Part shown: positions 1 through 64,000 of the stretch, in pieces | Layout: the number at the start of each line of letters is the position of its first letter | Numbering within the stretch: position 1 is the stretch's first letter | NCBI GenBank assembly: GCA_964016885.1 | Contig: OZ024758.1 | Coordinates: forward strand, 29,388,001 to 29,452,000 | DNA: 64,000 nt | Source of the DNA: Eledone cirrhosa | Taxonomy: Eukaryota | Direction: 5' to 3' | Notes under the pieces: generated by a model | Told to the model about the DNA's origin: nothing | What the model saw: only the letters and a program-made list of their open reading frames with translations | The model's database searches: none | Translations under genes and position numbers: made by a program

Positions 1-676
1 TTCACAGACAGTTCAACCTCTTGTTCGCAGACAGTTCAACCTCTTGTTCGCAGACAGTTCAACCTCTTGTTCGCAGACAGTTCAACCTCTTGTTCGCAGA
101 CAGTTCAACCTTTTGTTCGCAGACAGTTCAACCTCTTGTTCGCAGACAGTTCAACCTCTTGTTCGCAGACAGTTCAACCTCTTGTTCGCAGACAGTTCAA
201 CCTCTTGTTCGCAGACAGTTCAACCTCTTGTTCGCAGACAGTTCAACCTCTTGTTCGCAGACAGTTCAACCTCTTGTTCGCAGACAGTTCAACCTCTTGT
301 TCGCAGACAGTTCAACCTCTTGTTCGCAGACAGTTCAACCTCTTGTTCACAGACAGTTCAACCTCTTGTTCACAGACAGTTCAACCTCTTGTTCACAGAC
401 AGTTCAACCTCTTGTTCGCAGACAGTTCAACCTCTTGTTCGCAGACAGTTCAACCTCTTGTTCGCAGACAGTTCAACCTCTTGTTCGCAGACAGTTCAAC
501 CTTTTGTTCGCAGACAGTTCAACCTCTTGTTCGCAGACAGTTCAACCTCTTGTTCACAGACAGTTCAACCTCTTGTTCACAGACAGTTCAACCTCTTGTT
601 CGCAGACAGTTCAACCTTTTGTTCACAGACAGTTCAACCTCTTGTTCGCAGACAGTTCAACCTTTTGTTCACAGAC
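1..676. repeat. 23-bp minisatellite (TTCGCAGACAGTTCAACCTCTTG)n, about 29 copies, truncated by the window edge, in a UPB1 intron
   Basis: Direct reading; only two variable positions (G/A and C/T). It explains the three repetitive ORFs at 21-878. Confidence 0.97.
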
Positions 677-699
677 ATACTATTTTCTCTCGCTGCTGA

Positions 700-975
700 T
701 TGACGACCTCGAGGATGTGCTTCACACGAGACACATGCACTGGTACAGCCACGTTGAGCGCAGTGAGGGCTGGATCAACAAAGTAATAAATGTCAATCGA
801 GGAGGCAGTAGAGGCCCGGGAAGACCTAAAAGGAGGATGTCCGTTGTGATCAAGCTAGGCTTGGCATGGCCAAAGTGAAACCAGTGGACAGAAACACATG
901 GAGCGGGACACTAAGGAGTGCTGTCACGCAGAACCCACCCCTACTTAGGGATTGTGTCTTGCATAATGATGATAA
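700..975 (+). mobile_element. RTE-clade LINE 3' fragment
   Basis: RHMHWYSHVER...GSRGPGRPKR matches the RTE C-terminal motif (LRW.GHV.R...R.RGRP); short ATGATGATAATA tail. Confidence 0.7.
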
Positions 976-1060
976 TAATACTGTTACTTATTTTATTATG
1001 AGAGATTCACAACAAATTAAATATTGAAGTAACAAATGTTCCCCCTAAAATAGTACTTAC

Positions 1061-1145
1061 CACATGTGTTAGCAAGGACATCACCATGAACTTCATCTCT
1101 CTCCAATATTGGTGAGATGATCACCATGTCGAACATCTTAGCCAT
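1061..1145 (-). CDS. UPB1: Beta-ureidopropionase, coding exon 5 (MAKMFDMVIISPILERDEVHGDVLANTC+G); the gene continues beyond the left edge
   Basis: ttctcAG acceptor, GTAAGT donor, 85 nt; MV..SPILERD..HG motif. Confidence 0.94.
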
Positions 1146-1220
1146 CTGAGAAATTCAAACAAAATATGTTTTTTAAATGCATAAAAAAAAGAGAATAAAC
1201 TATAATAGTAATATTTTGGA

Positions 1221-1706
1221 TTAACCCTTAAGCATTTAAACAGGCCAGAAATTTCTGATCTCTCTTCCGTTCAAACCAGCCGTAATCGACCACTCATACT
1301 GATGTTATATTGTTTTCAAAATAAATAATATCAAAATCTCGTAGATTCGATATTATGTGTGACTAGACCATCTGTGACCCATTGAGTCACATTCACTTCA
1401 AAATATTTCTTTAAAATCTACTCTCTCACAACCATTATCTCTTTCTCTCTCTATTTATGAAGGTACTCGGAAAAACCCCGTATCTCGAGAATCTGTCCTC
1501 CGATTTACGCGAAACTTGTTTTATTTCATTTGTATTCCCATTTCAGGGTCAACTTCCTTTCAAAGTATTTTCCCATTATGCACCATTTTGGCTGTATTAC
1601 ATTACAGACAACCATACAAGCACAAGAGTTTTAGTAGTATATAGATAAAGCTTTTACCACAAAAATACAATAATATATATAGAGTAATGTAAATGCTAAA
1701 GGTTGA
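1221..1706. mobile_element. piggyBac-like MITE (TTAA-CCCTT...AAGG), degraded, with an insertion
   Basis: Termini TTAACCCTTAAGCATTTA / TAAATGCTAAAGG; same family as the copies at 3155, 7916, 22698 and 44001. Confidence 0.6.
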
Positions 1707-1807
1707 AATTGAGTTATAATATTGTTAGTGCAGATGTATCCGAGAAGATTGAATATTTAGATTCTATTGTACCACATTCTTGATAATAATATCTTAACCC
1801 TCTAGAT

Positions 1808-2175
1808 CAGCAGTTCCCAAAGTTTTTTTTGAAAAAGTAAAAATATGCCGACACACTTTTTACTATAAATTTGGAAATTTATTCAAAAGAGTTTTTCATA
1901 TATATTAGCATAACATAAGGTTAAAAGGTTCTAGACCCCATTCCCTCCTGATTAACTCAATGTACAAACTACCTCTCATTCTTAACAGAGTTGACAAATT
2001 GTGCTATTTTTCACAAATCTTGTTACTTGCCATTTTGACAGCTATATATGAACTTTCATACGAATTTCAGTCTGCATTTTTCACATCTTAAAACTTAATC
2101 TTAATCTTTTGTGGCATATCTAGTTACATCTCATGGTGCACTAAGTCACTGTGGAAAACGGTTTGGGAACCATTG
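1808..2175. mobile_element. hAT-like MITE with 8-bp TSD CTCTAGAT
   Basis: TIRs CAGCAGTTCCCAAA / TTTGGGAACCATTG; TSD at 1800-1807 and 2176-2183. Confidence 0.85.
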
Positions 2176-4036
2176 CTCTAGATTCTCCTTTAACTCTTAA
2201 CATTCTGTACTGCATGAACCACTACAAGACATTTTTGAAAAGTACAAAATAGTATGATGGAATCTTATTAGAAACTGAAGTCTTCACTCTAATACTACAT
2301 ATTTTCACAATGATCTGTCAACTAGTAAATATACTATAAACATTTGAATGAACAAACCTGTTTTTAGATATTTTCTGCTAAATCATTACAGGATGTTAAG
2401 AGTTAAACATAGCTAAGGGAGCTAATGAGAATCTTTACCCAATTCAATAGAAATAGCAGTCAAATCTCCCTCAAACCACATACTACTGTCTTAACAGAAA
2501 ATAAATATTAGACAATGCTGTCATAGATATACAAAAAAGACAGGGTGGTCATAGCTGGAACTCTTTTGATGATAGGTTTTCTTGATAAGGGTTGACCTGG
2601 GTCTAAACAAGTCACAACTTGAAGTGGTAAAAACATTTTTTTAAAATGTTAAATTATGCTAATTCTGCAATTTAGAATCATCTCTTCTGATCAATGTTAG
2701 TAAAATACAGTTGTAGAAACCATACCAGAAAAGAGGACCCTTCAGTTACTGCAAAACAACCTCTCTAGTGCTTGGGGGTTATGAAAAATGTACCCAGTAT
2801 ATTCTGTAAAGTGGTTGGTGATAGAAAGGGCATTCAGCTCTAGAAAACCTGCCAACTAAAGGGCCAGGAGGACTCTTTAGTCGTGTCTGACATGAGACCC
2901 TTACTAGTGGTGGTGCCCCTAGTATACTATGTAGGGTGCAGGAACACAGTGAGATGTAGCCACACACCTGAGAGGTCAGTAACATTGATTAAATACTGAC
3001 TTGGCCTGCGATGACTTGTGCAACTCTTGGTAGCAGGAAAAAAAAAAAAACGGATTTTCAATGATGATGATGAAATATAAAAATGGATATTAAATGGTGA
3101 TGATAAACACTATCATAGAACATGGGCAGTTTGGTATCAAAAAGGTTCTAAGTTAGCATTTAAACCAGCCGTATCCGGCCAGAATTCTCTCGCTTCTTAC
3201 TGTTCAAACCGGCTGTAATTGGCAGCTCATACTGATGTTAAGGTATTGCTCTCAAAATAAATAATATCAAAATTTCATAGATTCAATATTATGTAAGATA
3301 AAGCCTTTACTGCGAAAATATAATAGTAAATGCTAAAGGGGTTAATTTTTAATTAGAATATAGGTATATCTCACCCTACTCATAAAAGGTTCCAGAAGTC
3401 ATGATGTAAGTTGAAAAATGACAGATGTAAAATTAACCCACTTCCCATAAACCGCTAATAGGTATTCCCCACTGCTGTATATTTTAGCATTAATTTAAAC
3501 CTTTAGTATTTACATTACTCTATATTTATTATTGTATATTTGTGGTAAAGGCTTTATTTCACATAATATCGAAGCTATAAGATTTTGATACTATTTATTT
3601 TGAGAAAACCACCGTAACTTTGAAAATAACGAAGCTTAAAACATAAGCCGAGGTTTACCTGTACATATTTATATATCATTTAATACAACAGCTGGCTAGA
3701 AACTGAAAATTCCTGTCAGTTTTAAGATAAGGAATTTGATATGTTGTCTTTCTACAACATATCATTAGCAAGATAATTTCTTGAAACATCTGTTGTTTTA
3801 CAGAGGTTTACCTGTAACAACAATAATTACCTACTATAACTACTACTACTGCCTTATTGAAGCAGCCATGTGCTAGTTAAGTTATGAGGCCCCCTATTTG
3901 GGCCCTGAAGGAGGTAAAAAGATTTGTTGGCAAGAAAATGGGGCACTCTTGGCTAATGGGGCCCTGTGCTTAAGCAAACCTAAGCACAACGGTAAATTCA
4001 GCAATGTCTGTAAGAAAATAAAATAAAAAGTATCAC

Positions 4037-4131
4037 CTGCTGCATCAACTTGGTTGTAGGACCAGTTTTAGCATTCTCAGCAAATTCAGACCATGGGTAC
4101 TTTTCTCGAGTACAAAAAGCAAAAGGCATAT
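4037..4131 (-). CDS. UPB1: Beta-ureidopropionase, coding exon 4 ([32 protein letters not shown])
   Basis: tattAG acceptor, GTGATA donor, 95 nt. [16 protein letters not shown]...GPTT is diagnostic for UPB1. Confidence 0.96.
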
Positions 4132-4371
4132 CTAATAAAAAGAAAATAATTTGTTCAATTCTTAGAATAATGTAATAATTAAATATTCAAACAGCAATCA
4201 AACAGCCTGGAGATAATCCTATTAGTCAATTGCTTGATTTCAGTTATACCCTTCGAACTGACATGACTAACAATATTTTAACTTCCCTGTTAACTAAGAG
4301 TTCAAATAATTTATCACCCACTGATAGATTGTAATAAAAATTCAAGCAGGAAATGTTATTTGATTTAGTGA

Positions 4372-4830
4372 TTCTATGGCCATGTGGTTAGAATGTCTCA
4401 GGAAAAAATAGCTGGACAGATTTTATGGGCAAAACCAACCAGCAGAAGACCCAGAGGTAAACCCCGAGTAAGATGGTTGGAGTTCCTCCGAAGAGTCTTT
4501 GGAGTAACATTACTTGATAGAGTGCATAACTCGGAGATCAGAGAGTCACTCCAGGTAGAGCTGCTACTTCTCCGAATTGAGAGATCACAGCTCAGATACT
4601 ACGGACATGTGGTTAGAATGTCTCAGGAAAGAATCGCTGGACAGATTTTACAGGCAAAACCAATTGGCAAGAGACCTAGGGGTAGAGCCCAAACAAGGTG
4701 GCTGGTCACGTTTGAGGATCCAGTCAGATCAGTTGGAATGGTTGCTTCTGACAGGACCCGGTGGAGGGAGTGTTTGAGGACTCTGCCCCTACAACCCTCT
4801 CAGAAATAAGTGGGCAAAGAAGGAGAAGAC
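4372..4830 (+). mobile_element. RTE-clade LINE 3' fragment with a partial internal duplication
   Basis: IERSQLRYYGHVVRM...GKRPRGR...RW motif; the VVRMSQE segment occurs twice. Confidence 0.8.
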
Positions 4831-5166
4831 TCTTTTGCTCCTTTCCACATCCCAGATGCTGTGGTAAAAGTGGGGGTCACTGCGTCTGTAGCTAAACTGA
4901 ATAAAATTCTAAAATATCAAGAATTATCAGTAAACTACATTTAAAATATTTGGGGTGTTGAACCACCGACAAAGAAGTTTTTGTCCTTGTTGTTGTTGGT
5001 AGCTTGCTTTATTGAGATATCAGGTGATGTCCATGAGGGTGCTTGGTTATTCCCAGCACCTTAACCTCGCTATCACCCATAGCAATGCTGTGTGTTGGCC
5101 TGCCTTACTGCGGTTCAGTGTGTGGTTTTCTCCACCCATATTTCTTCTTTTTTTAGTACTGCATGC

Positions 5167-5202
<36 letters not shown>

Positions 5203-5296
5203 TCATCAACATATTTCACGTCTGCTTTTCCATGCTTGCAAGGGTGGGATGGGAACAGATTATATATACACACAGATATATATATACACACACACA

Positions 5297-5393
5297 CAGG
5301 GTGCCCCCAAAAAATGTATACACAATATACCTGTACAGGCAATATTTATTAGAATGCTATTGCAGTGTGTATACATTTTTTGGGGACACCCTG
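5297..5393. mobile_element. Short Tc1/mariner-like MITE (hairpin)
   Basis: TIRs CAGGGTG.CCCCAAAAAATGTATACAC and its reverse complement. Confidence 0.75.
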
Positions 5394-6086
5394 CATATTT
5401 ATAAATTATTACATTTGTATGCAAGAGAAAGGCAGATTACTATTGGTTTCCTTTTCACTAAACACAAAGACAGAGAATAAGTGATGTTTATGCCTTTCCC
5501 GAGAGAGCTAGTAGTGTATGGAAAATGAAATTACTTTATCATCAACATCATCATATTACTAATAACAGATGTGAACTAGGACCTTACCATATGTCAGATC
5601 TACAGCTCAATAGAACATACACCATATATTTCAATTGAAGACATGTATAACAGTTGATCGACAAGATCCTAGACCTCATTCGCTTAACAAGTGGGGTGGA
5701 GCTCGTGAAATTGAACTGAGGAAACAATGTTTCCATTGGTCTTTCCAATTTCTAATACTATCTGCCAGGAGCAACTCCAGGTAGAAGGAGCAACATGAAA
5801 TAAAGTGTCTTGCTCAAGGACATAACTCATCGCCAGGTCCTGGTATCGAACGCACAACCTCACGGTTGTGAATCCAATTCTCTAACCATTCAGCCACACA
5901 CCTACAGATGTAAATAAGAAAAAAAAAAACCCTGTACATATTACTCAAATAGCAGCCAGCAATAGGTAGGCTAGACAGAAGCCAGAAGACTAATGTAAAA
6001 TGACATTATGGGAGTGAAGTAAATGAAGACTACTGAAATGTTTATGATTGATTTAGACAAATTAAATTAGTCTTCTTGGTTTAGAC

Positions 6087-6396
6087 CAGTAGTTCCCCAA
6101 CCTTTTCTGCCCCACCTCAACATCTCAAACATTTTTATGTCCCACTTTGATATAAAAACAGTGATGACCAACTACAAAGTGTAAACAAATTGGTGTATGG
6201 GTGATGTCAGATGTACAATAACATGTGTGGAGGAGGTGAGACAGGAGTTCCTGACCATAATTTGTTACAAGGCTGCCTTGGTGTAAAAGTAATAAGGTAA
6301 AACCTGAAGTTTTCCCCCATTAACCTCATTTTCAAATTGTCCCCCTTGAATATTAAAATTGATTCTCTGTGGGGGTGTGAACCCTGGGAATTACTG
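6087..6396. mobile_element. hAT-like MITE with 8-bp TSD GTTTAGAC
   Basis: TIRs CAGTAGTTCCC / GGGAATTACTG; TSD at 6079-6086 and 6397-6404. Confidence 0.85.
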
Positions 6397-6552
6397 GTTT
6401 AGACAAATGAAATGAGTTTTATTTTCACCTCTGGCCAAGACATTTTAAATTATAACATCTTATAAATTATATAATGCAAACAAATTAAGCTTAAAACAGT
6501 TTAAGTTTATCACAGAAGAAACAAACAAAAACTCATCAAAATAAATAGTTAT

Positions 6553-7045
6553 ATGAGGGTAGGTTTAAAAGTTCATAGGCTGACCAAGATACTCTCATGG
6601 AATGACCAAATGAGGTTTATTTTTCAACATAGTCCCTGGGAAGAAACAATGTAATTATTTAATGCAGATAGAGGCACATGGCTTAGTGGTTAGAGCATTG
6701 GCCTTGCAATCGAAAGGTTGTGAGTTCAATTCTCAGACCAGGTGATGTATTGTTTCCTTGAGCAAGACACTTTATTTCACATTGCTCCAGTTTACTCAGC
6801 TGCAGAAATGAGATGATAGGAACTGGGGTCCCTATCATTCCACTGTAAAAAAAGCACCCAGCACTCACTGTAAACGAGGTTGGTGTTAGGAAGGGCATCC
6901 AGCTGTAGAAATCAAGCCAGAATCAGTTCCCGTCCAACCCGTGCAAGCTGGGAAAAGCGGACGTAAAATGATGATGAGGTAAGATTTCACAGCACTAGCA
7001 TCACTCGTTCATAGTCAGCCTATGAACCTTTCAGCCTACCCTCGT
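6553..7045. mobile_element. mariner-like MITE interrupted by a SINE (6672-6978)
   Basis: TIRs (T/C)GAGGGTAGG....AAGTTCATAGGCTGAC at both ends, flanked by TA. Confidence 0.75.
6672..6978 (+). mobile_element. tRNA-derived SINE with a CORE/V-like central domain and an RTE-type tail. Related copies at about 5640-5905(-), 8347-8660, 11810-12070(-), 13290-13560(-), 14693-15090, 25770-26095(-), 26137-26450 and 46030-46330(-)
   Basis: A box TGGCTTAGTGG, B box GTTCAATTC, TGTTTCCTTGAGCAAGACACTT core, GGTTGGTGTTAGGAAGGGCATCC...(ATG)n tail shared with the RTE 3' end. Confidence 0.85.
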
Positions 7046-7074
7046 ATAAGTATTAAAAAATTGTTAAAACTCAC

Positions 7075-7162
7075 GCCATGCTTCTTGAAGACACAGAATA
7101 TTGACACCACATAGAGATGCAGCCTTGATAATATTACAAATTTTATTGTGAATCGCATCACG
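7075..7162 (-). CDS. UPB1: Beta-ureidopropionase, coding exon 3 (RDAIHNKICNIIKAASLCGVNILCLQEAW), with the nitrilase-fold catalytic Glu
   Basis: cctAG acceptor, GTGAGT donor, 88 nt, in frame; GVN..C.QEAW motif. Confidence 0.95.
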
Positions 7163-7261
7163 CTAGGTTTAAAAATAAAATTTTTAAAATCATTCAGTAT
7201 AAAAGAAGTATGTACTAGGTAATAAAATTATATTTCTATATTTGAGACTAAACAAAAACCT

Positions 7262-7595
7262 TATAACTGTACTATAACAGTTACTGCTATAACTGTACTA
7301 TAACAGTTACTGCTATAACTGTACTATAACAGTTACTACTATAACAATTATTACTATAACAGTTGTTACTCTAACTGTACTAAACAGTTACTACTATAAC
7401 TACTAAAATAGTTATTACTGTAACTATCAAAACAGTTACTACTATAACTGTACTATAACAGTTATTACTATAACTGTATTAAATCAGTTAATACTATAAC
7501 TATTAAATCAGTTAATACTGTACTAAAATAGTTATTACTGTTATTGTACTATAATAGTTACTAGTTATTGTACTATAAGTTATTACTATAATTGT
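7262..7595. repeat. Degenerate 26-bp minisatellite (ATAACTGTACTATAACAGTTACTGCT)n
   Basis: Direct reading; the first three units are near-perfect and the array decays rightwards. Confidence 0.9.
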
Positions 7596-7915
7596 TTCTA
7601 ACATAGATTTCTTTCAGAGAAAATTTTTGTTTCTTTTAAAATCTGATAATTTTATGAAGATATGTTTTTATCAAGAAATAACAGTGACAATTGATAATTT
7701 ATGATAATTGGGGCAACTTGTGTATAAGTTAAAGAAAAGATTCTGAGTTCAAATCCCCCTTAGGTTAGCTTTGCCTTTCATCCTTACAGAGTCAATAAAA
7801 TAAAAGTACCAGTCACACACTGGGGTTGATTTAATCAACTTACCTCTATTCCAAAATTGTTGGCCTTGTGCCTAAGTCAGAAACCATTTTATAAGAGGCT
7901 TTACGAGTCGATATT

Positions 7916-8125
7916 TAACCCTTTAGCATTTACATTATATTTACTACTGTATTTTCACAGAAAAGGCTTTATCTTACATAATATTGAATCTACGAGATCT
8001 TGATATTATTTATTTTGAGAACAATACCTTAACATCAGTATGATCGGCTAGTTACAGCCGGTTTGAACAGAAAAAGGTGAGAGAATTTTGGCTAGATACG
8101 GCCAGTTTAAATGCTAAAGGGCTAA
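7916..8125. mobile_element. piggyBac-like MITE
   Basis: TTAA-CCCTTTAGCATTTA...TAAATGCTAAAGGG termini. Confidence 0.8.
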
Positions 8126-8939
8126 AGTTCCACACATCAACAGACATCTTTGTCTCTAATTTCATGGCATTTAGAAGATGGGAAATAAATCTTCCCTGGA
8201 TAGGATGCCAGGTAAAGTTGCCCTGCTGTATACCAGGTAATGATTTAGAAAACTTCTCTGGAAGATCAAGATGGAGATTTGGAAATCTCAAACAACTTCA
8301 ATAGTAAAAGCAAAAAACACTTTATTTATGAATATGTATGTGTAAAGGCGCATGGCTTAGTGGTTGAAGCATTGAGCTTGCAATCGAGAGGTTGTGAGTT
8401 CAATTCTCGGACCTGGTGATGCGTTGTGTCCTTGAGCAAGACACTTTATTTCATGTTGCTCCAGTTTACTCAGCTGTAGAAATGAGTTGCGATGTCACTG
8501 GTGTCAAACTGTATCGGTCATTACCCTTGGACAACATCGGTGGCGTGGAGAGAGGAGAGTGGTATGCATGAGCGACTACTGGTCTTCCACAAACAACCTT
8601 ATCCAGAGGGGAACTTGCTAGGTGTAAATCCAGTGGTCATTCGTGACCGAAGGGGGTCTTTAACTTTTTTTTTTATGTGTGTGGATAGCCAATTTCTTCT
8701 AGAGCTGGAGAGAAAAAAGATATAAAGGAAAAATTGACCCCAAAAGGATGAAAGGCAAAGTTGAACTTGGTGGGATTTGAACTCTGAATGTAAAGAGCTG
8801 AAAGGAATACTGCAAAGCCTTCTATCTGATGTTCTAATGACTGCCTATTCACTGCCTTATGAGTATGAAGAGTGAAACTGGGGAAGACTCAACAACAGCA
8901 ATGTATATAAGATATCTAGACAGAAATTTATAGACTCAC

Positions 8940-9111
8940 TTGTACAGTAATTGAAGCAGAGGTACTCTCTACAATCTGATTTTGGATGGCACCGATCCGA
9001 ACAAGACGTGGAGACCGGACTTCTTCTGTTCGAGCATTAAATATATAACCTTTAATTTCAAAATTCTTATCTTTAGCAAATTCTTCGGCTTCATTTGAAA
9101 TTTTCATTTTT
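8940..9111 (-). CDS. UPB1: Beta-ureidopropionase, coding exon 2 (R-KMKISNEAEEFAKDKNFEIKGYIFNARTEEVRSPRLVRIGAIQNQIVESTSASITVQ)
   Basis: tttcAG acceptor, GTGAGT donor, 172 nt, frame continuous with exon 1. Carries the UPB1 motif R.PR.V..G..QN. Confidence 0.95.
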
Positions 9112-9167
9112 CTGAAATGAAACAAAATAGAATATATTCCATTACATATATACACATACATATATAC

Positions 9168-9216
<49 letters not shown>

Positions 9217-9613
9217 ATAACTAGAAATTGATTAACATATAAATATACATCACAGGAGATAATTTTTGCCCGCGTGTAACCACGCATAGCTAGTTTGAGT
9301 TATAATTACCTTTAAGTATGATTAACCTTCCTTGTATATATCCCATTAAAGAAATATATTTCACCAATTAATCAGATGGTAAGTCACGGAAAGTGGATAT
9401 TATTGGATTGTCAACAAGGAAGCGTAATAAAGTCCAGCTATCCGTCCTTACACAACGAGTTTAAATCTTCATCTAGCCGTTACCACGTGTTGTGTCTACA
9501 CATGATAGCGGTTTTGTTTCAGTGGCATGAATAGGTATTCGACAACTAGAAATAGCAGTCAAATTTTCTTCAACAGAAATAGCTCTACAATTAAGGAGCC
9601 GTATATATATATC

Positions 9614-9931
9614 TATATCCAAAATTAAGATAAAATAAATTAAATGAATTTAATCTAAATTGTGGGTGTCATGCCATAATGGCAAACGCCATATCACCTG
9701 GGAATTAAGCTCTAAGATAAATCTGAGCATTTTATAATAACTAGAAATCTCCTGTGATTATTCATGTATATTCATATATATATATATATGTTAATCAATT
9801 TCTAGTTATTATAAAATGCTCAGATTTATCTTAGAGCTTAATTCCCAGGTGATATGGCGCTTGCCATTATGGCATGACACCCACAATTTCGATTTAAATT
9901 AAATTCATTTAATTTATTTTATCTTAATTTT

Positions 9932-9938
<7 letters not shown>
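9614..9938. repeat. Inverted duplication (arms about 9614-9748 and 9798-9938) flanked by (TA)n
   Basis: The arms are reverse complements apart from a few substitutions and a small indel. Confidence 0.92.
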
Positions 9939-9972
<34 letters not shown>

Positions 9973-10713
9973 GTTGTCCCTCAGTTTTTGCAGGAGTTAC
10001 GTTCCTAGAGCACTTGCGAAGAGTGAACAACCGTGGATATTGGAATATTGGACATGGTCCATAAAAATGCCTATAAGTGTCAAAACAATGTAAAATATAG
10101 GCCAGCAAATATGGTAGATTGTTAATAATTCAATATTAAAAAGAGTGAAAAAATATATATTGCCATGAAAAAAAGCCATTAAAAAGTCGTGAAAGATATT
10201 TACGATTCTGTAAATATGCGGTAGTTTCCACGAACAATTATTAGTTAGGTTCTAAGGAAATTTCATGAATAACCAGGACCCCGAATGCTGGGGCTACACT
10301 GTATATATATTTCCTTTGTCAGTGTTGAACAAACGAGCAACGATGGTTGCTGGACACTACGGCTTAATTTGGGATGTTTGTTTACAAACACACCGAGCAT
10401 TATAATAAATGTTCGGTGAATCCATACGTACATATATATATATGTGTGCATGTATGTATATATATATACATACTACTGTACGTCTGTATACATATATGTA
10501 TGTACGTGTACATACTTATATTTAAGTAACAGCCGTACTAAGAGTGGGAAATGAAATTTCGTTTCATTTTTTCCGTTTATATATATATTTAATTATGTAA
10601 TAAACAACAATATAATTATTCCATTACCCAAGGTTTTACGAAGTCAGACGATTCTAACAGAAGCGTCCGATATCCTTCGTCAGAAATACTTAAAAGATAT
10701 ATATATATATATA

Positions 10714-11550
10714 GGCTGCTAAAGGGTTCTCTCTAAAAATGAAAGGCATTCTGTATGATGCCTGCATACGAACAGCAATGTTACATGGCAGCGAGAGCTG
10801 GGCATTGTGTGCAGAGGATATATGCAGACTGGAGAGGAACGAAGCTTGCATGCTCCGCTGGATGTGTAATAGTAATATACGCGAACGGCAAAGCATAAAC
10901 GAACTAAGGGAGAAATTAGGAATAAGAGGGATCAGATGTTTACTCAAGAGAAGACTACGTTGGTATGATCACGTGATGCGCATGAAAGATGACAGCTGTA
11001 TAAAAAAGTGCAGGGCAATAAAAATAGACGGTAGCCACGGAGTAGGCAGACCCAGAAAAACCTGGGATGACTTGATAAATTCTAACCTCACACACTTACA
11101 CCTCTCCAAGATGATGTCACTGGACCGAGATCTTTGGCGCTACACAGTAATACAGAAGACCCGCCTTGCCTAAGTACAAAGCAAAACCTACAATCAGTAG
11201 GCACCTCTTAACAAAAATACACCCCCATCCCACTACCTCCACCCCATCCACACCACCCCTTTCAATGTAAAGTTATGTTGGTACCACAACATCCAGTCCG
11301 AAATAAATGAGGTCGTGTAGGTGTCACAACAAAAAAACCCACAGTCCACGCTGTAATGTGGCCGTGTAGGTAACACGGTAAAAACCTCCCAGTCCACACT
11401 GTAAACGTGGTTGGTGTTAGGAAGGGCATCCAGCCAGACAGTCCTATACGAGCAAGACAACCACTCTTGCCTCAAGTGGGAAAATTCCCGTCCAGACCCA
11501 TGCAAGCGTGGAAGATGGACGTTAAACGATGATGATGATGATGATGATGA
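10714..11550 (+). mobile_element. RTE-clade LINE 3' end (ORF C-terminus, 3' UTR and (GAT)n tail)
   Basis: LYDACIRTAMLHGSESW...RRLRWYDHV...GRPRKTW; highly similar to 24780-25660. Confidence 0.9.
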
Positions 11551-11583
11551 TATATAAATAATAGTAATCAACAAAAGATATAT

Positions 11584-11680
11584 CATCACTATATATTTCA
11601 TTATATATATTTCGGAGATGCAAACATTTATGTGTAACATAAATCAGAGCATGTCCTCATCAGATAAAATACATGAGATG
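11584..11680 (-). ncRNA. Minimal type-I hammerhead ribozyme (sense to UPB1 intron 1)
   Basis: Minus strand reads catctcatgtattttat-CTGATGA-ggacatgc...gcatctcc-GAAA-tatata-TA-atgaaatatatagtgatg. Stems I and II pair, loop III is palindromic, cleavage triplet AUA. Confidence 0.85.
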
Positions 11681-12084
11681 TATAATGTTTTCATGATATA
11701 CCAGCATCATCTTGATAGATCAGTGACAAGCAAGTGTATGTTATAAACATAAATGAGTTGATTACATATCAAATAAGTCTTTAACTCATTGTTTATATAC
11801 ATATATCATCATCATCATCATTTTGCGTCCGCTTCTCTGCTTGCAAAGGTGGGACGGGAACTGATTCTGGCTTGATTTCTGCAGCTGGATGCTCTTCCTA
11901 ACACCAACCTCATTTACAGTGAGTGCTGGGTGCCTTTTTCCGTGGCGTGTACACGTCCACTTTACAGTGGAATGATAGGGACCCCAGTCCCTATCATCTC
12001 ATTTCTACAGCTGAGTAAACTGGAGCAATGTGAAATAAAGTGTCTTGCTCAAGGACACAACACATCACCCGGTTATATATATAA

Positions 12085-12134
<50 letters not shown>

Positions 12135-12325
12135 CCCTCTCTCATCATTGCTTTTATGTTGACTTTTCTATGCTGGCATAGATTGAATGGGACTTTTTGA
12201 GGCAAGGTTTTATAGCCGGATGCCCTGCCTGACATTAACACCTTCAGTTGCTTTTTATGACATGCAGGGACATGGTGAACCTATTCTAAACTGGACACCA
12301 GCACATAATATACATATGTATATAC

Positions 12326-13213
12326 ATAAAATTAACCTGTCTAAGACTAAAGTTCTAGTTTGTAGGAAGGAAAATAGGGCACTGGTCCCATCTGGGAAAA
12401 GGCCATGCTCAGTGTGTAGGAAAGGAGTAGGTACAAACTCCACCTTATGTCCCAAATGCAAAGTATGGGTGCATAAAAGATGTAGTGGGATCACAGGTAA
12501 GCTAACTAAGAATATAGATTTTATATGTGGCTGGTGCTCAGGTGTAATAAGTAGCAGCAAGTGCCTACAGAATACTAACTCATTCCATTGCACAGATGGT
12601 TCTATAGAAATAGTGGACACCTTCCGTTACCTGGGTGACAAAATCAGCAGTGGTGGAAGGTACTCTGAAAGTACAGTAGCTAGGGTCAGAACGGGATGGA
12701 AAAAGTTCAGAGAGCTTATACCACTATTGGCCGCTAAAGGGTTCTCTCTAAAAATGAAAGGCAGGCTGTATGGTGCCTACATACGAACAGCAATGTTACA
12801 TGGCAGTGAGACCTGGGCATTGTGTGTAGAGGATATATGCAGACTGGAGAGGAACGAAGCTTGCATGCTCCGCTGGATGTGCAATAGTAATATACGTGAA
12901 CGGCAAAGTATAAACGAACTAAGGGAGAAATTAGAAATAAGAGGGATCAGATGTTTACTCGAGAGAAGACTACGTTGGTATGGTCACGTGATGCGCATGA
13001 AAGACGACAGCTGTATAAAAAAGTGCAGGGCAATAAAGATAGACGGTAGCCACGGAGTAGGGAGACCCAGAAAAACCTGGGATGACTTGATAAATTCCAA
13101 CCTCACACACACCTCTCCAAGACAATGTCACTGGACCGAGATCTTTGGCGCTACACAGTAATACAGAAGACCCGCCTTACCTAAGTACAAAGCGAAACCT
13201 ACTACAGTCAGTA
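12326..13213 (+). mobile_element. 5'-truncated RTE-clade LINE flanked by direct repeats of about 600 bp
   Basis: KINLSKTKVL, a PHD-like Cys cluster (CSVC...C..C..WVHKRC) and RLRWYGHV; flanks are 11730-12325 and 13214-13818. Confidence 0.9.
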
Positions 13214-13562
13214 GGCAAGTGTATGTTATAAACATAAATGAGTTGATTACATATCAAATAAGTCTTTAACTCATTGTTTATATACATATATCATCATCAT
13301 CATCATCATTTTGCGTCCGCTTTTCCCTGCTTGCAAGGGTGGGACGGGAACTGATTCTGGCTTGATTTCTACAGCTGGATGACCTTCCTAACACCAACCT
13401 CATTTACAGTGAGTGCTAGGTGCTTTTTTCCGTGGCGCCTACACGTCCACTTTGCAGTGGAATGATAGAGACCCCAGTCCCTATCATCTCATTTCTACAG
13501 CTGAGTAAACTGGAGCAATGTGAAATAAAGTGTCTTGCTCAAGGAAACAACACATCACCCGG

Positions 13563-13625
<63 letters not shown>

Positions 13626-15444
13626 TATCCCTCTCTCATCATTGCTTTTATGTTGACTTTTCCATGCTGGTATAGATTGAATGGGACTTTTTGAGGCAAG
13701 GTTTTATAGCCGGATGCCCTGCCTGACATTAACACCTTCAGTTGCTTTTTATGACATGCAGGGACATGGTGTACCTATTCTAAACTGGACACCAGCACAT
13801 AATATACATATGTATACACATCACCATCTTGTAAAATGGACATTAAATGATGATGGTATGCATAAACACACACATATAAGTAGTCAATCCACGCTGTAAG
13901 GTGACAGTCTTAGTCAGAATAACATGCTCCTAGTACATGCTGTACAAGTGGTTAGTGTTAAGAAGGGCAGCCAGCCATAGAATGCAAGCCAGTCACCTGT
14001 CTGGCCTAGCTTAGGACATGACAGCCAGTCAAACCCATGCAAGCATGGAAAATATACGTTAAATGGTACTGATGATGATGTTCTTTACACATCATTTTGT
14101 GTCTGTTTACACAAGCTGACATGAGTGTGTGTTGTTAGAGACCAAGTTCTTAATTGGAGCTACTGTAGAACTGGAAATGCTGGAATACCACACCACACCA
14201 CACAGAAAACATGTTGAGCTATTATTATAGAATGCACTCTTTTTATCGACCCCGTAAAGATGAAAGGCAAAGTCAAATCCTGCCGAGGTTAACTTTGCCT
14301 TTCATTCTTACGGGGTCGATAAAATAAAGTACCAGTAATACACTGGGTGATTGCTGGCCTTGTGCCTAACGTAGAAACAATTATAGAATGCACTCGATTT
14401 TAGCGAGGAAAAAACATTTTTCCAGAACGGAGGGGGTACGGTGGGACCTCCTTGGAGTTTCCCTTACGACCCCCCCCCCCTTCCGTATGTTATCAACGAA
14501 TAGGACCTCCAAACTAGTCGGAACAGACAAGATTTGTAAAAAAGAGGGGACCCACCCCCCTCCGTGGAAAAATTAGATTGCCAGAATCTTGGGGGTTAGA
14601 TTTGTTGATAGCACACAAAGAAAACGAAGAGAAAAAAATTTGCCAACCACTGAAATCGTGTTAAGGAATGGCTAAAGCATGGTCATGTAATATGGCTTAG
14701 TGGTTAGAGCAGTAGGCTTGCAATCGAAAGGTTGTGAGTTCAATTCTCGGACCGGGTGATGTGTTGTTTCCTTGAGCAAGACACTTTATTTCACGTTGCT
14801 CCAGTTTACTCAGCTGAAAATGAGTACCAGCAATAGCTGGAGGTTTAACCCTGCGATGGACTGGCGTCCTGTCCAGGGGGGGAGTCTTGTACTCTCAGTC
14901 ATTTCACGCCATGAAACCGGGATAAGCACCGGCCAAAATGAGTCTTCTGGCTTAAGACAAACTTTAGACTTATGGCCCGCCCAGCCAGTGGGATGGCCTC
15001 ATCGAATGGCTAAAACAGCACGTGCTGTGACCAGCGACGCCGAATGGTGCCCGACAGACTGGTCGGTGAAGGTGATCAAGGTGATATTTTTTCAACCAGT
15101 TGTTCGAGAAGTTTGAGGAAACTGGGCCGATGGCAACGTATTAGGTGATACCAACTTCGGTATAGAGGGTGATTGGTTATTCCAGAGTCTTAGTCTCGCT
15201 ATCACTTACGTCAATGTTGCAAGTGTTGGCTTGCATCAAAAAATATTAGATACAAACTAAAGCACCACTTGTGCATGAGTTCTCCCACTTTTTATATTTT
15301 CACACCTTTTTTCAAATATAAATTGCTTATTTGTATGCGTTCTTTTAAAAATAAAACACTATATTAAGTTTAAAGAATTATCGATCCAGTCGGATCAAGT
15401 TGGTTAACTTAGGTAAATGTTGCTTTTATTACCAATGTATAAAT

Positions 15445-15992
15445 TCCTTCAGAATGAAGAGAGCTTTGGCCCGGGCGAACATCCCCTCAGTCTTGGAACC
15501 ATCTGGGTTGTCCAGAAGTGACGGCAAAAGACCTGACGGCCTTACCCTGTGCCTCTGGTCGAGAGGCAGGTGCCTTGTCTGGGACGTCACTGTTAGTGAC
15601 TCTTGCTCTCTCCCACATCCTGGATGCTGCGGTTAGGACGAGAGCCACAGCTTCCGCAGCCGAGTGGAGTAAGACCCTCAAATAATCTGATCTGTCGGCC
15701 AGCTACATTTTTCAGCCTGTGGCTTTCGAGACGTTTGGGGGAGTCGGGCCGCTGACTGCGAGGTTCCTCTCTTCACTAGTGGCTCGCCTAATAGAGGTAA
15801 CTAGCGAATCTCACGAGGGCGCTTGGCTGTTCCAGTGGATCAGTCCCGCCATCACCCGAGGTAACACTGACAGTGTGCTGGCTTGCCTCAAAAATCATTA
15901 GAGAGGTCTCCCAGTACCCCTCGCTGCTGTCTTTTGCTCTGGTGTTGGCTCCGTTGTTCACCCCTTCCTTTACTTTTTATAATAATAATAAT
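15445..15992 (+). mobile_element. 3' fragment of a restriction-like-endonuclease (CRE-like) non-LTR retrotransposon
   Basis: [26 protein letters not shown] ... PVAFETFG..GP...FQ.IS.AI.RGN; (AAT)n tail; frameshifted. Confidence 0.85.
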
Positions 15993-17500
15993 GAAATTTT
16001 TGTGTAAAGTGCTCAGGTGCACTACAACTCGTCAAAGGTGCATGTATAGTACATAGAATAATACACAAATGTCAGGGAAGTGAATAGTGTATGAGTCATG
16101 ATATACATGTGTGTATGTGTATGGAGGGGGAACATTAGGTGTAGTGTTGGCGAATCTCAGGAAGCATGGAGGCCTTAAAGGATGCAGTGTCTCGACAGCT
16201 AACAACTGATGAGGGCAGTTTGTTCCATGCTTCAGCAACTCTGAGCGTGAAAAAATGTTTCCGAAAGTCATGGGAACTGTGCTGTTTTCTGACTTTGTGG
16301 GCATGTCCACGTGTGTTAGACACATGGAAATCGAAAAGGTACTCAGGGTTGTTGTTGCAAGATGGTTAACAATTTTGTGGGTGTTTACCAAGTCAGTTGC
16401 CAGGTGTCGGAGCTTCAATGTATCCATGCCCAGGGAAGCAAGGCGCTCAGAGTATGGTAGATGCCTGATGGTGGGTTGCACGTCTCTGAACAGTTTCCAG
16501 GCGGTCAATGTTCTGAGCAAGATAGTGGTTCCAGATTGGTGATGCAAATTCTAAGTGTGGCCACACCATAGCCATGTACAGCCTTAAATAGATAGCTGAA
16601 GAGCGGCTGACAAAGGTCTTGCTGAGTGATGCTAAGACACCCTCAGCCCTCTTGACAATTTTAGAGACGTGCTTCGGCCAAATCAAATCGCTGCTGACCG
16701 TAATGCCCAGGTCACGTTCACAAGAAGACTTCTTGATATTAGTGCTGTGAAGGGAGTATGTGGACGCTGGGTTTTTACTCCCAAAATGCATAGCGGTGCA
16801 CTTGTCCACAGCTAGCTTGTGTTGCCAGTCTGTGATCCATTGTTGCATTGTGTCCAGGTCAGACTGCAAGCAAGATCTATAGTGTTCAGGATCTGTCCAT
16901 TTTATCTCAAGGTACAGCTTGAGGTCGTCTGCGTACTTTAGTACTGTGGCATTCTTTAAGTTGGCATCTATGTCATTAATATATACCACAAACAAAAGGG
17001 GGCCAAGAACAGATCCCTGTGGTACACCAGATGACATCTCATATGGTGAGGAATGCTGTCCCAGAACCGTGACTACCTCTCTTCGACTGAGAATGAAGGA
17101 CTTCAAACAGTTAAAAAGATCATCCTTCACACCCAGAGAGTTTTGCCATAAGCCTTTTGTGTGGCACAAAATTGAAAGCTTTCGCAAAGTCAAGGTAAAC
17201 AACATCCACCCATGAGCCGCCATCAGTGATCCGGGTGATGTCTTCAAGAAACTCGATTTCTGGCAAGACGGACTGCTGCAGTCTCCCAAATTGCACTTTT
17301 GGGATGTTTTTTCCGCTTACGTGGCACCGATGCTTCACATGCTGTCCATATTGAGCTCAGGATGTTCTGGAGTACAGTGTTGACATCTCCAGAGTCGTAA
17401 AACTCAAGCCAGTTTGGCCGTTGCAACTCGGTGCAGTAACAGTTCCAGTCTGCTTTATTCCAGTCAAAGTGAGCAGTTTGGAGATGGTTGTGGTTCTTGA
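15985..17500 (-). mobile_element. CR1/L2-group LINE, decayed RT and 3' end
   Basis: VYLDFAKAF, SGVPQGSVLGPLLF, YADD, PHLEFASPIW, TRGH, RV...WNKLP; several frameshifts. Confidence 0.92.
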
Positions 17501-17574
17501 TACTCGATTTTCTTTAATACTGCAACATTAAAAGAATATATCTTTCATTGTATCATCCTTTATAGTGTTACCGA

Positions 17575-17821
17575 CAGGGCCGGATTTAGATTTGATGAGG
17601 CCCTAAGCTATTTGAGATAATGGGGACCTTTATATGTTATAAAAACTTCAAAACGTTCAATATTAAAGGAGAAAACTGTTTAAAACTATTGCATTATTTT
17701 AGTTCTTTTTTATCTTATATTTTGGAAATGTACACAGTTTTTTTTCAGTCTTTTTCGGGGCCCCAAGAAAGTGGGGGCCCTAAGCTATAGCTTGTTTAGC
17801 TTATACGTAAATCCTACTCTG
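17575..17821. mobile_element. hAT-like MITE with 8-bp TSD GTTACCGA
   Basis: CAGGGCCGGATTTA / TAAATCCTACTCTG termini; TSD at 17567-17574 and 17822-17829. Confidence 0.85.
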
Positions 17822-19288
17822 GTTACCGAGGCATTTGTAATGTTATTTATGTATATATTTAAAACATATTTGTATGTTATTCTACTGTAAATATATTTAT
17901 ATATACTGTTTATATTTTAATTTCTGAAGGAATTGCAAACGATTTTTAATGTTTGAACTTTAATCTGTTATTTGTAAATAAATGTAAAAATTATTAGATA
18001 CAAACTAAAGATCCATTTGTGCAGGAGTTCTCCCACTTTTTACAAATACAAATTACTTATTTGTATGCGTTCTTTTAAAAATAAAACTATATTAAGTTTA
18101 AACAATTATCGATCCAGTCTGCTCAAGTAGGTTAACCTAGGTAAACAATAGCACGTTGCTTTCATTCCCAATATATAAATAACGGCAGAGGTTCAATAGC
18201 TAGGTCTTATATTTTTAGAGGAGAAATAATGATTTCTTATATAGGCACAAGGCCAGCAATTTTGGGGGAGGGAAAAGTCGATTAAATCGACCCTAGTATG
18301 TTACTGGTGTTTATTTTATCGACCCCGTAACAAATAATGGTTTCTACTTTTGGCACAAGGCCAGCAATTACGCCAGTACATTACTGGTACTTTATTTTAC
18401 CGTCCCGGTAAGGATGAAAGGCAAAGTTAACCTCGGCGGGATTTGAACTGACCGTAAAGGGCCGTAACTATGCGTCAAAGGATGGCGTCCGACCTTCTAC
18501 CGATACTGTCAATAAATTATGATGTTTATGATTTTTCTTGAGTGTTTTAGTGACCTTGACGCCATATATCAATAATTGTTTCTATTTTGGGCCCCAAGGC
18601 CAGCAATTACCCAGTGTATTACTGGTACTTTATTTTATCGACTCCCGTAAGGATGAAAGGCAAAGTCAACCTCAGCGGGATTTGAACTCATATATCAATA
18701 ATTGTTTCTACTTTAGGGACAAGGCCAGCAATTACCCAGTGTATTACTGGTACTGCACTGGGTAATTGCTGACCTTGTGCCTAAAGTAGAAACAATTATT
18801 GATATACGAGTTCAAATCTCAGATATCAATAATAAAGAGTTAAGTTTCCCCATGTTTCGTTAGTTGGTTTAAATCCTGTAGTCACTACTTGGTCAATAAT
18901 TTACTGCAACACCACAACACCCGCCCATTAGGAAACCTTTATATTGTTCTTAGACAAGCTAGAAATAGAAGCCAAATCCCCTCAAAATACAATTTTACTG
19001 TATAAGAAAGGGAAAGATATATTTAACAATGTAGATGAGATATACACAAAAAAAAAAATAACTGTGTATATAGTCACAGCTGAAAACCCTTTCATCTTAG
19101 ATTTGCTCAATGAGGACCGACTTGAGGGTTAAACAACAATTATTTATAGGGAGAAGAATCAAGATTTTACGACTTTAATGATTTGGTGGAGATGTTGCAA
19201 CGATGGTGGGAAACAAGACAGACTGCGGGTGTCTTATTTCTACTTTATAACACAATTATTATAAATAAATACATAGTTTTCTTCCTAC

Positions 19289-19389
19289 CGTAGTTGTTTT
19301 CCGTAGAGAACACGCCACACTTCCTTCAATTCATCAGGTGGCAAATATTTTTCCAGTATACTTTCGATGCTGTCGTATTTTCCCGCCAT
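19289..19389 (-). CDS. UPB1: Beta-ureidopropionase, coding exon 1 (MAGKYDSIESILEKYLPPDELKEVWRVLYGKQL+CG)
   Basis: ATG at 19389; 101 nt ending in a GTAGGA donor (phase 2). The peptide resembles the UPB1 N-terminus (S.E..LEK.LP...L.EV.R.LYG). Confidence 0.93.
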
Positions 19390-22300
19390 TGCTTATAAAT
19401 ATTATTTTATCCAATTCCTAATACAATCGTCTATTAGAATCAAACAGGTGAGGGTAAAGAAATTGTTGTTTTGTTTTTTTTAGGTAGATAATAACTAAAA
19501 TAAATAAGTATTTAGTAAGTGAATACTTGAGAAGCTTCTTGACAAACTTTGCGATAAGACTCTTTCGAGCGTCTCCTCCTTACTGAATTATTTTCTTATC
19601 GAAGTTGCTCTTTTTATCGTTGATTAATTCGAAACTATGGAGAGTTAACTTGCATAAACTTTCTAAAATATATCAGAACATTGAAAGAGAAAGCAGTAAC
19701 TAACTGCAGATGAGGTCCAATTAATTGTATCGTTCAATAAAATAATTTCTATTATAAATGATGTATGTTTGCAGCGGAGTTCTTTCCCTCCTCGTGTAAT
19801 CTGTTATATATAATGCTACATATATTTTTCGCGGTGGATTGGCAGTATCGGTAGAACGTCAGACGTCATGCTTTGACGCATAGAGTTACGTCCCTTTACG
19901 GTCTGAGTTCAAATCCCACCGAGGTTAACTTTGCCTTTTATCCTTACGGGATAGATAAAATAAAGTACCAGTAATGTACTGAGTAATTGCTGGCCTTGTG
20001 CCAAAATATATATATTTTTCGCTTTCTGAAATTTCTCCGGATCCTTATATTTGAAACAGTTGATTACTGCAAAAAGTTTTTTTTTTTTTTTCGAAAGTTC
20101 ATTTTTTTTCACTCCCACCCTCCACACTCAGACAATGTTACCCTAACCGCGAGCTCAGCAAACTAACTTCTCTCTAACCCTTTAAAAAATTCTAAATTTC
20201 AGTTAGGGAGTCCCTAACTGAAATTTAGAATTTTTTAAATTATAGAATTTTAATCTAGAAGGTTTCAAATGCAGGAATCCGAAGAAATTTTCGAGAGAAA
20301 AAAAACAAAAACTTACGGGAGTGAGGGAGGAGGGGATGGGGGACATATGGAGAAAAGGAAGTTGCAAATTGAAATTTCGAAAATAATTTTTTTTCACTAT
20401 CATAACCTGTAATGTTTCAAACATAGGATCCCCTCCACCTAAAAAAAAAAAACAGTTGCAGAGGAGAGGTAAAGATCTGAAGCTGTAATATATCATCATC
20501 ATCATCACTTTAGGTTAGTTTTTTATGCTGGCATGGGTTGGATGAGTTGTTACTATCCTTCTAGGTCGAAGGAATACAGCTCACTCAAATACTTTTGCTT
20601 TTTGGTATGGATGTCCTTCCAAATGCCAACCGTTTTACAAAATGTACAGGCTACAATTTATTATGTCTCCAGCACTAGAAAGATTGTTATCACCATGACG
20701 TGACTGAAGTCGTTCTTGACCCTTTTCAATACAGCTTCTACAACTGGATGCCTTTCCTAACTCCAGCTACATTGTAGTCTATGCTGGGTGTATTTTATCA
20801 TGACACCTGCAATATGATGGTTGTTATCTCTTGGACACGACTGAAGTCACCTCTCTATTGATTTTGGTATGGTTTCTACATCTGGATACCTCTCCTAATA
20901 TCAACTACATTGCAGTGTGTACTGGGTGCATTTTATCAAGGCACTAACACTAGGGATGTTTTTAAGCCCTTGACATGACCGAAGAGAAGAGTCTTCTCTA
21001 CCACATGCCAAATAATTTATAGAATGTATTGAGTCCATTTTAACTATAAAATGGACTCAATACATTCTCTAAATTAGCAACACTAGAGTGGCCACTTGTT
21101 CCAGGGAAAACCTGATCAAGAGTGGAATAGAAGAGAAGTGTAGTGGGGGAGACAGTACTGGGATGGTATAGGAGTCAGAGGCATAACTAGGGTATAACAA
21201 GTATGGTACGTGCCAGGGGTTCCACATGAAGGGGGCCCCACTTGGACTAGGAGCCCGTTCTATTAAAGTCAAATAAGCCTCGCCGGCGACTGAAAAAAGA
21301 AACTCCTTCAGTTGTATGCTCTGTCTCTGATTACCAGGAGTGAGGACACTATGGTGGCTGGATCAGTAAACCATTATATAAATTGTTAAACCTCCATAGG
21401 TGAAAATACAGTGTTGGGCAGGGGCACAATTTCACTGCTTGCCATAGGGGCCATTTTCCTCTGGAGGGAGTGAATGGAAGGAGTGGGAAGAGGTTACATG
21501 GTTGCTGGTAGGAGACTGAATAGGCAAGAGTAGTAGAAATGTAATGAGGGGAGAGTAAGGGATGGGAATGAACATGGCTGCCTGACAGTGGTAGATGTCA
21601 ACCATGAGTTACAGGGTTTGAATGCAGAGTCTAGTCTAAAGTCTGTCTCGAGCTCGGAGGCTCATCAGGCCGGTGCTTATCCCAGTTTCCATGCCATTAA
21701 GTGAGAGTACAATAACCCCCCCCCCCCCCCTGGACAGGACACCAGTCCATTGCAGGGTTAAACTCCCAGCTATTGCTGGTACTAATTTTCAGTTGAGTAT
21801 ACCGGAGCAACATGAAATGAAATGTTTTTGAATGCAGACACAAGGAACAAATATCTGTAGCGACTAGTGCCACCTTGCTCAGGGAGAAAAAACTAATTGG
21901 AGTTACTTCCCGTTGAATTCTAGAGGATTCCTTGAACTTCTGGTCTAGGGATTATAAAGGAGGGAGAAAAGAGACAACTTGGCTTATTTGGCGACGGTTC
22001 TCGGACAATTCACTCATGAGCGAGTTTGTTAACCTTATTATATCTGTATCGAATTAAATTAGTGGTTGGTCTGCAGTGGCGTTTACCAAAGTAAATAACC
22101 CTGTGACTAATTCCCAAAATATCGAACAATCAAACGACTTTGCCTTCATAGTGAAAGAAGAATATATATTTAGAGGAAAATTATTCTGAGTCAGATAAAC
22201 CATAGAGTAGAAAATAATATTAACATAGATAGGATAAGAAGTCTCTCAATTAATAATTTTCCTAATTGAAGGTCTTGTATAAATATAAGAATAGAAATCA

Positions 22301-22697
22301 TTATTAAATACTATATGAATAAGATATGTCTTAGAATAGGCAGCAAACTGGCAGAGTTGTTAAGATGTCAGACAGAATGCTTTACAGTATTTGTCCCACT
22401 TCATGGTTAACTTTGCCTTTCATCCTTTCAAGGTCGATAAAAAAAGTACCAGTTCTGTACTGGGGTCGATTTTTCTATAGAAAAAACCGGCTGTGTTCAA
22501 ACTTGGAGAGTGTTGGACTCCTCCACGTTTAAAAGTGTCCTAGACATGCCATATGACCATCCCTCTACAACTCCACAAGCAGTTATGGGATCTTCATCCA
22601 ACGTCTTAGAATATCAGAAACTATTAACTGTTTCTAGAGATTTTTCTGGGTAATATTTCACAAGCACTCTTACAGCTAACTATACTTGTGCATCTGT

Positions 22698-23056
22698 TAA
22701 CCCTTTAATATTTACATTACTCTATATATACTATTGTATTTTTACAGTAAAGGCTTTACCTCACATAATATCTCACATAACATTTACATTACTCTATATA
22801 TACTATTGTATTTTCAGGGAAAAGGCTTTACCTCACATAATATCTCACATAACATTTACATTACTCTATATATACTATTGTATTGTCACAGTAAAGGCTT
22901 TACCTCACATAATATCAAATCTATGAGATTTTGATATTATTTATTTTGAGAACAATACCTTAGCATAAGTATGAGTGGCCAGTTACAACTGGTTTAAACA
23001 GAAAGAGGTGAGATAATTCTGGCTGGATACAGTCAGTTTAAATTCTAAAGGGTTAA
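22698..23056. mobile_element. piggyBac-like MITE with an internal ~72-bp tandem triplication
   Basis: TTAA-CCCTTTA...TAAAGGG-TTAA; the unit ATTTACATTACTCTATATATACTATTGTA...CTCACATAATATC occurs three times. Confidence 0.8.
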
Positions 23057-23469
23057 ACCCAAAGAATTTTTTTCTCTGTCAGCCTGTCTGTGATTTCATT
23101 GCATATTACACACACTAAAATTGTTTTCAACACACTGACATATATGTGTATATGTGTCTGTATATGTCTATATGTGTATATGTGTCTGTGTATGTGTATA
23201 TGTGTCTGTGTATGTGTATATGTGTATGTGTACGTGTGTATATGTGTATGTGCATATGCATACATTTATATGTATGAGAATATAAATATAAATGTGCAAA
23301 CACAGACTTGCTTACAAAAATACACATTTTCAGATATATATTCACACAAACACACACATACATTTACACACACACACACATATACATTTACACAAACACA
23401 CACATACATTCACACAAACACACACATACATTGTGTGATGGAGGAAGTCGCTCAAATTTATATAGAGAT

Positions 23470-25660
23470 TCTGATACTGATACTGATAAGAAGATAGCCT
23501 GGAAGTGTCACTACGAGAGACTATTAAATGAGGAGAATAAATGGGAAAAAGACAGTCTGCCCCAAATCGATCCAATAGAAGGACCAGCAGTGCAAGTTAA
23601 AGGTAGTATAATAAGTAAGGCAATCAAAGATATGAAGACAGGCAAGGCAGCTGGGCCTTCGGAGATAGTTGCTGAGATGTTGAAGGCATCTGGAATGGTG
23701 GGACATACTATGGTCACCTGTATAGTTAACCAAGTAATACAGAACAGGGTCATACCGAAAGACTGGCATAGCAGCATCATCATTAACTTCTACAAGGGCA
23801 AAGGGGATGCTCTAGATAGGAGAAACTATAGAGGCATTAAGTTAGTTGACCAGGTCATGAAGGTCACAGAAAGAGTTATAGCGTAACTAATCAGAGCGAA
23901 TTGATCTAGATGAAATGCAGTTTGGGTTTGTGTCAGGTAAAAGTACCACAGACGCTCTTTTCCTTGTACGACAACTACAAGAGAAGTACCTAGCTAAAAG
24001 TAAACCCCTCTACTTAGCTTTTGTAGACCTGGAGAAAGCCTTTGGCAGAGTCCCCCGCTCCATTATCTGGTGGACTCTTAGAAAACTAGGTGTAGATGAA
24101 TGGCTTGTGAGAGCTATACAAGCTATGTATAATGAAACAGTCAGTAAGGTTAGAATTAACAATGAATATTGTGAAGAATTTAGTGTAAAAGTTGGCGTTC
24201 ATCAAGGCTCAGTCCTTAGCCCCCTCCTATTTATTATTGCCCTTCAGGCTATGACAGAGGAGTTCAAGACCGGCTGCCCATGGGAACTCCTATACGAAGA
24301 TGATCTAATGCTCATAGCTGAATCAATGGCTGAACTAGAGAAGAAATTCCAAACATGGAAACATGGCCTAGAATCAAAAGTCCTTAAAGTTAACTTTTCT
24401 AAGACTAAAGTTCTAGTTTGTAGAAAGGAAAATAGGGCACAGGTGCTCTCAGGGAAATGGCCATGCTCAGTGTGTAGGAAAGGAGTAGGCAGAAATTCCA
24501 TTTTATGTCCCAAATGCAAAGTATGGGTACATAAAAGATGTAGTGGGATCACAGGTAAACTATCTAAGAACGTAAACTTTATATGTGGCCAATGCTCAGG
24601 TGCAATAAGTAGCAAGTGTCCACAGGATACTAGCTCCTTCTATTGCCCAGATAGTTCTATAGAAATAGTAGACACTTTCCGTTACCTGGGTGACGAAATC
24701 AGCAGTGGTGGAGGATGTTCTGAAAGTACGGTAGCTAGAGTCAGAACGGGATGGAAAAAGTTCAGAGAGCTTATACTGCTGCTGGCCGCTAAAGGGTTCT
24801 CTCTAAATATGAAAGGCAGATTGCATGATGCCTGTATACGAACAGCAATGCTACATGGCAGTGAGACATGGGCATTGCGTGCAGAGAACCTGCTCAGACT
24901 GGAAAGGAATGAAGCATGCATGCTCCGTTGAATGTGTAATAGTAATATACGTGAACGGCAAAGCATGAACTAAGTGAGAAATTAGGAATAAGAGGGATCA
25001 GATGCTGTTTACTTGAGAGAAGACTACTTTGGTATGGTCACGTGATGCGCATGAAAGACGACAGCTGCATAAAAAGTGCAGGGCGATCAAAATTGATGGT
25101 AGTTACGGAGTAGGTAGACCCAGAAAAACCTGGGACGATCTGATAAATTCCACTCTGACACACTTGCACCTCTCTAAGACAATGTCACTGGACCGAGATC
25201 TTTGGCGCTATGCAGTAATACAGAAGACCCGCCTTGCCTATGTACAAAGCGAAACCTACACCCCAATCCACTACCCCTACCCTATCCTCCCACTCCCACC
25301 AACACCACCCTCTCTCTGTAAAGTTGGTACCACAACATCCAGTCCAAATAAATGAGATAATGAGATCAAGATCGTGTAGGTGTCACGACAAAAAGAAAGA
25401 AAAAAAAAAAACAAAAAAAAACTACTCACAGTCCACGCTGTAATGTGGGCGTGTAGGTAACACGGTAAAAAGTTCCCAGTTCCACACTGTAAATGTGGTT
25501 GGTGTTAGGAAGGGCATCCAACCATAGAAAACCTGCCAGATAGTCCTATACGAGCGAGACACGGTCACCCAACCAACCTTGCCTCAAGTGGGACAACTCC
25601 CATCTAACCCATGGTAGCGTGGAAGATGGACGTTAAACGATGATGATGATGATGATGATG
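23470..25660 (+). mobile_element. RTE-clade LINE: 5'-truncated RT region with stops/frameshifts, 3' UTR and (GAT)n tail
   Basis: KTGKAAGP, NYRGIKL, QFGF..GKSTTDA, FVDLEKAF, GVHQGSVLSPLLF, Y(E)DD, PHD-like insert, GRPRKTW. Confidence 0.95.
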
Positions 25661-27800
25661 TTGACTTTATATTAAGTTCATGGAGTTCTTGCCTGTTCCT
25701 TTTCTGCATTTCAAGGATGGCCACTCCCAGATGGCAGAATATGAATGTCTGTTGCCACAGAAGTATCTAGAAGTGACACTCCGTCGGTTACCATGACGAG
25801 TCTTCCAGTTGATGCGATCAATGGAACAGCTGGCTCATAAAATTAACGTGCAAGTGGCTGAGCATTCCACAAAAACGTGTAACCTTAACGTAGTTCTCAG
25901 GGAGATTCAGTCTGACACAGAATGTGACAAGGTTGACACTTCGAATTACAGGTACAACTCATTTTTTGCCAGCTGAGTTGACTGGAGCAACATGAAATAA
26001 AGTGTCTTGCTCAAGAACACAATGTGCCACCAGGAATCAAACTCATGACCTTATGATTGTGAGCTGAATACCCCTAACCACAAAGCCACACACCTTCAAT
26101 GAAGTATCTAACTAGATTTTAAACAACATAGTTGGAGGCGCATGGCTTAGTGGTTAGAGCATTGGCTTGCAATCGAAAGGTTGTGAGTTCAATTCTCAGA
26201 CCGGGTGATGTGTTGTTTCCTTGAGCAAGACACTTTATTTCACATTGCTCCAGTTTACTCAGCTGTAGAAATGAGATGATAGGGACTGGGGTCCCTATCA
26301 AAGTGGTCGCAGAGGTGCCACGGCAAAAAAAGCACCCAGCACTCACTGTAAATGAGGTTGGTGTTAGGAAGGGCATCCATCTGTAGAAATCAGGCCAGAA
26401 TCAGTTCCTGTCCCACCCTTGCAAGCAGGGAAAAGCGGACGTAAAATGAAATTAATGATAGTTCAATTTTCCAGAAGAAATGAAAAGATGAGTTATATTT
26501 CAGTTATAAAAATATATTCTGGATGAAAGTTTATTTTTGGATAACTTGAATATGGGAAAAAGATTGCTCACCAGAATATTACCCGAGTTTTGGTGTAATT
26601 ATCATATGTAGTTTCTGTGACTCTCAACTTTGTTGTGACCTTTAGAGAACTAATCTTTATCATTATGTTAGTATGTAGTACATAATGAATTTAGGTTAGA
26701 TTTTCATCAATACTTTTAAAAAGATATTTTATATATTTATCAGGCAGTGAATTGGCAGAGTTGTTTGAACATTGGATAGAATGTTTTGTGGTATTTGTTC
26801 TGACTCTCTGGGATCAAATCCTGCAGAGGTCAACTTTGCCTTTCATCCATTCAAAGTCGATAAAAAAGTCCCAGTCAAGTACTGGGGTTGATTCTTTCTC
26901 TACATTTCTTTCTTACTTAATGAAAAAAAGGATTTTTGAGATTTTCTCTCCTCTTCTCCATAAAATGTTATCTACTTTGGTAGAAAGAGATCAACACAGA
27001 AAACGTGTCAAATCTTTATTTAGATAAATAAGCTGATGGCAAGGAGACAACATGAATACTTATTACTGTAACTTTATTGTGATAGCTATGACACATAATT
27101 GTTTCTACTATAGGCACAAGGCCAGCAATTTTAAGGGGAGGGGAAAGTCGATTAAATCGACCCCAGTAATTACTGGTACTTTATTTTATCGAACCTGTAA
27201 GGATGAAAGGCAAAGCTAATAATCATGGCAGGATTTGAACTCAGAACATAAACGGCCGTAACTCTATGCCTCGCAGCATGTTGTTCGGCACTCTACCATT
27301 ATTATCATCAGTATGGCACACACGAGTGATCAAAACATTGGAAAACCGATCTAGAAGGAATAAATTTATGTTTATTTTTATCAAGTTGGTGGTGGGGGAT
27401 GTGTAGCGGATAAGTGGTATTCTTTTGATGGGTGTTTGGTGAAAAGAATAATTGTTTCTACTTTAGGCACAAGGCCAACAATTACCCAGTGCATTACTGG
27501 TACTTTATTTTATCGACCCCGTAAGGATGAAAGGCAAAGTCAACCTCGGCGTTTGGTGAAAAGAATAATGCCATGATTGAGTTGTTAACAACGTTTATTT
27601 TATAATAACAATATTCACTTTAAAAATCGAGTAATATTATTTATGACATGAATTATCCCTACATTAAGTAGCTGACTAACTTCTACGAGTTAGAGTAAAT
27701 GCATGTACCACAGAAAACGATAAAGTAAAAGTTGTGTTGTATCTTACAGATACAATATGACAGGAAGAATAGGGTGAGCGTAGAATGTAAACAATATGAA

Positions 27801-27805
<5 letters not shown>

Positions 27806-27896
<91 letters not shown>
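27806..27896. repeat. (TG)n microsatellite
   Basis: Direct reading. Confidence 0.97.
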
Positions 27897-27897
<1 letters not shown>

Positions 27898-29647
27898 CTT
27901 CTTCTCAAGGATGCTGCTTCATGTCTGGATCCCTGGCTGTGTCTGTGGCCGGTAAGATGGAAGCCAGTAAGGGCCAGGAGAGAGATAGGGTAAACGGACT
28001 GTTACATCGTGAACATTAACACGGACTGCTTGCTTCGGTCTCTGTGGCCGTTAGATTCCTTAACTCCTTGTACTTATAATAGTGCTAGAGTTAGAAGGAT
28101 GTGTATATGAGGTTGATTTATGATCAGCCATGTGGATATCGTCTCCCAAGATTCTGGGGTCACAGGTCAAGTGGAATGTACGTTTATCACCGTTGTCTTT
28201 GACAAAACAATGGTGGGAACCTCCAACGATAGATGGTCCTAGAGGCGAGAAACTTCAGATTCGGTTTCGAATCTTCGCCGGTAAAACATAGGAGTATTCC
28301 GTTATAGATGCACATTTAACATTTTAAAATAAAGCTGTGTTGATACTAAATTTCTATTTCTAGAGTAAGAGATTCACGCTCATATGGTGAACATATACCA
28401 GGGGTACCTCATATAATATTTTAAGCCAGCGTTTCTCAACTAGTATTTCCTGGAACCCTAGGGCTCTGCAAGAGGTTGCTAGAAGCTCCACAAGAAACTG
28501 ATAAATAAGCTAATATATTTTTGAGTAATTTTTGTTTAATATATATTCATAATTTTAGTATACATATACGGCATATTGTTGGAGAATCCTTGGTTATTAT
28601 AATAAAGGCTTCAACCTCTTATATTATCTAAAACCAGGTCATTACCTGTCCATGGTATATAGCTATTTTTATGCAGGGATGACCTGACACATGAATATTA
28701 TTGTGGATTGGCAGTATCGGTGGAGGGTCGGACGCCATGCTTTCCAGCATAGTTACGTCCCTTTACGATCTGAGTTCAAATCCCGCCGAGGTTGACTTTG
28801 CCTTTCATCCTTACGGGGTCGATAAAATAAAGTACCAGTAATGCACTGGGTAATTGCTGGCCTTGTGCCTAAAGTAGAAACAATTATTTCATGGGTTCCT
28901 TAAGGGTAAAAACCTTGACAAAAGCTGTTTTGAACTATGGCGTTCATTCTTTATAATGTAAGAATGTATTGGAATTTGCTTACTCTGATCGACCAACAAG
29001 ATCCCGGACCTCATATGCTTTCCGAGTGAAGTAGACCTCGTCAAACCAGACCAAGGAAACAATATTTCCATTGGTGATACTATCTATTGGTTGCAACTCC
29101 TTATTGGAATTTAAGAGAATTAAATATCAGATTAAATATCAATATAATGTCTAATATTTGACATTCTATGAAATAGTTGTTGCTCAGATGAATTTATTCT
29201 CCAGGTCCATCTTCTTTCCTCTACCAACACTATACTTATCAACCATTCCAACTTCCTCTCTCACACCAAACACCAAGCAAACTCTATCTATACCTCATAC
29301 CATCTCACCACCTCCTCCCATAATACTCACATGTTCCCACACCCTCGTTATTTTTCTCTCTATATATAATTATCATTTGTAGGTTATTGGCCTACATTGT
29401 CAGTTAACGATATTTTAGTTATGTTGTGTTTCTGTTCTTAACGTTTCTCAACTCTCAATTCCATATGATATTTTATTTTATCTGTTATATAAATGTTCTT
29501 TATCGACTTATATTATATTTTTGTAAACAAACCTTATGAATTAACAAAACGCTGAGAGTTAGAAATTAAAAAAATTAGAGATGTGAGTATCCCAAACGTA
29601 GAAACTAACTTTAATAATAGTTGACCACTATATTATATAATTTAAAT

Positions 29648-29835
29648 GGGCGGTGGATTGGCAGTATCGGTAGAGGGTCGGACGCCATGCTTTGACGCAT
29701 AGAGTTACGGCCCTTGCCATTCTGAGTTCAAATCCCGCCGAGGTTAACTTTGCCTTTCATCCTTACGGGGTCGATAAAATAAAGTACCAGTAATGTACTG
29801 AGGTAATTGCTGGCCTTGCGCCCAAAGTAGAAACA
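29648..29835 (+). mobile_element. tRNA-derived SINE with a Meta-like central domain, full length, with a ~20-bp TSD (ACTATATTATATAATTTAAA). Many further copies, e.g. 18335-18510(-), 19830-20003, 27098-27300(-), 28703-28887, 31282-31460, 40590-40705(-), 44670-44860 and 46342-46550(-)
   Basis: GGCGGTGGATTGGCAGTATCGGTAG head, GAGTTCAAATCCC B box, CTTTGCCTTTCATCCTTACGGGGTCGATAAAATAAAGTACCAGT core. Confidence 0.85.
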
Positions 29836-30999
29836 ACTATATTATATAATTTAAAATTTTCACCTAATTGTGAATTATTTGCATCATAACAATGGTGTCA
29901 AATTGGTACTAACTAATCTACCTACAGCCCCCCCCAACCCCCCCGAATAGGCTATGTAGCCGGTAAACCCTAAAGGGACGCAACACACATCGCTATAACG
30001 TTTCACCAGCCCTTTCCTTCTGTTGTCTGTATCTGTTTATGTATTTTGTAACTAAAGCAGAACGTACGTTACGAATGGACGACTAAATGATTTTAACTTG
30101 TTTTTTAACAATTGATGGTGGAAAAAATTTCAAATTGTGTTAACTCGGGCCGCAACTCGTGGTGTCTGACACCCTTACCGGCTACATAGCCTCTTCCTGA
30201 AGGATGAGCAGAAAAATATTACAGTGATAACTTGATTAGTTTGAACCTCTTCCGTTTTTCCTCCATAAAATCGGAAAGACAGCAGCCCTCCTAAGGAAGG
30301 AGCCTTTCGAAGTTGGGTGGTTGTGCAGCGGGTGTCGCTGGTTATTTACTGCGGCAATTGCTTTCGTCATTTTGTCCGCGGGACGCAGTTGAAACACCTC
30401 TCAAGGGTATAGAGTTTGTTGTCCCCTCCTTTTTGCCCTTTCTTTCGTTGCTTAATCTATTTTTATTTTTTTCTCTTTCTTTTTCTTTTCCTTATTGCTA
30501 CTTATATTGTACAGTTTTTATTACACGTTCGCTTTAATTTAATAAAAAATCCAGCTTTCTTTACTACATATTTCCAGTCAATTTCTTCTTCATAAAAAAA
30601 AGGGACATAAATTCAAACAGTTATTTCCCTTACATTTTTAATAAGTTACCTCCCTTATCAAAGACTTTTCCATCTATGCAAAATTATTTTCTTTTGACAT
30701 TTTTTTAAAGATACTATAAACAAACCTAGTTTTAAATATTACTGCATGTTACAAGTCACAACAAATATGACAACAAACTTGGAACCCTACTATAACATCT
30801 TATATATAACATCTTCATAATACATAGAGGAATTGAAAACACAAGGTTCTAAAAACCTTCGCTAAGTACAAACCACTCACTCCTTACAGACAACTAATGC
30901 CGTACACCAGGTCCGAACACGGAAGAGCCGAACTCCCACTGTCATCACCTCCATCTCTCTCGACCCCCCACACATCTCTCTGTATTATGAGCAAATAGG

Positions 31000-31235
31000 G
31001 TCCCACGTGCTGGAAGCCCCACGGCCCCGGTGGACAAAATGGAGAGAGCGTTTCTTCGGAGGATGGTAAGGGAGATGCGCTGGAAGAGCGATTCCATCTC
31101 GCGAGGCTCACACCTGCGGCTAACCATCTCAGCGCCTATGGTGGTAAATAGTGAGGTAGCCATAGGGCCAAGGACACCAGAAGTCTCCACTGCTAGGGGC
31201 ACGACCGCAAACCTGTCGGAGAGCGACCGATATTG
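31000..31235 (-). mobile_element. CRE-like retrotransposon 3' fragment (further ones at about 32860-32995, 36190-36420 and 47085-47300, all minus strand)
   Basis: PLAVETSGVLGP...LFQRISLTILRRNA; EPAGM...NGKRPGGV; homologous to 15445-15990. Confidence 0.75.
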
Positions 31236-31982
31236 TAAGATAATCTAGTAATTTGTAGAAACGACTCAGTAATTATATATATTGGCAGTATCAGTAGAGG
31301 GTTGGACGCCATGCTTTCTAGCATAGTTACGTCCCTTTACGGTTTGAGTTCAAATCCCGTCGAGGTTAACTTTGCCTTTCATCCTTACGGGGTCGATAAA
31401 ATAAAGTACCAGTAATGTACTGGGTAATTGCTGGTCTTGTGCCAAAAGTAGAAACAATTATATATACTACCTAATCACTGTTGACGATATCATTTAGTTA
31501 CTCAACAATGACTTTCCTCCTTTGGATGGCAATACGATACAGGCGGCGAATTGACAGAGTTGTTAGAATGTCGGATAGAATGCCTTGTGGTATTTGTTCC
31601 GACTCTCTGCTCTCTGAGTTCAAATCCTGCAGAGCTCAACTTTGTCTTTCATCCTTTCGAGGTCGATAAAAAAAGTACCAGTCTAATACTGGTGTCATTT
31701 CTTCCTCTATATCTTTTGCTTACTCCCCCCCCTCTCCTCTCTCACTTTCTATCTTTCTCTGGAAGAAATCTGCTGTCCTCAGGCCTGGAGAGGCATGGGC
31801 TCCACCAGGCTTAAAGTGTCCAAGAAACGCCGTATGTCAATACAACGCCCCTACGACTCTGTCAAGGTGTCACGGGACCCTGCATACATCATATTAAGTA
31901 CATGTCAGAGACCTCACGTTGTTTGATCCGTCTCTTTATGTTATGAGTTCAAATGACCGATTGAATCCGTCGCCTGATTTAA

Positions 31983-32224
31983 CACCACCAGCACCAGCAC
32001 TCCATCAGAGCCCCCCCCCCCCCCCCCCCCCCCCCCCAGCACCCCATTACCCCATCACACTACCACCACTACCATCACCACCACCCCATCACCATCACCA
32101 CCACCACCACCAGCACCCCCATCAGACCCCCCAGCACCCCAGCATACTACGACCCCCACCCCCCATCAGCACCCCATTACCCCATTACACTACCACCCCC
32201 ACCCCCCCACCACCACCACCACCT
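31983..32224. repeat. C-rich (CCA)n/poly-C low-complexity tract
   Basis: Direct reading; explains the Pro/His-rich ORF. Confidence 0.9.
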
Positions 32225-32270
32225 TCTGTACTAATGTATTTCTTGGCTTACCACATGAAATACATTAGTA

Positions 32271-32623
32271 CAGGAGTCGCCAACCGGTGGTCTGCAGAAA
32301 AATTTTGACATTATTTGCAATTTTTATGTTTTATTAATAATAAAACAAAAATAATATTCGGTTAAAATATATTTAATAAAACCCCCTAAAAATGTTTCTC
32401 CTCATTAAGTAACTAACGTCCATGAAACAATTTTACACATATGTATCATCTATCGACAATATGACACAGGTACACTTCAGTATTGTTTAATAAAATGGAA
32501 GTTCTCGGATCATTATTTTACAAATGTATTTATCTTTTAAAAAAAAATTCATATTAGTGGGTCTGCAGGATTTAGAATTATGAATTTAGTGGTTGGTGAG
32601 GTCGGAAAGGTTGGCGACCGCTG
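32271..32623. mobile_element. hAT-like MITE
   Basis: TIRs CAGGAGTCGCCAACC / GGTTGGCGACCGCTG. Confidence 0.7.
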
Positions 32624-33588
32624 TTTTAGTGCTCACTTTACTAAGGAGAACAGTACCAACTAGAAGACTCTGATGTTGGTTTGTTAAAAAATTACTGTAT
32701 TTTTGTTCCACAATTTGATCATAGTTTTAACTATTTACCTACAGAAAGTCTAATAATCTGTATTTAACGATTTATTAGTGTTTTATTTTTTAACAAAGTG
32801 AGAGAACTTTATTCCCCATGCCTCCGCCATAAATGCAACTTGAGGAACAGTCCATTTCGTGGTCGCGGCAGACAGGATGGAGAAGACATTCCCCCGGGGG
32901 ATGGCAAGGGAAACATACTGGAACAGCCACTCCACCTTGCGGGGCTCGCACTTATGGGTAGCGAAACCCTCCCCGATAGCAGTGAGGAGGGATAACACAT
33001 CAGTGGGACTTTATTTAATAATAAAAGAAGTAAATTTATAATTCATCAAGGTTTGCATAGACAAAAACAAAACAAACAAAACGAAACAAACAAAAAACAA
33101 AAAGAAAGGGAATGATTTTAAATATTGAAAGTGAGGGAAAGGAGAGAGGGGACGGCTGATTCTACAGATCAGTTCAGGCCAGGGTTTCCCAAACCTTTTT
33201 CAAACGCAGAACCTTTTTTTGTTCAGAAACCTTTGAGGAAACCCCAAAGTCTAATACTGTTATATAGTCGTAATATAAATATATTCCTCTACCTTTCTCA
33301 TGGAACCCCAGACACTCCCTTGCAGAACCTTTAGGTTCCACAGAACCCTCTTTGGGAACCACTTGTCTTGGTGATGTTTCTCATACCAGCTATACATGTT
33401 TTAGAACGACCTTTTTGAGAACGTTTTACGTGATGAAAGAGCTAAAGGACTTTGCTCTTGATGATACACATTATAAGAGACAGTTTAGAAGCTTCCAGTA
33501 GATCCACAATTTTTATATGGTCCACCTAGTTTGTGGTTTGTCATGAGCCTCATAATATGGTTTTGAAAGGTCTCGATTTTATTAATCA

Positions 33589-34190
33589 CTAGCAGTGGTA
33601 CCCGGCGTTGCACGGGATAAGGTATTTTGGAACGCGGGCCGCCAACAGACCTAATCGTGGAAAAACTGCATGCCTGGACAATATGTAAAGAAAATAAACA
33701 GAATACTCTGATGGCTGGATAATCTTTAAGATTTTCCTTGATGAAGTAGGAAAAATGCAGGTTTTCACCTAATGCGGGCCCTAGGGGATCAAGAATATGA
33801 ATTTTTTTATGTGCACAATATGCCTTGAAATTTCAGGAGACGTAACGCCTCAAAAAAGCCCTAAAAAGCTGAAAAATGAAGTTTTTCACTTAATGCGGGC
33901 CCTAGGCCATAAACAAGTTGGATTTTCTTTGCTCACGGTATGAATCAGAGACTGACTAATACATAGTTACAATTGCAAGGAAATCGGTCTGACGTAACGC
34001 CTAAAAAAACCCCTAAAAAGCTGAAAAAACGCGGTTTTTCACCTAATGTGGTCCCTAGGGGATCAAAAAGTTGTACACATGTAAAGTTTGAAAAAAATGG
34101 GTTGGGTACTTCTCGAGTTTTAGGGATTCAAACTCACAGACACATACACACACAGACAGACAGACATCCTCAGTTTTATATATATATAGA
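33589..34190 (-). mobile_element. Non-autonomous Helitron
   Basis: The minus strand starts A|TCTATATA and ends with a GC hairpin (CCCGTGCAACGCCGGG) then CTAG|T. Internal tandem repeats and a (CAGA)n microsatellite. Confidence 0.8.
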
Positions 34191-34350
34191 TGGATGAGGT
34201 CCAATTAACATATTCAAGACAATAAATGACATACGAGTTCTAGATTTTTACTTTTGAAATAAAGTGGGATCCATTTTGAGGTTAAAGGGATCCTTATTTT
34301 TCTTTAAAGCTGCCAAACATCATTCGTGCTTGACAGTTTATGGCCTGGAT

Positions 34351-34702
34351 CAGAGGTTCTCAATGTGGGCTTGAGAAGGTCCATGGGAGCGCTGGGGCCT
34401 AGGGGGTGCGTGGCGAGGAAAAGTAGAGATACTGAAATAGTATATTAAATATCAAATGATACATATTATAAATATAGTAAAATAAAATAAATATATAATA
34501 TTTATTTATACATAGTATATATTATATTATTTATTATATATAAATTAACGAATTTATTTATTACATATTATTTACATTTTGCGTGTTGGTAGGTCTCTCT
34601 GGAAATCAGGTTTTGGGGGGGGGCTTTGAGGTTATTACGTGGCTGTGAGGTGTGTGTGGAGGGGGGGGGGGGCAGTGGCCCCAAAAGGTTTGAGAACCTC
34701 TG
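34351..34702. mobile_element. hAT-like MITE
   Basis: TIRs CAGAGGTTCTCAA / TTGAGAACCTCTG; imperfect 8-bp TSD GCCTGGAT/GTCTAGAT. Confidence 0.75.
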
Positions 34703-35949
34703 GTCTAGATAGACAAATTCTGAAACTTGTATGGGTTTACCATATATTGTGAAGGTTGACTATTCTTATCGACAGACATTTTATCCCACTTGCTTCAAAA
34801 TCACGTGATACACCTGCAAAAAAAAAAAAAAAAATGGTTTCGTCTTTAAATTTGCTCCAATTGGTTATTATATAAATATTCATACCGTCGTAATTTTGTT
34901 GTCACTTTTTATTTGTAAATGGAAACCACTGGATAAATTAGCATTTTTTATTTTGCCAAATTGTTTTTGAAATTGAAGTTACGAATTAAGGTAAATCATA
35001 ATATTTTGTACTTTATTTTCAAACACAATTATTTATTTATTATTCTCTTTAAAAAAACAAACCCGAAACAACTTCACCCGAAACTGTTCAAATTAAGCAG
35101 TAGCTGTATTTTCCACATATATTTCACTTCATCACCGTTGTTTTTGAGGGTTTGAAAATGTTTAAATTATCACATCTTCACGAGAACCTCTCCTTGCCGA
35201 TAAAAAGAAAAAGAGCCCCCCCCCCCCCCCAACAACAACGCCCCGTTTGGACCAAATCTTAGGAAACTAATATCTGTTATTATAGATATCTCAATCACAA
35301 GTTGACCGTTTACAAAGCTACTGAGCTACTGGCCGAAACCTTTAGAATATGTCTTCTGCTTTCTTGGAAATGTGATGTTTCTGGTCTACCGAGCTATATA
35401 AGATAATTGTTTCTACTTTTGGCACAAGGCCGGCAAAATTACCCAGTACATTACTGGTACTTTATTTTATCGACCCCGCAAGGATGAAAAGCAAAGTTAA
35501 CCTCGGCGGGATTTGAACTCAGACCATACAGGGCCGTAACTCTTTGCTGCAAAGCATGGCGTCCGACCCTCTACCGATACTACCAATCTACCGCTAAATA
35601 AGATAATTGTTTCTACTTTTGGCACAAGGCCAGCAATTATCCCAGTGCATTACTGGTACTTTATTTTATCGTAAGGATGAAAGGCAAAGTTAACCTCGGC
35701 GGGATTTGAACTCAGTCCGTAAAGGGACGTAACTGTCTGCAAAGCATGGCGTCCGACCCTCTACCGATACTGTAAAGATAATGATACTATATATGCACAG
35801 CCTTCGCCTGAGCCCAAAGACATTGGTAAATTATTGGCGTTTTAGCTCGCGTTTAGCTGAACTTTATTTTTTTTTTAATCATAAATCTTTACTCATTTCT
35901 AAATATTCATGCTAAAAAATAAATATATGTATATATATTTTCAGTAATC

Positions 35950-35970
35950 ATGGCCAGTTATTCTTTTCGG
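35950..35970 (+). CDS. Putative first coding exon of the RING-H2 gene (MASYSFR); the exon starts at 35945
   Basis: tttttcAG acceptor at 35943-44, ATG at 35950, CGG|GTAAGT donor; phase 0, compatible with the downstream exons. Confidence 0.55.
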
Positions 35971-36546
35971 GTAAGTATTAATTCTAAAATATACAAAATA
36001 TTTTCTCCACCTGTAGAATAGAGAAACAATCAAACTTTGAAATCATATACACCCAACATACACCTATGCCAGTCGTTGGGGGTACTACTCTAGGCAGTTT
36101 ACTGTGTCCATCATGGCATTTCAATGAGTCTTAGAAATTCTTGACGGTGTCCTCTCCAAACGTCCAGCTCCTAAGTTTATCTTGATACCAATATTGTCTG
36201 CTGATAATACCTGTTATTTTAGAATTTTATTCTGTTCGGCTACAGATGTAGTGACCTTAATCTTTACCACAGCATCCACGATGTGGGAAGAAGCGAAATA
36301 ACCACTAACTGTGGCGCCCTAAATGGGACATCTATCTCGTACCCAGTAACACAGGATAACTCCTCCTGGCCTCTTCCCGTTAACCTTGGACATTCCTGCT
36401 GGCTCTAGAATTGGAGTTATTGACTTGAATAGAATTGTTTTAGTGCAATCAGCGCAATAATATACGGCTTCTAGTGTAGACACAAGGCGTTTCATTACAT
36501 CTAAGCCAGTACTGCGGTAATGCATTATTATACCGACACATTCAAG

Positions 36547-36770
36547 GGCGGTAGATTGGCAGTATAGGTAGAGGGTCGGACGCCATGCTAGGGTGGTGGA
36601 TTGGCAGTATAGGTAGAGGGTCGGACGCCATGCTAGGGTGGTAGATTGGCAGTATCGGTAGAGGGTCGGACGCCATGCTAGGGTGGTGGATTGGCAGTAT
36701 CGGTAGAGGTCGGACGCCATGCTAGGGTGGTAGATTGGCAGTATCGGTAGAGGGTCGGACGCCATGCTTT
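36547..36770 (+). repeat. 44-bp tandem repeat made of the SINE 5' head (about 5 copies), running into a SINE dimer that ends near 37113
   Basis: The unit GGT(A/G)GATTGGCAGTAT(A/C)GGTAGAGGGTCGGACGCCATGCTAGGGT is repeated. Confidence 0.92.
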
Positions 36771-37323
36771 GCAGCATAGTTACGCCCCTTTACGGTCTGA
36801 GTTCAAATCCCGCCGAGGTTAACTTTGCCTTTTATCCTTACGGGGGTCGATAAAATAAAGTACCAGTAATGCACTGGGATAATTGCTGGCCTTGTGCCTA
36901 AAGTAGAAACAATTATCTTATTTAGCGGTAGATTGGCAGTATCGGTAGAGGGTCGGACGCCATGCTTTGCAGCAACGAGTTACGGCCCTTTATGGTCTGA
37001 GTTCAAATCCCGCAGAGGTTAACTTTGCCTTTTATCCTTACGGGGTCGATAAAATAAAGTACCAGTAATACACTGGGATAATTGCTGGTTTTGAGCCCAA
37101 AGTAGAAACAATTATTATACTTACACACGAAGGATGGAAATTTGACGTAGGCATTTGAAGACAAATTCATTGTTTTAGTTATTCGATAACCATTAGTTTT
37201 ATAGGTTTCCATAACATTTGTTTTAAAATCTGCATTTGAGTAAAAACAAATCTAAAAATCGAATTAGAAAAATTCCTTTATGAAAGTTTAATTATAAAAT
37301 GTGAAATATTCATTTTTATGTAG

Positions 37324-37362
37324 TATCCAGAAGTACTGGGTGAACTCTACTGGATATTAACG
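37324..37362 (+). CDS. 39-nt microexon of the RING-H2 gene (YPEVLGELYWILT)
   Basis: tttttatgtAG acceptor, ACG|GTAAGT donor, open in phase 0. Confidence 0.55.
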
Positions 37363-39070
37363 GTAAGTAAAATTTATTTTAGTTATTTGACATAAACAAC
37401 TATACACTGTATAGCACTTTCACAACGAGGGCATTAATTTTTAAAGCTACGTTTCAGAGAGAGTGTGTGTGTGTGTGTGCGTGTGTGTGTGTGAAGAAAT
37501 AGAAGTATCTATTTTATGTAGGCTAATTCGCGTTTACATAACAAAATATAGTCAGCTTACTAGTTTGTTGAGCTTGACGTGGCCGATGGAATTGCGTAAC
37601 ATAAATATCTTGATATAAGATGCGTCACCAAGCCTGGTACATAGGTTCCAAAGATTATTCCACGGAGTAATTTAGTATGAACAGGGTACTAGGAAAAACT
37701 AAAATAGATTTGTTGAAATTGGAAGAACAAGTGTTTCAATGCAGTTATCCAGTCGCCTACAAAAGCTGGATTATTACATAATCCACTTAACCACACTACG
37801 TAGGTTAAAGCTGCATTTCACTAGAATTTCTTCCGAAACTCTGATGAAATACAGATTTAAACTACGCAGTGCGGGATAGTGGATTATGTAATAATCCAGC
37901 TTTCGTAGGCGATTGCATAACGTGTTAGGGACCTTATTGTAAAATGCTTCATCGAATTTCAACAAATCTTGCCTACTTTTACTTCGAATCCTGTTTATAT
38001 ATATATATATATATTAGTAAAAGGAAAAGAAAATGCTGACAAATTGTTCCCAGTGAAAAATAGTTTAATTAGGAATAAGTAAAAATTAATAAGTATTGGT
38101 TAGTATTCAGCTTTAAGTTTTTACCGGTTGCGCATTTCTAATGCTTTTCAAAAATAATTTTGAGATAGAGCGCCCGTGATGTTTGCTCTAATCTGATCAG
38201 TTTTGGAAATTCTACCAGTTTTATGTAAAAAAAGTGGCTCCAGAGGTATTAAGATTTGGTTGGTTGTTGAATGTCACGTGAATGAGTACAAGTTTCGCCA
38301 ATTCGTGTTGCAAAAATTCTTGTCAAAACAATTTTGATTGGTCGGTAGAGGCCACGAATGTTAAAAATTGTTTTTGCGCCAAATGTAGGTTTGTCGAAAA
38401 GTGTCCTTTTTCGCCTGATTGAGAAGTCACTGAAAAATAAGGCGCGCGCGCGTGCGCGTGCGTGTGCGTGTGCGTGTGCGTGTGTGTGTGTGTCAACAGT
38501 TCAGGTGCCTATTAAGACGTGTGTGTGTGTCAGAGTAATTCGTGGTAGTAGGAATGCGTCTGTACGTGTGTGGGGGATATTTTAACTCTTGTCTTATACG
38601 GAGAAGTGTATGTATATGTCTCTTTGTATGTTAGTGTATATGTGTGTGTGTGAATGGACCAGTATTTTTGTGATACTGGTAAAAATGGTGTACATTATTC
38701 GATATTTTCAGTAAAAAAGATTCTCTCAAGAGAACATCAAAAACATTAATAATAAAAGGTGTGAAATGATATTTAGTATTGTCATAACACCAAGGTGTGT
38801 GTGAATGTCCAGATTGTACGTACTGCAAGGGGAATCCATTAGGCCCTGCCGTATGGGAATACTTGTGTACAAATATGTATGTGCCCATCAGTGTGCAATG
38901 TATGTGTGCGTATATGTAAATATCAAACTCGTCGGGCCTCTATTGTGGTAATGACAGAGGTCCAACGAGCTTTTGATTCCAGAGTCGGGCTAGATCGAAC
39001 CTTGAGCTGATCAATAGCGAAACGCGCGACACTACTCAATCGTAATGAAGTCATAACAAATCGTCCTTTC

Positions 39071-39119
<49 letters not shown>

Positions 39120-39305
39120 ATCTGAGTTTTTCGAATATTAACATTCGATTCGTTTGCAGTTATGCAAACAAGCCTCAATTTTATAGCCATGTCAGTAGAA
39201 TGAACCCTTCATTCTTGTTTTGTGTTGGCATGTAAACAGAACTGGAGACACTAATTCTGGGTATCACCCTTCATCAGTACAGCTCACTGTTCACCTGCCA
39301 AACTG

Positions 39306-39345
<40 letters not shown>

Positions 39346-39614
39346 GCAAATGAAATGCAATTACTTATTTGCAATTTCATCAAACAATTTACTAATGTTC
39401 TAATTTTTGAGCAGACATCATTTTCACAATAGGAATAGAAAATGTTTTAGTTGTTTGACATAACCTTTGCTGGGTTTGTAGTTTTTCCTAATGTAGGTTC
39501 GTTTGAAAACCTTCATTTGAGCAAAAGAAAAAAAAAAAAATCTTAATATATTTAGTAAACCAGTTTCTCAAAAGTTCAGTTAATCCAATGTCTAATATTT
39601 AAATTTTTATGTAG

Positions 39615-39653
39615 GATCTTGGAATGACAAGCGAGTACACCAGGAGGCTACGA
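39615..39653 (+). CDS. 39-nt microexon of the RING-H2 gene (DLGMTSEYTRRLR)
   Basis: tttttatgtAG acceptor, CGA|GTGAGT donor, open in phase 0. Confidence 0.6.
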
Positions 39654-40979
39654 GTGAGTAAAATTATTTTAGTTATTCGACATAACTGTTTTATAGTTAG
39701 TTTATCATGACAATGACATTAATACTAAAAACTGGCTTCAGTAAAGTGCGCGCGTGTGTGTGTGTGTGTCCCTATTAGTAAATTGGTTCATGGAATTTCA
39801 GTTATGCGATGTTTTCTTCGTCACCCAGTTATTCCTGGAGGCAGTCCTCAAGTACTCCTTCCAGCTGGTTCCAGCCGATTGAACTGGATGGATCCCCAAG
39901 CAAGACCAACCGCGTTATGCGATGTCAAATACATAATTTATTTTATGTAGAATCAACGACCGCTGGAGAAATCCCTCGGGTTTCTAATTATGAATAGAAT
40001 TGTTTTTGATATTGGATAGGGTTTATAGTTCTTCATTACGAACGTATTAACTTTAAAAGCTGCATTTGGGTGGAGTAAAACTTCTATTTATTCCTGAGAG
40101 TATTGTGGGGGGCAGTCCTCAAACACTCTCTCCAGCGGGTCCTGTCAGAAGCAACCGTCTCCAATTGATCCGGCTGGATCCCTAAGCATGACCAGCTAAG
40201 TTCATGAATGTTATCCAACCATCTTGCTCGGGGTCAACCCCTGGGTCTCCTGCCTGTTGGTTTTGCCTGTAAAATCTGTCCAAATGGTGATAACTCGTTG
40301 TATGCCCCCCCCCCCCCCAAAGAAAGCTCTGAATTTAGTGACCTATGATCACTCTCCAATTGCGACTGTCTATAGAAATGTTATTGTTTAATGGATTTTT
40401 GAAGACTAAAGGGGTGGTTTTAGGGAATTTGACTTTTTCTAGCAAGTTAGGGGATAGTGTTCTCCTAATGTTCATTAAAAGGTTTGCAATAGCAGTGAAA
40501 TCCATAACCGTAAACATTTAATCGGGCCTTTGAGTCTATAGTTTCGAAATATTGAGGTCATAGACAATTTTTTAAATTTATAATTGTTTGTAGTTTTGGC
40601 ACAAGGCCAGCAATTACCTCGGTGCATTACTGGTACTTTATTTTATCGACTCCGTAAGGATGAAAGGCAAAGTTAACCTCGGCGGGATTTGAATTCAGAA
40701 CGTAATATGGTATAAACTGGATGAGATGTAGTGAGCATATCTTTACAGGAGACTCTCCCTTTTCACAAGACCTCCTAGAAACAATAGCATAATCTCCATC
40801 GAATCACGTCCTATTATCTTAATGTATCCTTAAATACATTGTCTGAAAGATAGGACGGTTAAAGTGACCAGTCTTTATAGGTATGTTAGATAAAGCTGAC
40901 CAAGTGCAAAATACCAGACTTTATACAGAGCACATACGTTTTAATATACAGCACGAATGTTATAAATTATTTTCTTCAG

Positions 40980-41327
40980 CGTGAACTGTTTGATGGTCAA
41001 GCGGATCAAGAAAGAATATATCGGATATCGATGAGGCAACCTCGTCGGAGATATTTTATATCTCAACAATCACGTCATACGGAGCAATTGCAACAGGAAA
41101 TTCCATCTAGTTCTCGCCCGTCCAGTTCTCGTTCAACCAGTTCTCACCCATCTCCCACCATAGATATTTCGAACTCCTCCAATGATGTCGTCAGATTTAC
41201 TTACAACGGAAAAGGAGATAATGACTGCTTAATTTGCCGAGACGACTTTAGACTAGAGGAAGATGTTTCAATCCTCTCTGGTTGTTTCCATAGATACCAT
41301 CCTGCCTGCATCGATGAATGGTTAAAA
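40980..41327 (+). CDS. RING-H2 finger protein, main exon (Ser-rich linker + CLIC...CFHRYHPACIDEWLK)
   Basis: ttcttcAG acceptor, AAA|GTAAGT donor, 348 nt. Holds the first six Zn ligands of a C3H2C3 RING and the conserved Trp. Confidence 0.85.
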
Positions 41328-42244
41328 GTAAGTGATTTTCTAGTTTTTTTTTTAATGATATCAGTCATTTTGAATTTATATCTGAACGGAGCACAGCCCC
41401 TCTACGACCGCGCCCTAGGCCCCAATCATTCTCCCCCTCCCCATTCTTCTGTGACACTAGAGTCCTTGCCATTCCCTCCCCTTTCGGTTTTTATCTTTTT
41501 TCTTTATATTTTCCTATTTTCCATTCTATTCTTCTCAATCTAAATTTTCTTTTTTCTTTTTCTATTAAACTATATTTACATGATATATTCCATAAATAAA
41601 ATTAATGGATAGCACACGCTTGAACCTATAACTGTTAGATTGTAGAGCTGTTTTTCACGAGGGTTCTATACTTTAAAGAATAAATTGCGACTGGTCGGGT
41701 TTGGTTTATGAACGTTTTCAACTTCGATAGTAATATACCAAACAACCAAAATATCTTTCAAGAGGAAAATTTGATACCAGGCCGCCATGAAAAGGATAGT
41801 TTTTATTTTATTATAATCCTTCTCGGTGGCCTCACGAGCTGGGTTAGTGCATTCTCAATAATGAACCACTTCATTCCATTGCTAAGAACTTTTTATTCTC
41901 TTTTTTTGTAAATATCATACTGAAAAACACTTTGTTTTCGCTCTTAACATGGTGGACACCTAAATGTATTCAGACATACTTTGCAACATAGTTACGTCCC
42001 TTTACATTCTGAGTTCAAATCCCGCTGAGGTTAGCTTTGCCTTTCATTCTTGTGGGTCGATAAAATAAAGTACCAGTAACGTACTGGGGTCGATTTAATC
42101 GACTTGCCCCGCCAAAAATTGTTTGCCATATATCTAAATCAGAAACCTTTATTCTGATTGCCGTTAAACAACGAAATTATGTCACCCTGTATATGGTATG
42201 TATGGGTCATAGAATAAATGAATGTAATTTAACATTTTCTTCAG

Positions 42245-42286
42245 CAAAGACGGAGCTGCCCAGTTTGTCGTTGTGAGGTGGGATAA
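42245..42286 (+). CDS. RING-H2 finger protein, last exon (QRRSCPVCRCEVG*)
   Basis: ttttcttcAG acceptor; supplies the CPVCR that completes the RING; TAA stop. Confidence 0.85.
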   Translation, partial: QRRSCPVCRCEVG

Positions 42287-42409
42287 ACAATTGTCCGAAT
42301 ACCAGTGAAAATGTTTTACCAGTTTTAACTCCCACGAACTATTAATGATTTTGTTTTCGATGCATTTTTGTAAATAGAAACATTTTATGTTATTTTATAT
42401 TTCCCTGTA

Positions 42410-42415
42410 AATAAA
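42410..42415 (+). terminator. Candidate polyadenylation signal (AATAAA) of the RING-H2 gene
   Basis: AATAAA about 125 nt after the stop codon, followed by T/GT-rich sequence. Confidence 0.45.
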
Positions 42416-42612
42416 TATTTTATATCTTTGGTACGTTTTATTAATTTTGTAGTCGACAATGGATTGCAATTTTATAGTTTGAACATAACTAACTCTCCAA
42501 GGTTGATTTGGTTTAATAAATCGATAGGTCATTGAGAGCAACCGATAGAAGTGTCCAGACAAACTCAGTGATAGGAAAAATATTTTTATTTTATTTTTTT
42601 TTCAATAAATAA

Positions 42613-42688
<76 letters not shown>

Positions 42689-43007
42689 TTTTTTTTTTTT
42701 TTTTTTAAATTTCCGTCAGAAATATTTCAATAATGAAAACTTTAGTTTAGTAATCTATTTTTATAATGAAAATGTGATTAGTGAACATTTCAGTATTGTG
42801 CTCTGTATTTTCACTAAATTTATTTTTATTTATTTTATTTTTTTCAAAAATGTTTTAATTACGTATTTTGTCTTTTAGTCTGAACTCCGCCACACGGGGT
42901 CGTTGTCCTAACACGCATGTACTATGTAGCACGTCCCTGATCAGTGAATATTAAGTGTACATTTTTCTATTATCTTATAAAATCGACTACGTTCTTTTTA
43001 ATATATA

Positions 43008-43061
<54 letters not shown>

Positions 43062-44000
43062 GTGTCAGTTTTGGCAGCTCATTTCGAATTGGTCTTGTTA
43101 CATTGATAGTTAACTATCCTAAGAAACTATCAATGTAGATAGTTAACCATCTATGATAGTTTATTTGGATATTCAACTATCCAACAAATTCGTTAGTCGC
43201 CATCTAATTTTAACTGGTAGTTTTTCTATCGCCCTCAAAAGAATGTAAAGCAAAGTTGACCTCGGTAGGATTCGAACTCAGTGCAGAGACCACTAAAACA
43301 CTCTACCTGCGATGAAGTCTAATTATATTTGAAGTAGAGTCGCTACAAATAGCAGTGATACGAAGAAATGGGATGCAAAAAGGGCCGAAACACTCGCTTG
43401 AGGTGGGTTTCTTCTCTGAAGACCTGCTGTCCAGCTCTCCTGAGAGTTTCTTTTCTGAAGACCTTCTGCTGTCCAGCTCTCCCGAGAGTTTCATACCACC
43501 GATGTCATATCTATACTTTTAAATGGATGGTTCTAAAAATTTAAGAGCATTACATCTTGAAATTCTTAGTGTTCGTTGAAGATAAATCTAGGATGTGGGT
43601 GTCTAACTCTAGGTAAGCCCCAGGGATAAGACAATTCTGCAAAGTAGAATCGGCCTGCTTTCGGACCCCATGGGTGAGTGGAGGAAAAATGGCTCCTCGT
43701 AAAATATTTCCAATATAGATAATGGTATATGAAATTTTGAAGTTGTAGTTTTTCGTTTGTTCATGTTTTATCATAAATATATTTTTCTATGAAGCTGTTG
43801 TATTATGAAAGGTTACTGAACATAGTTGCTAATATCTGACTGTATTAATATCTCCATTGTTAAAATATTTTCTCTGCACCCGAATGACAAGATTACAATA
43901 TACTTTATACAAAACAATAAACGTAATCGTCTTATTAAATCGTTTTTTTTTTTTTTTTAATCAACAATGCCTAATTAGAGGTTTGACAAAATGCTTAGTC

Positions 44001-44214
44001 TTAACCCTTTAGCATTTAAACCGGCCATGTCCGGCCAGAACCCCTCCCCCACCTCTATCAACTGTTCAAACTGGCCATAACTGGCCACTCGTACCGACGT
44101 TAAGGTATTGTTCGTAAAATAAATATCAAAATCGCATAGATTGGATATTATGCGAGGTAAAACCTTTACCGTGAAAATACAATAGTAAATATAATGTAAA
44201 TGCTAAAGGGTTAA
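44001..44214. mobile_element. piggyBac-like MITE, intact ends with TTAA TSD
   Basis: TTAA|CCCTTTAGCATTTA ... TAAATGCTAAAGGG|TTAA. Confidence 0.88.
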
Positions 44215-47200
44215 GTCAAGATGCTACCATATCTCAAACACGACTTAAGCCTTTAGAAGTTTGAGTTTTCTAAACGTTCTGCTGATGCTACTGCAGTCAA
44301 AATTGTCAACAATACTCTGGAAACACATATTTGGAGATATCTCTGTCTGAAGTCAATACATTTAGTAATTTTAAAAGTATCAGTTCTGAATTACAGATGC
44401 AATCCATCTGATAGTCTTTCAAATAGTTTCCAGTTAACCAATTTCACTCACAAGGTATGGGTAGATCCAAGGCGAGGGTAAATGATGCCCAAGATGTCAG
44501 CCAGTGAGATCAAACCTGGGGTTTAATTATTGTGAAGGAAATCTTTTAACCACTCGGCCCCCTAACCACTCGACTGTCCACTACAAGTAGCTGTTCGGAA
44601 AGATTCTTCAAAATGGCGTCAGTACAGTAAACAGTTCTCCATCAGAGCTTCCGATACAGTAATATCAGACACCATGCTTTGAGGCATGAAGTTGCGGCGC
44701 TTTACGTTCTGAGTTTAAATCCCGCCGAGGTTAGCTTTGTCATTCATTCTTACGCGATTGATAAAATAAAGTACCAGTAATGCACCGAGGTCGATTACCC
44801 CCCCCCACCCCCCCCGGAAAAAAAATTGCTGGCCTTGTGCCAATGGTAGAAGCAATTATTGGCTCACGCTTTTTTTTATCACTAAGAAAGAAATCAAACA
44901 TTATACTATGCGGTGCTCCAGCTTGCCTCAGCCGGATGGCTGAAACAGGTAAAAGAGTAACATATTTAGAGTCAATAGAAAACCAGTGTAGTAAAAAAAC
45001 CAAAGCACAAAATTAGTGGAGGGACTTAAGCTCCTTAGCACCGGAAGGCTTGTTGTCCACGACAATGATATAGCTTCATTCTTTGTTCTGACTTATGAGC
45101 ACCCAATATCAACAGCACCAAGCATACAACTATTTGTTTTCTGGAGCAGAATTTTTAATGTTTGGCAATTTTAAAAACAACTCAAAACTGGCCTCTGTTT
45201 TACAAAAACAGTTTATTTTAAACTTTTTAACATATCATTGGATTTTCGCTGTGGTTAACTTTCTGACAAATAACTCTCAAAATTATTGTTCTTTGCCTGA
45301 AAATGTCACTTCAAATTATATTCCGTTATTTTTTTTCTTTCGTAGTTTTTGTAGCGCTCATTGTTAGGATAACAACATTTGGAATAAAAGGTGAAATATA
45401 TCAAGACTTTAAAATATAACTTGGTCATTCGTAACTTTGTTTTTGTTTACAGCGTGGCTGCGAAATCTCATTTTAGTTTCGTTAGGAACGTTATTCTATG
45501 CTAGAATGTCTGGAATTGCAAAAATTGAGATAATTGGGGGTGTGTGTGTGTGTCCCCCCCCTCTAATGAAACACCAACTAGTGTCTGGGTCAACGTGGTC
45601 GTTCGACTTACTAGAAATAGTTGCAAATCTCCCTCAAAACATACCCGGTCGCCTTAAAAGGATTAGAAAATCTAGGTCAAAATAGTACGTCAGAAAAAGA
45701 CGAGTTGCTTACGACTGTATCTTCTTTGATCAAGTGGCAATGGTCTTATGTAGCAACATTATCTCTACCTTTGACAGTCCTTAATATTTGCATCTACGTA
45801 CTATGGGACGTTAGGTCAGGTAGAAGGCTTTGCGGAATTAGTTTCGGTTCTCTGCGCTCTGAGTTCGAATCTCACCGTTCATCCTTTCGGGGTCGATAGA
45901 AAAACTACCATTCAATACTGGGGTTAATTCTTTCTCTATATCTCTTATTTCCTCTTACTCTCGCCTTCTCTTGGAGATGAAATGGGCTTTGCCATGTTTA
46001 AAGCGCCCAAGACGCGTCATTCCGGTACCCCTACTACTCCATCAAGATTTAAGGGTAAGATTTGTACCTCCAAGGCACAAGTCCGGGCAAGGCTGGTTGT
46101 GGAAGACCAGCAGTCACCCATGCATGTCTCCCCAACTCTCCGCCATGCCACCGATGTTGTCCAAGAGAAAGGCAAAAGCCAATACACCTTGACACGTGAC
46201 GTCGCAACTCATTTCTACAGCTGAAGGAACTGGAGCAACACGAAATAAAGCGTCTTGGTCGAAGACACAACGCATCACCCGATCCGAGACTCGAACTCGC
46301 AACCTTCCAATTGCAAGCCCAACTCTCAAACTACGGTACTAATGATTTCTACTATTGGCACAAGACCAGCAATTTGGCGGGAGGAGAAAGTCGATAGATC
46401 GATCACATTGCATTACTACTGCTTTATTTTATCGACCCCGTAAGGATGAAAGGTAAAGTTAACCTCGGCGGAATTTGAACTCAGAATGTAAAGAGCCATA
46501 ACTCTATGCCGCAAAGCATAGTGCCAGACGCTCTACCAATGCTGCCAACTAATGAGTCGCTAGAAATGGTTGTCTATTGGTCAACAACGATATCAGTCGA
46601 ACTGGAAATATAACTGCTGTACCACGTGATAAAGTAGACTAATATGTCGCCTAAGCAATTTTATCGATGATACCATACACAGTTGTTCGGCTTTAAGATT
46701 AATGTTCTCACTGGAAGGGGAAGAATGGATTTAAAGTTAGAATACAGAGGTATAGTTACCATATATATTGGAATATAAGCCGAAGAATATGTGATCAAAA
46801 ATCGATGGAAAACTGGGGAGAGGGGTTGGTTTATATACGCCATCTAAACGTTATGGTTTTAAATTTTTGCTCATTTCTCAAACATAAAATAGGACAATAG
46901 ACTTATATTCGAGTCTATACGGTATGTAACAAATAACATCTCAAACCATAGATGAAAATACAACAAAACTATCAGAAAAATACTCAATCATCGTTACCCC
47001 AATAATACGAGCTCGGACAGAGTGGGAGAATGTTCTCTGGTGTGCAGAACTCCAGGTGCAAGTCACTTCGTCGTGCTAGCTGACAAAATAGAGAAAGCGT
47101 TGCTCCGGAGGATAGCGAGGGGGAAGTGCATTAAAATGGTCATTCCAATTCGTGGGACTCATTTACATGGGTTACCAACTGCGACTGGATAGCGGTGAGT

Positions 47201-49919
47201 AAGGAAGGGGTACGAGGACCAAAGGACGCTGGAAATCTCCACCGCTACAGGTTCAAAGATTTAACGACAAACCTATTTGAGAGCAGCCGATACTTTATCA
47301 GGTTTACGACAACTGTCTTTGTGTAGACGTAATCTCTGGCTGTTGAAAATTGGTAACTACAATAGTTATAACCTTTACTAGAGACACTTCCCAGTAAATC
47401 ACAGCTACAGTTTTATATTTTATATTTTAATTTCCATTATTTTTCTTGTTAAATAAAATGTCACCACATAACCTTTTCTTTCTTTTTTTTTTTTTTTTTT
47501 TTTTTTACCCCTCAAAAAAACAAACAATCAATAGTACTGTGTGAAATAGTAAAAATCAAGTAATTGTTTTTCTCATTTGTTTTTCTACTCTTCTGTATGT
47601 TTTCCTAACAATATAATCCAAATATTAGCTACGTATTTCAGGAAGTGGTACAAATGTACAAAATTAAGTTGATTTCTCTGAGAAGAAAAGAAAACAACCC
47701 TAATAGCGACATCAACTATTTGTGTCGTTTGGCAGTGAGCCGATATAGTGTCAAATTATTACCTTTCACTTCACATCCGATATAGTAGAAGGGAACAATA
47801 ATTGCAGCGATGAAACGACCTCTAGATTACACATTTACAAAGGTCAGAAGTGGGGAATTATTGAAAAACACACGAATTTATGGCAAATCAAGCTCTGAGC
47901 GAATCGAGATTGAGATGTTTGGGGCTTATTAAAGTGGGGAAAAACAAACAAACAAAAAACCTCTAGAATTTTCTAACGACGGAAATAGAAAGAATAAAGA
48001 CACAAAAGAACCCCTTTTATATAATTACTATTACATAACTTTAGGGGATCGGAATTAGAGTTGACGTTAATGCTTAAACCTTTGTATACATATGCATGTA
48101 TGTATATATGTATGCATAGTGTGTGTGTATGCATGCATGTGTGTGTATTGTGTGTGTGTGTGTGTACACACACAAGTAAACAAGTAAGCGTACTAGGATA
48201 ATTCTAGATGTAAATAAATGTATATGAGTAGGTTTATTATATATCAATGTATGTATACATGTGTATACGACAATGGTTGCATGTGTCTTTATAATAAAAC
48301 ATGGCAACCATTTTGTGTTAGATTTATTTGGGAAACCAACGATTTTATTTGGCGGTTTATTTAATAAAACTACGTTTATAGTCTACAAAATGGTGTCCCT
48401 GACGTATTTAATCAGAGGCAAGATACGAATAAGTTTCCTAAGTGATGTTCGACGTGATAAACTACATGATTACAAACCTGCCAACCTCTAAAAGCCCAAA
48501 CGGGAAGGACCATGAAAAAAAAGTGCCCCAAAACGGGGAGAAATGAGGTAAAATGGGGAGGTTTTACATAATAAAAGCTATACCAATTTTCACAAAGTGG
48601 GTGGGAGATCTCTCTGTCCGACGGGGAGAGTTGACAGGTCTGTGATTAAAACAGCTCAGCACAATAACCTCCGATGTGATTTGAATCGACACCAATTTAC
48701 TTTCGAATTTAAACAACTTTTTCGTTCTTTTTTAACGACTTTTAGTTGAGAGGGTAAAAAAAAAAAGAGAACGCTGAGTTACAGGACTTAAACTCAGACA
48801 TACACACAGATACGACGAGACTGTGTAGTTTCCATCTACCAAATTCCACTCAAAACGTAATGGGATTGAACCCTGAACCAACTGGTTGCGAAGAGACATA
48901 CTTAGCCACTAATAAAATAAATAAATCGCTAAATTGAATAAAGCAATGAGTGGTAATGATAGGGAGAGGTTGTTTTTGTTGTTTAGTCACAAGTCTCCCT
49001 GGCGGGGAAGAACTGTGGTCAAAGGCATTCAAACCCTGTCCATACCACTGTCTTATTTTAAAGAACATAGCTATTTTAAGACAATAGACTTAGAGATTTG
49101 GCTTCTGTTGTTGTTTAGCCTAAGACTAACCCCACATGAGCAGACCTATAATCATATGCATTCCATCCATGACCATACCGCCTTTTAAAGAGATTCTAGA
49201 ATTACATTTCCTAATGCAGTGGATGGAGCCTTGGTTCAAGAAATTAATTCGTTCCTAAAGTCCATTCGTCATCCGAAATGTTCGTGAACCGAAACCATTT
49301 TAAAATAGGAAATGTTGAAATACAGTGAGAGAGAGAGAGATCGTGTGAAAGACGGATAAATATCACCACAGTAACTAACTACACAGCAAGTGACGCTTTC
49401 CGGCCGATACTCCCAACTTGTCGCCAGTTGTTGTTGCCGGCTTGGCTGTTCGATACTCGAAACACCGTTCGTTAACGGAGACGTTTTATGTTTGGAAACA
49501 TTCTTTGCAAACCAATTTGTTCGTGATGCGAGGCATTCGTGAACCGAGGTTCCACCGTATCACCATTCTTTACTTAAGACTGGTACAGTGAGATTTGAGG
49601 AAAATTCAGTTGCTATTTCTGATAGGTGCCGTGACCACGTAGATGCCTCCCTACGTTTCTTTGCCCAAGGTATGGGTGCCATCTAAGTTCTACTGCTCAA
49701 AACTGACACGTTAATGGTTATTTTGACATGAAAATCTGTTACATTTTCGCCTCAACTCCAACCCTGAATGTAAATAATCGGTACATTTAACATTTTTTTA
49801 CAGCCATCATAAAACTTTACTGTTTAATGTCCTTTCAAATTATACTAAATTTATTTTTAAAATAACGCGATCTAAAGGTCAATAGAACCTTTCTACATAT
49901 ATATACACACACATGCATG

Positions 49920-49965
<46 letters not shown>

Positions 49966-49966
<1 letters not shown>

Positions 49967-50802
49967 TAGCAAATGACCCCCGTCCATTGGACGGTGTCAG
50001 TTCTTGGTAGGGCTACAATGTTAATGGTCAATTTCCGTGTTGTATGTTTAACTTGGAGGATAATTTTACCTGATCAACTCTTTCAATAAAAAAAAATGAC
50101 ACGGTATTCAAAAAGAGCAAGTTTTATTTACAGATATCGTTAGCCGTGTCGGTTGAACAATGTGTATTTTAAAACATCCATCATGTACACACACACACAA
50201 ACACACACACACACACAAATATACACACAAACACACACACATACACACACACACATACGCACATAATCCCAAGACGTGACGTTTTGGAAGGGGGAGAGTT
50301 AAGAAGTGTAATAAATAAGTTAAAATTATAAACACTGTATTTATCATATTCGCGTCACACACACTCCTCTCTTTCTTTATTTTACTCTCTCTCTCTATCA
50401 CTCCTCTCTTTCTATCTCCCTCTCACACATCCTTCTCTCTCTGGCCGTTATGGAAATTACACACACACACACATGCACGCACACATACACACACAAACAC
50501 ATACACACACATATACACACGCACATACACATACAATCCCATAACGTCGTGTTGTGGAAGGGGGACAGTTAAGAAGTGTGTAAAAGGAACGCTCTCTCTC
50601 TTTAATGGCCGTCATGGAATTTGTTAGTGCAAAAGTCTATAAGATTATAAAATCGAAGTTTGTGACTTCGAAATTAATCATTATGAAATAATTTTTTCTT
50701 GATGTTACAAACGGTAGCCTATTTTGGCTATGTGTTTAATTTGACAGAGATCGATGGAATATTTTCCAAGTGAAACTCTTTTACACACACACACAGAACG
50801 GG

Positions 50803-50810
<8 letters not shown>
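49966..50810 (-). mobile_element. Non-autonomous Helitron-like element inserted in (TA)n
   Basis: The minus-strand 3' end has the hairpin CCGTCCAATGGACGG then CTAG|T; internal duplicated block and (CA)n. Confidence 0.65.
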
Positions 50811-50851
<41 letters not shown>

Positions 50852-51213
50852 GACTATATATATATATATATAAGCAAAGAGTTATTTAATTTCTTGGTTA
50901 TTCAAGAAATTTAATTATAACAGATTCGAAGCACTCTACAGCTTTCTTCTGGAGTATAATATCAATGGTATTAATAAATGGAAACTATACTTTATAAAAC
51001 CATATTTATTTTATTATATAATTTTCTGCTTTTGGTAGAAGGCCAGCAATTATCTCAGTGCATTACTGGTACGTTATTTTTACCCTATAAGGATGAAAGG
51101 CAAAGTTAAATATGGTTTTATAAAGTATAGTTTCCATTTATTAATATCATTAATATATATATATATATATATATATATACGATATTAAATAAATGGAAAC
51201 TATATTTATAAAA

Positions 51214-51294
51214 CCATATTTATTTCATTATATATATTTCAGGGATATCATATTAACAATATGTTATGCCTTCCTCAGACAAAATACAATATAG
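51214..51294 (-). ncRNA. Minimal type-I hammerhead ribozyme (inverted copy of 51436-51516)
   Basis: Reverse complement of the plus-strand copy, within the 185-bp palindrome arm. Confidence 0.85.
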
Positions 51295-51435
51295 ACAGTT
51301 TTATAGATAAATAGATTTGACATACCGTTCAACATCGACTTGTATTTGAAAAAGTTGATTTGACTGCCAAATCAACTTTTTCAAATACAAGTCGATGTTG
51401 AACGGTATGTCAAATCTATTTATCTATAAAACTGT

Positions 51436-51516
51436 CTATATTGTATTTTGTCTGAGGAAGGCATAACATATTGTTAATATGATATCCCTGAAATATATAT
51501 AATGAAATAAATATGG
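51436..51516 (+). ncRNA. Minimal type-I hammerhead ribozyme
   Basis: ctatattgtattttgt-CTGAGGA(51452-58)-aggcataacatattgttaatatgatatccct-GAAA(51490-93)-tatata-TA-atgaaataaatatgg. Predicted cleavage after 51501. Confidence 0.87.
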
Positions 51517-52091
51517 TTTTATAAATATAGTTTCCATTTATTTAATATCGTAAATATACTCCAAATACTTGTTGAGTGCTTTTATATCAGTTATAAATAT
51601 TTACTAGTTGTAACCCAACAATTTAAATATAACTTTCCATATATATATATATATATATATATATGCGTGTGTATATGTGTATGTACATACGTGTGTGTCT
51701 GTAGATATATGTGTATGATATGTATATATGTGTATGTATATATATATATATACATATGTGTGTGTATGTAGATATGTATATGTGTATATGTGTGTATATA
51801 TGTGTATGTATATATATATATGTATGTGTATATATGTAATGTGCGTATATATATGAGTGTGAAAGTGCATGTATATGTTTATGTATGTGTATGTATATAT
51901 ATATATATATGAGTGTATATATGTATGTATATGCGTGTGTATATATATGTGTATGTATATATATATATATGTGTGTATATATATGTGTATGTATATGTAT
52001 ATATATGTGTATGTATATGTATATATATATATATGTGTGTATATGTGTGTGTATATGTATATATGTGTATATATATATATATGTATATGTG

Positions 52092-52122
<31 letters not shown>

Positions 52123-52356
52123 GTATATATATGTATATATGTATATGTATATATATATATCTATGACTATATGTATATATATGTATATGTGTATATATGT
52201 ATATGTATGTATATATGTATATGTATATGTGTATATATATGTATATATATGTGTATATATATGTATATATATGTGTATATATATGTATATATATGTATAT
52301 ATATATGTATATATATGTATATATATATATATGTATATATATATACATATATAAAC

Positions 52357-52389
<33 letters not shown>

Positions 52390-52398
52390 CATATAAAC

Positions 52399-52435
<37 letters not shown>

Positions 52436-52441
52436 CATATG

Positions 52442-52512
<71 letters not shown>

Positions 52513-52544
52513 GTATATATATATACATATGTATATATATATAC

Positions 52545-52602
<58 letters not shown>

Positions 52603-52631
52603 GTATATATATATACATATGTATATATATA

Positions 52632-52673
<42 letters not shown>

Positions 52674-53005
52674 CTTTAACTTTGAATAACTTTGAAATGT
52701 TTTGGCCAGTATTGGCCCAGGCCATGTCTAACTTAATAGCACCACCTGGCGAAGTCTTTCAATTCAGGATTTGGGCACCATGGCCCATTCGAGAAGAGAA
52801 TTACTGTTTGCGGAGACATATCCGGGTGTGGGTGGTTTGTCCGGGATTACTTGGAGGAATTTGTCCAAAGACTTCTTGAATTTTGTGTGGTCAGTTTCTG
52901 TTTTGACGTGTCCTGGTGTGATGTTGAAGAGAGCAGGGCCGATTGAGGTGAAATAATTGTGCCGTATTGTTGTTATGAGTTGCGATTTAGATTTTTGAAT
53001 GGGAC

Positions 53006-53063
<58 letters not shown>

Positions 53064-53082
53064 GTATATATATATACATATG

Positions 53083-53119
<37 letters not shown>

Positions 53120-53165
53120 GTATATATATATACATATGTATATATATATACATATGTATATATAC

Positions 53166-53207
<42 letters not shown>

Positions 53208-53225
53208 ATATGTATATATATATAC

Positions 53226-53280
<55 letters not shown>

Positions 53281-53894
53281 CTTTCGCCCGACCACACCTT
53301 GAATACTGTTGTCCACTGTGGTCTCCCCACACGAAACAAAGTATCATGAAACTTGAAGCTCCTCAAAGGGCAATCACGAAAAAGATAGATGGCATGTCAG
53401 ACCTTGACTACTGGGGTCGATTGGAAAACCTGAAACTTTACTCACTCCAACGTCGCCGTGAGCGTTATATTATCTGCATGATGTGGAAAATGTTCCATCA
53501 TCACTGCCCAAATGATGTTGGCATCGCCTTCAAGATACACCCAAGGCTTGGGCCCCGTGCTATCCGTCCCATTCAAAAATCTAAATCGCAACTCATAACA
53601 ACAATACGGCACAATTATTTCACCTCAATCGGCCCTGCTCTCTTCAACATCACACCAGGACACGTCAAAACAGAAACTGACCACACAAAATTCAAGAAGT
53701 CTTTGGACAAATTCCTCCAAGTAATCCCGGACAAACCACCCACACCCGGATATGTCTCCGCAAACAGTAATTCTGTTCTCGAATGGGCCATGGTGCCCAA
53801 ATTCTGAATTGAAAGACTTCGCCAGGTGGTGCTATTAAGTTAGACATGGCCTGGGCCAATACTGGCCAAAACATTTCAAAGTTATTCAAAGTTA
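53281..53894 (+). mobile_element. CR1-group LINE 3' end with a (TTCAAAGTTA)n tail; its last 329 bp are duplicated in inverted orientation at 52677-53005
   Basis: [14 protein letters not shown]...[11 protein letters not shown]...GP.LFN..P...[13 protein letters not shown]. Confidence 0.9.
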
Positions 53895-53963
53895 TATATA
53901 CATATATATATATACATATATATATATACATATATATATATACATATACATATACATATATAC

Positions 53964-54023
<60 letters not shown>

Positions 54024-54099
54024 TCATATATACATATATATATATTCATATATATATATATACATATATATATATTCATATATACATATATATATATTC

Positions 54100-54138
<39 letters not shown>

Positions 54139-55566
54139 GTAAAATATTTTATAACACAAAGAAAAATTTTTTTCTGTGAAACAAGAAATTACAGAGTTGA
54201 TCACGTAAAATCATGGGTATGTCTATAATATCAACTAGAACTTGAGATGACCTTCTCTTTTTCTCTTTCTTTCCTTTTCCGGAAAGTACATATTCATGTG
54301 TATATATATACTTATATATTTCCCTATTTTTTTGAAGTTTTATCTCAGTTTTGGTACATCGACCTCAGAATTTTAAACTAAACATATGGTCATTGTTGAG
54401 CAAAATTATTTTCACACATTATATATCTGTCCCATTCATGAATATTGATATTTACATTATATTACCCAATTCTTTTGGGTAATATAATGTAGGACTTTTC
54501 ACAAAGTATACAGTTAATATTCAATTCTTTATCAATTTAGAATCTTTTCTCAAAGGCACATATACATACACCTCTTTAAAATATACCCATCTTCCTACCT
54601 TACTTCAAAGGGCATTATACACTCTATAATACTTGTTTACTCATTACCCTCTTTCTATCTTCACCTTGTAAAATCCTTCATAACATATACATTTGTTTTT
54701 TTGACGTTAGAATATTCATCCGCAATTATTATTATTTTTTCTCTCTATCATAAAACTTTTTAATCTCAATTTCATCCTTAATTTATTATTCTTTTCTCCC
54801 CATCAACGAACTCATTCTTAATACATATTAACTCTTTCTTCGCACATATTATCAATTCCTTCAATATACAAACTTTAACTTCACATTATTTTTCTCAAAT
54901 CCTTCTACACACAAACCTTAATAATTTTTTCTCTTCGTTAATTTTGAAATTGCCACGATACTTATCAACATACACCTTTTTGACGTTAGAATATTCATCC
55001 ACAATTATTATTTTTTCTCTCTATCTTCATACATAAACTCCCTTTCTTTCCTCGTAAATATTTTTCCCTTCGTTAATTTTCAAATTCTTTTAATTTATAC
55101 ATTATCTTCCAACGGTTCTCAACCTCTCTATGTAAAACAATATATCTTTTCTCAGTTATAAAAACTATCTCTTTCTCTCTATCACCCATCTCTCCCTCTC
55201 CACCTTCACTCTCATCTCTTCCCCCTTTTTTCATCCTTTCCACCCCCCTCCCTAAATAAAATATTTTTTCCTCGTACATATCTTTCCCTTCGTTAATTTT
55301 CAAATTCTTTTAATTTATACATTATCTTCCAACGGTTTTCAACCTCTCTATGTAAAACAATATATCTTCTCTCAGTTATAAAAACTATCTCTTTCTCTCT
55401 ATCACCCATCTCTCCCTCTCATCTCCTCCCCTTTTTCATCCTTTCCACCCCCACCCCCTCTCTAAATAAAATATTTTTCCCAATATCACACATCAATCTA
55501 AAACCACTTTTCATATGTTGATTTAAAACTGCACTATCCACAAGTGTTTTTTAGCCTTCATATCAT

Positions 55567-55652
55567 GTTCTCCTGTTTTATCTGATGAAAACACAAATAT
55601 TATTGCATGATGATGTTTGTTTTTGAAATGCGCATAATAAAATACATGGAAC
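55567..55652 (+). ncRNA. Minimal type-I hammerhead ribozyme
   Basis: gttctcctgttttat-CTGATGA(55582-88)-aaacacaaatattatt/gcat/gatgatgtttgttttt-GAAA(55625-28)-tgcgca-TA-ataaaatacatggaac. Palindromic TGCGCA; predicted cleavage after 55636. Confidence 0.87.
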
Positions 55653-55865
55653 TCTTTTAACCATCTTTTGATCTTATATTATGTATACTCCAGTCCTACA
55701 AACTGTGGAGTGCTTCTTATCCGATATCTGCATTGCTTTATTGTACTACAATAAAACTCACCTCCTACATATATATATATGTATGTATATATATATATAT
55801 GTATATATATGAATATATATATGTATGTATATATATATATATGTATATATATGTATATATATATG

Positions 55866-55908
<43 letters not shown>

Positions 55909-56216
55909 GTATGTATATATATATATATGTATATATATATGTATGTATATATATATATGTATATATATATGTATATATATATATGTATATATATATATGT
56001 ATATATATATGTATATATATATATGTATATATATATGTATATATATATATGTATATATATATGTATATATATATGTATGTATATATATATATGTATATAT
56101 ATATGTATATATATATATGTATATATATATGTATATATATATGTATGTATATATATATATGTATATATATATGTATATATATATGTATATATATATATGT
56201 ATATGTATATATGTAT

Positions 56217-56249
<33 letters not shown>

Positions 56250-56314
56250 AATATATGTATATATATATGTATATATATATATGTATATATATGTATATAT
56301 ATATGTATATATAT

Positions 56315-56348
<34 letters not shown>

Positions 56349-56501
56349 ATGTATATAAATATATGTATATAAATATATGCAAAAGTTTCATATAAAATTG
56401 TTGGGTTACAACAAGTAAATATTTTATAACTGATATAAAGCACTCGACAAGTTTTGGAGTAGATATACGATATTAAACAAATGGAAACTATATTTATAAA
56501 A

Positions 56502-56580
56502 CCATATTTATTTCATTATACATATTTCGGGGATACCATATTAAAAATATGGCATGCCTTCTTCAGATAAAATACAATAT
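56502..56580 (-). ncRNA. Minimal type-I hammerhead ribozyme (first stem II pair is an A.C mismatch; possibly impaired)
   Basis: Minus strand reads atattgtattttat-CTGAAGA-aggcatgccatatttttaatatggtatcccc-GAAA-tatgta-TA-atgaaataaatatgg. Confidence 0.8.
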
Positions 56581-57538
56581 ATAAACAGTTTTATAAATAA
56601 GTTTGACGTACCATAAATATTGACCAACCGTTATGTACGAAGCTGGTTTGGTAGTGAGATGTTTATAAATATTTAGTGTTAAGCACAGTTAAAAAGAAAA
56701 ACGGAGAAAAAGAAGAAATGTATGTAAAGAAAAACAGAGAGAAATAGAGAGAGATAGGGGAGAGAGAAATAGTGAGGAGGTGAAAAAAGAGAGGCAGCTT
56801 AGGCAACAGATGAATAAAAATAATAATTCATCATACAAATTGAGAGATTTAGGAGGGAGGGAGTACTGTAATTATTTAGTTATAGTGTTAAGGACAGTTG
56901 AGGAGGAGACGGAGAGAAATAAAAAATGAAGAGAAAACAGAGAGAGAGAAAGATAGAGGTGGGGGGAAAAAGAGGTAGACCAAATAATAATAATTATATA
57001 TGGGGAGGTGAGAGATATAGGAGAGAAATAAGAGAGAAATAAGAGAGAAGTAAGAGAGAAACTCGAGAGGCAAAGTTAAAACAACCGATACATAGACTTC
57101 ATTATATATAAAGAGGGAGGAGAAGAAAGAGCTATATCTAGAGAGAGGGATGATAGATTTACATCTTTACGTTATGTCCTATCAATTTGAATTATCAATT
57201 CATATGAATTGGGTAATATAATGTAAATATCAATATTCATGAATGAGACATAGATATATAATGTGTGAAAATAATTTTGCTCAACAATGACCATATGTTT
57301 AGTTTAAAATTCTGAGGTCGATGTACCAAAACTGAGATAAAACTTCAAAAAAATAGGGAAATATATAAGTATATATATACACATGCATATGTACTTTCCG
57401 GAAAAGGAAAGAAAGAGAAAAAGAGAAGGTCATCTCAAGTTCTAGTTGATATTATAGACATACCCATGATTTTACGTGATCAACTCTGTAATTTCTTGTT
57501 TCACAGAAAAAATTTTTTCTTTGTGTTATAAAATATTT

Positions 57539-57611
<73 letters not shown>

Positions 57612-58254
57612 AATAAAATATATTAATATTCTTGCCCTCACATACATGATTATTGTTCATGTATAGAATATTATGCATATCTGTAACATATCCAGAACTA
57701 TACCCACACATACATATATATATATATATATGTATGCACACATATATGTACATGGACAGATAAAATAAGCAGATAAAATATACTCTGTAATCATTCCATA
57801 TGCATATTAATACATATGGCCTTTGTACAGAGACAACCAGATATCAATATATCAGCACAGAGATATCAAAACGTTAAAAATATTTTCATCGCTCCCTAGC
57901 GTATCTCGGGCCGTAAAAAACACAGTATGCCCCCTATATCAACCACAGAAATCTACCCTTCCAATTTATCTGACAATATATTGCCAAGTTCATTAGAAGC
58001 AATCATAATCAAAAAGCAAACAAAAAACCAAAAATTAAAAATTATTCAACAAAACTTATTTAGCAGAAATCATTTAAAGGATTTAGGAGACCCTGTTGTT
58101 CTACGGATGCTCTTATATTTAGTATAGAAGTTTATCTAGCGTAAAATGTATTCAATAGATTGGGAGCATCAACATTTAAGGGTAGTTTAATTACATCATT
58201 AGTATATATTTATGAAGAAGGTTTAAAAGAAAAAGTTGAAGGAATATATAAATA

Positions 58255-58402
58255 TATGTATATATATATATGTATATATATATATATGTATATATATATA
58301 TGTATATATATATGTATATATATATATATGTATATATATATATGTATATATATTTATGTATATATATATATATATGTATATATATATGTATATATATTTA
58401 TG

Positions 58403-58433
<31 letters not shown>

Positions 58434-59191
58434 GTATATATATTTATGTATCTATATATATGTATATATATTTATGTATATATATATGTATATATATATA
58501 TGTATATATATAGATGTAGATATATTTATGTATATATATTTATGTATATATATATGTATATATATATATATGTATATATATATGTATATATATATATGTA
58601 TATATATATATGGATATATATTTATGTATATATATATGTATATATATATATGTATATATATATATGTATATATATATATGTATATATATTTATGTATATA
58701 TATTTATGTATATATATTTATGTATATATATATATGTATATATATATATGTATATATATTTATGTATATATATTTATGTATATATATTTATGTATATATA
58801 TTTATGTATATATATGTATATGTATATATATTTATGTATATATATGTATATGTATATATGTATATGTATATATATATATATGTATATATGTATATGTATA
58901 TATGTATATGTATATATATATATGTATATATATATATGTATATGTATATATATATGTATATATATATGTATATATATATGTATAGAAATATATGTACATA
59001 TGTATATGTATATATATGTATACATATATATATGTATATGTATATATATATGTATATATGTATATGTATATATGTATATGTATATATATATATGTATATA
59101 TATATATGTATATATATATATGTATATATGTATATATGTATATGTATATATATATATGTATATATATGTATATGTATATATATATATGTAT

Positions 59192-59225
<34 letters not shown>

Positions 59226-59454
59226 ATATGTATATGTATATATATATATGTATATATATATGTATATGTATATGTATATATATATATATATGTATATGTA
59301 TATATATATATGTATATATATATATGTATATGTATATATATATATGTATATATGTATATGTATATATATATATGTATATGTATATGTATATATATATATG
59401 TATATGTATATGTATATATATATATGTATATATATATATGTATATATATATATG

Positions 59455-59501
<47 letters not shown>

Positions 59502-59698
59502 GTATATATATATATGTATATATATATATATGTATATATATATATGTATATATATATATATGTATATATATATATGTATATATATGTATGTATATATATA
59601 TGTATATATATCTATGTATATATATGTATATATATATAAGTATATATATATATGTATATATATATATGTATATAAATGTATGTATATATATGTATATG

Positions 59699-59729
<31 letters not shown>

Positions 59730-59838
59730 GTATATATATGTATATATATATGTATATATGTATATATATATATGTATATATGTATATATGTATATATGTA
59801 TATATATATATATGTATATATGTATATGTATATATGTG

Positions 59839-59887
<49 letters not shown>

Positions 59888-60058
59888 GTATATATATATA
59901 TGTATATATATATATGCATATATATATACGTATATATATATATGTATATATGTATATATATATATGTATATATATGTATATGTATATATATGTATATGTA
60001 TATATATATATATGTATATATATATATGTATATATATATATGTATATATATATATATG

Positions 60059-60090
<32 letters not shown>

Positions 60091-60410
60091 TATGTATATG
60101 TGTATATGTATATGTGTATATGTATATATGTATATATATATATGTATATGTGTATATGTATATATGTATATGTATATATGTATATGTATATGTATGTGTA
60201 TATATGTATATGTATATGTATATATATATGTATATATATATGTATATATATATATGTATGTGTATATATGTATATGTATATGTATATATATATGTATATA
60301 TATATGTATATATATATATGTATATATATATATGTATGTATATATATGTATATATATATATGTATATGTATATATATATATGTATGTATATATATGTATA
60401 TATATATATG

Positions 60411-60443
<33 letters not shown>

Positions 60444-60576
60444 GTATGTATATGTATGTATATATATATGTATGTATATATATATGTATGTATATATATA
60501 CATATGTATGTATATGTATATATATATGTATATGTATATATATATATATGTATATATATGTATATGTATATATATG

Positions 60577-60607
<31 letters not shown>

Positions 60608-60648
60608 GTATATATATATGTATATATATATGTATATGTATATATATG

Positions 60649-60737
<89 letters not shown>

Positions 60738-61943
60738 GTATATATGTATATATGTATATATGTATATATATATATATGTATATATATGTATATATATATA
60801 TATGTATATATGTATATATATATATGTATATGTATATATATATATATGTATATGTATATATATATATGTATATATGTATATATATATATATATCTATATG
60901 TATATATATATATGTATATATGTATATATATGTATATATGTATATGTATATATGTATGTATATGTATGTATGTATATGTATATGTATATATATGTATATG
61001 TATATATATGTATATATATGTATATGTATATATGTATATGTATATATGTATATGTATATATGTATATATGTATATGTATATATGTATATATATATATGTA
61101 TATGTATAATATATATATATGTATATGTATATGTATATATGTATATGTATATATATGTATATATATGTATATATATATATATGTATATGTATGTATATAT
61201 ATATGTATATATATATATATGTATATGTATATATATATATGTATATATGTATATGTATATATATATATGTATATATGTATATGTATATATGTATATGTAT
61301 ATATATATATGTATATATGTATATGTATATATGTATATGTATATATATATATGTATATGTATATGTATATATATATATGTATATGTATATGTATATATAT
61401 ATATAGGTATATGTATATATATATATGTATATGTATATATATATATAGGTATATGTATGTATATATATATGTATATGTATATATATATGTATATATGTAT
61501 ATGTATATATATGTATATGTATATATATGTATATATATGTATATGTATATATGTATATGTATATATGTATATGTATATATGTATATGTATATATGTATAT
61601 ATATATATGTATATGTATATATGTATATGTATATGTATATATGTATATATATATATGTATATGTATATATATGTATATATATGTATATATATATATGTAT
61701 ATGTATGTATATATATATATGTATATGTATGTATATATATATATGTATATATATATATGTATATGTATATATATGTATATATATGTATATGTATATATAT
61801 ATATGTATATATATATATGTATATATGTATATATATGTATATATATATATGTATATATGTATATGTATATATGTATATGTATATGTATATATATATATAT
61901 GTATATATATATATGTATATATGTATATGTATATACGTATATG

Positions 61944-61974
<31 letters not shown>

Positions 61975-62155
61975 GTATATGTATATATATATATGTCTAT
62001 GTATATGTATATGTATATATATATATGTCTATGTATATATATATATATATATGTATATGTATATATATATATATGTATATGTATATATGTATATGTATAT
62101 GTATATATATATGTAATATATATGTATATATATATGTATATATATATGTATATGT
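58255..62155. repeat. ~3.9-kb (TA)n/(TATG)n microsatellite; similar tracts at 51640-52672, 53006-53280, 53895-54137, 55768-56378 and 63155-63950
   Basis: Direct reading; source of all the Tyr/Ile/Met/Cys-rich pseudo-ORFs. Confidence 0.98.
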
Positions 62156-62687
62156 TATCTACAAAGTATTAGTTATGCAGACATTCAATATTTCAATGTT
62201 ATTATCTACGAGGGAGTGGTTTTTTAATAGCAGTGAGAATTGTTGGTGGCAGTGAGCAATTAGATTCCCATCCGTTGTTTTGACATTTTTATAGAATATA
62301 TTGTTTGTCGTTGGTTATCTTTCTAAATCTATAGAAGGATTAGAGATAGTATAGATATGCATGGTTGGTTTTGTGTTTGCACTTAATTAACATTCAGACT
62401 TAAATTTTTCTTTCAAGTGTACGTATCCTTTCGCCCACGCATTTACACACAAACGTATATGTACACCTCTACAAAATACATATACTCACATACACATACT
62501 TACATGCTCATACTTACATACATATATACATGCACATGTATATATACATATATATACATATATATACATATATATATATGTACATACATACATACGCATT
62601 CATGTGTATACATTTTCATACTCAACTTATCTTTATATACACACCTATAGACACACACATATATACATACATACTCCTGTCTATGTG

Positions 62688-62724
<37 letters not shown>

Positions 62725-63157
62725 AAACACTTTAATACATGAATACACATCATCTAACTATACACATCAAACATATATATATATATTTTTTACTTATTTA
62801 TATACATTTTCACATATATATACATACATATGGTCGCTTTTAGACACATTGATTATAGCATGTTAGCACCTATTCTCATCAGCATATCTATTCATTGTTA
62901 GTGTGGTAATTTAAGGTTATTAATATACATTTATATGTTGAGAAGAGATTGTTTTTATATTTTTCTAACTAGATTGAGGTTTATATAGTTGGGGGGATGT
63001 CCCTCTTTTATGTAATATTCAGCTTGTAGTGGAGCCAAAATTTCTGCAAATTGTGTAATCTTGAGATTTATTACATAATCACACACAAGAAGAAATTGCT
63101 TATTAACAGAATTGAACGAACATTATTCTGCCGTCACCGAATTAAAACCCTTTTATG

Positions 63158-63193
<36 letters not shown>

Positions 63194-63353
63194 TATATAT
63201 ATATATATGTATGTATATGTATATATATATATATGTATATATGTGTATGTATATATATATATGTATGTATATATATATATGTATGTATATATATATATAT
63301 GTATGTATATATATATATGTATATGTATGTATATATACATATGTATATGTATG

Positions 63354-63386
<33 letters not shown>

Positions 63387-63559
63387 GTATATATATATGT
63401 ATATATATGTATATATATATATATGTATATATATGTATATATATGTATATGTATATATATATATGTATATATATGTATGTATATGTATATATATGTATGT
63501 ATATGTATGTATATATATGTATATGTATGTATATGTATATATGTATATGTATGTATATG

Positions 63560-63595
<36 letters not shown>

Positions 63596-64000
63596 TGTAT
63601 ATATATGTATATGTATATATATGTATATGTATATATATGTATATGTATGTATATGTATATATATGTATATGTATGTATATGTATATATATGTATATGTAT
63701 ATATATGTATATGTATATATATGTATATGTATATATATGTATATGTATATATATGTATATGTATATATATGTATATGTATATATATGTATATGTATATAT
63801 ATGTATATGTATATATATGTATATATATGTATATGTATATATATGTATATATATGTATATGTATGTATATATATGTATATGTATATATATGTATATATAT
63901 GTATATATATATATGTATATGTATATATATGTATATATATGTATATATATAGGTTTGGATTCTTCGGAGCAATTGATTAATGAATGGACAGTTATATGAC

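What the first reader, a model, noticed from the sequence alone, without database searches (positions are those of the whole stretch)
51178..51552. Palindrome with 185-bp arms holding two back-to-back hammerheads
Seen: the arms 51178-51362 and 51368-51552 look identical, with only ACTGC between them. Each arm holds a complete hammerhead pointing outward. The right arm continues into the family's 3' segment and a (TA)n tract; the left arm stops at (TA)n. A transcript from either strand therefore carries one sense ribozyme plus its exact antisense. It could fold as a 185-bp hairpin (self-inhibiting; a Dicer/ADAR substrate) or as the ribozyme. Established: inverted pseudo-LTR copies at 5' junctions are a known Penelope insertion product. 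Arm identity implies a recent event or gene conversion (inference).
Basis: partly seen in the sequence, partly recalled or inferred. Interest (0 to 1): 0.75.

Follow-up and report, generated by a model that had tools for sequence, protein, structure and literature searches.

The report
Fold-back stub of Penelope-like retroelement
This perfect hairpin-shaped stretch is most likely the short leftover of a recent Penelope-like jumping-gene insertion, which put two head-to-head copies of its ribozyme-bearing end into a TA repeat, an ordinary pattern already described for these elements.

Summary
The arms 51178-51362 and 51368-51552 match at 185 of 185 bases around ACTGC, and each carries an outward-pointing minimal type I hammerhead. 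Reads from four public runs show a very high-copy repeat family that thins out towards its 5' side. The turn sits on a 4-base inverted microhomology (TTTG-ACTGC-CAAA) that already belongs to the family sequence. The left arm ends where many family copies end and meet (TA)n; only the right arm keeps an 86-base tail. This is the published Penelope-like pattern: an inverted 5'-truncated copy, a one-sided tail, a (TA)n target, and paired hammerheads on opposite strands. Best mechanism (0.6): the truncated cDNA snapped back and copied itself during a recent insertion. A second, older stub of the same build lies directly to the left. Gene conversion is not needed. The regulatory reading has no support here: no RNA evidence was obtained, and tested ribozymes of this minimal kind needed a same-strand partner to cut. 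No Penelope RT or endonuclease gene was found, so membership rests on anatomy. An artefact is unlikely (0.06) but not excluded.

The parts
51178..51362 (-). Left arm: inverted, tail-less copy of the element's 3' end
   Evidence: 185/185 complementary to the right arm; ends where many family copies end on (TA)n (loose ends at the mirror position 51558)
51359..51371 (.). Turn point: 4-bp inverted microhomology TTTG/CAAA around the 5-nt loop ACTGC (51363-51367); family sequence, not filler
   Evidence: family contigs align down to 51359 and then continue in other letters (X1 2 contigs, X4 4 contigs); hairpin -0.8 kcal/mol as DNA
51368..51552 (+). Right arm: 5'-truncated direct copy of the element's 3' end (pseudo-LTR-like)
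   Evidence: 87% identical over 237 bases to the copy at 56382-56612; thousands of contigs and reads
51444..51509 (+). Minimal type I hammerhead: core CUGAGGA 51452-51458, stem II 51459-51489, GAAA 51490-51493, palindromic loop UAUAUA 51494-51499, predicted cut after 51501
   Evidence: same shape with different letters in three other copies in the window
51221..51286 (-). Mirror-image hammerhead on the other strand (core starts at 51278)
   Evidence: mirror of 51444-51509
51553..51638 (+). Tail of about 86 bases, present on the right side only; starts with a conserved hairpin TACTC...GAGTG (51557-51578)
   Evidence: the 5-pair stem is unchanged in 4 of 4 tails while the loop varies
51154..51177 (.). 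Left (TA)n target tract, shared with the neighbouring stub
   Evidence: sequence
51639..51664 (.). Right (TA)n target tract, running into a long TA/TG microsatellite
   Evidence: sequence
50872..51152 (.). Neighbouring older fold-back stub of a related subfamily: tailed copy 50872-51026 (-), about 90 bases of a dispersed repeat (51018-51109), tail-less inverted copy 51107-51152 (+)
   Evidence: arms 94.5% identical over 55 bases; 76% identical to the right arm plus tail

Best explanation
It is a heavily 5'-truncated, recent insertion of a hammerhead-bearing Penelope-like retroelement family into a (TA)n tract. Reverse transcription primed at the cut target copied the tail, the hammerhead region and a little more, then stopped near 51359. 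The cDNA 3' end folded back on the built-in TTTG/CAAA microhomology with a 5-base loop and primed copying of itself. That copy stopped before the conserved tail hairpin and was joined to (TA)n on the other side. The result is two head-to-head copies, identical from birth, with a tail on one side only. Shown: arm identity, family origin of the loop and microhomology, 5' thinning, two kinds of 3' end, (TA)n flanks. Inferred: the enzymology, the order of events, Penelope membership and the lack of function. Confidence in 'Penelope-type insertion by-product' by either priming route is about 0.82.
For: Summed contig depth in X1 rises from 8.5 thousand at 51358-68 to 0.9 million over the hammerhead and 3.6 million at 51512-22, with the same trend in X4 and X5. 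Family contigs continue 5' of 51359 in non-palindromic letters. (TA)n loose ends follow 51558 in X1 (32 contigs), X5 (3) and X21 (5290 reads), while other copies reach 51623-36. A second stub with the same head-to-head, one-tail build and a homologous short end lies next door. One X1 contig (65 nt, depth 7) spans 51332-51398 symmetrically about the same centre with 2 substitutions and 2 gaps. PMC8557442 describes the adjacent inverted 5'-truncated copy, one-sided tail and (TA)n bias. PMC3846280 reads palindromes at head-to-head junctions as self-priming. PMC4209133 reports paired minimal hammerheads 100-700 bp apart on opposite strands; here the cores are 174 bp apart.
Against: No Penelope RT or GIY-YIG match in 198 of 198 ORF segments scanned and no genome to search. 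The tail is about 86 bases, not 30-40. The microhomology is weak (-0.8 kcal/mol), and 13 of 181 arm positions offer a 4-bp stem with a 3-8 base loop, so it is only mildly unlikely by chance. PMC3846280 places self-priming on an antisense template rather than on the cDNA. None of the listed pieces shows the window's exact centre (24 listed, 5221 not shown). No target-site duplication can be read inside (TA)n.
Confidence: 0.6

Rival explanations
1. Same by-product, different priming. Both ends of the cut (TA)n target primed reverse transcription, one at the tail end and one at an internal start at the foot of the tail hairpin. The two cDNAs then annealed through TTTG/CAAA.
For: The purified anole Penelope-like protein cuts and extends both strands and starts at two sites that define the tail (PMC11167929). 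The family here has two classes of 3' end, and the short one lies at the foot of a conserved hairpin.
Against: Two independent cDNAs would rarely end within 5-13 bases of each other; a 5-base loop is what a snap-back gives (inference).
Confidence: 0.22
2. A single older copy was duplicated later by DNA repair (break in the fragile (TA)n, fold-back, rejoining), or an older pair is kept identical by arm-to-arm gene conversion.
For: Other (TA)n-flanked inverted pairs without a hammerhead lie nearby: 52640-53010/53561-53931 at 97% and 54135-54472/57206-57545 at 98.5%. The X1 centre contig could be a converted allele.
Against: The left arm stops at the family's common short end, which repair has no evident reason to respect. 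No listed arm position has a letter missing from the family in X1. A deletion in the T-run at 51377 is a common family variant (about 27% of X1 depth), so the X1 contig fits a separate copy better.
Confidence: 0.08
3. Fold-back chimera or assembly artefact.
For: The arms are perfectly identical. Library chimeras form at palindromic and inverted sequences (PMC10908179, abstract), which could also explain the depth-7 contig against a family depth of thousands. No listed piece spans the whole stretch.
Against: The mirror stops after 185 bases and both flanks are different sequence. A read fold-back would be expected to mirror the tail too (inference). The stop point matches a biological family end, and the diverged stub next door has the same build.
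Confidence: 0.06
4. A selected regulatory unit: a bidirectional hairpin that silences the family through small RNAs, attracts A-to-I editing, or switches its ribozyme on or off according to the transcription start.
For: A spanning transcript folds at -297.4 kcal/mol and blocks the ribozyme fold by 98.7; starts at 51300 or later leave it nearly free. Penelope small RNAs exist in a rotifer (PMC3846280).
Against: No coding exon was recognised nearer than the end of a RING-finger gene at about 42290. Closing helix III in one copy costs 2.9 kcal/mol, and the second hammerhead is on the other strand, so no same-strand dimer can form from this locus. One copy among a very large family would add little.
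Confidence: 0.04

Closest known systems
Insertions of endonuclease-bearing Penelope-like elements with an adjacent inverted 5'-truncated copy and a one-sided tail (PMC8557442; Pen2a_Av in PMC3846280)
   Same: Head-to-head inverted copy shorter than its partner, palindromic junction, tail on one end, AT-rich or (TA)n target, hammerhead in the repeat.
   Different: No ORF is left, so the whole insert is about 460 bases; the tail is about 86 bases rather than 30-40; no readable target-site duplication.
Minimal type I hammerheads of metazoan Penelope-like elements, including opposite-strand pairs 100-700 bp apart in Schistosoma mansoni (PMC4209133)
   Same: Conserved core, long helix II, tiny helix III with palindromic loop, mostly solo truncated copies, opposite-strand pair.
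   Different: A10.1-U11.1 instead of the highly conserved G-C; no extra base between positions 9 and 10.1; 8-bp proximal stem I; a C.C mismatch after three pairs of helix II.
PAc (Poseidon of Anolis carolinensis), the only element of this class studied in vitro in the papers read (PMC11167929)
   Same: Two 3' ends that define a tail, AT-rich target, a stem-loop near the ends.
   Different: Here the two ends are about 80 bases apart and no protein is known; the hairpin's role is untested.
Non-LTR retrozymes (bioRxiv 10.64898/2026.07.22.740005)
   Same: Non-coding, type I hammerhead, high copy number, related to Penelope pseudo-LTRs.
   Different: Retrozymes are head-to-tail tandems with a hammerhead in each unit; this is one head-to-head pair.

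Membership tests
Penelope-like elements (endonuclease-bearing) | ORF with telomerase-like RT and GIY-YIG endonuclease linked to the repeat | tested here: inconclusive
   No such match in 198 ORF segments of the window; the copy is truncated far short of where one would lie; no genome held; 11 of 11 metagenome pattern hits were 21-24 base matches only
Penelope-like elements (endonuclease-bearing) | Hammerhead motif in the terminal repeat | tested here: met
Penelope-like elements (endonuclease-bearing) | Inverted 5'-truncated copy adjoining the 5' end (head-to-head) | tested here: met
   family sequence continues 5' of 51359 elsewhere
Penelope-like elements (endonuclease-bearing) | Tail at one end only | tested here: met
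   51553-51638 on the right only; two classes of 3' end; longer than the published 30-40 bases
Penelope-like elements (endonuclease-bearing) | Frequent 5' truncation and (TA)n or AT-rich targets | tested here: met
   depth gradient and (TA)n loose ends; flanks
Penelope-like elements (endonuclease-bearing) | Target-site duplication | tested here: inconclusive
   both flanks are (TA)n
Type I hammerhead (minimal, dimer-type) | Core CUGANGA, GAAA, UH with stems I and II | tested here: met
   Core unchanged except N7 in 4 of 4 distinct copies; stem II and loop letters differ while the shape is kept
Type I hammerhead (minimal, dimer-type) | Palindromic positions 15.2-16.2 | tested here: met
   TATATA here and at 11663, TGCGCA at 55582, TATGTA (wobble) at 56566
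Type I hammerhead (minimal, dimer-type) | G10.1-C11.1 pair (highly conserved, per PMC4209133) | tested here: not met
   A-U here and at 55582, G-C at 11663, A.C at 56566
Type I hammerhead (minimal, dimer-type) | Self-cleavage | not testable with these tools
   needs an in vitro assay
Rfam hammerhead families | Covariance-model match | tested here: not met
   none at gathering score; none among 150 of 158 rows shown at E 10; only an unrelated family at E 7.3 on the arm alone
Non-LTR retrozymes | Head-to-tail tandem units, each with a hammerhead | tested here: not met
   single inverted pair; only 2 reads join a tail end to 51359 in X21
MITE or fold-back DNA transposon | The whole inverted unit is amplified as such | tested here: not met
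   depth at the centre is about a hundredfold below depth over the hammerhead in X1, and left of 51358 it is zero in X4 and X5 and near zero in X21

The most novel reading that the evidence does not exclude
The family has a built-in, repeatedly used snap-back site at 51359 and a conserved tail hairpin that fixes where the back-copy stops. It would then turn out near-identical two-hammerhead hairpin stubs by design, and these are transcribed or remobilised as a unit, with ribozyme activity set by where transcription starts. The X1 contig with the same centre but different letters, and the 2 reads that join a tail to 51359, are the only hints.
Probability: 0.07. Interest if true: 0.55.

Novelty: new member of a known kind. 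Interest (0 to 1): 0.18.

Why it matters
As it stands it is a clean, young example of a known insertion product. Its use is mechanistic: the turn point, the two ends and the tail hairpin are all readable, so a genome-wide list of this very abundant family could decide between snap-back and two-sided priming, which the papers read leave open. If such stubs are made repeatedly at one site and transcribed, they would be a ready source of double-stranded RNA against their own family.

Tried and rejected
No genome is held for this window, so copy lists, empty alleles and the autonomous partner could not be sought. Rfam gave no hammerhead match; the microRNA-precursor rows over the centre (about half their gathering score) only reflect a perfect hairpin and were rejected. 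No RNA holder listed. One metagenome pattern scan gave 11 loci, all 21-24 base matches with no further likeness. A search of the window for the family's upstream letters gave 1 match with 3 mismatches, reached by 13 of 100 shuffles. Six-frame translation of the element and its relatives gave nothing recognisable by eye. Pfam: 289 ORF segments of 55 aa or more passed a low-complexity filter; 198 were scanned (all 105 from 36000 on, the 93 of 70 aa or more before it) and 91 were not. Conservation of the core among family variants is not significant alone: 0 of 12 core positions among 35 variable positions, P 0.19 (0.09 within the ribozyme), with 6 rows hidden. Look-ups of earlier findings by sequence and by place were empty. 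A paper search for octopus, Penelope and hammerhead showed no description of this family among 4 listed; the host group was only a guess from recall and was not tested. A search on gene conversion in Penelope palindromes listed 2 papers that I did not open. Supplements were not opened; those of PMC8557442 and PMC4209133 may hold this family's parent element.

Full report
Observation. The two arms 51178-51362 and 51368-51552 are exact reverse complements over 185 of 185 bases with the loop ACTGC. Of 5 exact non-microsatellite inverted repeats with arms of 18 or more and spacers up to 60 in the window, this is the longest by far. BLAST extends the match to 51172-51558, because the six bases after the right arm differ from (TA)n at one place only. 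Zero differences in 185 bases put the arm divergence below 1.6% at 95% confidence.

The ribozyme. Each arm has a type I hammerhead pointing outwards, with the core starting at 51452 (+) and 51278 (-). Stem I has 8 pairs. Stem II has 3 pairs, a C.C mismatch, then 8 more pairs with one A.A mismatch. Helix III is one pair closing a palindromic UAUAUA, and the triplet is AUA with the cut after 51501. Three other copies in the window (56566 -, 55582 +, 11663 -) keep the core except N7. They keep the three-pair, mismatch, stem shape with different letters (one has an A.C first pair), and the loop palindrome changes as a whole to TGCGCA in one. A stricter scan found 4 hits (the two arms, 55582, 11663) against none in 100 of 100 shuffles; I set its thresholds after seeing the hits, and it misses the 56566 copy. 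Against: Rfam does not recognise it, the arm folds no better than shuffles, the first stem II pair is A-U, and closing helix III in one molecule costs 2.9 kcal/mol. PMC4209133 (parts 1-2 of 4 read) says metazoan hammerheads of this build work as dimers, that a tested single minimal motif did not cut, and that pairs on opposite strands 100-700 bp apart occur in Schistosoma.

The family. I laid 4 of 23 listed runs on 51325-51636 at 88% likeness: 4424, 719 and 84 contigs and 32,749 reads. Summed depth in X1 climbs from 8.5 thousand at 51358-68 to 0.9 million over the ribozyme and 3.6 million at 51512-22, then falls to 0.2-0.7 million in the tail. These sums are not copy numbers, but the shape fits a retroelement family that is often cut short at its 5' side. 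Contigs in X1 (2) and X4 (4) align down to 51359 and then carry on in other letters, so TTTG-ACTGC-CAAA is family sequence and the palindrome turns on a 4-base microhomology. Such stems start at 13 of 181 arm positions, and this one is worth only -0.8 kcal/mol, so it fits snap-back without proving it. (TA)n loose ends follow 51558 in X1 (32), X5 (3) and X21 (5290), while other copies reach 51623-36. The left arm therefore stops at a common family end and the right arm keeps the tail. That short end lies at the foot of a hairpin whose 5 pairs are unchanged in 4 of 4 tails while its loop varies; pairs that never vary do not prove the structure. Of 11 variable positions in the ribozyme, N7, two loop positions and five stem changes are compatible with the fold (two of them only if they occur together, which the table does not show), and three break a pair. 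No core position varies, but that alone is not significant (P 0.09-0.19).

Is the centre real, and is it young? One X1 contig of 65 bases and depth 7 covers 51332-51398, symmetric about the centre, with 2 substitutions and 2 gaps. That length and symmetry are what a perfect hairpin with a 5-base loop gives in an assembly graph of 31-base words (my inference; the letters are not printed). It is not the window's exact sequence. A one-base deletion in the T-run at 51377 is a common family variant, so I read the contig as a separate fold-back at the same point. It could also be a converted allele or a library chimera (PMC10908179, abstract only). The window's exact centre is not among the 24 pieces listed; 5221 are hidden. 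X1 holds half of the sampled words of the wider stretch, so it is probably not the source of the window. An artefact in the window is unlikely because the mirror stops after 185 bases at a biological end, with different flanks. Youth is enough to explain the identity: no listed arm position has a letter missing from the family in X1, and 1180 of 4424 contigs are 99% or more alike.

Surroundings. Directly to the left, 50872-51152 has the same build in a related subfamily: a tailed copy, about 90 bases of a dispersed repeat, and a tail-less inverted copy, with arms 94.5% alike and a homologous short end. The nearest recognised gene, a RING-finger gene on +, ends near 42290. No Penelope protein was found in 198 ORF segments; the two RVT_1 hits at 16450-17316 and 23891-24928 are 26 kb or more away and are not linked to this family.

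Mechanism. Most likely (0.6), target-primed reverse transcription in (TA)n copied the tail and ribozyme, stopped near 51359, snapped back and copied itself as far as the tail hairpin, then joined (TA)n. Two-sided priming from two start sites, as seen for the anole element (PMC11167929, parts 1-2 of 4 read), gives the same product (0.22). Later repair or conversion (0.08), artefact (0.06) and a selected regulatory hairpin (0.04) remain. On the RNA side, a transcript over both arms folds at -297.4 kcal/mol and the ribozyme fold costs 98.7 more, but only 2.3-2.8 more for starts at 51300 or later; helix III was left open in these runs. Nothing shows that the locus is transcribed.

Comparison. PMC8557442 (12 of 22 matching passages seen) describes the inverted 5'-truncated copy at the 5' end, a 30-40 base tail often at one end only, and (TA)n bias. 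PMC3846280 (11 passages seen) describes palindromes at head-to-head junctions and reads them as self-priming, though on an antisense template. The retrozyme preprint 10.64898/2026.07.22.740005 (part 1 of 5 read) defines retrozymes as tandems, which this is not. PMC6962438 (2 passages) added nothing. No supplements were opened. It works like a Penelope insertion, and five anatomical features are met. The defining protein could not be linked, so membership is likely but not shown. Six earlier AI notes from other genomes describe similar stubs; I did not check them and they are not evidence.

Verdict. Real in the assembly, well explained by a known pattern, new member of a known kind, interest 0.18.

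Noticed in passing
window 50872-51152: Second, older fold-back stub of a related hammerhead subfamily with about 90 bases of a dispersed repeat (51018-51109) between its arms; it shares the (TA)n tract with the palindrome.
   Followed up: partly
window 54135-57545: Inverted arms of about 340 bases at 98.5% identity, each flanked by (TA)n, enclose two convergent hammerhead copies of different subfamilies (55582 +, 56566 -) whose tails meet in a TA/TG tract; the upstream parts are pyrimidine-rich with internal duplications.
   Followed up: partly
window 52640-53010 and 53561-53931: Inverted 371-base arms at 97% identity with (TA)n at the outer ends and one inner end; the translation looks like the end of a LINE protein (by eye, no Pfam hit), with no hammerhead found.
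   Followed up: no
window 51557-51578 and tails at 56382-56476, 55675-55766, 50872-50966: A 5-pair stem TACTC/GAGTG is unchanged in 4 of 4 tails with a variable loop, right at the family's short 3' end; candidate start or stop signal for the reverse transcriptase.
   Followed up: partly
window 11590-11673 (-): Solo hammerhead of the same build with a G-C first pair, cut off before the tail hairpin by a (CAT)n tract.
   Followed up: partly
run X21: 21 reads show a strand-switch joint 51539 to 51558 and 12 reads show short go-back joints near 51550, so other small rearrangements exist at the family's short end.
   Followed up: no
window 9687-9859, 20181-20239, 21021-21068, 5305-5385: Four smaller exact inverted repeats (arms 62, 29, 22 and 20 bases) without a hammerhead.
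   Followed up: no
window 8931-9107 (-): Exon of a beta-ureidopropionase gene (E 9e-10 to solved structures).
   Followed up: partly
window 41220-41328 and about 42244-42286 (+): Last two coding exons of a RING-finger gene, split inside the finger.
   Followed up: partly
window 1-677 and 58200-62200: A 69-base tandem array at the window start and about 4 kb of TA/TG microsatellite near the end.
   Followed up: no
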